A stretch of DNA of 64,000 nucleotides from an uncultured Alphaproteobacteria bacterium (GCA_903821695.1 CAIJLX010000027.1:1006-65005); one strand, 5' to 3'; shown: positions 1 through 64,000, counted from the stretch's first letter. A program made the numbers and translations. The notes: generated by a model from the sequence alone, not told the origin.

Positions 1-279
1 GGTTTTGAACTCTAATTCATGCCAATTCGCCCATTTGAGGGGCACTTTATCATAATGGCCGGAGGTGGTAACGCTCATCGGGTTGAGGCGGAAAGAGAGC
101 AAAATGGCCTTCTTCACCCATTGGTTCACTTGCCAGCCTTCTGACGTTTTTTCCGCTACACGCAAGGTTCCGGCATCGAGCTCGCTCAGAATTCTTTCAA
201 CTTCCATGCGGATATCGCCTTTGCACTCAGCGGTGATCTGGTCTCTGATTTCCCATGCTTGTTCAATAACTTGTTGCAT
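1..279 (-). CDS. dapD: 2,3,4,5-tetrahydropyridine-2,6-dicarboxylate N-succinyltransferase, N-terminal 93 codons (gene runs off the left edge)
   Basis: Not in ORF track. My reverse-strand translation from the ATG at 279-277 gives MQQVIEQAWEIRDQITAECKGDIRMEVERILSELDAGTLRVAEKTSEGWQVNQWVKKAILLSFRLNPMSVTTSGHYDKVPLKWANWHELEFKT. The LDxGxLRVAEK...W.VNQW.KKAiLLsFR pattern is the DapD N-terminal domain. An AGAGGAAG Shine-Dalgarno lies just upstream. Confidence 0.85.
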   Translation of the reverse strand, partial: MQQVIEQAWEIRDQITAECKGDIRMEVERILSELDAGTLRVAEKTSEGWQVNQWVKKAILLSFRLNPMSVTTSGHYDKVPLKWANWHELEFKT

Positions 280-345
280 ATGCTTCCTCTGTTTATTCTG
301 GTTTTGCTGAACTTAAACCAAAATAAACCCATCGCAAGCACGGAA

Positions 346-1152
346 TTATCGCTGTGGTACGGAATTTTGCCGATCTTCAGCTATTTTTTCTTTAAAGGGG
401 CGAACTGACTGTTTATTAAGCTCCGCCAAGAGTGCGTCAAGTTTTGTAGCATCACCCGAAACAGTTACCCGGTAGGATTCAGGATGATATGGCTCGGTAG
501 TCCACTCTCCCTTGCTATTTTTGCGGGGTTTTGGATTATTCGGATCATAACGATTACCAAACTCATCTTTGGCGTAATCATGTCCTATATCCGTTTTTCC
601 GCCGTCTTTTGTTGCTATAGGCTCAATCTTCAGGTCATATTTCTTTAGTTCTATTGCCAGTCTAATAATGGTTTCTTTTCCGCCAATCTCACCCAAATTG
701 GCAGCAATACTGATGCGAATTGCGGGTGTTATATTTCCATTTTTATCTTTAAGCTCCATCTCCGCAAATTGTGCTTTATGCTTATTATTAAGTGGGAACT
801 TATAAGCACTGAGATCAATGCCAGGTGACGGAGCTGGGGCCATTGAAAAAGCTTTACCAGAATCTTTGTCAGAGTCCCCGAAATTGCCCGAATCTCCAAA
901 TGTATTTATTTCACGAGAATCGTCTAACACATGACCATTATTAGGACCAATTACACGAAGGTTATCTGTAGAATCACTAGGGCTTATTACTTTCAATGGA
1001 GGTTTACCGTTCACCTCTAAGTAACCGTTTTCCTTGGCTTTTTCTCGCAGCATCTGTGCAACTGTTGCATCTACTGCATCGCCACTTTTATTTTCTGGAA
1101 GGAACACATTCCTAACCCATGCCACAGTTTTAGTAAAAAAGCCCATATACAC
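346..1152 (-). CDS. hypothetical protein, 268 aa, hydrophilic, no recognisable family
   Basis: Long ORF directly upstream of dapD on the same strand. I recognise no catalytic or family motif. Two TTAA-N7-TTAA boxes lie within 90 nt upstream of its ATG. Confidence 0.6.
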   Translation of the reverse strand: MYMGFFTKTVAWVRNVFLPENKSGDAVDATVAQMLREKAKENGYLEVNGKPPLKVISPSDSTDNLRVIGPNNGHVLDDSREINTFGDSGNFGDSDKDSGKAFSMAPAPSPGIDLSAYKFPLNNKHKAQFAEMELKDKNGNITPAIRISIAANLGEIGGKETIIRLAIELKKYDLKIEPIATKDGGKTDIGHDYAKDEFGNRYDPNNPKPRKNSKGEWTTEPYHPESYRVTVSGDATKLDALLAELNKQSVRPFKEKIAEDRQNSVPQR

Positions 1153-1189
1153 CTCTTCTGGTTATTACGGTCATACTAGCTCAGAGTCG

Positions 1190-1204
1190 TTAATTAATCG
1201 TTAA
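1190..1204. promoter_or_regulatory. CtrA-type box TTAA-N7-TTAA (TTAATTAATCGTTAA)
   Basis: Exact match to the TTAA-N7-TTAA spacing in the divergent intergenic region, 38 nt from the ATG of the 268-aa ORF. Confidence 0.45.
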
Positions 1205-1223
1205 ACTCAAAAAATTGGGGTTG

Positions 1224-1238
1224 TTAACCTTTTGTTAA
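1224..1238. promoter_or_regulatory. CtrA-type box TTAA-N7-TTAA (TTAACCTTTTGTTAA)
   Basis: Second exact TTAA-N7-TTAA, 34 nt from the first box and 47 nt upstream of the lipoprotein ATG at 1285. Confidence 0.45.
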
Positions 1239-1284
1239 TACTTGAGGAGTACTCTCCCAGAAAAGGGTTAAACTCTACTGGAGC

Positions 1285-1842
1285 ATGTTTATGAAAAACA
1301 TCGTATTAACTGCCACCCTCTGTTTCGCACTGGTTGCGTGCTCGGGGAAAGAATCGGAAAAAATCGCCGCGATGCAGAAAAAAGATAAAAATCTTACCTG
1401 CCGCGAAGTGTTGCTGGAACAAAATGAGGCGGATTTTTATAAAACAACAGCCGAAAAAAATAAAAATCCGGATGTGAAAACATTGCTGATGCCGCTCGGA
1501 TATATTTCAACCTATATGAGCGCGGAAGATGCAGTGAGTGCTGCGAATGCACGGGTGGATTATCTTGCTCGTGTGTATGACATTATGGATTGCGATAATA
1601 AATTGGAAATGGCTGCTCGCAAAAATAAGCTCGTCACTCGCCAAATGGCAGAGACAATTGATAATAGCGATGACGGCACACCAAACCCAACGCCAGTGAT
1701 GCAGCAAGCCGCACAGCCTATGGTGCAAGCAGTTCCACAAGGCTATATGGTTCCAATGCAGCAACAGATGGTCGCTCGCCCACAACCGATGAGCTATCAG
1801 CCCGCACCGCAACCTGAGCAACAAGGCCCATCGTTTTATTAA
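1285..1842 (+). CDS. putative lipoprotein with Gln/Pro/Met-rich C-terminal tail
   Basis: N-terminus MFMKNIVLTATLCFALVAC|SGK has a signal peptide plus an LVAC lipobox. The C-terminal ~55 aa are low complexity (PVMQQAAQPMVQAVPQGYMVPMQQQMVARPQPMSYQPAPQPEQQ). No family recognised. Confidence 0.65.
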   Translation: MFMKNIVLTATLCFALVACSGKESEKIAAMQKKDKNLTCREVLLEQNEADFYKTTAEKNKNPDVKTLLMPLGYISTYMSAEDAVSAANARVDYLARVYDIMDCDNKLEMAARKNKLVTRQMAETIDNSDDGTPNPTPVMQQAAQPMVQAVPQGYMVPMQQQMVARPQPMSYQPAPQPEQQGPSFY

Positions 1843-1857
1843 CTATTAGAGGAAGAC

Positions 1858-2226
1858 ATGCCAAAACTTTTGGATCCAATACATCATGCAATAGTAAGGC
1901 AGCATGTTCAGCCTCTTGATTTTGCTGCGCTTACAACAGATGTTCCTGCAACTCCAGAGCGTATATTTTTCCATGCGCTGGCAATGAGAGATGCACTAGA
2001 GCCATGGGCTGATAAACTTAGAGACGGTGGCACACCAATTGTAAGGACAGGAACTCCTGAAGGTGATGCATATTATGCACTCGATCAAATCATGCGTACA
2101 GCTGACAGAACAGTAACTCTAGCGGATAAAGAGGCCTTGAGAGTGCAAGGGCTGGATAACATACCAACACCGGCCTGGCTTCAAACTGTCCGAAATCTTG
2201 CTGGCCAAGGCAATTCAAAATCATAG
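1858..2226 (+). CDS. hypothetical protein, 122 aa
   Basis: ORF starts 15 nt after the lipoprotein stop, preceded by GAGGAAG. No motif recognised. Confidence 0.5.
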   Translation: MPKLLDPIHHAIVRQHVQPLDFAALTTDVPATPERIFFHALAMRDALEPWADKLRDGGTPIVRTGTPEGDAYYALDQIMRTADRTVTLADKEALRVQGLDNIPTPAWLQTVRNLAGQGNSKS

Positions 2227-2372
2227 GCTGTTGTAGCAAAGTAGCTAGAAGCACAAGATCGGCATATTAACGTCTTCAATCTAACCTTTGTCATTCCCTT
2301 AGAATTCACTGCGTGTATTCAGGCGATGACGGGTAAACGAAATATCTTGTATGCAAGAAATTTTCAATCAGT

Positions 2373-4958
2373 ATGTGCGGCATGCAGCCGTCTTCCAACC
2401 CTCCGCATTTATTCCTAATTGATGGCTACGGCTTCGTTTTCCGGGCCTATCATGTATTGCCGCCGCTCACCAATTCCGCTGGAACACCAGTCGGTGCGGT
2501 GGTTGGCTTTTGCAACATGCTGCATAAATTATTAGACCGCATCCGCAGCCACGCCAAAGAGCATGATTTGTATTTGGCGGTTGTGCTCGACGCTGGCCAA
2601 AAAAACTTTCGTCATGATTTAGATACACGATACAAGGCCAACCGCCCACCAGCACCGGATGATTTAATTCCTCAATTTCCCCTCATCCGCGAAGCAACCC
2701 AAGCTTTTAATATAAGCGCTGTCGATGCTGTGGGTTTTGAGGCGGATGATATTATTGCGACTTATGCCAAACAAGCCTCGACCAAAGGCATGAAGGTGAC
2801 GATTGTCTCCTCTGATAAAGACCTGATGCAGCTCATCGATGAACAAGTCGAAATGTATGATCCGGTAAAAGACAAACGGATTGGCGCCAAGGAAGTCGAA
2901 GAAAAATTCGGCGTACCACCAGCTAAGGTGCAAGAAGTGCTGGCACTAATGGGTGATAGCTCCGATAACGTTCCCGGCGTTCCCGGCATCGGCCCAAAAA
3001 CCGCAGCAGAGCTTATTCAAACCTATGGTACATTAGAACATTTATATGAACGCATAGATGAAATAAAACAGGTCAAACGCAAGGAAACATTGGTCAACTC
3101 AAAAGCGGATGCCTTTCTCTCCCGCGAACTAGTCGGCCTATGCCTAACCGCTCCCGCGCCGCCATTAGAGGACATAAAATTTAATGCGATTGACCAACAA
3201 AAACTAACCCAATTTTTGCAACTACATGGGTTTACGAATTTGCTGAAGCGATTGGAGAAGGAGTGGGGTTTGCCTGCTTCTGCTACTTCAACTGCTGCAC
3301 CATTGCCAACAGCGCAGCCCGTAAAACAGGAAGAGGCGCCGGCCACCATCACGCCCCTCGCCTCACCCGAAGCATTGTGCAGCTGGCTTACACAACAAAA
3401 AGCGGAAATAATCGCCATTAGTCATGATGAGCGCACATTAACCGCCGCGATTAGCCCATCACAGGCGGCATCAATCACTTTAGGCAATGCGCTGAAGGAA
3501 GATCTCTTCGCGCAAACGGATGCAATTAGCTCTAGCCAATTAGGCCCTGTATTTCATGCGCTGTGTAAGCTGAATATTCCAATCGTGGGCTATAATGTAA
3601 AACCATGGCTACATCTTTGCCCAAGCCTCTATGTATTAGATATTGAGCTGATGCTTTATGCGCTGCAAGGCACCCCTCGCCCAGCAATATCGCTTGAAGC
3701 AACGTCGTTATTTTCGCTCTATCTCAACTGCCGCCAACAGATTGCCGAAAAACAACTGAACCGTATTTATTGGCGAATTGACCAGCCTGTACAAAAAGTA
3801 TTGGGCGCCATGGAAGTACGCGGCATTAAAGTTGATGCACGGTTTTTGCTAGGTCTCTCGCAACAATTTGGCAGCCGCATGGCAGCACTTGAGCAACAAA
3901 TTTATGCCGAAGCCAAAGGTGAATTTAATATCGGCAGCCCAAAACAGCTTGGCGAAGTATTATTCGAGCGCCTAGGTTTCGCCGGTGGCAAAAAATCTGC
4001 CAAGAGTGGTGCTTATGGAACGGATTCGGATGTGCTTGAAGCACTCGCCGAGCAAGGTCACAATATTGCAAAAAATGTATTGGAATGGCGTGGGCTTTCG
4101 AAACTCAAAAGTACCTATACCGATGCATTGCCGAAATCGATCAACAAACAAACTGGCCGTGTACACACCACCTTTAATCTCGCCCATACTTCAACCGGTC
4201 GCTTAAGCTCGATCGAGCCAAACTTGCAGAACATTCCTATCCGCAGCACTGAGGGCAAAGAAATCCGCAAAGCTTTCATCGCGGAAGAGGGTAATGTACT
4301 TATCTCGGCCGATTATTCCCAAATTGAATTGCGGTTGCTTGCGCACATGGCCGATATCCCGCCGCTCAAAACTGCTTTCCTAAACGGCATCGATATCCAC
4401 ACCCAAACCGCCGCTCAAGTATTCGGCTTAAAAACAGAAGACGTAACCTCTGCCCAACGCCGCAGTGCGAAGGCGATCAATTTCGGTATCATCTATGGCC
4501 AAAGCGCATTCGGACTTGCGGCGGGTTTAGGTATTGGGCGTGAAGAGGCGGGAGCTTATATTAAATCGTATTTCGAACAATTCCCCGGCATCCAAAAATA
4601 TATGGAGGTGACAAAAGCCTTTGCCCGCGAACATGGCTATGTCGAAACCTTACTCGGCCGCAAATGTTATACGCCGCTGATCCTGAACAAAAACGGCGGC
4701 TTGCGCCAGTTTGCAGAACGTGCAGCGATCAACGCTCCCCTACAAGGCACCGCCGCCGACATCATCAAAAAAGCGATGATCGAACTGCATGAGCTAGGGG
4801 TCAATTTATTACTGCAAGTGCACGATGAACTCATTATCGAATGCCCGGAAACAAAAGCCGAAGCCACCGCCGCCCTCGTCAAAAAAACAATGGAACATGC
4901 CGTAACACTTTCCGTGCCGCTTACCGTTGATGTCAGCATTGGCAAAACGTGGGAATGA
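2373..4958 (+). CDS. polA: DNA polymerase I
   Basis: The 5' nuclease N-terminus (LIDGYGFVFRAYH, GDSSDNVPGVPGIGPKTA) and polymerase motifs (DYSQIELR, RRSAKAINFGIIYG, QVHDEL) are all present. The central 3'-5' exonuclease motifs look degenerate (see findings). Confidence 0.95.
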   Translation: MCGMQPSSNPPHLFLIDGYGFVFRAYHVLPPLTNSAGTPVGAVVGFCNMLHKLLDRIRSHAKEHDLYLAVVLDAGQKNFRHDLDTRYKANRPPAPDDLIPQFPLIREATQAFNISAVDAVGFEADDIIATYAKQASTKGMKVTIVSSDKDLMQLIDEQVEMYDPVKDKRIGAKEVEEKFGVPPAKVQEVLALMGDSSDNVPGVPGIGPKTAAELIQTYGTLEHLYERIDEIKQVKRKETLVNSKADAFLSRELVGLCLTAPAPPLEDIKFNAIDQQKLTQFLQLHGFTNLLKRLEKEWGLPASATSTAAPLPTAQPVKQEEAPATITPLASPEALCSWLTQQKAEIIAISHDERTLTAAISPSQAASITLGNALKEDLFAQTDAISSSQLGPVFHALCKLNIPIVGYNVKPWLHLCPSLYVLDIELMLYALQGTPRPAISLEATSLFSLYLNCRQQIAEKQLNRIYWRIDQPVQKVLGAMEVRGIKVDARFLLGLSQQFGSRMAALEQQIYAEAKGEFNIGSPKQLGEVLFERLGFAGGKKSAKSGAYGTDSDVLEALAEQGHNIAKNVLEWRGLSKLKSTYTDALPKSINKQTGRVHTTFNLAHTSTGRLSSIEPNLQNIPIRSTEGKEIRKAFIAEEGNVLISADYSQIELRLLAHMADIPPLKTAFLNGIDIHTQTAAQVFGLKTEDVTSAQRRSAKAINFGIIYGQSAFGLAAGLGIGREEAGAYIKSYFEQFPGIQKYMEVTKAFAREHGYVETLLGRKCYTPLILNKNGGLRQFAERAAINAPLQGTAADIIKKAMIELHELGVNLLLQVHDELIIECPETKAEATAALVKKTMEHAVTLSVPLTVDVSIGKTWE

Positions 4959-5020
4959 TTTATTGCATCTTGTACTCAACTGGCTATGTTGATCAGGCTT
5001 TTTAATTTAGGAGATACTTT

Positions 5021-5401
5021 ATGACAGATTTATTATCATTCTTCACACCTGCAATGGCGCAAGATGCTGCCGGAGTTGCAACCACCAGCCAATCTAGCTT
5101 CGCCAGCTTCATCCCATTGGTGTTGATGCTTGGCGTATTTTATTTTCTGCTCATCCGCCCACAGCAGAAAAAAATGAAAGAACATAAACAGATGGTGGAA
5201 GCATTGCGCCGTGGCGATAAGGTAATTACCTCTTCCGGCATTATGGGCACCGTGAACAAAATTGAGACCGAAACAGGTTTGGTCCATCTCGAAATTGCAC
5301 CTGATGTCGTGATCAAAATTGTTAAATCTGCAGTCACCGAAGTCACTACGAAGCCAGTGCCAGCGGTTGAGAAAAAAGAAGACAAAAAATCTAAGAAATA
5401 A
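5021..5401 (+). CDS. yajC: preprotein translocase subunit YajC
   Basis: A single TM followed by LIRPQQKKMKEHKQMVEALRRGDKVITSSGIMGTV, the typical YajC core. Located upstream of secD. AGGAG SD present. Confidence 0.9.
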   Translation: MTDLLSFFTPAMAQDAAGVATTSQSSFASFIPLVLMLGVFYFLLIRPQQKKMKEHKQMVEALRRGDKVITSSGIMGTVNKIETETGLVHLEIAPDVVIKIVKSAVTEVTTKPVPAVEKKEDKKSKK

Positions 5402-5406
5402 ATTCG

Positions 5407-6942
5407 ATGCTCGATTACCCGCTTTGGAAAAAACTATTGGTACTCGCGGTTTCCGTGTGGTCCATTCTCTATAGTGCTGTCAATTTCCAAGCGCCGGGTG
5501 AAGGGTTTATTTCGCAGCGGATTAATCTAGGCCTCGACCTTAAAGGCGGCTCCTATTTGATGCTCGAGTTGGGGACTGATAGTTACCTTAAAGAGCAGCT
5601 GCAAAACATGCTCGAAGAAGTACGTGGCGCGGCTCGCAAAGAAAAGTTAGGTTATCAAAACCTGCGTGTCGAAGGCGAAACCGTTGCGCTTAACCTGCGT
5701 GATCAGAACGATGAAGAGAAGATGATTGCTGCTCTTCGTTCCATCTCGCGTGATTGGAATATCGAGAGCAAACAAGGCATCGTGCGGATGAGCTTCTACC
5801 CAGAATACCGCAAACAATTGCTCAAAAAAGTGCTTGAGCAGTCGATCGAGATCGTCCGCCGACGCGTTGACCAAACAGGTACACGCGAACCAATTATCCA
5901 GCGCCAGGGCGAGAACCGGATTCTACTGCAAGTGCCAGGCTTGCGCGATACGGAAAGCCTCAAGCGGATGCTCGGTACAACTGCGAAAATGACTTTCCAT
6001 TTGATGGATGAGGCAGAGCCATTCCCTGCCGCGCAACGCGCTGTCTCGCCTGAAAATTCTCTGCTCAAAGATGAGAAGGGTCAATTTTATAACATCGTCA
6101 AGACCAGTATCTTGACCGGTGACATGCTCGTCGATGCACAGGCAGGCTTCGATCAATCTTCGCGGCCCGTCGTAAATTTCCGCTTCAACAGCATCGGTGC
6201 TAAAAAATTCTCAGATGTGACCCGCGAAAATACCGGCAAGCCATTTGCGATTGTACTCGATGACCGCGTGATTACGGCACCACGTATCAATGAGCCGATC
6301 ACGGGTGGCTCGGGCATGATCTCGGGCAGCTTCACCGCCGAATCCGCAAACGAGCTTGCATTGTTATTACGCGCTGGCGCATTGCCTGCTCCATTGCTCG
6401 TTGTCGAAGAACGTTCCGTTGGCCCAAGCCTGGGTCAAGATTCGATCGACTCTGGTGTAAATGCCGTGTTCCTCGGTGCTGCGTTGGTCATGGGCTTTAT
6501 GTTTGTGAGCTATCTCCTGTTCGGTCTATTTGCCAACATTGCCCTGGTGATTAACCTCACCTTGGTGGTCGCCTGCCTCACCCTTTTCGGCGCCACACTC
6601 ACCATGCCTGGCATTGCTGGTATGGTGTTGATGCTTGGAATGTCGGTAGATGCGAACGTACTTATTTTTGAGCGCATACGCGAAGAAGTGAATAATGGCA
6701 GGTCGCCAATGGCTGCCGTTGACCATGGCTTCCAAAGAGCGTTCGGCACCATTCTTGATTCGCACATGACCGGGCTTATTTCGGCGTTCTTGCTGTATAT
6801 TTTTGGCGCAGGGCCGATCAAAGGTTTCGCGGTCACACTTTCGATTGGTATCGTGACATCGCTGTTTTCCGCGATCATGGTGACACGGATGTTGATCGTG
6901 ATGTATCTGCGCAAAACGAAACCTAAAACTATCCGGATTTAA
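5407..6942 (+). CDS. secD: protein translocase subunit SecD
   Basis: N-terminal TM, a large periplasmic domain, then a C-terminal 5-TM block (GPSLGQDSI..., MPGIAGMVLMLGMSVDANVLIFERIREE). This is SecD only; no secF follows. Confidence 0.9.
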   Translation: MLDYPLWKKLLVLAVSVWSILYSAVNFQAPGEGFISQRINLGLDLKGGSYLMLELGTDSYLKEQLQNMLEEVRGAARKEKLGYQNLRVEGETVALNLRDQNDEEKMIAALRSISRDWNIESKQGIVRMSFYPEYRKQLLKKVLEQSIEIVRRRVDQTGTREPIIQRQGENRILLQVPGLRDTESLKRMLGTTAKMTFHLMDEAEPFPAAQRAVSPENSLLKDEKGQFYNIVKTSILTGDMLVDAQAGFDQSSRPVVNFRFNSIGAKKFSDVTRENTGKPFAIVLDDRVITAPRINEPITGGSGMISGSFTAESANELALLLRAGALPAPLLVVEERSVGPSLGQDSIDSGVNAVFLGAALVMGFMFVSYLLFGLFANIALVINLTLVVACLTLFGATLTMPGIAGMVLMLGMSVDANVLIFERIREEVNNGRSPMAAVDHGFQRAFGTILDSHMTGLISAFLLYIFGAGPIKGFAVTLSIGIVTSLFSAIMVTRMLIVMYLRKTKPKTIRI

Positions 6943-7316
6943 TGGATATAACCCCGCTTATTAAGGGCGACCGAAAGATCATTAACTCCTACGGTGCCGA
7001 GCGTTTCATCATCAGTGGCCACGAATATAAAAGCTCGATTATTCTGATGCCGGGCGCAGTATCGACTTGGGAAAATATCACTCCCTTTGTGTGGTCCGAT
7101 GAATTAGTAGAAATATTGATCAACGCTATTCCCGGCACTGAAATTTTACTAGTCGGCACGGGCCAAAAAATAGTGCCGATCCCAACCCGCCTACGTCAAT
7201 ATTTCCGCACTAAAAATATACATGCTGATGTGATGGATACAGGCGCTGCCTGTCGAACCTATAACGTATTGCTCTCTGAAGAACGCCGAGTCGCGGCTGC
7301 GTTGCAGTTGGTTTAA
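6942..7316 (+). CDS. Mth938-like / DUF498 (NDUFAF3-family) protein
   Basis: ILLVGTGQKIVPIPTRLRQYFRTKNIHADVMDTGAACRTYNVLLSEERRVAAAL matches the conserved Mth938-domain core. One-nt overlap with the secD stop. Confidence 0.8.
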   Translation: MDITPLIKGDRKIINSYGAERFIISGHEYKSSIILMPGAVSTWENITPFVWSDELVEILINAIPGTEILLVGTGQKIVPIPTRLRQYFRTKNIHADVMDTGAACRTYNVLLSEERRVAAALQLV

Positions 7317-8626
7317 GCCTTTTTAAACTCAGCGCCGATGCCTGCCATCAGTTCCATGAAATTCGGGAAGCTGGTGTTGATCATGCTTACGTCATCTACC
7401 CCGACTGGCTTTTTAGCAACCATACCCAGAATTAAAAAGCTCATCGCAATCCGGTGATCGAAATGGGTTTCAACCAACCCGCCACCAGTTGCTTTGCCGC
7501 CCGTAACGGTGAGCGTATCGCCTTCAATTTTATGCGTCACGCCATTGGCCTCAAGCCCCGCCGCAACGGCCGCCAAGCGATCACTTTCTTTTACCCGTAA
7601 TTCCTCCAGCCCTTCCATGATGGTATCGCCTTCCGCCATCGCCGCAGCAATAGCAAGAATTGGATATTCATCAATCATCGAAGGTGCACGCGAGGCTGGC
7701 ACTTTGATGCCTTTTAGCTTGCTCGAGCGCACACGGATATCGGCCACCAATTCGCCCGCTACTTCAGTTTTATTTTTAAATTCGATATCAGCGCCCATTT
7801 CCAGCAACGTCACATAAAGCCCAATCCGTAATGGATTAATGCAGATATTCGGCAGCGTTATATCAGAGCCTTTCGTAATCAGCGCCGCCACGATGGGGAA
7901 CGCTGCTGACGAAGGATCGCCGGGCACCGTCAGATCAAATGCTTTCAATTCCGGTTGACCTTTGAGCGTAATGGAATGCTCACCCGATTCCACTTCTACG
8001 CCAAGATATTTCAACATCCGCTCCGTATGATCGCGTGTGGCAATCGGTTCGACCACGGTTGTTTTTCCGGCGATGTTTAGTGCGGCCAATAGAATAGCGG
8101 ATTTCACCTGCGCGGAGGCTACCGGCAACGTATAATTTATGGGCAATGCTTCGCGTATACCGGTTACAGAGAGTGGCAATTTCTCGCCCGTATGCGATAA
8201 AAATTGTGCGCCAGATTGTGCGAGCGGAATAGTCACTCGGCTCATTGGGCGTTTGCGTAGGCTTTCGTCGCCGTTGAAAAAACTGGTGAAGGGATAGCTC
8301 GACACAAGGCCCATCATCAGCCGTGCGCCGGTTCCGGAATTTCCCATATAAAGCACATCGTTCGGCTCGGTTAAGCCGCCAGTGCCGACGCCGTCGATCC
8401 GCCAGATAGTGGCTTTGTTTTTGCCCTTGGTTTTGGTGATGTTCACGCCCATCGATTGCAGGGCTTGGGCGGTGTGGATTACATCTTCGCTTTCGAGCAG
8501 GCCGTGGATTTCGGAGGCGCCGTTTCCTTGGCTTCCGAAGATCAACGCACGGTGCGAAATGGATTTATCACCGGGGACGAGAAGTGTGCCTTTTAAGGCG
8601 GCAACTTTATGAGATGTGACTGACAT
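7313..8626 (-). CDS. aroA: 3-phosphoshikimate 1-carboxyvinyltransferase (EPSP synthase)
   Basis: LVPGDKSISHRALIFG, GNSGTGARLMMG, RVKESDR and FDHRIAMSF motifs. Confidence 0.93.
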   Translation of the reverse strand: MSVTSHKVAALKGTLLVPGDKSISHRALIFGSQGNGASEIHGLLESEDVIHTAQALQSMGVNITKTKGKNKATIWRIDGVGTGGLTEPNDVLYMGNSGTGARLMMGLVSSYPFTSFFNGDESLRKRPMSRVTIPLAQSGAQFLSHTGEKLPLSVTGIREALPINYTLPVASAQVKSAILLAALNIAGKTTVVEPIATRDHTERMLKYLGVEVESGEHSITLKGQPELKAFDLTVPGDPSSAAFPIVAALITKGSDITLPNICINPLRIGLYVTLLEMGADIEFKNKTEVAGELVADIRVRSSKLKGIKVPASRAPSMIDEYPILAIAAAMAEGDTIMEGLEELRVKESDRLAAVAAGLEANGVTHKIEGDTLTVTGGKATGGGLVETHFDHRIAMSFLILGMVAKKPVGVDDVSMINTSFPNFMELMAGIGAEFKKA

Positions 8627-8679
8627 GCGCCCTACATATCGCGTTTACTATAAATAGTCGATACTCTAGAAATATTTAT

Positions 8680-9282
8680 ATGTGGCTCTCTTTTTTCCTA
8701 TTCGAACTGCGCTCCACCGCCCGCCGTGGGGCAGATTTGCTGCAGGCCCCGCTGTTTCTGCTGATGGGCGCCATGTGCTTCCCACTCGCCGGAAACCCGC
8801 AAGCTGCCAGCCTTTATGCCACTAGCATTCTCTGGGTATTGCTGCTGCTCTCAAATTTCATGATGCTCCAAGGCATCTGGGATAAAGATGCGGATTCCGG
8901 CGGCCTGGAACAAATGCTCCTCTACCCCATCACAACCACCGATCTGATTTCCGCCAAATATCTCACCTTCTGGCTCTGCTATTCCCTACCAGCCCTCATC
9001 ATATTACCCGTCATCAGCCTATTGCTACAGCACAGCCTCCCAATACTCCCCATATTCCTTGGTAGCATATTATTCTCTGCCATCGGCTTCTTAGCCGCGA
9101 CCCTCACCATCAATCAAAACCAATCCCCCATCTTGCGCGCACTCTTGATCCTACCACTCTATATCCCGATATTAATCTTCGGCGCAGGTGGAAGCCTTCC
9201 AGTGTTAGCTGGATTAGTATTTCTATATATACCAATATGTTTAGGTTTTAGTGTGATAGCCGTGCGCGATCAAATAAGCTGA
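8680..9282 (+). CDS. ccmB: heme exporter protein CcmB
   Basis: Six-TM, ~200-aa protein with a CcmB-like N-terminus (FELRSTARRGADLLQAPLFLL) and LLILPLYIPILIFGAG. No ccmA or ccmC is adjacent. Confidence 0.7.
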   Translation: MWLSFFLFELRSTARRGADLLQAPLFLLMGAMCFPLAGNPQAASLYATSILWVLLLLSNFMMLQGIWDKDADSGGLEQMLLYPITTTDLISAKYLTFWLCYSLPALIILPVISLLLQHSLPILPIFLGSILFSAIGFLAATLTINQNQSPILRALLILPLYIPILIFGAGGSLPVLAGLVFLYIPICLGFSVIAVRDQIS

Positions 9283-9750
9283 TTATTTCGCAATTTTATT
9301 GCCGATTGCAGCGCCGCCGACGGCGCCAAGAGCGCCACCCGCTAGTGCGCCCGCTGAGGTAATAGCCATCATCTGCTGAATAGAGGGGGCAATCACATTT
9401 GTGGCTACTGTTTGTTTTATGGCTTCTTCAGTTACCAATCCTGCCGATGAGGCAAATGCAGCACCACCTAAAATCGTGCTCCCTAATGAAAAACCGAGCA
9501 GAGAACACGCAGCAGAAGCGAGATAGTTCATCACGCTACGTTTTTCATCACGTTTCCCTAATAATGCATCTCCAAGTGCCAAACCGATAACAGCACCCAC
9601 AATAGGAATGCCAAAACCGAGTGCAAGTGCAGCGCCGCCAGTTACAGCTGTTACTTCAGCAGCCGTCAATAACGCAGCCGCAACTTGCGAAGCCGCAATG
9701 ACCCCAACAATCGAAGATACACCCGAAACAATAGCGCCTGCTTCTGCCAT
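9283..9750 (-). CDS. Ala/Gly-rich glycine-zipper membrane protein, 155 aa, no family assigned
   Basis: Composed almost entirely of A/G/S/V/I/L/T, with GxxxG ladders (VGAVIGLALG; GALAGGALGAVGGAAIG). No signal peptide or lipobox. Confidence 0.6.
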   Translation of the reverse strand: MAEAGAIVSGVSSIVGVIAASQVAAALLTAAEVTAVTGGAALALGFGIPIVGAVIGLALGDALLGKRDEKRSVMNYLASAACSLLGFSLGSTILGGAAFASSAGLVTEEAIKQTVATNVIAPSIQQMMAITSAGALAGGALGAVGGAAIGNKIAK

Positions 9751-9993
9751 GGTGAGAGTATTACAGATGTTTGTTACAAAATGATGACTAATCCTATTAG
9801 TCCCTCATAAGTTACATATACCCTACAATTTATAGGTACTTAGTGGGTCATTTTGTCATAAAAAACTTCACACTTTCTTTCCTTAAATAGTTATATAATG
9901 ACGCTAATTCTCCGTGCTATGTCACAAATTCAGATGTGGCCGGTATTGGCCTTCTGAATATAGACGGAGGGTCTTCATGAAAGGAGGTACTCT

Positions 9994-10212
9994 GTGTCCT
10001 TCAGAATTGAGGTTGTTCCTTCCTCAGTGAGAAAAAGTCCGGAGGAAGGACGTAGGATTGCTGCAAAGTTACAGAAATCCTACGAAGAATGCAGAGCTAG
10101 AGACGAGGCTCTTGCCAGTGGGCAGCAAGAGCAAGAAGACTACTGGGCTTTGCAAGACATCTTAGGACCGGGTCCGGTTCATCCTTATGTGGATAGAGGG
10201 CCGCTTCATTAG
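9994..10212 (+). CDS. possible small protein (72 aa, GTG start); alternatively part of a non-coding RNA
   Basis: A strong AAAGGAGG lies 6 nt before the GTG. Against coding: Arg is coded mostly by AGA/AGG, unlike the neighbouring genes, and the ORF contains two perfect 9-bp hairpins. Confidence 0.35.
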   Translation: MSFRIEVVPSSVRKSPEEGRRIAAKLQKSYEECRARDEALASGQQEQEDYWALQDILGPGPVHPYVDRGPLH

Positions 10213-10237
10213 AAAGTAAGGTGAGATTTTGAATTAG

Positions 10238-10275
10238 AGCGCCGTGGGATTATTCCCCGGCGCTCGTTTTTTTTA
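10238..10275 (+). terminator. rho-independent terminator
   Basis: GAGCGCCG (10238-10245) pairs with CGGCGCTC (10259-10266). A T-tract (G + T9, 10267-10276) follows and abuts the recR stop. Confidence 0.8.
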
Positions 10276-10857
10276 TTACATACTCTGCCGGCTTTTTAGC
10301 GCTGCACCCAACGTACCTTCGTCCAAATAATCCAGCTCGCCACCTACCGGAATGCCGTAGGCGATGCGGGTTACGGGGATGTTTAGGGGTTTTAATTGTT
10401 CGGTAATGTAGAAGGCGGTGGTTTGGCCGTCGACGGTGGCGTTGGTGGCGAGGATGACCTCTTTTAAGCCCTCGGCTCGTTTGAATAATTTGGGGATGCC
10501 GAGTTGGTCGGGGCCTCTGCCATCCATCGCGGAAAGCGTGCCGCCTAATACGTGATACATGCCTTTGAATAGGCCGCTACGTTCAATTGCCCAGAGGTCG
10601 GCGACTTCTTCGACGACGCAAATTTGATCATGCGGGCGGCGTTGATCGCTGCAGATATTGCAGGGTGAAGAGGTATCAAGATTGCCGCATATTTCACAAA
10701 TTTTGATAGAATACAGCGTTTGCTGAAGTGCCACGATGAGTGGCTGAAATAATTTTTCTTTGTTCTTAAATAAATGCAACACCGCACGCCGTGCCGAGCG
10801 GGGGCCAAGGCCGGGAAGTTTGGAAAGCAACGTTGCGAGGTTATCTATCGGTGTCAT
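10276..10857 (-). CDS. recR: recombination protein RecR
   Basis: LPGLGPRSARR helix-hairpin-helix, a CxxC...CxxC zinc finger (CEICGNLDTSSPCNIC) and a Toprim region. dnaX-ybaB-recR synteny. Confidence 0.95.
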   Translation of the reverse strand: MTPIDNLATLLSKLPGLGPRSARRAVLHLFKNKEKLFQPLIVALQQTLYSIKICEICGNLDTSSPCNICSDQRRPHDQICVVEEVADLWAIERSGLFKGMYHVLGGTLSAMDGRGPDQLGIPKLFKRAEGLKEVILATNATVDGQTTAFYITEQLKPLNIPVTRIAYGIPVGGELDYLDEGTLGAALKSRQSM

Positions 10858-11178
10858 TTAGAACGGTAATTTGAACCCTGCTGGCAGGCCTAAGCCGCCG
10901 GTGAGTTTGCCCATTTCATCGCTCATTTTGGATTCGTTTTGGTTTTTGGCATCGTTGATCGCAGCGACGATTAAATCTTCGAGCACTTCTTTATCGGATG
11001 GATCAACCAGTTTCGGATCGATGATCAGTTTTTTGGCTTCGCCTTTGCCGTTCATGGTGATTTGCACCATGCCGCCACCGGATTTACCGGTGATTTCGGT
11101 TTCAGCCAGCTTTTGCTGCATCTCCTCCATCTTCTTCTGCATTGCCTGCGCTTGTTGCATCATTTTTTGTATGTTCAT
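10858..11178 (-). CDS. ybaB: nucleoid-associated protein YbaB/EbfC
   Basis: MNIQKMMQQAQAMQKKMEEMQQKL...GGGMVQITMNGKGE...LEDLIVAAINDA. I start it at the ATG at 11178 (GGAG 9 nt upstream) rather than the track ORF start at 11244. Confidence 0.9.
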   Translation of the reverse strand: MNIQKMMQQAQAMQKKMEEMQQKLAETEITGKSGGGMVQITMNGKGEAKKLIIDPKLVDPSDKEVLEDLIVAAINDAKNQNESKMSDEMGKLTGGLGLPAGFKLPF

Positions 11179-12748
11179 GTTCGTCTCCGTCTTTTTTGAT
11201 GATTGTTTTGATCGCAGCACCCGGGAAGGCCTGCAAAATTTCACGCACCGCCGGGTGGTTGAGCGCTTGTTCTTTGAGTTCGAGTTGGCGTTTATCTTCT
11301 TCCTCTTTCAGCGAAGGAGCACCCTCTTCGTTCGACACGATCACTAGCCAATGCCGCCCCGTCCACAGTTTTAGCTTTTCCGAAAGCCGCCCACCTAATT
11401 CCGATGGCGCATTTTTCGCCGGGCGAAATTCGAGCCGGCCTGGTTCGCAGATAATCGGATAGACATCGCTCACCAACCATTGATGCAGGAAGGGTTCACG
11501 GCGCTCTTTAAACAACGCCACCAACTCTTTGAAATTTTTCGGCATCGCCATCAACGCTTCTTCGCGTTTTGGTGCAGCTGCTGGTGCTTGCACGGGTATC
11601 GCCGCCTGCGGATTATTTTTGAGTGTACGAATTAAATCTGTAGGCGATGGCAAATCTGAAATAAATGCCAAACGAATGAGCGCCATTTCCAATGCCATCA
11701 TCGGCTGCGGCGCATGTTTTACTTCTTCAACCGCCTTAATCAGCGATTGCCAAAGTCGACCCAAAAATGGAATCGACAACTTCTCCGCCAACGCCACCGC
11801 TCGCGTAATATCGCTGCCATTCAAATGCGACGATTGCTTGAGCGAAGGCGCCGCCTTGAGCTGCGAAAGCAGATGCGCAATCTCAAGCATATCTTCCAGC
11901 ACCTGAATCGGATCCGCCCCGGCTTGATAAAGCGAGCGAGCCTTCTCTAGCGTCTGCTCAATATTACCGGCGAAGAGTGGCTCCAGCAGCCCAAATATTT
12001 GCTGCCAGCCAACCAGGCCGAGCATCTGCCGGACCACTTGTTCTTCAATCTTTTTACCCTCACCCGACAGGGCCATGGCTTGATCGAGAATTGAGAGTGA
12101 ATCACGCACACTACCTTCGGCCGCATCGGCAATAACCTGCAGGGCAGCTTCATCAAACACGAAATCTTCTTTGCCACAAACATTCGCGAGGTGGTTGGCC
12201 AATACATCCGGCTCAACTCGTGCCAAATCAAATCGCATACAGCGCGACAAAATCGTGACTGGAATTTTGCGAATTTCGGTGGTGGCGAACACGAAAATCA
12301 CGTGTGGTGGCGGCTCTTCCAATGTCTTCAACAGGCCGTTAAATGCGGCCTTTGAGAGCATATGCACCTCATCGATGATGTAAATTTTATGGCGGCCCAT
12401 CGTCGGCAAATATTGCACCGAATCAATAATTTCGCGGATATCGTTAATGCCGGTATGGCTCGCCGCATCCATTTCCAGCACATCAACATGACGGCTTTCA
12501 GCAATCGCAACGCAATTGCTGCAGACACCGCATGGATTCGCGGTTTCGCCCACTTCGCAGTTTAGGGCTTTGGCAATAATGCGAGCGGTCGTTGTTTTGC
12601 CAACTCCACGAATCCCCGTCAGGATAAATGCATGCGGAATGCGGTTGGCAGCGATGGCGTTATTAAGTGTACGAACCAATGTTTCTTGGCCAATCAGCGC
12701 AGAAAAATCTTGGGGACGGTATTTACGGGCGAGAACGCGATAAGACAT
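11102..12748 (-). CDS. dnaX: DNA polymerase III subunit gamma/tau
   Basis: YRVLARKYRPQDF, Walker A GIRGVGKTT, the zinc module CGVCSNC, DEVHMLS and SRC sensor motifs. The 3' end overlaps ybaB by 77 nt. Confidence 0.95.
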   Translation of the reverse strand: MSYRVLARKYRPQDFSALIGQETLVRTLNNAIAANRIPHAFILTGIRGVGKTTTARIIAKALNCEVGETANPCGVCSNCVAIAESRHVDVLEMDAASHTGINDIREIIDSVQYLPTMGRHKIYIIDEVHMLSKAAFNGLLKTLEEPPPHVIFVFATTEIRKIPVTILSRCMRFDLARVEPDVLANHLANVCGKEDFVFDEAALQVIADAAEGSVRDSLSILDQAMALSGEGKKIEEQVVRQMLGLVGWQQIFGLLEPLFAGNIEQTLEKARSLYQAGADPIQVLEDMLEIAHLLSQLKAAPSLKQSSHLNGSDITRAVALAEKLSIPFLGRLWQSLIKAVEEVKHAPQPMMALEMALIRLAFISDLPSPTDLIRTLKNNPQAAIPVQAPAAAPKREEALMAMPKNFKELVALFKERREPFLHQWLVSDVYPIICEPGRLEFRPAKNAPSELGGRLSEKLKLWTGRHWLVIVSNEEGAPSLKEEEDKRQLELKEQALNHPAVREILQAFPGAAIKTIIKKDGDEHEHTKNDATSAGNAEEDGGDAAKAG

Positions 12749-12757
12749 GCTGTTTTT

Positions 12758-13513
12758 CTAGTTGCCGAAGTGGACGGCGTCAATATCCAATAGCAGGGCC
12801 GAGTGATCGGAGAATGGCTGCGGGATAATTTGCAATTTTGCCGATTTGGCAATTTTCGGAGTGCAGATGCAAATATCCAGCAAAAGACGGCGTTTATGGA
12901 AGGTAAACGTAGTTTCGGTTTTGTCATTCAGCAGCACATAATTCGTATCCTGCAGCAACCCATCCAACTCCTGCAACCCATTCAGCACATTAAAATCCCC
13001 TAGCAAAATCACCTCGCCCGTCTCCGCCACCATCCATTTGCGGATTTCAGTAAATTGCTTTTGCCGAGTATTTGCACGCAGCGAAAAATGAGCGAAATAA
13101 AGAGCGATATTTTCGAGCTGCACGCGATAGACCAATCGCTTGCTGCCGGAAGCAAAATAACGCCGTTCAAATGGCAGCTTTTTTTTCGCCATAAAGGCAT
13201 TGGATTTACCTTTATGGAGTGGCAGTTTCCCTAGGATATTACCATATTTATCGCTGATATCATGGAATGGATAATTCCCATCCATCAGCCGCGAAATTTG
13301 GTTAATGTAGCTCGAATAAAACGAGCCGCTATCAATCTCCAGCAAACAGCATACATCTGGGGTCTCGCGATCGATCAATGTTTTTAACTGATCGAGTGCT
13401 TGATGCTGCACTTTTGGCGGGCAGTAAACATGACGATAAGCGTGTAATAAATGGCTTTTTAAGCCACCATCCATGGCTTTAGCGTAACCAATATTGCTGA
13501 AAAACACTTTCAT
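12758..13513 (-). CDS. endonuclease/exonuclease/phosphatase (EEP) family protein, YbhP-like
   Basis: EEP signature order: early CLLEID, then LLGDFN, then C-terminal FSDHSAL. Four-nt overlap with the upstream PLD-family gene. Confidence 0.7.
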   Translation of the reverse strand: MKVFFSNIGYAKAMDGGLKSHLLHAYRHVYCPPKVQHQALDQLKTLIDRETPDVCCLLEIDSGSFYSSYINQISRLMDGNYPFHDISDKYGNILGKLPLHKGKSNAFMAKKKLPFERRYFASGSKRLVYRVQLENIALYFAHFSLRANTRQKQFTEIRKWMVAETGEVILLGDFNVLNGLQELDGLLQDTNYVLLNDKTETTFTFHKRRLLLDICICTPKIAKSAKLQIIPQPFSDHSALLLDIDAVHFGN

Positions 13514-14592
13514 AATAATCGTTTAATGGGCCTACCTAAGATACCGATTATTTTATAAAGAAATGGCCGCTCTTTCCAATCTTTCATCGTATAATTTTTG
13601 CTTTTCTCGAGATCCATCAACGCATGTGATTTAAGTTCGGCCACTTTCGCCGTATCTGTCACAATCAAACTCGATTCGCGGTTATGGAAAAAGCTCAAAT
13701 AATCAAAATTTAAACTGCCCACGCTCGCCCAATCATCATCAATGACCAGATATTTCGCGTGCAGCACTGTAGGTTTATAAAAAAAAATCTTCACGCCGCT
13801 TTTTAGCAATGTCCGAAAATACGTCTGGCCAACACAATCCGCTAGCAACACATCTGTCGGCCCTGTTACAATCACATTCACGTTTAAGCCTTTGCGCGCG
13901 GCGGCTTTGATAACCAGGCGGAATTTTAGACTGGGCATGAAATAAGGCCCGACCAGATAAATTTCCTTCTTCGCATTTTTGAGGCGAAACAATAATTCTT
14001 TGTAAAAAGAAGTGTGCAATGCACGACCAATCACCAACTGCAGGCCATCTTTTCCCGAAGAATGATATTCGGCCTGCTCAGGATTTCTCCACAGCCTGCG
14101 AAACGCCCTGGCAAATTGCGTGGTCATTGCACCTTTAAGGCGGATTTGCGTATCTCGCCATAGCTTCATATTCATATCGATGCAGGCGCTGCCCAGATAG
14201 GCAATCCGCCCATCAATCAGTGCTGTTTTACAATGATCTCGCGGAAACCAGCGCCGAGGCGAGAGCAGATCACGCCAGCCGACGTGATTAAAAAACTCTA
14301 TCACCGCACCCGCTTTGCGCAGTTTCTCAGGCCATTTTGAATAAAACACCGTGCGGCTGCCAATTTTATCTAGCATCAGCTTTATTTCTTTTCCTTGCAG
14401 GGCTTTCTGGCAGAATAGTTTGAGGAATCGCTTCCCCTCCTCATCATCCGCCAGAATATAATGCTCCATCTGAATCGAATGCTGAGCCGCCACACAATCA
14501 GCATATAGCACCTTCCACGATTCCCCCGTCGAAAGTATGCATTGCCATGATGTAGCCTGGGTCATAATGGCGGGAACAATGTCATCATCCAT
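13510..14592 (-). CDS. phospholipase D / cardiolipin synthase family protein (ClsB-like, no TM)
   Basis: Two HxKxxxxD motifs: DHCKTALIDGRIAYLGSACID and LHAKYLVIDDDWASVGSLNFD. Confidence 0.8.
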   Translation of the reverse strand: MDDDIVPAIMTQATSWQCILSTGESWKVLYADCVAAQHSIQMEHYILADDEEGKRFLKLFCQKALQGKEIKLMLDKIGSRTVFYSKWPEKLRKAGAVIEFFNHVGWRDLLSPRRWFPRDHCKTALIDGRIAYLGSACIDMNMKLWRDTQIRLKGAMTTQFARAFRRLWRNPEQAEYHSSGKDGLQLVIGRALHTSFYKELLFRLKNAKKEIYLVGPYFMPSLKFRLVIKAAARKGLNVNVIVTGPTDVLLADCVGQTYFRTLLKSGVKIFFYKPTVLHAKYLVIDDDWASVGSLNFDYLSFFHNRESSLIVTDTAKVAELKSHALMDLEKSKNYTMKDWKERPFLYKIIGILGRPIKRLL

Positions 14593-14679
14593 ATAAGTTC
14601 TCTATCGTATTGCGAGGCAAGGAGGCCTGCCTTGTCACGCCGTAGCCTTGGCGAAGGCGGAAGGAAACATCAAAAGAAC

Positions 14680-14772
14680 AGTGAGGCTGGACGACCCGAC
14701 AAGGATCCTGTTATGGCTGCTTCGGTTAAGACCTGACCAGATTGGCAGGGTTGCCGCCCGCCCAACCTCAGG
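14680..14772 (-). ncRNA. ffs: signal recognition particle RNA (4.5S / small bacterial SRP RNA)
   Basis: The reverse strand reads GGUUGGGCGGGCGGCAACCCUGCCAAUCUGGUCAGGUCUUAACCGAAGCAGCCAUAACAGGAUCCUUGUCGGGUCGUCCAGCC. The conserved domain IV strands GGUCAGGUC and GAAGCAGCC are present at the same spacing as in E. coli 4.5S, and the flanks pair (GGUUGG/CCAGCC, GGCAA/UUGUC, CCUG/CAGG). The ends are approximate. Confidence 0.7.
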
Positions 14773-14778
14773 AAGATA

Positions 14779-14814
14779 TGTAAGTTGCTGGTTGTAAGTT
14801 GCAAGTTGTAAGTT
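14779..14814. repeat. three direct copies of TGTAAGTT(GC) at 14-nt spacing
   Basis: Copies start at 14779, 14793 and 14807. They lie between the 5' end of ffs and the ftsK start. Confidence 0.8.
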
Positions 14815-14825
14815 ATTTTAGTGGG

Positions 14826-17039
14826 ATGAATTTCATCCGCCGGAGAATACAGGAGATATATGGGTTAGCGCTGCTTGCGCTCGCGCTTTATATCGTCGTC
14901 GCATTGCTGGATTATTATCCTTCCGATCCCTCCTTCACCGTCACCTCTGGTGCTGCGGTTAAAAACATCGCTGGCCGGGTGGGGGCTTATATTGCGAGTC
15001 CTATCTTACAATTCTTGGGCCTGGCGGGCGGAATTTTGCCTGTATTAGCGCTATTTACCTGGGGTTGGAAACTGCTGCACAAAAGCCCTACTAGCCTATT
15101 GTGGCTGCGGCTTTCGACACTTTTGGTGGCCCTCATTCCAGCCTCTGGATTATTGCACCTCATCCACCACACCGAAAGCCTCGCCTTCCCACAAGGCTGG
15201 GGCGGTTATATCGGCGTATTTATCGCCAATAAAATGATCGCCAAACTGGGTGTCGCCACCTTCGCCTGCGGTGCGCTGGCCCTGTTATTGGGGGCTTTAT
15301 ATGTAGTATTAGGCCTCAGCATTGCTGAATGGAAAGAGGTCGGCCTCAAACTTCAGGAGATGTACATCAACCTCCGCGAGCGCAAAAACGAGATGCTGCG
15401 CAAGCCATTGCCCCGCCGTGCCCCTAGAATATCCGCCGATGAACCAGAAATAGAAGAACACGCCATCGCCGTTGCCCCCGTCAAAAAAGCGCCACGAGTC
15501 TCAAAGCCTAAGCAGGAAAAATTCGATCTTCGTCGTCCGAATGAGTTTGAACTGCCGGACATGGAACTATTAAATGTAGCTCCCAAAAAATCCAAAGGCC
15601 CACAGCTTTCCGAAACCAGCCTCATGCAAAACGCCCGCATGTTGGAAAAAGTATTGCAGGATTTCGGCGTAAGCGGCGTCATCACCCATGTCCGCCCCGG
15701 CCCGGTTGTAACACTTTATGAATTGGAGCCAGCCCCCGGCACCAAAGCCTCTCGTGTAATCGGCTTATCGGATGATATCGCCCGCAACATGAGCGCCATC
15801 TCTGCCCGTATTGCCGCCGTTGCTGGCAAAAACGTGATCGGTATCGAACTGCCAAACTCCAACCGCGAAACCGTCTATTTACGCGAGTTATTTGAAACCG
15901 ATGAATTTAAATCCGATGACCTAAACCTTGCGATTGCATTGGGTAAAGATATTGGCGGCGAGCCTATAGTAGTCGATCTCGCTAAGATGCCACACTTGTT
16001 GGTCGCAGGTACGACAGGTTCCGGTAAATCAGTCGCGATTAATACGATGATTTTGTCGCTGCTTTATAAATATACGCCGGAAGAATGCAAATTCATCATG
16101 GTCGATCCGAAGATGTTAGAGCTTTCGGTTTATGACGGCATTCCGCATTTGCTTGCGCCTGTGGTGACTGAACCTGGCAAAGCTGTGGTAGCACTGAAGT
16201 GGACCGTGAAGGAAATGGAAAACCGTTATCGCCTGATGTCTAACCTCGGCGTACGCAGTGTTGCAGGTTACAACCAAATGCTCGAGAAAGCCGAAAAAAC
16301 CGGCCAGGAATTGACTCGCACAGTGCAGACTGGTTTCGAAGTTGAAACCGGTAAACCGATTTTTGAAACCGTCAAACTTGATACCTCACCCCTACCCTTC
16401 ATCGTCGTGATCGTAGATGAAATGGCGGATTTGATGTTGGTGGCGGGCAAAGATATTGAAGGTTCAATCCAACGCCTTGCACAGATGGCACGTGCGGCTG
16501 GCATTCACCTTATCATGGCAACGCAGCGCCCTAGTGTGGATGTTATCACCGGCGTTATCAAAGCGAACTTTCCAACCCGGATTAGCTTCCAGGTAACCTC
16601 AAAAATCGATAGCCGCACCATCTTGGGCGAGCAAGGTGCGGAACAATTATTAGGCCAAGGTGACATGCTTTATATGGCTGGCGGCGGACGCATCACCCGT
16701 GTGCATGGTCCATTCGTAAGCGATCAAGAAGTAGAGAAAATCGCCAACTATCTCCGCTCACAAGGCGAGCCGGCTTATGTTGAAAACATTACGGTCGATG
16801 AGGAAGAAGAAGCGGCCTTCGCTGGCGGCGGTGGCAGTAGTGGCGATGATCTGTATGACCAAGCTGTGGCGGCCGTCGTGCGTGATGGCAAAGCTTCGAC
16901 CAGCTATGTGCAACGGGTGTTAAAAATTGGATATAACCGTGCCGCAACTATGATCGAGCGCATGGAAAAAGAAGGCGTCGTTAGCAAACCAAACCATGCT
17001 GGCAAACGCGAAATATTAGCACGAAGGGATGTGGCGTGA
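14826..17039 (+). CDS. ftsK: DNA translocase FtsK
   Basis: N-terminal 4-TM domain, a Pro/Lys-rich linker, Walker A GTTGSGKS, IVVIVDEMADLM, ATQRPSVDVITG and a C-terminal gamma wHTH (YDQAVAAVVRDGKASTSYVQRVLKIGYNRAA). I prefer the ATG at 14826 over the TTG at 14799. Confidence 0.93.
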   Translation: MNFIRRRIQEIYGLALLALALYIVVALLDYYPSDPSFTVTSGAAVKNIAGRVGAYIASPILQFLGLAGGILPVLALFTWGWKLLHKSPTSLLWLRLSTLLVALIPASGLLHLIHHTESLAFPQGWGGYIGVFIANKMIAKLGVATFACGALALLLGALYVVLGLSIAEWKEVGLKLQEMYINLRERKNEMLRKPLPRRAPRISADEPEIEEHAIAVAPVKKAPRVSKPKQEKFDLRRPNEFELPDMELLNVAPKKSKGPQLSETSLMQNARMLEKVLQDFGVSGVITHVRPGPVVTLYELEPAPGTKASRVIGLSDDIARNMSAISARIAAVAGKNVIGIELPNSNRETVYLRELFETDEFKSDDLNLAIALGKDIGGEPIVVDLAKMPHLLVAGTTGSGKSVAINTMILSLLYKYTPEECKFIMVDPKMLELSVYDGIPHLLAPVVTEPGKAVVALKWTVKEMENRYRLMSNLGVRSVAGYNQMLEKAEKTGQELTRTVQTGFEVETGKPIFETVKLDTSPLPFIVVIVDEMADLMLVAGKDIEGSIQRLAQMARAAGIHLIMATQRPSVDVITGVIKANFPTRISFQVTSKIDSRTILGEQGAEQLLGQGDMLYMAGGGRITRVHGPFVSDQEVEKIANYLRSQGEPAYVENITVDEEEEAAFAGGGGSSGDDLYDQAVAAVVRDGKASTSYVQRVLKIGYNRAATMIERMEKEGVVSKPNHAGKREILARRDVA

Positions 17040-17629
17040 AAAAATTAGTAGTTGGACTTTTATTATTAGCATTCGGACAGGCACAAGCCGCCCCCGCAAC
17101 GCCGCAACAAATTGCCTTTGCGGAAGAATACCTCAACAGCCTCAAAACCATTGTTTCAGATTTTATTCAGCAAGCGCCAAGTGGTGATGTCAGTACGGGC
17201 ACCTTCTATCTCTCTCGCCCGGGAAAATTGCGTTGGCAATATAATCCACCCGTGCCAATTTTGATTGTGGTGAATAAAGGTACGGTCGCTTATTACGATG
17301 CGGAACTCGATGAGATTACCTATTTAAGTGATAAGGAAACGCTGACTTCATTCCTGACCCGGCCGGAGATTAAATTTTCGGATGTGCAGATCGTAAACGC
17401 TGAATCAGAAAACAAAGCGCTGCGGATTACGTTTGCGCTTAAGGATAAGCCGGACGATGGTTCTATGACGCTCGTATTTGAGGAAGCGCCCTTTTTATTA
17501 CGCAAGATTGAGCTGACAGATGCGGCAAACAACCATACTAGCATCAACCTAAACAACCCAAAATTCGGCGTTGCGATTGATGACAAATTATTTACATTTA
17601 AGAATCCACGCTATAACAAAAAGAGATAA
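17036..17629 (+). CDS. lolA: outer-membrane lipoprotein carrier protein LolA
   Basis: Signal peptide (GTG start, MKKLVVGLLLLAFGQAQA) and the GTFYLSRPGKLRWQY motif. Position immediately after ftsK is conserved. Confidence 0.8.
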   Translation: MKKLVVGLLLLAFGQAQAAPATPQQIAFAEEYLNSLKTIVSDFIQQAPSGDVSTGTFYLSRPGKLRWQYNPPVPILIVVNKGTVAYYDAELDEITYLSDKETLTSFLTRPEIKFSDVQIVNAESENKALRITFALKDKPDDGSMTLVFEEAPFLLRKIELTDAANNHTSINLNNPKFGVAIDDKLFTFKNPRYNKKR

Positions 17630-17631
17630 TT

Positions 17632-18117
17632 ATGCCAAGTTTCGACATCGTTTCCAAAACCGATATCGCCGAAGTTGATAACGCTATTAATGGCGTAAAA
17701 CGTGAGGTGGAGAACCGCTATGATTTCAAAGGTTCCAAAATTGAAATCGAGCGCAAGGATGAAGAAATCAACTTGCTGGCCGATAGCGATTATAAATTAA
17801 AAGCATTGCAGGACATGCTCAAAACCCACTTTGTGAAACGCAAACTAGAACCAACTGCTTTGGATTTCCAAAAAGAGGAAGCAGCTGCCGGCCAATCCAT
17901 GCGCCAAGTGGTGAAGATCAAACAGGGTATTGATCAAGACACAGCGAAGAAAATCGTGAAGCACATCAAAGATACAAAAATGAAGGTGCAGGCTTCTATT
18001 AAGGGTGATGAAGTACGTGTTGAAGGCAAGAAGCGTGATGACTTGCAAGAATGCATGCAAGGTGTGCGCACTATGGGCCTAGAACTCCCGATACAATACA
18101 CTAATTTCCGGGATTAG
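17632..18117 (+). CDS. yajQ: YajQ family cyclic-di-GMP-binding / nucleotide-binding protein
   Basis: MPSFDIVSKTDIAEVDNAINGVKREVENRYDFKGS is the canonical YajQ N-terminus. 161 aa. Confidence 0.9.
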   Translation: MPSFDIVSKTDIAEVDNAINGVKREVENRYDFKGSKIEIERKDEEINLLADSDYKLKALQDMLKTHFVKRKLEPTALDFQKEEAAAGQSMRQVVKIKQGIDQDTAKKIVKHIKDTKMKVQASIKGDEVRVEGKKRDDLQECMQGVRTMGLELPIQYTNFRD

Positions 18118-18690
18118 CAGCACGTCGCGCGCCAGCGGAATCGTGATTTCGCGGCGGGTGGCAAGGGCATAAGCATCCAGCTTGGTGATATATTCGGTGA
18201 TGGCGGTATAGCTGCGCTCAATGCGGCTAGCGATATAACTTATTACATCCGGCGAGACCTTAAGCTGCCTATCGGCGCATTGTTTGGCGAGTAACAATTG
18301 CAACAACTCTTCATCCGGCGCCTGAATCTTCACCTGTAGCATTCCTGCCAGACGTGATTGCACATCTAGGGTTTTGAATTTGAGTTGGCTGGGCAGCGCA
18401 GTCGCGGTGCAAAGTAGTTTCGTATTTTCTTCTCTTGCACGATTTAGCAGGTGAAATAATTCTTCCTCATTGCTGGCATATTGCTCCACATCATCAATAG
18501 CGATGCCCTGCCAAATGTATGCTAGGTGCGTTTTACCGCAGCCTTTTTCGCCATATATATATAGCCCAGTTGCCGCACCCCATTCGCCGCTTTGGACGAG
18601 CCTATAGGCTTCTTCATTCGCGCTGGATACAAAAAAATTCTCCGCCGCGTAATCTTTTTTCAAAGGGTAAGATAAGGGAATTTGCGACAT
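18079..18690 (-). CDS. hda: DnaA regulatory inactivator Hda-like protein
   Basis: A short AAA+ protein with GEKGCGKTHLAYIW and a C-terminal ...RREITIPLARDVL, as in Hda/HdaA. Convergent 39-nt overlap with yajQ. Confidence 0.7.
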   Translation of the reverse strand: MSQIPLSYPLKKDYAAENFFVSSANEEAYRLVQSGEWGAATGLYIYGEKGCGKTHLAYIWQGIAIDDVEQYASNEEELFHLLNRAREENTKLLCTATALPSQLKFKTLDVQSRLAGMLQVKIQAPDEELLQLLLAKQCADRQLKVSPDVISYIASRIERSYTAITEYITKLDAYALATRREITIPLARDVLLIPEISVLYREF

Positions 18691-19730
18691 TAGTTTTTAT
18701 AGTACTGACTCTTCATATACTGCGCAGTCAGAAACTTAATCAGCACACCGAAAATTGCAGTCGCGGGCACGGCGATCACCACACCTAAAAAGCCAAATAA
18801 TGTGCCACCTGCGAGCATACCGAAAATAATCCAGACTGGGTGTAAACCAACCTTATCGCCGACTAATTTTGGCGCCACAAAATTACCTTCGAGCACCTGC
18901 CCGGCTATAAAGATTGCCGCTACGGTTAGCACACCTTCCCAGCTTTGGAACTGGAACCACGCAACAATCAGGCCAATCGCAGAGCCAGCGATCATCCCCA
19001 CATAAGGAATGAACGTAGCAATTCCAGTGAGGAAACCAATAAGCGCCCCGCCTTCTAGGCCCATCATACTTAATGAAATAGTATAAAATATGCCAAGCAA
19101 AAGGCAGACCTGGGTCTGGCCACGAATAAATCCGGAGAGCGTTTTATCCACCAACGATAATTGCTGCTTAATCACGGTAAGATGCTTGCGTGGCAGCAAT
19201 GTATAAACCCGCGCAACCATCACATCCCAATCACGCAGGAAATAAAACGCGACAACCGGAGCGATAAAAATAAGCGAAAGCAAGTTGATCAGCGCAAAAC
19301 CAGATTGCATCACGCCTTTTATAAAATCACCGACAAAACCTAGAATGGTGATGGAGGTGTTCTGCAGACCCTCTGTGATTTTTGCCGTAATATTCGGGTC
19401 AAGGCCTTCTAGCCAATGGTTCACCTGCGGTATCAATTTTTTATCATTGATCAGTTTTGGTAAAGCAGTGAGGAGTGATTCCAGCTGCTGATATAATATC
19501 GGCACCAATATAATCAGCGAAATGGTAATGATGCTGAAGAAAATAGTGGTGATAACCAATGTCGCCGTTTGACGAGAAAGGCCATATTTTTCCAGCCGAT
19601 ACGCCAATGGATCAAGAAAATAAGCAACCATGATGCCCAGCACAAAAGGCAGCAAAATTGCCTTCACGAGCGTGAGGAAAATTAAAATGCTGAAACCTAA
19701 CATCGCCCAAAACGGCCATTTCTTTTTCAT
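18690..19730 (-). CDS. AI-2E family transporter (PerM/YhhT-like permease)
   Basis: About 8 TMs, with the typical C-terminal PYVGMIAGSAIGLIVA...GQVLEGNFVAPKLVGDKVGLHPVWIIF. Confidence 0.8.
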   Translation of the reverse strand: MKKKWPFWAMLGFSILIFLTLVKAILLPFVLGIMVAYFLDPLAYRLEKYGLSRQTATLVITTIFFSIITISLIILVPILYQQLESLLTALPKLINDKKLIPQVNHWLEGLDPNITAKITEGLQNTSITILGFVGDFIKGVMQSGFALINLLSLIFIAPVVAFYFLRDWDVMVARVYTLLPRKHLTVIKQQLSLVDKTLSGFIRGQTQVCLLLGIFYTISLSMMGLEGGALIGFLTGIATFIPYVGMIAGSAIGLIVAWFQFQSWEGVLTVAAIFIAGQVLEGNFVAPKLVGDKVGLHPVWIIFGMLAGGTLFGFLGVVIAVPATAIFGVLIKFLTAQYMKSQYYKN

Positions 19731-20791
19731 TCTGCTACCTTGCGTAATACCAGATCATCACCTTGTTGGATGAGCTCTAGTTTTTGTTTATCCAATACTT
19801 CCTGGAACTTGCTATAAGGGCCAGTATATTCCACCTCAATAATAGCCCGCCGCACACTAAGCTCTTTCAATTCCATTGAGGAAATCAGCGGCACAGAATC
19901 CAGCTTGCTACGCAGCTCTAACCAATCTGGGCCATTTTCAAGCGCGACAATAATCTTAATTTTTTTGCTCGAAAAAGCCTCTAACGGGCTCCAGCGAGTG
20001 CTCCATTGTTCAATAATTTTCTGCTTTAAGGCAGCAACCGATTGAGTCCAGAAGTCACCCGTCGCATCCAACTGCTGTTGAAACCCAACCAGATTGGCAA
20101 GCGTTGGTGATGGCCCAACCGGCTCTAAACGTGTTACCAACATTTTTCCGTTTTCTACAAAAAACGCCTCAGCGACCATCACTTCCCGTGCGCCATATTT
20201 ATTGGCAAAGGCAAGCAGAGCATCATATTTCTTTGCCTTTAAATCCTCCGCCGTAATTTGCTGCACATCTTCCACATCACCCATCGGTACAATCAAATTC
20301 ATTTCGGAGGGCGCATTGAGCATCACCCGCCAGGATTTGCGCCATGGGTTTTCCGGGTCCCACAGGATAGGCTTGTCACCGCTGGTCAAAATCGGGAACA
20401 CCAAGATCGGCGGGCTTTTAACTTCCAGCACATCGACATTATATTGGGAGAGCAATTCCTTAATCTGGCCCTCATCATAGAAAATATTGAACCGGCCGAT
20501 ATATTCATTGCCGTTAATTTTCTCTTCCGTGATCTCGAACGATTTCACCATCGCCGCGATGCCTTGAGGCGTTAATTTCGGCAAGGCTTTGCGGGCATTC
20601 GGGTCTGTCATGCGGTTGATGAGCAGGTTGTAGCCTTGCACTTGCGCATCCTCAATTGCCAGGTTTCGCGCAATTGTGGGCGAATCTGCCGCCTTGTCGG
20701 CGTAGATATTATCGATCACGAAAACATCCGCCGCCGAAGAAGGCAAAGCAAAGAATAGCAGGAATAATACCAAAAAGACTTGCATCACCAT
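19727..20791 (-). CDS. secreted protein, DUF2066-like (recall-based)
   Basis: Signal peptide [10 protein letters not shown]. The position between the AI-2E permease/hda and a divergent purM matches the arrangement I recall for DUF2066 proteins. No catalytic motif. Confidence 0.45.
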
Positions 20792-20832
20792 TAGGATATA
20801 CCGTAAACCTTGCCCACCACAACAGGTTTAAA

Positions 20833-21882
20833 ATGTACAAATCAAACCGCCCAACCACCTATGCCCAAGCAGGCGTTGATATCGATGCCGGCGAAGCGTT
20901 GGTCGAACGCATCAAACCCTTCGCGAAAGCCACAGCCCGAAAGGGAACTGACAGTGCTTTGGGGGGATTCGGTGGCCTGTTTGACCTCTCGAAATTGGGC
21001 TATAAAGAACCCGTTTTAGTTTCCGGCACCGATGGCGTCGGCACCAAACTCAAAGTCGCCCAAACAGTTGGCAAACACGACACGATCGGGATTGATTTGG
21101 TCGCGATGTGCGTCAACGATATCGTCGTACAAGGTGCAGAACCGCTGTTCTTTTTAGATTATTTCGCCTGCGGTAAACTCGATGTTGATGTCGCCGCTCA
21201 AGTCGTCAAAGGCATTGCAGAAGGCTGTAAATTGGCTGGCTGCGCCCTAGTCGGCGGCGAAACAGCGGAAATGCCAGGTATGTATAAAGTGGGCGAATAT
21301 GACTTGGCGGGGTTCACCGTCGGCGTTGTTGAGAAAAAGAAAATCCTCCCTCGTGGAGATATTAAAGCGGGCGATGTGGTCATCGGTCTTGCTTCCAGCG
21401 GCGTGCATTCCAATGGTTATTCATTAGTGCGTTACATCATCGAAAAAGCAGGCCTTAATTACAATTCCCCTGCCCCATTTGCGAAAAAGAAAAAACTTGG
21501 TGAAGCGATCCTCACACCCACAAGAATTTATGTAGCCTCCGCCCTCAAAGCGATCAAAACTGGGCATATAAAAGGCTTGGCGCACATCACCGGCGGTGGC
21601 TTGACTGACAATTTGCCTCGCGTATTGCCCAAAGGTATCTCGCTAAAGATCGATCCAAAATCTTGGAAATTACCCCCCTTGTTTAAGTGGCTTCAAGAAA
21701 CCGGCAATATCGATCAAACGGAAATGCTGCGTACATTTAACTGCGGAATCGGCATGGCAGTTATCACCAAGAAAGAATATGCTAATAAAATTATAAAAAT
21801 ACTCGAAGCATCGGGCGAAACCTGCTTTATCATCGGTGAAGCGATCGCCAAAAAAGGTGAGTCGGAGGTGGTTTATTCTTAA
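20833..21882 (+). CDS. purM: phosphoribosylformylglycinamidine cyclo-ligase (AIR synthetase)
   Basis: [29 protein letters not shown] and [10 protein letters not shown]. Start moved to the ATG at 20833, because the track ORF start at 20656 overlaps the divergent gene. Confidence 0.95.
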
Positions 21883-22465
21883 GGTCGGCGTACTTATTTC
21901 CGGTCGCGGATCGAATCTACAGGCACTCATCGATGCCTGCGCCACCCCCAATTTCCCCGCCAAAATCGTTGGCGTCATTTCCAATAAAGCTGATGCCTAT
22001 GGGCTGGAGCGTGCCAAAAAAGCTAACATCCCCACTGCTGTCATCCCACACAAAAACTATGCTAGCCGTGAAGAATTCGACCTGGCTGTTCATGCGCAAC
22101 TGCTTCAAATGGGCGTAGAGTTTGTCTGCCTAGCCGGATTTATGCGCCTAATTTCACCTTGGTTTGTTAGCCAATGGCCAAATAAAATGATCAACATACA
22201 CCCTTCATTGCTACCTTTATTCAAAGGTGCACATAGCCACCGCGATGCGCTTGCGGCAGGCGCAAAAACGCATGGCTGCACGGTGCATTATGTGACGGAT
22301 GAAATGGATGCCGGGCCGATTATTTTGCAAGCTTCTGTACCGGTTTTAGCCGGAGATACAGAAGAAACGCTCGCTGCTCGTGTATTGGAGCAGGAGCACA
22401 TCTTATATCCGGCGGCGCTTAAGAAAATCGCGATCTCCCTTGGAGGAGCGCAAGCGAACGACTAG
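21836..22465 (+). CDS. purN: phosphoribosylglycinamide formyltransferase
   Basis: [27 protein letters not shown] and [17 protein letters not shown]. The start is uncertain: GTG at 21836 or GTG at 21857, both overlapping the end of purM. Confidence 0.9.
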
Positions 22466-22517
22466 CGACCGACCGGGAGCGCAGCCACCTAGCGGCGCTT
22501 GAGCGACACTAAAAATC

Positions 22518-22940
22518 CTAGGCGAAGATTTCTCTTTCAGCGAAGAAGAAGGAGATTTCGCGTTTTGCGGCTTCTAGGCCATCAGATCCATGAACAGCGT
22601 TTTCGCCGATGCTTGCCGCATAGAGTTTACGGATGGTGCCTTCAGCAGCTTCTTTCGGGTTGGTTGCGCCCATGATTTCGCGGTTTTTCGCGATGCCGTT
22701 TACGCCCTGCAGCACTTGCAGAACCACTGGACCAGAGACCATGAACTCTACCAATTCTTGGTAAAATGGACGCTCGCGGTGTTCATAATAGAACAGGCTT
22801 GCTTCACGACGGCTCAAATGCGCCATTTTCTGGGCGACGATTTTCAGACCGCTTTCCTCAATCACAGCGTTGATTTTACCTGTGAGATTTCTTTTAACCG
22901 CATCGGGTTTCAGAATAGAAAGTGTGCGTTCGATAGCCAT
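22518..22940 (-). CDS. ndk: nucleoside-diphosphate kinase
   Basis: [15 protein letters not shown]... and NAVHGSD (active-site His). Confidence 0.97.
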
Positions 22941-22998
22941 AAATACAACCTTTAGTTTGTTAGAGTGGGTAGGGTTTTAGCGAGATAACACCCGTTAA

Positions 22999-23442
22999 TC
23001 AAGCAGCTTTTTTCCAGCCGCCGTTTGATTCCTGCTGCCAATAGGTCAGCGCATGCCCGGCATCCTTAAGCGTTTTCCAGCGTGCGCGAGCTTCGGCCAG
23101 TTCAGCCGCATTCTGACCATTAAACATCACGAGCACACGTGAGAAATCTTCAAAAATGCTCGAGCCTTCGAGCACGATTAATACATCGGCACTAATCGGG
23201 TTTTCTTCCGTCACCGTTAAAAAGATCGGCGTATGCTCGGTATCCGCATCTTTTTTCGCGGTATGAGGGATGAATTTCGTGTGCCCGGCAGTCCATAAGG
23301 ATTGATCTAGCAGCGTCAATAATTCCTGCGATTGCATCCGCACCACCGCCTTTTTGCAGCTCGAAATCACCTTATCCAGCAATGCTGGCAAAGCTTTTTC
23401 GACCGGTAAATGTTCAAGGTGATAGAAGGAAATGTCTGTCAT
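22999..23442 (-). CDS. holC: DNA polymerase III subunit chi
   Basis: SFYHLEHLPVEKALPALLDKV...LDQSLWT...FIPH pattern. Located downstream of pepA. Confidence 0.85.
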   Translation of the reverse strand: MTDISFYHLEHLPVEKALPALLDKVISSCKKAVVRMQSQELLTLLDQSLWTAGHTKFIPHTAKKDADTEHTPIFLTVTEENPISADVLIVLEGSSIFEDFSRVLVMFNGQNAAELAEARARWKTLKDAGHALTYWQQESNGGWKKAA

Positions 23443-23882
23443 TTTGTTCCCCGTTTTCTCAAGGGCGGCTTGATGTCCAAATACTTGTTGAAATAGTTGG
23501 GTAAGTCAAGAGTGGTAAAATAGAGCATTAGCTCTGATCGCTTTTTACACATTTCCGGATCAAGTCCGGTTAGGAGGGTATTAGGGCATTCCCGAAGCTC
23601 CCCAACTTTTTCATAAAATGCTTCCTCTAGCGACTCGATTTTCTTGTCAGTAAATAATTTCCTAGATTCACTTCGCAACTTATCAAGTTTCCCGATGTCA
23701 CAATTTTTCCCTTGCTGTAAGAGTTTTCTGGCTTCCTCAAGATCATCGTAGTGTTTTTTTCTGCGATCATAGAGTCCCCAGCTATACTGACGCCAAGAAA
23801 AAAACCACCACACTACAGCACCAAATCCCATTGAAAACCCTACATTAATAGTGCAATGAACCGAAGAGCAATCCATCCGCAA
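23439..23882 (-). CDS. hypothetical protein (about 130-147 aa): N-terminal TM plus charged helical region
   Basis: Its TGA overlaps the holC ATG (ATGA). It fills the pepA-holC junction. No family recognised. Start ambiguous (M1, M3 or M18). Confidence 0.5.
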   Translation of the reverse strand: MRMDCSSVHCTINVGFSMGFGAVVWWFFSWRQYSWGLYDRRKKHYDDLEEARKLLQQGKNCDIGKLDKLRSESRKLFTDKKIESLEEAFYEKVGELRECPNTLLTGLDPEMCKKRSELMLYFTTLDLPNYFNKYLDIKPPLRKRGTK

Positions 23883-23900
23883 TTTGTCCTTTTAAATAGC

Positions 23901-25391
23901 TTATTTCTCCAGACCTAATACCAATTCATTTAGCAAACGTACGCCAAATGCGGTCGCACCTTTCGTGCAGAAATCGCCGTCTTTGGAGGCCCATGCTACA
24001 CCCGCGATATCCAAATGTGCCCACGGGGTTTTGTTGACAAAACGCTCCAGGAATTTGGAAGCAGTGATGCTGCCTGCACCTTTTTCGTTGCCGATATTTT
24101 GTACGTCGGCGATTACGGAATCAATCTGGCGGTCATAGGCCTCATCGGTTGGGAAGCGCCAGAGTTTTTCATCCACTGCTTTGCCAGCTTTTGTCAGTCT
24201 ATCGCACAGATCATCGCTATTGCTGAACAAGCCCGCATAATGACGACCGAGCGCAATGGTGATTGCGCCAGTTAATGTAGCAAGATCAACGATGAATTTT
24301 GGCTTGAAGCGATCTTGCGTATACCAAAGTGCATCGGCCAATACGAGTCGGCCTTCAGCGTCGGTATTTAAGCATTCAATCGTCTGCCCGCTCATCGTGT
24401 GCAGAATATCGCTTGGGCGGATTGCATTGCCGTCAGGCATATTTTCCACTAAACCAACCACACCAACTACGTTCATTTTTGCTTTACGGCCGGCGAGTGC
24501 TTTCATCGCGCCGACTACTGCGCCAGAACCTGCCATGTCATATTTCATATCGCCCATGCCGTCGGATGGCTTGATCGAAATACCGCCAGTATCAAACGTG
24601 ACGCCTTTGCCCACGAACGCGACTGGCTTATCGGCTGGTTTGCCGCCTTTCCATTGCATGACAACCAAGCGAGATTCTTTCGTGCTGCCTTGGCCGACGC
24701 CGAGCAATGCGCCCATGCCGAGCTTTTCCATCGCTTTGCGATCGAGAATTTCGACTTTCACGCCGAGTGGCTGAAGTTCCTTCGCGATAATTTTTGCGTA
24801 GCTTTCCGGGTAAATAACATTCGGCGGCTCGCTTACGACATTACGGGTGAGGTAAATGCCATCCGCCACTTTATCGAGAATTTTGAATTTATCTTCCGCT
24901 GCTTTGGTGTTGGTCACCAGCAACGTGAGTTCTTTGAAAGTTGGATATTCGTCAGCCTTCTTCGTCGTGAAATATTTATAGAAATGATAGGCTTTCAGTT
25001 TTGCGGCATAAGCAATATGCGCCGCCACTTCTTCCGCCGAAAAATTACCGAGCTTTTCTGCGAGCACTGCTGCTTTGGTGAAGCGATGTGCATTTAAGGT
25101 TGGAGCAATCGTGCCGCCGATGCGTTCGATGTTGAGTTCGGATTCTTGATCTTTTGGACCGCCAACGCCCACGAGGATAATGGCTTCGAGGCCAGTGTTC
25201 GCTGGAGAATAGACAACTAAGTTCTTGCCTTTTTTGCCGGTATATTGCGCGGCCTTCATTGCTTTTTTCAGCGCACCGCTGGTGGTTTTATCAACGGATT
25301 CGGCTTGAGCAGAAAGTTTGCCGCCTTCAGAAACGAGAATGGCTAAAATTCCAGAATTCGGTATCGTTGCTTTGCTAAAAGTAAATTTCAT
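23901..25391 (-). CDS. pepA: leucyl aminopeptidase (M17)
   Basis: VGKGVTFDTGGISIKP and NTDAEGRLVLAD signature motifs. Confidence 0.95.
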   Translation of the reverse strand: MKFTFSKATIPNSGILAILVSEGGKLSAQAESVDKTTSGALKKAMKAAQYTGKKGKNLVVYSPANTGLEAIILVGVGGPKDQESELNIERIGGTIAPTLNAHRFTKAAVLAEKLGNFSAEEVAAHIAYAAKLKAYHFYKYFTTKKADEYPTFKELTLLVTNTKAAEDKFKILDKVADGIYLTRNVVSEPPNVIYPESYAKIIAKELQPLGVKVEILDRKAMEKLGMGALLGVGQGSTKESRLVVMQWKGGKPADKPVAFVGKGVTFDTGGISIKPSDGMGDMKYDMAGSGAVVGAMKALAGRKAKMNVVGVVGLVENMPDGNAIRPSDILHTMSGQTIECLNTDAEGRLVLADALWYTQDRFKPKFIVDLATLTGAITIALGRHYAGLFSNSDDLCDRLTKAGKAVDEKLWRFPTDEAYDRQIDSVIADVQNIGNEKGAGSITASKFLERFVNKTPWAHLDIAGVAWASKDGDFCTKGATAFGVRLLNELVLGLEK

Positions 25392-25456
25392 GATTGCCCT
25401 CTGTAGTTTAAATTATGATCGCATGCGTGATATGTAATATACATCATCAATAAATG

Positions 25457-26524
25457 CTATGGTGCTTTTTTACAAAAATATCCTTTTCGTCCTTTGTACT
25501 TTGGATGATCAGAACAATCACTATAGCCGCCTGCAATAAGATGTACGCCTAAATTACGTTCTGTTTGATTAAGCCAGAAATTTTTATTAAAAATCAAAGA
25601 ATTTTTAGGAACGTCTCGGGTAAACAGAAATGACAGTGCTTCACCCCCAACCTCAACACTACGAACACCCAATAAAACAGTAATGTTTTCTCGTACATCT
25701 TGCGATATTTCATTTTTTGCTGCTTCTTCTGCATCCTTAATTAACTCAGGATCATTGTTTAGCCACAGGAGAAAATTTTCATCACCATTTAGATTCCTTA
25801 AAATGAATGGGCTGTCACATATAAATGTGACGTGATTTCTGCTGGGCGCCATTAATAAAAAATTCTTCTTAAAGTATGTATCTATAAATTTTCCACCAAG
25901 ATTAGTCCTGGCCGCCTCCATGGCTGCATCATACGACAAACAAATAGAGCCATGACTACTTGAAGATCCCTGGTTGTACATATTTTTGCTAAGATAGCTG
26001 TACTCGAGATCAATAAATAGTTGAGCTTGATTTTCACCAACTAAATCAAACTCAACTTGCAGACCGACGGGAGATTTGCTGCCCCATTGATAAAATGGTG
26101 TTTCTTTATAATTTTCTATTCTTATTTTATCCATATCAATCGGGACTAGCTCTTCTTCAGCAGCCTTCTTTTTTTGTACCTTTTGATAGTCACCAATCAA
26201 AAATGGAGATGCAATGAGGGCAGGCAAAATGGAAAAAGGAATAATAAACTTACCTAGTTTTTTTCGAGTTATATTTTGAATATCTGGAAACTCTGACTTC
26301 AACCAATCAGATAGCGCAAAATAAATAAGTATAGCCGGAAAAATCCCGAATAAAATAATGCCGTGCAACTGCGTTGGAACAGCAAACATCATCAGTGCCA
26401 TAGGAAATAAAATTGGTTGTACTATCTCCAATAACAATAGGAGCGGGTATTTATATCCCATAAAATAGGAAAGTGCCGTCAAGAATAGGAGAGCAAATAA
26501 TCCACGATAAATATATTTTTTCAT
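25457..26524 (-). CDS. hypothetical membrane-anchored protein, 355 aa
   Basis: About four N-terminal TMs, then a ~230-aa soluble domain ending in a basic, Cys-containing tail (SDCSDHPKYKGRKGYFCKKAP). Visibly more AT-rich than its neighbours by eye. No family recognised. Confidence 0.55.
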   Translation of the reverse strand: MKKYIYRGLFALLFLTALSYFMGYKYPLLLLLEIVQPILFPMALMMFAVPTQLHGIILFGIFPAILIYFALSDWLKSEFPDIQNITRKKLGKFIIPFSILPALIASPFLIGDYQKVQKKKAAEEELVPIDMDKIRIENYKETPFYQWGSKSPVGLQVEFDLVGENQAQLFIDLEYSYLSKNMYNQGSSSSHGSICLSYDAAMEAARTNLGGKFIDTYFKKNFLLMAPSRNHVTFICDSPFILRNLNGDENFLLWLNNDPELIKDAEEAAKNEISQDVRENITVLLGVRSVEVGGEALSFLFTRDVPKNSLIFNKNFWLNQTERNLGVHLIAGGYSDCSDHPKYKGRKGYFCKKAP

Positions 26525-26568
26525 CTTGCTCTAAACTGCGCGTGAACTTAAGTTATTGATATACCTAA

Positions 26569-27681
26569 ATGAAAAACTATAGCAAATATATTATAGCGCG
26601 GGTTGCTGGGCCACTGACATTTATCACGCTCGGATTCACCGGCCTTGCCTGGCTTACGCAGAGCTTGCGTTTCGTCGATTTGATTGTGAACCGTGGCTTA
26701 GGCGTCGGCATGTTTGTCTATCTTTCCTCGCTGCTGCTTCCTTCGCTAGTTGCAATCATTCTTCCGGTTGGATTGTTTGTGAGCGTCGTCTTCGCGTTTA
26801 ATCGGATGACGTGGGATAGTGAGATGATTGTGCTTTCTAACTCGGGCCTCAGCCGTTGGCAGATTATGAGGCCTGTAGTCACCCTTGCACTTATCGTCAT
26901 GATGATCGGCTATAGCATCGCGTTTTATGTAATGCCTGCCTCGTATCGTAAGTTTAAAGATATGCAGGCCTATATCCGCGATAATTATGCATCGGTCTTA
27001 TTACAAGAAGGTGTGTTTAATACGATGATCGAAGGCGTCACGGTTTATATTCGGGCGCGAGATGATTCCGGATTGCTCAAAGGGATATTGGTGCACGATA
27101 GCCGCAACCCAAAAGAGCCTATCACCATGATGGCGGAACAAGGTCAGCTGTTAAATACCCCTAGCGGTGCGCAATTTTTATTGATTAACGGCAACCGCCA
27201 GGAAATGAATACGATCGAAAAACAAGTCTCGATCCTCCATTTCGATCGTTATGCCATGGAACTCAGTATGTTTAATGCGAAGCCTTCCGCCGCCCGTGCG
27301 CGTGAGGCCGAAGAGCGTTATTTGCCGGAGCTGCTTTTTCCGGAACCCAATATTGTGCCTTCGCTTGCTACGCGGCTGAAGGTTGAATTAAATAACCGAA
27401 TTTTGTGGTCTTTCTCTGCCTTGTTTTCAGCAATACTTGCTTCTTCTGCCTTTATTGGCGGGCAATATAACCGGCGTGGGCAGTGGCGGCGGGTGTTGAT
27501 TGTCTCTGTCGCTTGTGCGGCTTATTTTATCTCACTCTTATCGCTGATTAACGCCTTAAGTGCACATGTCTATGCCATTGTCGGGGCCTATGCTTTTGTG
27601 CTGATTTCCTTGGTGGGCAGTTATCGCCTCTCGACTGCGCATAAGCCTGTAAAACGCCAAAAACGAGAGAGCACAGAATGA
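26569..27681 (+). CDS. lptF: LPS export ABC transporter permease LptF
   Basis: YjgP/YjgQ-type permease (6 TMs around a periplasmic insert). Divergent from pepA and followed by lptG. Confidence 0.88.
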   Translation: MKNYSKYIIARVAGPLTFITLGFTGLAWLTQSLRFVDLIVNRGLGVGMFVYLSSLLLPSLVAIILPVGLFVSVVFAFNRMTWDSEMIVLSNSGLSRWQIMRPVVTLALIVMMIGYSIAFYVMPASYRKFKDMQAYIRDNYASVLLQEGVFNTMIEGVTVYIRARDDSGLLKGILVHDSRNPKEPITMMAEQGQLLNTPSGAQFLLINGNRQEMNTIEKQVSILHFDRYAMELSMFNAKPSAARAREAEERYLPELLFPEPNIVPSLATRLKVELNNRILWSFSALFSAILASSAFIGGQYNRRGQWRRVLIVSVACAAYFISLLSLINALSAHVYAIVGAYAFVLISLVGSYRLSTAHKPVKRQKRESTE

Positions 27682-28775
27682 GCCGCGTGCCTTATATTTT
27701 TTCGCGTTACATGATACGCCACTTCTTACTTAGCGTCGGCATTGTGTTTGCTGCGATGGCGAGCTTAATTATGCTAATCGATGCGGTAGAATTATTGCGC
27801 CGGGTGGTGAGTAAATCTGTGCCGCTTTATTTGCTTGCAGAAATGATCATCCTCAAATTTCCGATGTTGTCACAAAAGACGATTCCTTTTGCAGTGTTAA
27901 TCGGCACCGTACTTACATTCACCCGCCTGAGCCGCAGCCAAGAAATGGTGATTGCGCGTTCTTCCGGTATCTCTGTCTGGCAGTTTTTGGCACCGGCGAT
28001 TATTACTTCATTTCTGATGGGGCTTATTATCATCGCTGTCATTAACCCAATCTCCTGCGCCATGTTGGCGCGGTATGAGCGGATTGAGGATAGGTTATTT
28101 GCCGGCCGCGCGAATGTGATGAGCGTATCAAAATCCGGACTCTGGCTTAAACAAAAGGAGGCGGATGGTGGCGAAACGATTATTCATTCGATGCATGCTT
28201 CAAGCTTAGAAGGCAATCTCAATCAGGCTATTCTCTTTTTCTTTTCGCCGGAAGGAAAATTCATCAAGCGGGTGGATGCGGACCATGCCCTGCTCGATCA
28301 TGGCGTATGGAAATTGGATAAGGTGACTCTAACACCTGCGAATCAAGATGTGCAGCGGATGGAGCATGCAGATATTCCAACCACCCTCACCCTCGAACAA
28401 ATTCAGGAAAGTTTCGCAAGCCCGGAGACTCTATCTTTCTGGGCGCTGCCAGGCTTTATTCAAACCCTGCAAGAAGCTGGCTTCTCCGCTTTGCGCCATC
28501 AACTTTATTATCGCAGCTTATTAGTATTACCATTCTTCCTAAGCGCGATGGTTCTTGTGGGTGCGTTGTTTTCATTAAGTGTGCCGCGCTTTGCAAAAAC
28601 CAGCCGTTTAATGGGCGGCAGTGTACTTACCGGCTTCTTAATTTATTTCATTAACGACATCGTTTCCGCCTTCGGACTTTCCGGGAGCATTCCTCTTTCT
28701 CTGGCAGCTTTTGCACCAATCGCCATTATCACATTGATTAGTTTGGGTTTTTTATTACATTTGGAAGATGGTTAA
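27678..28775 (+). CDS. lptG: LPS export ABC transporter permease LptG
   Basis: Paralogous YjgP/YjgQ permease. Four-nt overlap with lptF. Confidence 0.88.
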   Translation: MSRVPYIFSRYMIRHFLLSVGIVFAAMASLIMLIDAVELLRRVVSKSVPLYLLAEMIILKFPMLSQKTIPFAVLIGTVLTFTRLSRSQEMVIARSSGISVWQFLAPAIITSFLMGLIIIAVINPISCAMLARYERIEDRLFAGRANVMSVSKSGLWLKQKEADGGETIIHSMHASSLEGNLNQAILFFFSPEGKFIKRVDADHALLDHGVWKLDKVTLTPANQDVQRMEHADIPTTLTLEQIQESFASPETLSFWALPGFIQTLQEAGFSALRHQLYYRSLLVLPFFLSAMVLVGALFSLSVPRFAKTSRLMGGSVLTGFLIYFINDIVSAFGLSGSIPLSLAAFAPIAIITLISLGFLLHLEDG

Positions 28776-30954
28776 ACAGACCCTCTCTCTTTTTGCGTGT
28801 TTTTTTATTTGCACTGCAGCATATGCCGCGCGTAATTCCGCAATCGACCCCAACACCAAACAAGGGCCACAGCCTTTTAAAGTAGCTGAACAAGATGTAA
28901 ACGCACCCGCCGCCTTCAAGGCAGATTCATTACATTACGACCCCACCACTCAACAAGTATTCGCCGAAGGCCATGTAGAAGTAAGCCAAGATAAGCGAAT
29001 TTTATTTGCCGATAAGGTGACATATTATCAGGCCACCGATGTAGTTGAGGCGAGCGGGAACGTTGTGGTGATGGAGCCTAATGGGCAAGCTTATTTCGCG
29101 GATAACGTAGTATTGAACAAACAGCTCAAACGCGGCGTCGTTAAAAACATAAAAGCCATACTGGCCGATAAATCTCGCCTCGCTGCTGGCACTGCAATGC
29201 ATCTGAATGAGAATGTCACTAAATTCCGCAACGTTGTTTATTCGCCCTGCAAGCCCTGTAAAAATAACCCGAACAAGGCGCCGCTGTGGCAACTCAAGGC
29301 CAAAAAAGTAAAAATGGATGAGGAGAAACAGAGCCTCACCTATCAAAACGCGGTGATGGAGCTTTATGGAGTGCCGGTATTTTATACACCGTATTTTTCG
29401 CACCCCACTCCTAATGCGGATAATAAAAGTGGCTTCCTGATCCCGACCTATCGCAATTCAACCGTTTTCGGCACGACATTCCAGACACCCTACTATCTTT
29501 CCATCGCGCCGAATATGGACCTTACTTTCGCGCCTATTTTCACCGAGAAAGAAGGTGTGGTGATGGCCGGTGAATTTCGCCACCTCATGGAAAACGGTGA
29601 TTATAAATTAAAAGCCAGCATTACAAACCCAACCAAACGCGACAATACGGGCCAGCAAATTGAGGGAAATGAAATCCGAGGACATCTCGAAGGCGAAGGT
29701 AAATTTGATTTGAAGGATGATTGGGCCTGGGGTTTTTCTGGCAAACGCGCAACCGATGATACCTATTTAAGTCGTTATCGCTTCGGCAATGAGACTACGC
29801 TTACCTCAACCGCCTATATCAACCAAATCAAAAACCGTGATTTCATTGAAATCCGCGCGCTTACTTTCCAGGGCCTCAAAGCAGGTGATAACCCAGACAC
29901 AACTCCACTTATTCTGCCTTTAACAAACACGCATTTTGAATCCGCTCCCGGTTATCTCGGCTCAAAACTCGCACTCGACACCAACACAAATGTTCTTTTC
30001 CGAGAAACCGGCGCCCAAAGCCGCCGCGCTTCGATGACAGGCAGTTATCATCTGCCTATCATCACCCCTTCTGGTAACTTGATTGAACTAGGCGCACAAT
30101 TACGTGGCGATATTTATTCTGTTGAAGATGTTGGTTATGATGGCCAAGAAAATACCCCAGGCCGCTTAATCCCGGAGTTAAATGCGGAATGGTCTTACCC
30201 CCTCATGCGCCGCTTGGGCGAGGGTAATCTTATAGTCTCGCCAATCGTCACCGGCGCGATCAGCCCTTATGGTGGCAACCCCAAATCAATCCCCAACGAA
30301 GACAGCCAAAACTTTGAACTGAACGACCTGAACGTATTCAGCAGCAATAAGTTCACAGGCCTCGACCGAGTGGAGGACGGCCCACGCACCAGTTATGGCG
30401 TTCGTAGCAATTATAATACCGACAGCAATAAAAGCCTCGGCATCTTACTCGCCGAGAGTTATCGCATGCGTGACGACCGCCAGAACAATGAAGCAGGTTT
30501 AGAACCAGGTGCATCCAGTTATGTCGGCAGAATCGATATGAGTGATAACCGTTATATTGACCTCACCTATAATTTCCGCATAAGCAAACGAAATGGCAAT
30601 TTCGAACGCAGCGAAATTTCAAATACTTTATACCTCAATCCTATTAATTTGAGTGTTGATTATATCTTCTTAGATGATGAATTCCGCACCTTAGGCGGTG
30701 ACCGTGAAGAAATCAGCGGTAGCGCATCATATCAAATTGCACCAGCCTGGACTGCCGTTGGAAATTTACGCCGTGGTTTGGCTCAATCGGAGCAAAATGG
30801 GGGCTTGATTTCAAGCGGTTTGGGCTTATTGTTTAGGAACGAATGTTTTGGCTTTTCCCTCATCTTAAACCGCGAGTATACGCGTGATCGCGATATCCCA
30901 CCTTCTACATCTGTCACCTTCCAAGTGGCGCTTAAAAATCTTAGCTATAAGTAG
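28768..30954 (+). CDS. lptD: LPS-assembly protein LptD
   Basis: Signal peptide, an OstA-like N-terminal domain (ADSLHYDPTTQQVFAEGHVEV...) and a large beta-barrel with an aromatic terminus. lptD-surA-rsmA synteny. Confidence 0.9.
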   Translation: MVKQTLSLFACFFICTAAYAARNSAIDPNTKQGPQPFKVAEQDVNAPAAFKADSLHYDPTTQQVFAEGHVEVSQDKRILFADKVTYYQATDVVEASGNVVVMEPNGQAYFADNVVLNKQLKRGVVKNIKAILADKSRLAAGTAMHLNENVTKFRNVVYSPCKPCKNNPNKAPLWQLKAKKVKMDEEKQSLTYQNAVMELYGVPVFYTPYFSHPTPNADNKSGFLIPTYRNSTVFGTTFQTPYYLSIAPNMDLTFAPIFTEKEGVVMAGEFRHLMENGDYKLKASITNPTKRDNTGQQIEGNEIRGHLEGEGKFDLKDDWAWGFSGKRATDDTYLSRYRFGNETTLTSTAYINQIKNRDFIEIRALTFQGLKAGDNPDTTPLILPLTNTHFESAPGYLGSKLALDTNTNVLFRETGAQSRRASMTGSYHLPIITPSGNLIELGAQLRGDIYSVEDVGYDGQENTPGRLIPELNAEWSYPLMRRLGEGNLIVSPIVTGAISPYGGNPKSIPNEDSQNFELNDLNVFSSNKFTGLDRVEDGPRTSYGVRSNYNTDSNKSLGILLAESYRMRDDRQNNEAGLEPGASSYVGRIDMSDNRYIDLTYNFRISKRNGNFERSEISNTLYLNPINLSVDYIFLDDEFRTLGGDREEISGSASYQIAPAWTAVGNLRRGLAQSEQNGGLISSGLGLLFRNECFGFSLILNREYTRDRDIPPSTSVTFQVALKNLSYK

Positions 30955-32167
30955 CCTGCTTTTTTGCGCGCTGCCGCTGCTGGCCAGTAACGTCAATATC
31001 GTTGCGGTGGTGAATGGAAAAGCCATCACCAGCACCATGCTGGAAAACCGCCTGCAGCTCGTTTTTACGTCTTCTAACATTCCCGATAATGCGGAAACCC
31101 GCAAACGCTTCTCCTCACAAATCCTCGACAACCTGATCGATGAAACCCTGCAGAAGCAAGAAGCCGAGCTCAATAACGTTACTGTTACACCCGAAGATAT
31201 GAAACGGGCGATCTCAGATCTCGAGCAACGCAATAAAATGCCGGAAGGCAGCTTTGAGAAATCCTTGACTAGTCGTGGCATTAATAAAGATAGTGCGTTG
31301 CAGCAGATTAGCGCACGCCTGCTTTGGCAGAAACTTTCCTTACGGAAACTGCGCTCGCGCGTTAATGTCAGCCAGGCGGAATTGCAGGAAGGATTAGATC
31401 AATTCACACGCAAACAAAATCGCCGTGAATATGCGTTATCTGAAATTGTGCTGCCTATTACTGACAGCTCTAAGCGCGCCGAAATCAAAGCGCTCGCCGT
31501 TCACATCATTTCCGAAATCCGTAAGGGTGCAGAATTCGGTGTATTCGCCCGCCAGTTCTCTTCTAGCAGCACCGCCCTGCAAGGGGGTGATGCGGGCTGG
31601 ATTCCGGAGGAGCGCCTTGATGCGGAATCCATAAAAGCACTGCGTAATACCGGAGAAGGAAAAATTACCGAGCCGGTTGAGAGCGATAGTGCCATCCGTA
31701 TTTACAAACTAAACCGCCGCTTTGATCCGAAAGATGTGGAACTTGAAGTCAAGCAAATCCAGCTGAACGCACCCGTTACCGCTGAAGCACCGCAAGCCTT
31801 TATGGATGCCGCGAAAGCATTGAAGGGTTGCGACAATGTGGATGATGTCGCCGAAACATTAAAGACGATGCTTTCCCCAGCCGCCCTTCCTAATTTTTCA
31901 AACCTTGATTTAGGTAAAATTAAGCTGAGCGATCTCGCCGCTGAATTCCGCGATGATGTGGCGGCATTAAACGCTGGGCAAGTGAGCCCTGTGTTAAACA
32001 AACCAAGTGGTATAAATATCTTCGTCGTCTGCTCACGCTCAGCAACTAGCAATGCATTACCTAGCGAAGAAAAAGTACGTGAAGTGATTAGCCGCGATAA
32101 ACTTGACCTTGAATCACGGCGTTATCTGGGCCAGTTGCGCCGCGCAGCGTTCATCGAAAAAAGATGA
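30884..32167 (+). CDS. surA: periplasmic chaperone / peptidyl-prolyl isomerase SurA
   Basis: Signal peptide (LLFCALPLLAS), a SurA N-domain (VAVVNGKAITSTMLENRL) and a parvulin domain (FARQFSSSSTALQGGDAGWI). The start (GTG at 30884) is uncertain and overlaps the end of lptD. Confidence 0.85.
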   Translation: MIAISHLLHLSPSKWRLKILAISSLLFCALPLLASNVNIVAVVNGKAITSTMLENRLQLVFTSSNIPDNAETRKRFSSQILDNLIDETLQKQEAELNNVTVTPEDMKRAISDLEQRNKMPEGSFEKSLTSRGINKDSALQQISARLLWQKLSLRKLRSRVNVSQAELQEGLDQFTRKQNRREYALSEIVLPITDSSKRAEIKALAVHIISEIRKGAEFGVFARQFSSSSTALQGGDAGWIPEERLDAESIKALRNTGEGKITEPVESDSAIRIYKLNRRFDPKDVELEVKQIQLNAPVTAEAPQAFMDAAKALKGCDNVDDVAETLKTMLSPAALPNFSNLDLGKIKLSDLAAEFRDDVAALNAGQVSPVLNKPSGINIFVVCSRSATSNALPSEEKVREVISRDKLDLESRRYLGQLRRAAFIEKR

Positions 32168-32973
32168 AGGAGTTTTCGCTTCGCAGCGTCATCGATCGGC
32201 ATAATCTCCAGCCACAAAAAAAGCTGGGGCAAAACTTCATCCTGGATCAAAACATCACCGATAAAATTGCTCGCTCCGCAGGCGTCATCGAAGGTCAAAC
32301 CATCTTAGAAATCGGCCCTGGCCCTGGCGGCCTCACTCGCTCTATCCTCAAGCAAAATCCGAAACACCTTTACGCGATCGAAAAAGACCCGCGCTGCATC
32401 GCCGCCATTCAAGAAATCGGTGATCCGCGTTTAAGCATCATCGAAGCCGATGCCCTCAAATTCGACATTACCACCCTGCCCTCCAACATCAAAATTATCG
32501 CGAACCTGCCCTATAATATCGGCACCGAATTGCTCATGCGTTGGCTCGATAATATTAGCCACCTCCAAGATCTCACCATTATGCTGCAAAAAGAAGTGGC
32601 CGATCGCATCACCGCAACCCCAGACAATAAAGAATATGGGCGGCTCTCTGTTTTCTGCCAATGGCTCTGTGATATCCATATCGCGTTTGATCTGCCGCCG
32701 GAAGTGTTCTTCCCGCCACCAAAAGTGACCTCAAGTGTCATTCATTTAAAACCGCTTGTTACTCCGCGTTATCCGGCCGATGCAAAAACATTACAGCATG
32801 TGGTTAAAACCGCATTCAATCAGCGGCGTAAAATGTTACGCGGTAGTTTAAAATCGTTATCGCCCGATATTGAGGGGCTGTTACGTTCGGCAGATATCCG
32901 GCCAGATGCGCGGCCGGAAGACATCACCATCGAAGCGTTTTGCCGCCTCGCATGTTTGGTGCATTCTCTATAA
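32164..32973 (+). CDS. rsmA: 16S rRNA (adenine1518/1519-N6)-dimethyltransferase
   Basis: KKLGQNFILDQNI, ILEIGPGPGGLT and IIANLPYNI. Confidence 0.95.
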   Translation: MKEFSLRSVIDRHNLQPQKKLGQNFILDQNITDKIARSAGVIEGQTILEIGPGPGGLTRSILKQNPKHLYAIEKDPRCIAAIQEIGDPRLSIIEADALKFDITTLPSNIKIIANLPYNIGTELLMRWLDNISHLQDLTIMLQKEVADRITATPDNKEYGRLSVFCQWLCDIHIAFDLPPEVFFPPPKVTSSVIHLKPLVTPRYPADAKTLQHVVKTAFNQRRKMLRGSLKSLSPDIEGLLRSADIRPDARPEDITIEAFCRLACLVHSL

Positions 32974-34198
32974 ATCCGTCGACATAAACTCGCGTGAGCA
33001 TAAACGCGAATAGCCCTGTCGCCACCCACCATTCCTGCCATACATTGAACGCAAATAGACTAATACCAAGATAACTCATTAGCATCGCAACCATCGCCGC
33101 TTGCTGAATAGGCGCACGCACTTCCCGCGCAATCCAATTCAGCGCCGAAAGCAAAATCGCGATATAAAGCGCCAAGCCAACATAACCCAATTCGAGCCAA
33201 ACTTGGAGGATGCTATTATGTGTATGATTCGGCAAATAAACCGAGCCTTCTGGCAAAGATTGGTTCGGAAGCTGAATCGCCTCTTTGCCTCCCGGGATAT
33301 CCCGCGAACTGTAAAAACCATAGCCGGTAAATGCCTCTTCCTGTGCTTTCGCACCGGCAAAATGCCAAATGAATATCCGATGCACCGAAGAAAGGGGCAA
33401 TCCTTTATTCACATAATCGATGGGCTGCACTCGCGGAGCTATAATCACCTCTGCAATTGCCAATAAAACAATCGCGACTTGCAACAAACGAATGCCAATT
33501 TTCGGCGCAAACAAAACTGCCGAAAAAGCAATCAACCCACAGCCAAAACCAACCTTCGCCGAGAGGCTCTCAAGCCGGCCAAGTGCAACCATCAAAATAA
33601 TAGCAAGAGCAATAAGCCACGGCATAACCTCGCCTGCATTTTGGCGAATTTTACGGCTGAGTGACATTACTAGTACCCAGAAAATAACTGCTAGAAAACA
33701 AGCGCCGCGATTATAATGCTGAATGGAAAAAAACTGAAATGGGCGGCCGAATAGATGGGTGCGAAAAAACGAATCCAATACACCGTAAGAAAATATTTCA
33801 ATCGCGATTAATAGAATCGCAAGTGGTATCGCAATCATGAGCGCTAGCGTCAATACTTCCAGCTGCGTTTTGCGCAAATAACCAAGCACCCCTGAGACCA
33901 CGATACTCAATATAATAATTAGGAAAGTGGCTGCCCATTCGAGAAAGGCCTGGTCCATATCTATCGCCCAGAAACCGGAGATAAAAGCCCATAAAGTAAA
34001 TAATACGACCAGGAAAATGGTGCTGTTAAAGGGTACTACCAATGCGTTTTTACGTAAACCTTCGATTAATAACGCGACGATTACAATGCTATAAAATGGA
34101 GCAATCGCGAGGCCGGAGAATATGGAAACGGAGGGAGAAAAAAACGTGGCCAACAATAATAATGAAAAACTGATGGTGAGGTGTTGGCGGGAAATCAT
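32924..34198 (-). CDS. O-antigen ligase family (Wzy_C/WaaL-like) membrane protein
   Basis: About 10-12 TMs, a periplasmic loop, and HTHNSILQVWLELGYVGLALY, the typical O-antigen ligase motif. Convergent 50-nt overlap with rsmA. Confidence 0.7.
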   Translation of the reverse strand: MISRQHLTISFSLLLLATFFSPSVSIFSGLAIAPFYSIVIVALLIEGLRKNALVVPFNSTIFLVVLFTLWAFISGFWAIDMDQAFLEWAATFLIIILSIVVSGVLGYLRKTQLEVLTLALMIAIPLAILLIAIEIFSYGVLDSFFRTHLFGRPFQFFSIQHYNRGACFLAVIFWVLVMSLSRKIRQNAGEVMPWLIALAIILMVALGRLESLSAKVGFGCGLIAFSAVLFAPKIGIRLLQVAIVLLAIAEVIIAPRVQPIDYVNKGLPLSSVHRIFIWHFAGAKAQEEAFTGYGFYSSRDIPGGKEAIQLPNQSLPEGSVYLPNHTHNSILQVWLELGYVGLALYIAILLSALNWIAREVRAPIQQAAMVAMLMSYLGISLFAFNVWQEWWVATGLFAFMLTRVYVDGFIENAPNMRGGKTLRW

Positions 34199-34857
34199 GC
34201 GACCGTTCCTTTAAGCAATTGTTCAACGAAGCTTTGAAGCCCTTCTTGACGCTCACGGCGCAAACGTTCTGCGCGGAGGATGGAATAGACTTTTTGCAAG
34301 CTTTCTTCTAGGTCTTTATTAACCACGACGTAATCATATTCATTCCAATGGCTGATCTCGATATTTGCCTTGCTCATGCGATGCTGAAGTACTTCTTCAC
34401 TATCTTCCGCGCGTTTGCGTAGGCGTAGCTCAAGCTCCTCCATCGAGGGTGGCAAAATAAATACACTCACCACATCCTCCCGCGCGCGTTGCGCAAGTTG
34501 GCGGGTGCCTTGCCAATCGATGTCAAAAAGAACATCCGTTCCTTTGGCAAGCATTTTTGTGACTTCCGCGGCTGGAGTGCCGTAGTAGTTTCCGAACACT
34601 TCAGCACTTTCTAGGAATTCACCATTGGCCTTGGTTGTCTCAAATTCTTTTTTATCCATGAAAATATAATGCGTACCGTGTTTTTCATTTGGGCGCATCG
34701 GGCGTGTGGTCGCCGAAATGGAGAGCGCGAGATTTTCGTCTTTTTGCAATAACATCCGCGAAAGTGTGGTCTTACCTGCGCCCGATGGCGAAGAAAGAAC
34801 GAACATGAAACCTTTACGGCGAATAGGGCTTGAGATTTGGAGTGGTGTCTGCAACAT
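34195..34857 (-). CDS. gmk: guanylate kinase
   Basis: P-loop SSPSGAGKTT, ISATTRPMRPNE..G..Y.F and EVFGNYYGTP. I use the ATG at 34857, because the track start at 34896 would overlap the divergent SDR gene. Confidence 0.93.
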   Translation of the reverse strand: MLQTPLQISSPIRRKGFMFVLSSPSGAGKTTLSRMLLQKDENLALSISATTRPMRPNEKHGTHYIFMDKKEFETTKANGEFLESAEVFGNYYGTPAAEVTKMLAKGTDVLFDIDWQGTRQLAQRAREDVVSVFILPPSMEELELRLRKRAEDSEEVLQHRMSKANIEISHWNEYDYVVVNKDLEESLQKVYSILRAERLRRERQEGLQSFVEQLLKGTVA

Positions 34858-34887
34858 GGAACGTAACCTAACCAAAGGCGAAAGAGG

Positions 34888-35628
34888 ATGCAACATATCC
34901 TGATCACTGGAGCATCAAGTGGCTTAGGCGCGGCACTCGCGCTTGGCTTTGCCTCGCCCAGCACCCGGCTTTTGCTCACCGGGCGTGATGCAAAACGCCT
35001 CTCGCAAGTCGTTTCCTCCTGCGAAGCACGTGGCGCAACCGTCGTCGCCGCACCGATTGATGTACGCGATAAAGAAGCAATGGCCGCCTTCGTCACCTCT
35101 TATCCGATCGATATCGCCATCGCCAATGCAGGCATCTCCGCAGGCACCGCCGGCGGCCCCGAGTCACCCGAACAAACCGCAGCGATTTTTGCAACCAATG
35201 TGCAGGGCGTTCTAAACACCCTTGAACCACTCATCCCCCAAATGGAAAAACGTCGACGCGGACAGATGGTCATCATCAGCTCACTCGCCAGTTTCAAAGG
35301 CTTCCCCGGTGCGCCCGCCTATTGCGCGAGCAAAGCCGCCGTCCGTTATCTCGGCGAAGCATGGCGCCCGTTATTGCGCCCGCTCGGCATTAAAGTAAAT
35401 GTTATCTGCCCCGGCTTCATCCGCACGCGCATGACAGATGCCAATAAATTTCCAATGCCATTAATGATGAGCCCGGAAGAAGCGGCTTCGATTATCTTGC
35501 GAGGCCTCAAACAAAACAGAGCACGGATCGCTTTCCCTTGGCAGCTTTATGCAGCGAGTTGGTTCATTGGCATTCTTCCGCCGAGCTTTGTCGATTGGTT
35601 TATTTCGATGGTGCCAGCAAAGCTGTAG
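34888..35628 (+). CDS. short-chain dehydrogenase/reductase (SDR)
   Basis: ILITGASSGLGAALA Rossmann motif, NAG, and catalytic YCASKAA. Confidence 0.88.
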   Translation: MQHILITGASSGLGAALALGFASPSTRLLLTGRDAKRLSQVVSSCEARGATVVAAPIDVRDKEAMAAFVTSYPIDIAIANAGISAGTAGGPESPEQTAAIFATNVQGVLNTLEPLIPQMEKRRRGQMVIISSLASFKGFPGAPAYCASKAAVRYLGEAWRPLLRPLGIKVNVICPGFIRTRMTDANKFPMPLMMSPEEAASIILRGLKQNRARIAFPWQLYAASWFIGILPPSFVDWFISMVPAKL

Positions 35629-36943
35629 CCACTTCACGGCCAACAGAATGATAGGTAATCCCCTGCTTCGCCATCATCGCACGATCAAATAGATTACGCA
35701 TATCGACCACGATTGGCTGCTTCATTTTCTTCTTCATCTTGCGCCAATCGATCGTCGAGAACATCTGCCATTCGGTCAGAATTACCGCCGCATCAACCTT
35801 TTGCAGCGCCTCATCCATATCCTCACACCACTGCGCATCTTTGCCAGTTTTCAATATAGATTTCGCCTGATCCATTCCTTCCGGGTCAAATAATTTCAGC
35901 ACTGCTCCAGCCTTGAGCAGATAAGGCACAATCACCAACGATGCACTTTCGCGCATATCATCCGTATTCGCCTTAAACGTAAGCCCCAAAATACCAATCG
36001 TTTTACCTTTAATATTTCCACCCAGAGCCGCGATAATTTTTTTCGCCATCGTAAATTTGCGCTCTTCATTGCTTTCAATCACCGCCGGAATGAGATGATT
36101 TTTTGCACCATAGTTTTCCGCAATATATTGCAGGGCTCGCGTATCTTTTGGAAAACACGACCCACCAAACCCAGGCCCCGGTTTCAAATAGGTGCGCCCA
36201 ATTCGCGGATCAAGACCCATACCCTGCGCAAGCACTTCGACGTCCGCTTTCGCTTTTTCGCAAATATCTGCCATCTCATTAATAAACGCGATCTTCGTGG
36301 CGAGGAATCCATTGGCCGCATATTTTGTAAGTTCAGAAGTCTGCGTATTGGTGCAAATGAGCGGAATACCGCGACCCGTAATCGGCAAATAAAGCTGTCG
36401 TAATTTTTGTTCTGCTTTCGCCGAACTCACCCCAATAATCACCCGATCCGGCTGCAAGAAATCCAACACCGCACAGCCCTCGCGTAGGAACTCTGGATTG
36501 GATGCAACATATACATCCTTCTTCTTTCGTGTTTTATAAATCACCGCGCGAATACGGCTGGCGGTTCCAACCGGCACCGTCGATTTTGTAACTACTACCG
36601 CACCTTTTTGTATCAACGGCGCAATATCGCGTGCAGCCTGGAAGATCCAGCTTAAATCCGCACTACCATCTTTCGGGTTCGTCGGTGTGCCTACCGCGAT
36701 GAATACAATTTCAGCGCCCTGTAAACCTTCCTTCAACTGAGTGGTAAAACTTAAGCGCTTATTCTTCGCATGCTGAATAACGAGCGCCTCGAGATCCGGT
36801 TCATAAATCGGAATTCGCCCTTTTTTGAGCGCTTCAATTTTATTTTTATCCGTATCAATACAGGTTACATGATGCCCAAGTTCCGCAAAACATGTGCCTG
36901 AAACAAGCCCGACATATCCCGTACCAATCACCGCAATTTTCAT
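35600..36943 (-). CDS. ugd: UDP-glucose 6-dehydrogenase
   Basis: MKIAVIGTGYVGLVSG, NPEFLREG and GFGGSCFPKD (catalytic Cys). Confidence 0.93.
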   Translation of the reverse strand: MKIAVIGTGYVGLVSGTCFAELGHHVTCIDTDKNKIEALKKGRIPIYEPDLEALVIQHAKNKRLSFTTQLKEGLQGAEIVFIAVGTPTNPKDGSADLSWIFQAARDIAPLIQKGAVVVTKSTVPVGTASRIRAVIYKTRKKKDVYVASNPEFLREGCAVLDFLQPDRVIIGVSSAKAEQKLRQLYLPITGRGIPLICTNTQTSELTKYAANGFLATKIAFINEMADICEKAKADVEVLAQGMGLDPRIGRTYLKPGPGFGGSCFPKDTRALQYIAENYGAKNHLIPAVIESNEERKFTMAKKIIAALGGNIKGKTIGILGLTFKANTDDMRESASLVIVPYLLKAGAVLKLFDPEGMDQAKSILKTGKDAQWCEDMDEALQKVDAAVILTEWQMFSTIDWRKMKKKMKQPIVVDMRNLFDRAMMAKQGITYHSVGREVATALLAPSK

Positions 36944-37827
36944 TTTTTACGCGCCTTTTTTAGGAACCGCTCCATAATCTCAACCATCGGCTCATGCAGT
37001 TCTGGGTTCTGCAGTGCATAACCAATATTCGCCTCAAGGAAGCCACGGCGACTACCGCAATCAAACCGCTGCCCATGGCACACCACAGCGTGGAATGTAT
37101 GCCCATCCTCAATCATCCGCTGCATCGCATCCGTCAGCTGAATCTCACCGCCCGCCCCACGCTGCCCTTTTTCCAAATACGGAAAAATAGCATCGGTCAA
37201 AATATAGCGCCCAATAATGGAAAGGTTTGATGGCGCATTATCCGGCGATGGCTTCTCCACCATCCGCTTAATCCGCACCACATCGCCCTCACCTTCCGGG
37301 TCAATAATGCCATAGCTCGATACTTTTTCTTTCGGCACTGGATAAACCGCGACAACATTCCCGCCCGTTTCCTCATGCACCTTCACCATGCGATTGAGTG
37401 AGGATTCGCCATCCGGAATCAACATTTCGTCCGCCAGCAAAACGGCGAACGCCTCATCCTTAATAAAATTCCGCGCACACCACACGGCATGCCCCAGCCC
37501 CAAGGGCTCCTGCTGACGAATAAACGCCACCTGACCAGGCTTCGGCAGCCAATCCCGCGTAATCTCCAGCAGATGCTTTTTTTCCTTCTCATCGAGCGTG
37601 CGCTGCAATTCAAACGCATGGTCAAAATGATTCATCAGAACGTTCTTATTTCGTCCGGTAATAAAAATATGCTGCTCACACCCCGCCGCTAACGCCTCTT
37701 CAAACGAATATTGAATCAGCGGCTTATCCACCACCGGCAACATTTCCTTGGGCATAACCTTAGTCGCCGGCAAAAACCGAGTGCCAAGGCCACCAACGGG
37801 GTATAGGGCTTTTTTGAGAATAGTCAT
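36940..37827 (-). CDS. galU: UTP--glucose-1-phosphate uridylyltransferase
   Basis: KALYPVGGLGTRFLPATKVMPKEMLPVVDKPLIQY, QQEPLGLGHAV and VEKP. Confidence 0.95.
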   Translation of the reverse strand: MTILKKALYPVGGLGTRFLPATKVMPKEMLPVVDKPLIQYSFEEALAAGCEQHIFITGRNKNVLMNHFDHAFELQRTLDEKEKKHLLEITRDWLPKPGQVAFIRQQEPLGLGHAVWCARNFIKDEAFAVLLADEMLIPDGESSLNRMVKVHEETGGNVVAVYPVPKEKVSSYGIIDPEGEGDVVRIKRMVEKPSPDNAPSNLSIIGRYILTDAIFPYLEKGQRGAGGEIQLTDAMQRMIEDGHTFHAVVCHGQRFDCGSRRGFLEANIGYALQNPELHEPMVEIMERFLKKARKK

Positions 37828-37851
37828 TAACGTGGGGTTTTACCCGCCTAC

Positions 37852-47579: not shown

Positions 47580-48089
47580 ATGTCCGATGAAATAAAAATA
47601 GTGCCCTATAATTCGGAGTGGCCGCTGCTTTTTCAAAAGGAAAAAGCAGAATTACTTTCAGCACTAGATGATCTCAATATTTTAGAAATTGCGCATGTAG
47701 GAAGCACTGCAGTTCCTAAGCTTTCCGCTAAACCCATCATAGATATGATGCTGATTGTAAAATCATTATCCGATGCGAAAGAGATGCTTATATCGCCTCT
47801 TTCGCAGCTAGATTATGTCTATTGGCCGGATAACCCAAAAACTGATCGAATGTTTTTTGTAAAAGGCATGCCACCATATGGCAAACAGCGCACGCACCAC
47901 ATTCATGTATTTGAAACTGGGCATGAAGAAATAGCAAAAAGAGAAAAATTCATTTCTATTTTGAAAACAGACGAATTTGCCAGAAAAGAATACCAAACAC
48001 TAAAGCTCAAATTAGCAGAAATGCACAATACTGATAGAGAAGCATATACAGAAGCTAAAACAGATTTTATCCAAAAATATTTGGATTAA
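47580..48089 (+). CDS. GrpB family protein (UPF0157)
   Basis: IVPYNSEWPLLFQKEKAELLSAL...IAHVGSTAVPKLSAKPIIDMMLIV...HHIHVFE, the typical GrpB layout. Confidence 0.85.
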   Translation: MSDEIKIVPYNSEWPLLFQKEKAELLSALDDLNILEIAHVGSTAVPKLSAKPIIDMMLIVKSLSDAKEMLISPLSQLDYVYWPDNPKTDRMFFVKGMPPYGKQRTHHIHVFETGHEEIAKREKFISILKTDEFARKEYQTLKLKLAEMHNTDREAYTEAKTDFIQKYLD

Positions 48090-48841
48090 CCTTTAACCTT
48101 CAACACTGGATCCAGAGCTTTTTTCCCATCTCGAATTGCGAAATGGATCTGCGGGGTTTGGACGTTGCCGGTTTGGCCTACGGAGGCGACGACCTGGCCT
48201 AATTTCACTTTATCACCCTTTTGCACCGTGATTTCTTTGGCGTGGGCGTAGGCGGTTAACCAGCCGTTTTTGTGGCGGATGATAAGCAGGTTTCCGTAGC
48301 TCGCTAGGTCATTTCCGGTATAGACCACTGCTCCATCCATCGAGGCATGGATCGGCGAGCCTTCTGGGGCGGAGATATTCACGCCATCATTATATAATCC
48401 GCCCGATTTCGCGCCGAAACGGGAGATGACTTGGCCATTGACGGGCCAGATGAATTTGCCTTTGCGGTCGACTTTGGCATGCACCGCAAACGGCTTGAAT
48501 CCCTCGTTTTCCTGTAAGATCGCGGAAACGGGGGTGGCTTCGGGTTTAAAGTGCGGAATCGGCACGCCCGCGATGATTTTGCTATCAGGCTCTTCAAGGC
48601 TGCTATGCGGCTGGCCTTTTGTTGGTGGTGGCAGCTCCTCAATGTTCATTTCTTTGATTGCGGCAGGTTGGCTTTGTTTCACATTGCCATAGACCGGTCT
48701 GAAGGGAATATTTTCATCCGGATAGACCGAAGGCGTAATCGATTGTGGCGCCCCACTATCATGCAGCGCAATGGGCGCGGATTTTTGTGTGCCGCATGCG
48801 GTTAGGGAAAAAAGACAGAGAAATGCTAGCGTTTTATGCAC
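48086..48841 (-). CDS. LytM/M23-domain lipoprotein, NlpD-like (catalytic residues appear degenerate)
   Basis: Lipobox LTAC|G. The C-terminal LytM domain reads GVNISAPEGSPIHASMDGAVVYTGNDLASYGNLLIIRHKNGWLTAYAHA...GQTGNVQTPQIHFAIR. The HxxxD position reads YNDGVN and the HxH position reads QIH. Confidence 0.8.
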   Translation of the reverse strand: MHKTLAFLCLFSLTACGTQKSAPIALHDSGAPQSITPSVYPDENIPFRPVYGNVKQSQPAAIKEMNIEELPPPTKGQPHSSLEEPDSKIIAGVPIPHFKPEATPVSAILQENEGFKPFAVHAKVDRKGKFIWPVNGQVISRFGAKSGGLYNDGVNISAPEGSPIHASMDGAVVYTGNDLASYGNLLIIRHKNGWLTAYAHAKEITVQKGDKVKLGQVVASVGQTGNVQTPQIHFAIRDGKKALDPVLKVKG

Positions 48842-50091
48842 TCAATTCCTCCCATATAGGGCCTCAAAACTGTTGGCACTATAACAGAACCATCTGCCGT
48901 TTGGTAGTTTTCTATAATCGCCACCAACGCCCGCCCGACCGCCAAACCGGAACCATTCAACGTATTCACAAAAGCCGTACCCTTTTCGCCCTTCTGACGG
49001 TAACGAGCCTTCATGCGACGAGCCTGGAATGTCCCAAATTGCGAACAGCTGGAAATTTCGCGATAGGTCTTCTGCGCCGGCAACCATACCTCGATATCAT
49101 GCGTTTTCTGGCTTTGAAAGCCAGTGTCGCCCGTGCACAAAATAATCACCCGATACGGTAGTTCCAACTTCTGCAAAATCTTCTCCGCACATTCCGTAAT
49201 GCGCTGATGCTCGACTTCCGCCTGCTCTGGCGTAGTAATGCTCACCATCTCGACTTTATTAAACTGATGCTGGCGAATCATCCCTCTGGTATCACGGCCG
49301 GCAGAACCTGCTTCCGAACGGAAACAAGGCGTAAGCGCGGTGAAGCGAAGAGGCAATTTTTCCTCATCAATAATGCTATCTGCAACAAGATTGGTTACTG
49401 GTACTTCCGAAGTCGGAATCAAATAATGTGTTTCGCCGGCCTTAAATAAGTCTTCCTTAAATTTTGGCAACTGTCCTGTGCCCACCAATGCATTATCTTT
49501 AACCAATAAAGGCGGGTTTACCTCGGTAAACCCGTGTTCTTCGGTTTGCACATCGAGCATAAATTGCCCCAATGCACGTTCGAGTTTCGCAAGCTGGCCT
49601 TTAAGCGTTACAAAACGTGCGCCGGAAATTTTAGCAGTCTGTTCAAAATCCATCAATTTCAGGCCCTCGCCGATAGCCACATGGTCTTTCGGTTCGAAGC
49701 TGAATGTTTTGGGTGCGCCCCATTTGCGGAGCTCTTGGTTGGCACTTTCGTCTGTGCCCTCAGGCACTTCGTCTAGCAACAAATTCGGGATGGTAAGCAG
49801 CAATTGGTTCAGCGGATTATCGAGGCTATCTTCGCCCTGCCCGGCTATTTTTTCCTTCATTTCCTTAGAGCGAGCGAGCAAATCATCGGCGTTTTCGCCC
49901 TTGGCTTTGCGCATGCCGATTTCTTTAGCAAGGGCGTTCATTTCCTGTTGTAGTTGCTGGCCCTTGGTTTTATCAGCACGAACTTCCGCATCCAGGCGCA
50001 AAATCTCCTCTGACAGAGGCGCAAGTCCTCGGCGCTTTAACCCGGCGTCAAACTGCTGCGGGTTTTCCCTGATCCATTTTATGTCGTGCAT
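48826..50091 (-). CDS. serS: serine--tRNA ligase
   Basis: MHDIKWIRENP, a coiled-coil arm, and class II motifs (FRSEAGSAGRDTRGMIRQHQFNKVE, GSGLAVGR). Confidence 0.96.
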   Translation of the reverse strand: MHDIKWIRENPQQFDAGLKRRGLAPLSEEILRLDAEVRADKTKGQQLQQEMNALAKEIGMRKAKGENADDLLARSKEMKEKIAGQGEDSLDNPLNQLLLTIPNLLLDEVPEGTDESANQELRKWGAPKTFSFEPKDHVAIGEGLKLMDFEQTAKISGARFVTLKGQLAKLERALGQFMLDVQTEEHGFTEVNPPLLVKDNALVGTGQLPKFKEDLFKAGETHYLIPTSEVPVTNLVADSIIDEEKLPLRFTALTPCFRSEAGSAGRDTRGMIRQHQFNKVEMVSITTPEQAEVEHQRITECAEKILQKLELPYRVIILCTGDTGFQSQKTHDIEVWLPAQKTYREISSCSQFGTFQARRMKARYRQKGEKGTAFVNTLNGSGLAVGRALVAIIENYQTADGSVIVPTVLRPYMGGIECIKR

Positions 50092-50839
50092 TCTCTATCC
50101 TTTTACACGCGAAAACCGAGAATTCATAAAGGATCATCAACGGAATGGCAAGGCAGGTCTGGCTTACGATATCAGGTGGCGTGAGAAGTGCTGCAGCAAT
50201 AAAGATGAGTACAATCGCCAGCCGCCGGCCTTTTGCTAGCTGTGCCGCCCCAATCACCCCTCCCCGCACCAATAGGGTCAAAATAATCGGTAGCTGGAAC
50301 GCAACCCCAAAAGCCATGATAAATTGCATAGAAATGCTCAAATAATCACCTACTCGTGCTTGCAGCTCAATGGGTAATTTGGTGCCGGGCTCCCCCATGG
50401 TTTCAAAACTCAAGAAAAACTCCCAAGCCAGCGGAAACACAAAATAATAAGCCAGTGCGGCACCTATAATAAACAATGTGGGTGATGCAATTAGATAAGG
50501 CACAGCCAGCTTTTTTTCCTGCTCATAAAGCCCTGGCGCCATGAACAAATAAATTTGCCAGGCCGTAAACGGCACCGCGACAAAGGCACCACCGAAAAAG
50601 GCCAACCGCATATAAGTAAAAAATGCCTCGGTAAGGCTGGTATAAATCAGCTTATGCCCAGCATCATTCGGGCCATAGGCCACACTTAATGGGCGCAGCA
50701 GGAACTGATAAATCTGCCCGGAAAAGAAATATGCCACGCTAGTTGCCGCGATAAAAACCAACAGCACCCAAATAAGCCGGCGCTTTAATTCAATCAAATG
50801 CGCAATCAGCGGCGCGCGTGTATGTTCAAACTCGCTCAT
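50048..50839 (-). CDS. tatC: twin-arginine translocase subunit TatC
   Basis: PLIAHLIELKRRLIW, six TMs, and LLTPPDIVSQ. The 3' end overlaps the serS start by 44 nt. Confidence 0.93.
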   Translation of the reverse strand: MSEFEHTRAPLIAHLIELKRRLIWVLLVFIAATSVAYFFSGQIYQFLLRPLSVAYGPNDAGHKLIYTSLTEAFFTYMRLAFFGGAFVAVPFTAWQIYLFMAPGLYEQEKKLAVPYLIASPTLFIIGAALAYYFVFPLAWEFFLSFETMGEPGTKLPIELQARVGDYLSISMQFIMAFGVAFQLPIILTLLVRGGVIGAAQLAKGRRLAIVLIFIAAALLTPPDIVSQTCLAIPLMILYEFSVFACKRIENARHKMDQGKPAAV

Positions 50840-51113
50840 GATCGGGCGTATGTGTTATTTTTAGTTTTTCTTCGGCCATATAGGTTTCATACCAATTGCC
50901 GTCATCGCCTTTAATTTTGCGGAGCGGTGCGGTTTCTTCTTCCACCGTGCGGAGAATTTCTTTCATCGGCGCGGTGACTTCATCCATCATACCGCGTGCA
51001 CCGCGTACCATTTTTGCACCTTTACGCAAAATATCGGGCAGATCTTCAGGCTTCAGCACCAGCAGGGCTACCACTAATACCAGCCCTAATTCTCCCCACG
51101 AAAACCCAAGCAT
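50826..51113 (-). CDS. tatB: twin-arginine translocase subunit TatB
   Basis: MLGFSWGELGLVLVVALLVLKPEDLP is a TatA/B-type N-terminus. Positioned between tatA and tatC. Confidence 0.85.
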   Translation of the reverse strand: MLGFSWGELGLVLVVALLVLKPEDLPDILRKGAKMVRGARGMMDEVTAPMKEILRTVEEETAPLRKIKGDDGNWYETYMAEEKLKITHTPDHERV

Positions 51114-51116
51114 GGA

Positions 51117-51275
51117 TTACTCTTTCGTTTCGGGTTTTTCGCTTTCTTTCATGCCATCGCGGAAGCTTTTCATGCCCTTGCCGATATCACCCATCACTTT
51201 TGGCAATTTGCCCGCACCAAACAGCACGAATACAATCACCAAAACAATCAGAAGTTCGCTAAAGCCGATGCCCAT
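51117..51275 (-). CDS. tatA: twin-arginine translocase subunit TatA (52 aa)
   Basis: Below the ORF-track size cut-off. My translation is [52 protein letters not shown], a canonical TatA. It ends 3 nt before the tatB ATG. Confidence 0.9.
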
Positions 51276-51341
51276 AATTTATCTCCAAATAGTTGTTCGT
51301 TAGTGTTATAGTGTTGAGCTCTTTAAAAATAGGAAATGTAA

Positions 51342-53054
51342 ATGCCCCATGGCGGTCTCGCAGATGTGATCTACCTTTTAGGCGCGGCGATTGTCGTTGT
51401 CACCTGTTTTAAGAAACTAAATTTAAGCCCCGTGCTAGGCTATCTTTTTGCCGGCACCGCCATCGGCCCCTATGGGTTGAAGCTGGTCGAATATACCGAA
51501 ACCACAGGTTATATCGCCGAATTCGGCATTGTATTCCTGCTGTTTTCCATCGGCTTGGAGCTGAACTTAGATCGCCTCAAAGCCATGCAACGTTATGTAT
51601 TTGGTTTGGGCTTTTTGCAGGTCTTGCTCACTTCCGGATTATTCATCTTCATCTGCCACTTCTTGGGGTTAGGCCTCTCGCTTTCGATCATCATTGGTTC
51701 CGCCCTTTCTCTTTCTTCGACTGCCGTTGTGATGAAAGTGCTCGATGAACAGGGCGATGAGATGACCAAGGTTGGCCGCACCTCGCTTTCGGTTCTCATC
51801 TTCCAGGATATCATCGTGGTCTTCTTGTTGGTGTTAGTACCTTTGCTTGCAGCGGGTGATACAGACCGCGTGTTTATGACCCTTGGGCAAGCAGGTGTGC
51901 GTGCTGCCGTTGCACTTGCCATTATCACGTTGATCGGAAAATTCCTCCTTCGCCCAATGTTCCAAATTATCGGCCGAGCGAAAAGTGAAGAGCTGTTTTC
52001 GGCCACCACCTTGGTCGTGGTATTAGGCTCCGCTTTTGCCACCGAACATTATGGCCTCTCGCTCGCGCTCGGCGCTTTTTTGGCGGGGCTGATGATTTCC
52101 GAAACCGAATTCCGCCTGCAAGTAGAAGCCGATATCACGCCCTATAAATCCCTGCTCCTAGGCCTGTTTTTTATGAGCGTAGGGATGCTGCTTGATGTCG
52201 GCCTTCTCTATGACAAAGCATTCCACATATTAGGCATCACCTTCATGATTTTGCTGATGAAAGGCTTGATTATCTTCCTCCTCGCCCGCACCTTTGGCCT
52301 TAAGCAAGGCAAGGCTGTGCATACCGCTTTAATTATGTCACAAGTCGGTGAGTTTGGCTTCATTCTCTTCGGCATGGCCAATCGTCAGGGCATGTTAGAA
52401 ACGACGCTCTATCAGGAATTACTAGTGATCACCGCGCTCACCATGGCCTTAACCCCAATCATGGCTGCCTTCGGTAAACGTATGGCCCGTCGCTTAAACC
52501 CTAACATCAAACTCTCGACCAATGAATTGCTGCAGGAAGCCAATGACCTCCATAACCACATTATTATCTTGGGTTATGGCCGTGTAGGTCGTGTGATTGC
52601 AAAAGTACTCACCGCGCAGGATGAGCAGCATATCGTGATCGATAGCGACAGCACCAACGTTCGCGAAGGCCGTAAAAACGGCAAGCCAGTTCTGTTTGGT
52701 GATGCGACTAAAAAAGACATCCTTAACGCCGTCGGCCTAAAGCGTGCGAAGGCCGTTATTATTACCATGAATGACCGCCGTATTTCCTCAAGGCTCGCTG
52801 CCATCGTCTCCGAGGAAGTGCCCGGCACCCCCATCGTCGCCCGCGGATGGGACACAGAACATGTCAAACAACTCGAGAAAGCCGGCGCGAAACTCGCGAT
52901 TGCTGAGGCCTATGAGTTGGGCCTCGTCATGGCCTCCTCCACCTTAAACATCACAGGCACCGAAGAATCCGAGCTAGACCGCGTTCTGCGTACCTTCCGT
53001 AATGATGACTATGCCTTGCTAAAAGCGCTATCGGCAGGGAAAAAACCTGCTTAG
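51342..53054 (+). CDS. CPA2-family monovalent cation:proton antiporter with C-terminal RCK/TrkA-N domain (KefB/YbaL-like)
   Basis: About 12 TMs, then a Rossmann-type IIILGYGRVGRVIAKVL. Confidence 0.85.
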   Translation: MPHGGLADVIYLLGAAIVVVTCFKKLNLSPVLGYLFAGTAIGPYGLKLVEYTETTGYIAEFGIVFLLFSIGLELNLDRLKAMQRYVFGLGFLQVLLTSGLFIFICHFLGLGLSLSIIIGSALSLSSTAVVMKVLDEQGDEMTKVGRTSLSVLIFQDIIVVFLLVLVPLLAAGDTDRVFMTLGQAGVRAAVALAIITLIGKFLLRPMFQIIGRAKSEELFSATTLVVVLGSAFATEHYGLSLALGAFLAGLMISETEFRLQVEADITPYKSLLLGLFFMSVGMLLDVGLLYDKAFHILGITFMILLMKGLIIFLLARTFGLKQGKAVHTALIMSQVGEFGFILFGMANRQGMLETTLYQELLVITALTMALTPIMAAFGKRMARRLNPNIKLSTNELLQEANDLHNHIIILGYGRVGRVIAKVLTAQDEQHIVIDSDSTNVREGRKNGKPVLFGDATKKDILNAVGLKRAKAVIITMNDRRISSRLAAIVSEEVPGTPIVARGWDTEHVKQLEKAGAKLAIAEAYELGLVMASSTLNITGTEESELDRVLRTFRNDDYALLKALSAGKKPA

Positions 53055-53117
53055 CCAACGGATGATTTGACTTTTGATTAACCGCTGCCTATAAGCACGC
53101 TCTCTTTTGGTTTCAAG

Positions 53118-53194
<77 letters not shown>

Positions 53195-53246
53195 ATCCTT
53201 CGCCCTTTGGGCTTCGGATGGCTTACGCCGGCGATAGGATTGAGAT

Positions 53247-54251
53247 ATGCGGCAGTTGATAAAAAAAATGTTGAACTGTGCGCTGAAGCGGTTTGGGGCT
53301 GAGATTGTTCCAACGCAAATTCTTTACCCCTGGCAGAAAAATATTATTTTCCTCCCTAGTTTTAATCAATTTCCGTTGCCTAAAGATGCGGCGGAATATC
53401 TCACGACTAACAACCCGAAACTAATTGATCTACAACAGCGATATAAAGCGTTTGATCCGGCTGTAACTACACCGCTTGTGTGGACAGATAGCCATATACG
53501 CCCCGAATATATTTCGCATTTCCGCGGTGATAATGCCTGGGTTTGGCAATTGAGGGGGGCGGGTGCGAATATTCTCTCCTATGCCATCACTTATTATTAC
53601 CTCAAATCCATTGACCGCCTGGGCCTTTTTGACAAGCTCACAGAAGATAATAATTTCGGCAATTTTAGCTTCACCATTGATGGCCGCCAAATTTCACGCG
53701 ATTTGCTGGATTCGATTGCGGAAATATACTTTCTCGATAAGCATTTTAACATCGCCTCCCGCTCCGATATCCGCATATTGGATGTCGGCGCTGGTTATGG
53801 CCGCCTGGCCTATCGCGTGCTCAGCGCATTTCCGCAGATTGAGAGCTTTTCGTGCACAGATGCCGTTGCCGCCTCCACCTTCGTCAGCGATTATTATTTA
53901 CGCTTCCGGGGCCTCAAAAATGCCCAAGCTATTCCGCTGGATCAAATTGATAATATGCTGCGCGATCACCCCGTCGATTTTGCAATGAATATTCACAGTT
54001 TTTCCGAATGCCGGCTAGAGGCCATCGAATGGTGGGTGCGCTTATTAAGCAAGCATCGCGTGAAACATCTCGTCATCGCCCCCAATGGCGACACGAGATA
54101 TTTACGCACCAATGACGGCCAAGATTTCCTCCCGATTTTAGAACGTTACGGCTACAAATTTATTACCAAAGAGCCAAAATACCTAGACCCCGTAGTGCAA
54201 GAATATGGTCTAATGCCAACCTGGTATCATTTGCTGGAATTAAAAAGATAA
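53247..54251 (+). CDS. class I SAM-dependent methyltransferase (sugar O-methyltransferase-like)
   Basis: Motif I ILDVGAGYGRLAYRVL, followed by an acidic residue at CTDAV. A long N-terminal extension resembles O-antigen-cluster sugar methyltransferases (recall only). Confidence 0.6.
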   Translation: MRQLIKKMLNCALKRFGAEIVPTQILYPWQKNIIFLPSFNQFPLPKDAAEYLTTNNPKLIDLQQRYKAFDPAVTTPLVWTDSHIRPEYISHFRGDNAWVWQLRGAGANILSYAITYYYLKSIDRLGLFDKLTEDNNFGNFSFTIDGRQISRDLLDSIAEIYFLDKHFNIASRSDIRILDVGAGYGRLAYRVLSAFPQIESFSCTDAVAASTFVSDYYLRFRGLKNAQAIPLDQIDNMLRDHPVDFAMNIHSFSECRLEAIEWWVRLLSKHRVKHLVIAPNGDTRYLRTNDGQDFLPILERYGYKFITKEPKYLDPVVQEYGLMPTWYHLLELKR

Positions 54252-54261
54252 GCGTAGACTA

Positions 54262-54284
54262 TCCCGCTTTAGTCCAAAGCGGGA
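54262..54284 (+). terminator. 9-bp hairpin after the methyltransferase gene (no clear U-tract)
   Basis: TCCCGCTTT-agtcc-AAAGCGGGA, starting 11 nt after the stop codon. Confidence 0.3.
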
Positions 54285-54379
54285 AGGTAACCACAAAAAA
54301 TCCCATTTAAAATCAGCAGCTTGTAAAGAGACAACTCTTCTGTTAGAATTGCACTAAGTTGGCAGAGCATGAGAATCCT

Positions 54380-55258
54380 ATGGAAGAAAATACGATACCT
54401 GCACCTGAACCTGTTTCTTTGCCTCTTCGCAAAAAGCCTATTTTAAGTATCATCAGCACCGTTCTTGGTGGGGTTAGTCTGCTTCCATTTTTGGGGATCG
54501 CCTCTTTACCGGGGCTTATTATGGGCATCGTCGGTTACGTGCGCGAGCGACATGTCACCGGTATTGTCGGAACACTCCTTTCCGTCGCAGGCATTGCTAC
54601 GAGCCCTACCGTATGGGGACTTTTTGGAGCACTTTGGTTGGGTGGCTACTGCATGATTGCAGATTGCTCAGCGAGGATTACGGAAGTGATGGAAAACCCA
54701 GCTGTGCAGAAAGAGATCAAAAATTTCGTACAACAGGGAGCTAGCGCTTCCGCAGTAGTTGATTATCCAAACGAATGGGAGCGCAAAGAATTTGATGAGA
54801 AAAGCCAAGAATTACCACCCAGTATTCATATCGGCACTACTCTGTTTTCTGAGAAATATGCCGCCATTCCTGGTCAGAAAGCTGTGATGTTGCACATTAT
54901 GGTGCAGAAAAACAAAGCTGAAACTACTGACGCTTTCATTACGCGATTTATCGAGGAAAAACTAAAGGTAACCAACCCAACCCTACAGGTTACACCTATG
55001 GAGCCGGTTACCATTAAAAATGAATATGACCCCAATAATAACATCGCCCAAATGCGCCTGTTTTCAGGTGGCCGACTGAATAATCTGGAGGCAGTAGCTT
55101 ATATTGATGGTGGCGCACACATCTTGTTGGTGATCTTAAGCGCGCCTACGCGGGCGGATTTGGAAGCAGCATGGCCCCTTTATTCCGATATCTTGCTGAA
55201 TAAAGTCGCCTTCTCCGTAAAAGAACCCGCTCCTGCTACGGATGCCCCAGGTACGTAA
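54380..55258 (+). CDS. hypothetical membrane protein (2-3 Gly-rich N-terminal TMs plus a ~200-aa C-terminal domain)
   Basis: ATG at 54380 preferred over the TTG at 54359. The stop abuts the next ATG (TAAATG). No family recognised. Confidence 0.55.
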   Translation: MEENTIPAPEPVSLPLRKKPILSIISTVLGGVSLLPFLGIASLPGLIMGIVGYVRERHVTGIVGTLLSVAGIATSPTVWGLFGALWLGGYCMIADCSARITEVMENPAVQKEIKNFVQQGASASAVVDYPNEWERKEFDEKSQELPPSIHIGTTLFSEKYAAIPGQKAVMLHIMVQKNKAETTDAFITRFIEEKLKVTNPTLQVTPMEPVTIKNEYDPNNNIAQMRLFSGGRLNNLEAVAYIDGGAHILLVILSAPTRADLEAAWPLYSDILLNKVAFSVKEPAPATDAPGT

Positions 55259-55750
55259 ATGAAATATTTACTAAAAACGCTGGCTGCCCATATATTTATT
55301 TTGACCTTTGCAACAGCCATGCTGGTTCCCTGGCAGGATATTTTTATCACGTGCAAGCGCGAAACACCTGAACGCATCTATTGCAGCATTGAAGAACATT
55401 TTTTTCTCGATATTCATGTGCGAAAGGCAGAGGCAATAGATGTGATTAATGCGGATTATAAGGTAAATCATTCTAGTCACAATAACCGAAGCACAACTAC
55501 TTCTCTGGTTGCACTGATTGACCGTCAGGGAAAACCAACAGCAATCTCTTCTCTCTCGAGTAATTTTGATTCAGAAAGAAAAGGCCAATTATTAAAGGAA
55601 CTTCGAGCGTTTATTCGCTCCTCCGAATCGCACTATGAAACTCATCTGGAATATCGTTACTGGTTTTCCTATGTCGGCCTCGCCCTATGGGTAATGGGCC
55701 TCAGTGGCCTGCCCTGGACCATCCGAAACATCATCCGTGGCCACAATTAA
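55259..55750 (+). CDS. hypothetical protein with an N-terminal signal/anchor and a C-terminal TM, 163 aa
   Basis: Starts at the base immediately after the upstream stop. No family recognised. Confidence 0.5.
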   Translation: MKYLLKTLAAHIFILTFATAMLVPWQDIFITCKRETPERIYCSIEEHFFLDIHVRKAEAIDVINADYKVNHSSHNNRSTTTSLVALIDRQGKPTAISSLSSNFDSERKGQLLKELRAFIRSSESHYETHLEYRYWFSYVGLALWVMGLSGLPWTIRNIIRGHN

Positions 55751-55930
55751 TTATTTTCCCACAGGAGGGCTTACCGTAATCAGAATTGCCGGTAGCGCGC
55801 TAAAGCCGCGCTACATATAAAAAAACCCCACTGAAAAACATACATAAATACCTTATAATACACCGCTCCCTTGCTATTTCCCAAAGCTTGCATTATCTCA
55901 GTGCAACATCTGTAAAAATAAGGGTTTAGC

Positions 55931-58594
55931 GTGTTTAATACTGCATTAAAAAAGATTTTCGGTTCGGCGAATGAGCGGTTTGTGAAATCGTTGCAGCCGA
56001 TTGTGGAGCGCATCAATGCGCTCGAGCCGCAATTTGAGGCGATGAGCGATGAGGAATTGCAGGCCCAAACCGGTCGCTTTAGGGCCCAGCTTTCCGTTAA
56101 AAAAATCGACGATATTTTGCCGGAGGCCTTCGCCGTAGTGCGTGAGGCGTCCAAACGGGTGCTCAATATGCGCCATTTTGATGTGCAGTTGATCGGCGGC
56201 TTGGTGCTGCATAAGGGCATGATCTCGGAAATGAAAACCGGGGAAGGCAAAACACTGGTGGGAACGCTTGCGGTTTATTTGAATGCGCTCGCTGGCAAAG
56301 GTGTGCATGTCGTGACGGTGAATGATTATCTTGCGAGCCGTGATGCGGCGTGGATGGGGCAGATTTATAAATTCCTCGGGCTTACAGTCGGCTGCTTGGT
56401 GCATGGGCTAGATGATGACGAGCGCAAGGAAGCGTATAATGCCGATATCACCTATGGCACGAACAACGAATTCGGCTTTGATTATCTGCGCGATAATTTA
56501 AAATTCCACCTCGAAGAAATGGTCCAACGCCCGTTCCATTACGCGATTATTGACGAGGTCGACAGTATCTTGATCGATGAAGCGCGCACACCATTGATTA
56601 TTTCCGGCGCCGTCGAAGACCAATCCGAACTTTATCAGCGTATGGATAAATATATCCCAAAGCTCGAAGCACGTGATTACGACAAAGATGAGAAACAACG
56701 CAGCGTATCGCTCTCGGAAGAAGGCATGAAATCCGTGGAAGCATTGCTGCGCAGAGATGGCGTGATTTCAGAGGAAAGCAGTCTTTACGACATCGAAAAT
56801 ATCGGCGTCGTGCACCATGTGAACCAAGCTCTGCGTGCGCACAAATTATTTACGCGCGACGTGGATTACATCGTCAAAGAAGGCAAAGTGATGATCATCG
56901 ACGAATTCACCGGTCGTATGATGGAAGGCCGCCGTTATTCGGAAGGCCTGCACCAAGCACTCGAAGCGAAAGAACACGTCAAAATCCAGCAGGAAAACCA
57001 AACCCTGGCCTCGATCACCTATCAAAACTATTTCCGCCTCTATCCAAAAATCGCGGGCATGACCGGTACGGCGATGACAGAAGCAGCCGAGTTCAGCGAA
57101 ATTTATAAACTGGAAGTGATCGAAATTCCGACCCACCGCCCAGTGAGTCGCCAGGATTTTGATGACGAAATCTATCGCACGATGAACGAAAAAAATAACG
57201 CGATTCTGCGCCAGATTGAAACCTGCCATGCCAAAGGCCAGCCCGTGTTGGTCGGCACGATCAGCATCGAACGTTCGGAGCAACTCGCAACCCTGCTCAA
57301 GAAAAAGAAAATCGCGCACCATGTATTGAACGCTCGTTATCACGAGCAAGAAGCGGCGATCATCGCGCAAGCCGGTCGCTTTGGTGCAGTTACGATCGCA
57401 ACCAACATGGCGGGTCGTGGAACGGATATCGTGTTGGGTGGCAATCCCGAGATGACCAAGGAGCTAAGCAAAGAGCAACATGCCGAGGAAAAACGCAAAG
57501 TCATCGAAGCCGGTGGTCTTTATGTAATCGGTACGGAGCGCCATGAAAGCCGCCGGATCGATAACCAGCTGCGTGGCCGTTCCGGTCGTCAGGGCGATCC
57601 TGGCACTTCGAAATTTTATCTCTCGCTCGATGATGATTTGATGCGCATTTTCGGCTCCGAAAAAATGACCGGCATGCTGCAAAAACTCGGCCTCAAAGAT
57701 GACGAAGCAATTCAGCATCCATGGATCAGCCGTGCACTCGAAAAAGCACAGCAACGTGTTGAAGCGCGCAACTTCGACATCCGCAAAAATATTCTGAAGT
57801 TCGATGACGTGATGAATGATCAACGCAAAGTGATCTATGAACAGCGTATCGATCTTATGGAAGCCGTCGACATTTCCGAAACGCTGATCGATATGCGCGA
57901 GGAAGTGCTTTTGGAATTAGTTGGGCGCCACGTTCCTGAAAAATCCTATGCCGAACAATGGGACGTTGAAGGTCTCGAAAAAGAAATCTTCCGTATTTTT
58001 GCTTTGCATTTGCCAATCACCAGCTGGGCAACAGAAGAAGGAATTGGACCTCAGGAAATTCATACGCGTGTGAAGCAAAACGTCTTCACCGAAGTGGATT
58101 TGAAAACGCAAAAAATCGGCGCAGAAAATATGCGCATGATGGAAAAACGTGTGTTGCTGCTCACGCTCGATCAGCTCTGGAAAGACCATTTGCTCTCGCT
58201 CGATCATTTGCGCCAGGGGATTAACTTGCGTGCTTATGCGCAGAAAGATCCGCTGAACGAATTCAAACGCGAAGCATTCATTATGTTCGATGCGATGCTT
58301 TCAAACCTGCGCGAATTAGTCTGCCAACGCCTCGCACAGTTTGAACTACATTCTGCCGATGAGCTGGAAGCACTGGAAATCAAAGCGCCAACTAATATGC
58401 ATGAGACACGGTTGGATCCGGCGGCGGGTTATCAACCAACGCCAGTCAGCGATATCGGCGGAACAGTGCGGATTAAAACCGATGGGCCGATTGATCCGAA
58501 TGACCCAGCGACCTGGGGCAAAGTGGGCCGCAATGATAATTGCCCATGCGGTAGTGGTAAAAAATATAAATTCTGCCATGGTAAAATTACATGA
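55931..58594 (+). CDS. secA: preprotein translocase ATPase SecA
   Basis: GTG start giving [19 protein letters not shown], Walker [38 protein letters not shown], and a C-terminal zinc motif [14 protein letters not shown]. Confidence 0.97.

Positions 58595-64000: not shown

Follow-up and report, generated by a model that had tools for sequence, protein, structure and literature searches.

We found that the gap between the gly-zipper gene and recR holds a strain-specific insertion, which very probably is recent and foreign in origin. The stretch of DNA analysed, 64,000 nt long and called the window below, contains this gap of 525 nt at 9751-10275. In the explanation that we favour, with moderate confidence, the insertion is a recently acquired, foreign, moron-like single-gene cassette that functions as a protein-coding gene, specifying a 72-aa helical orphan protein on a highly structured mRNA; the rest of our confidence is divided among a non-coding small RNA, a dual-function RNA and inert DNA. 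The element is best classed with the orphan small genes gained by horizontal transfer, as a so far unique member of that group. An earlier note on this DNA had correctly seen a gap of about 525 nt between these two genes, but missed that the unit inside it is a 486-nt insertion. The locus is composed as follows.

9283-9750, minus strand: gly-zipper gene, 155 aa, Gly/Ala-rich, membrane-like
Ending at 9788: left flank of the insert, a conserved motif upstream of the gly-zipper gene
9789-10274, plus strand: strain-specific insertion of 486 nt (alignment A1, gene maps of the relatives, scaffold L165)
10275: right flank of the insert, the base before the recR stop codon (10276-10278, minus strand)
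10276-10857, minus strand: recR

The surroundings (aroA, ccmB, recR, ybaB, dnaX) form a core chromosomal region, and the gly-zipper gene product matches the Pfam Gly-zipper model weakly (E 0.02). In order to compare this locus with related ones, contigs L161-L164 were reached through homologues of the gly-zipper protein (88%, 73%, 61% and 61% identity), and L167-L181 through homologues of RecR (94%, 93% and 92% identity). These close relatives of the window's RecR came from a large protein collection; no RecR closer than 63% was found in GTDB representative genomes or JGI metagenome contigs. The arrangement downstream of recR in the relatives was as follows.

L161 (recR DNA 94% identical to the window): gly-zipper gene 41 nt downstream of recR, no insert
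L170-L179: gly-zipper gene 39 nt downstream of recR, no insert
L162: gly-zipper gene 45 nt downstream of recR, no insert
L167 and L168: recR overlaps ccmB, gly-zipper gene absent, no insert
L180 and L181: aroA 42 nt downstream of recR, no insert

The insert was thus missing at this locus in every one of these relatives. In L161, L162 and L170-L179 the distance from recR to the gly-zipper gene was 39-45 nt, as against 525 nt here. When the window was aligned with L161, L170 and L162 (alignment A1), the insertion showed clean boundaries: homology broke off at 9788, where the last homologous bases read ...TTACAAAATGATGAC, and restarted at 10275, with 1-9 nt in the relatives at the position of the insert. 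The insertion was precise, and neither neighbouring gene was harmed. A 700-bp scaffold from another sample (L165, ERZ18651058) carried an identical gly-zipper gene and the same left junction, followed by the first 28 nt of the insert. Because this independent scaffold crosses the same junction, an assembly artefact is ruled out. Several independent losses would all have had to share the same boundaries; a single gain in the window's lineage, after it separated from L161, is by far the more parsimonious account, and a gain at that point makes the insertion young. In this clade the whole interval between recR and aroA behaves as an indel hotspot, where the gly-zipper gene, ccmB and a gene for 119 aa are each variably present among the relatives. 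In the relatives, the gly-zipper gene is probably either transcribed together with recR or served by a promoter in the conserved motif region. In L163 the conserved motif precedes the gly-zipper gene behind a different upstream neighbour; this makes it probable that the gly-zipper gene is served by a promoter of its own and is not disturbed by the insertion.

The route of entry might be sought in a non-autonomous mobile element, such as a MITE, an IS200/IS605-derived palindromic element or a repeat like the Rickettsia palindromic elements. IS200/IS605 elements make no target-site duplication, and none was seen at the insert, which is rich in hairpins and has them near both ends, one (9786-9802) lying across the left junction and the other (10237-10265) stopping 9 nt short of the right end. 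MITEs and IS200/IS605-derived elements, however, occur in several copies per genome and have defined ends, either terminal inverted repeats or subterminal hairpins with a specific target site. No further copy of the insert, whole or partial, was present in the 64 kb of the window or in 181 related loci (about 1 Mb), and the product of the open reading frame occurred on a single contig among 15 billion proteins. The positions 9789 and 10274 carried no terminal inverted repeats, no transposase was found, and a search for transposon ends at the insert gave none. We therefore regard a mobile element of this kind as very improbable.

Inside the insertion, we mapped the following signals and structures.

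9894-9899, plus strand: perfect -10 hexamer TATAAT, a candidate promoter
9907-9972, plus strand: leader stem-loop of 66 nt, consisting of the three nested helices noted earlier plus extensions (inverted repeats I7 and I15)
9910-9915 with 9964-9969: helix CTCCGT / ACGGAG
9928-9934 with 9953-9959: helix (A)TTCAGA / TCTGAA(T)
9938-9941 with 9948-9951: helix GGCC / GGCC
9977-10030, plus strand: upstream reading frame of 17 codons (ATG; MKGGTLCPSELRLFLPQ*), with GGAGG-N6 before the ATG
9980-9987, plus strand: Shine-Dalgarno sequence AAAGGAGG, 6 nt before the GTG at 9994
9994-10212, plus strand: ORF72, 72 codons, GTG start and TAG stop, predicted to encode an orphan hydrophilic protein
10017-10050, plus strand: hairpin A, perfect 9-bp stem (10017-10025 / 10042-10050) with a 16-nt loop, within ORF72 (I4)
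10031-10042: RNase-P-reminiscent string GAAAAAGTCCGG, in the loop of hairpin A
10051-10084, plus strand: hairpin B, perfect 9-bp stem (10051-10059 / 10076-10084) with a 16-nt loop (I2)
10108-10132, plus strand: hairpin C, perfect 8-bp stem (10108-10115 / 10125-10132) with a 9-nt loop, within ORF72 (I5)
10237-10274, plus strand: intrinsic terminator, stem 10237-10265 and T8 at 10267-10274

Of the transcription signals, we take the terminator first. Its stem consists of 12 bp, is G+C-rich and contains one bulge. With -24.9 kcal/mol and the T8 run, it was by far stronger than any other hairpin followed by a T-run in the 64 kb, the next one reaching -14.3. The strong terminator claimed earlier was therefore found in its place. 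It stops one base short of the stop codon of recR, a gene that runs towards it from the other side. The beginning of the unit fared differently. A sigma70-like promoter had been proposed from TTCACA and TATAAT; the TATAAT hexamer is real, but TTCACA (9867-9872) sits 21 nt upstream of it, outside the 16-18 nt spacing, no -35 hexamer was found at 16-18 nt from TATAAT, and a promoter scan returned 0 sites on both strands. Hence, of the self-contained plus-strand unit described before, the leader hairpin, the Shine-Dalgarno sequence, the small reading frame and the strong terminator were borne out, whereas the -35 element of the promoter was not.

The three nested helices and the two perfect 9-bp hairpins were likewise all located where they had been reported. 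Hairpins A and B share an identical geometry (9-16-9 nt) and abut directly. Hairpin C had been absent from the earlier list. We then compared the predicted stability of the RNA with that of shuffled sequences. The region 9900-10275 reached a minimum free energy of -145.1 kcal/mol, as against -113.1 ± 5.6 kcal/mol after dinucleotide shuffling (z -5.7, with 0 of 100 shuffles as stable). When its parts were folded separately, the reading frame gave z -3.7, the 3' end z -4.6 and the leader hairpin z -4.65; the last of these (9906-9975) had a local minimum free energy of -28.2 kcal/mol, which none of 200 shuffles matched. The AT-rich left part of the gap (9789-9899) showed no excess structure (z -0.35). 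When 71 tiles, each 220 nt long, were sampled across the whole window, the lowest score belonged to the tile at 9901, with z -5.1 against a background mean of -0.20 (sd 1.39). The plus strand folded better than the minus strand (-119.3 versus -103.2 kcal/mol, with 15 versus 7 G-U pairs). The better folding of the plus strand agrees with the orientation of the terminator.

The codons of ORF72 were also permuted among synonymous positions, which keeps both the protein and the codon composition. The native sequence reached -80.6 kcal/mol, compared with -61.6 ± 4.2 kcal/mol for the permuted ones (z -4.5, 0 of 300), whereas 40 chunks of real genes treated in the same way gave z -0.38 ± 1.04 with a minimum of -2.96. 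Structure beyond chance was thereby upheld for the unit overall, at the top of the ranked tiles and beyond what the peptide requires. Folding thus exceeded chance on five measures, of which the synonymous permutation shows it to exceed the requirement of the peptide; the helices are therefore an RNA-level property of the plus strand and not a by-product of the peptide sequence. In the global minimum-energy structure, the main Shine-Dalgarno sequence and the GUG were partly paired, and the 5' end (9905-9910) paired with 10229-10234, just before the terminator; the ensemble was diffuse. Within the leader stem-loop, which would lie at the 5' end of the transcript, the sequence GGAGG (9966-9970) is contained in the 3' arm.

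By its size of about 370 nt, the unit might be a housekeeping RNA, and the earlier note had considered RNase P RNA, tmRNA and 6S RNA. A cmscan of the whole window at gathering thresholds returned only tRNA-Ile (53119-53192) and SRP RNA (14677-14772, minus strand). A permissive cmscan of 9700-10350 (E <= 10) produced no row for RNase P, tmRNA, 6S, ROSE or a riboswitch, and gave eight rows at chance level (E 0.18-8.8; ctRNA_pGA1, SpF01 and others). The best of these, ctRNA_pGA1 (E 0.18, 20 bits), aligned with the terminator hairpin alone, and the weak rows were rejected for this reason. ARAGORN found no tmRNA, tRNA-Ile being its sole prediction in the window. The statement that the unit belongs to no assigned RNA family was therefore confirmed by cmscan at the gathering threshold and at E <= 10 as well as by ARAGORN, and the suspected kinship with RNase P RNA, tmRNA or 6S found no match in any of these searches. 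In detail, the covariance models of RNase P RNA (RF00010/RF00011), which describe a P4 pseudoknot with conserved CR-I and CR-V and a P1-P18 core, had no match in the whole window or in 9700-10350, and an essential gene would be expected in all close relatives, whereas L161, L162, L167/L168, L170-L179 and L180/L181 carry no such element at the locus. A tmRNA, in one piece or in the two-piece alphaproteobacterial form, would combine a tRNA-like domain with a reading frame for the tag peptide; it was rejected, as ARAGORN found none and Rfam gave no tmRNA or alpha_tmRNA match. The 6S model, a long interrupted helix with a central bubble, had no match at E <= 10. The RNase-P-reminiscent strings do exist, yet even at E <= 10 no RNase P match accompanies them. 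The 9-mer AAAGUCCGG, located in the loop of hairpin A and in the first bases of its 3' arm, resembles the CR-I region of RNase P, and this likeness is a coincidence. Apart from it and the size, nothing speaks for any of the three RNAs. As the element is absent from every relative examined, which is impossible for an essential RNA, a conserved housekeeping RNA is ruled out, and we give RNase P RNA, tmRNA or 6S RNA virtually no credence.

We next asked whether the unit is translated. The 72-codon frame and its strong Shine-Dalgarno sequence were found as previously described, in the arrangement AAAGGAGG-N6-GTG. Among the 48 long ORFs of the window, 7 had a Shine-Dalgarno core of at least 4 nt upstream of the first start codon and 41 had none; the longest core was at most 6 nt, as compared with the full 8 nt at ideal spacing before ORF72. 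Arginine is encoded by AGA or AGG in 6 of 7 cases, against about 10% in the window's genes, and the bias reported from the sequence was thus real. The synonymous-codon score (-0.27) fell below those of all 231 host chunks of 70 codons (minimum -0.17). The amino-acid composition score (0.068) stood at the 20th percentile of real genes and was reached by 4.8% of off-frame windows. G was enriched at codon position 1 (0.39), and none of the other five frames had a codon score as high as the reading frame itself. The combined codon score was -0.07; 99% of the host gene chunks scored higher, and 6% of off-frame windows matched it. The stop codon lies 24 nt ahead of the terminator stem. Taken together, the coding status of ORF72 is supported but not proven. 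The insert's expression signals are alien to the host genome. As the Shine-Dalgarno sequence, the terminator and the Arg and synonymous codons are all alien while the composition is protein-like, the evidence from codons and signals points to a real protein-coding gene from a different genomic background. In Bacillota and their phages, AAAGGAGG, GTG starts, AGA-rich arginine, 5' stem-loops and strong intrinsic terminators are typical. We speculate that the same features of the insert reflect a likeness of the Bacillota type.

In another reading, the foreign insert carries a structured small RNA, about 365 nt long and non-coding, with ORF72 and the Shine-Dalgarno-like AAAGGAGG being incidental or serving as pairing elements. 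In favour of it are the extreme, plus-strand-specific folding scores, the structure beyond the need of the peptide and the codon usage unlike that of the host; besides, a plus-strand ORF of at least 72 codons arose by length alone in 6% of shuffles, and the host hardly uses Shine-Dalgarno sequences, so that AAAGGAGG need not be a ribosome-binding site. What tells against it is the specific coincidence of a canonical 8-nt Shine-Dalgarno sequence, an ideal 6-nt spacing, the first start of the longest ORF and a stop closely preceding the terminator: an ORF of at least 72 codons with even a 4-nt core was obtained in only 0.7% of dinucleotide shuffles of the insert. The amino-acid composition and the G periodicity at codon position 1 are protein-like, Rfam offers no match, and there is no conservation in which covariation could be shown. 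On balance, we consider a purely non-coding RNA unlikely.

A further small frame complicates the start region. The 17-codon upstream ORF overlaps the Shine-Dalgarno sequence and the start codon of ORF72 in another frame and stops in the loop of hairpin A. This frame may serve to couple or attenuate translation of ORF72, or it may be noise.

To learn more about the predicted product (MSFRIEVVPSSVRKSPEEGRRIAAKLQKSYEECRARDEALASGQQEQEDYWALQDILGPGPVHPYVDRGPLH), we examined its sequence and searched for homologues. The protein is hydrophilic (E8, R7, S6, P6, A6 and so on), with a stretch reading MSFRIEVVPSSVRK..., and has neither a signal peptide nor a transmembrane segment. An AlphaFold2 single-sequence model consisted of one long helix over residues 16-56 (mean pLDDT 69), followed by a Pro/Gly-rich C-terminal tail, and Foldseek of this model against the PDB gave 0 hits. 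A word-indexed search of 5.8 billion proteins returned ORF72 itself only. An exhaustive phmmer search of 1.84 billion representatives added to ORF72 itself one further protein, P0003 (E 3.5e-4), an internally repeated, Ala/Glu-rich sequence of 556 aa that matches residues 16-53; we judged this match compositional and rejected it. No homologue was found in Pfam, NCBIfam, PHROGs, PADLOC or the PDB sequences, nor in IMG/VR viral or JGI metagenome contigs, and neither ORF72 nor the RecR of the window was on record when looked up by exact sequence. A six-frame search of plasmids reached a best E of 2. The best phage tblastn match (E 0.3) lay inside the HNH endonuclease (274 aa) of an Erwinia jumbo phage and was rejected, and an AbrB/MazE-like motif seen in 'RIEVVPSSVRK' was dropped, as Pfam gave no hit at E <= 1. 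At the DNA level, the insert had no match in phages; one AT-rich hit of 33 nt in the plasmid collection (E 0.04) was discarded, and exact 18-mer and 29-mer scans of IMG/VR yielded two lone 18-mer hits with dissimilar flanks, which were put down to chance. By these searches, the predicted product of ORF72 is an orphan protein.

The orphan status, together with the very recent date of the insertion, the candidate promoter without a -35 element and the indel hotspot between recR and aroA, is also what one would expect if the insert were filler, that is, a fragment of foreign or mobile DNA lately captured at the hotspot, unexpressed or functionless, whose gene-like signals go back to the donor. 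No part of the cassette is missing or damaged (intact ORF, perfect stems, intact terminator), its insertion spared both neighbouring genes, and the same junction occurs in a second sample; these facts speak against filler, although each would also be compatible with inert DNA. We hold inert DNA to be unlikely.

For a functional single-gene cassette, the signals suggest the following course of expression. From the -10 hexamer (9894-9899), transcription would be expected to begin near 9906, and the mRNA of roughly 365 nt would open with the 66-nt stem-loop, which probably protects the 5' end. AAAGGAGG-N6-GUG would then guide ribosomes to the start of ORF72, yielding a soluble orphan protein of 72 aa that is for the most part helical. 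The hairpins inside ORF72 probably stabilise the message or restrain translation, or may be a legacy of the donor. The terminator at 10237-10274 would end the transcript at the recR stop codon, so that recR would be spared antisense transcription, and would place a hairpin immediately after the stop codon of recR. Against the full reading as a functional cassette it must be said that the excess of structure in ORF72 (z -4.5) is also expected of a non-coding structured RNA, and that the insert is young (94% recR DNA identity), so that intact signals are no proof of function in this host.

Among known systems, the phage morons described by Hendrix and colleagues come closest. A moron comprises one coding region, which is flanked by a promoter and a terminator of its own and lies between genes that are adjacent in related genomes; its composition is deviant, and the mechanism of its insertion is unknown (PMC4378225). 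Our insert likewise consists of one small ORF with its own expression signals, including a factor-independent terminator, and lies between genes that are neighbours in relatives (recR and the gly-zipper gene, 39-45 nt there and 525 nt here). Its codon usage and signals differ from those of the neighbours, indicating recent acquisition from elsewhere. As to the promoter, the insert has a clear terminator but only a TATAAT hexamer without a -35 element. It differs from morons in residing in the core chromosome (aroA, ccmB, recR, ybaB, dnaX), with no phage or prophage, and in that its protein lacks homology to any phage protein. By analogy, the insert may be said to work like a moron, yet it is not one in the strict sense.

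The insert also resembles lineage-specific ORFan small genes acquired by horizontal transfer: its gene is short, without homologue and of atypical codon usage, and is absent from a relative with 94% identical flanking DNA. Unlike these, its mRNA is unusually structured, with three perfect hairpins of 8-9 bp in 219 nt of coding sequence in addition to the 66-nt leader hairpin, and its translation and termination signals are far stronger than any the host genome uses. Similarities to the mRNA of hok/sok type I toxin-antitoxin systems lie in the compact, highly folded RNA of roughly 400 nt, in the short upstream ORF overlapping the start of the main ORF and in the pairing between the 5' and 3' ends (9905-9910 with 10229-10234) predicted ahead of the terminator. 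In contrast to hok/sok, the ORF72 product is hydrophilic and lacks a transmembrane segment. In hok/sok-like systems, an antisense RNA encoded in cis or in trans represses toxin translation; no gene for such an RNA is evident here (the promoter scan of the minus strand was empty), and there is no match to hok/sok or any other Rfam model. The ORFs of 17 aa and 38 aa in the insert contained no transmembrane-like stretch. A small hydrophobic membrane toxin of type I was rejected on account of the hydrophilic ORF72, and the likeness to hok/sok is one of form only.

Dual-function small RNAs such as SgrS/SgrT, RNAIII/hld and SR1/SR1P are structured transcripts of a few hundred nt with a small ORF led by a Shine-Dalgarno sequence. 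The insert shares this layout, but ORF72 fills about 60% of the transcript, conservation is lacking, and it has no known base-pairing target or seed region. A bifunctional transcript of a kind not described before would be an RNA of roughly 365 nt in which a 66-nt stem-loop, two abutting hairpins with 9-bp stems and 16-nt loops, an 8-bp hairpin and the terminator follow in order, acting as an RNA and being translated into 72 aa, carried as a mobile mini-cassette between distant bacteria; or else the unit would represent a new class of structured non-coding RNA of which this is so far the only sequence. We view these possibilities as doubtful.

In summary, our results describe a young, strain-specific insertion with the make-up of a complete small gene. 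For annotation, the unit should not be called rnpB, ssrA or ssrS, but a hypothetical small protein gene on a strain-specific insertion. No long-standing question is opened by it, and because it is a single known copy without homologue, generalisation is not yet possible. If the reading as a functional foreign cassette is true, the locus would be a clean and datable case in which a foreign mini-gene, complete in itself, has entered an interval of the core chromosome. Such a gene would have come with a strong site for ribosome binding, a terminator of its own and an extensively folded mRNA, and would have met a host that is nearly without Shine-Dalgarno sites and canonical terminators. It would thus provide a natural test of alien expression signals in such a host, and would bear on how orphan small proteins enter genomes outside prophages.

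The interval between recR and aroA (window 7313-10857) was compared with the corresponding contigs of close relatives, L161 and L162, reached through homologues of the gly-zipper protein, and L167, L168 and L170-L181, reached through RecR homologues. In these relatives RecR is 89-94% identical, and the gly-zipper gene, ccmB, a 119-aa gene and the 486-nt insert are each variably present or absent. Within this clade, the interval is a hotspot for indels.

L161 1190-1549: extra 119-aa gene

The host is an uncultured alphaproteobacterium, whose RecR finds a best match of 63% among GTDB species representatives; among named matches, Rickettsiales and Rickettsiaceae MAGs rank highest, at 66-68%. Across the whole window, Shine-Dalgarno motifs are nearly absent from this genome, with no core of at least 4 nt in 41 of 48 long ORFs, and strong canonical intrinsic terminators are lacking. 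When 220-nt tiles were ranked for structure, window 49501-49720 came second (fold z, a folding-energy score, of -3.9), and falls within a long ORF at 48826-50091 (minus strand). Two RNA genes were located elsewhere in the window.

Window 14677-14772, minus strand: bacterial small SRP RNA
Window 53119-53195, plus strand: tRNA-Ile(GAT)

The former lies upstream of the dnaX-ybaB-recR block (minus strand), with two more long ORFs between them, and the latter stands alone, without adjacent rRNA genes.

In the window as in all the relatives, a conserved motif, TTACAAAATGATGAC, stands some 20-40 nt ahead of the start of the gly-zipper gene. This motif contains the palindrome TTTGT-T-ACAAA and is preceded by CAGATGTTTG.

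Window 9765-9788, plus strand: motif upstream of the gly-zipper gene
L161 524-538 and 1052-1066: motif of this gene
L162 3389-3403: motif of this gene
L163 5964-5978: motif of this gene
L164 9-23 and 522-536: motif of this gene

It is kept even in L163, whose gly-zipper gene has a different upstream neighbour. A second copy, in direct orientation, follows shortly after the gene in L161 and L164. In the window the motif is followed without a gap by the 486-nt insert, which carries a partial inverted copy of the motif (window 9848-9867). The motif may serve the gly-zipper gene as an operator or promoter, or may instead be a site of recombination.
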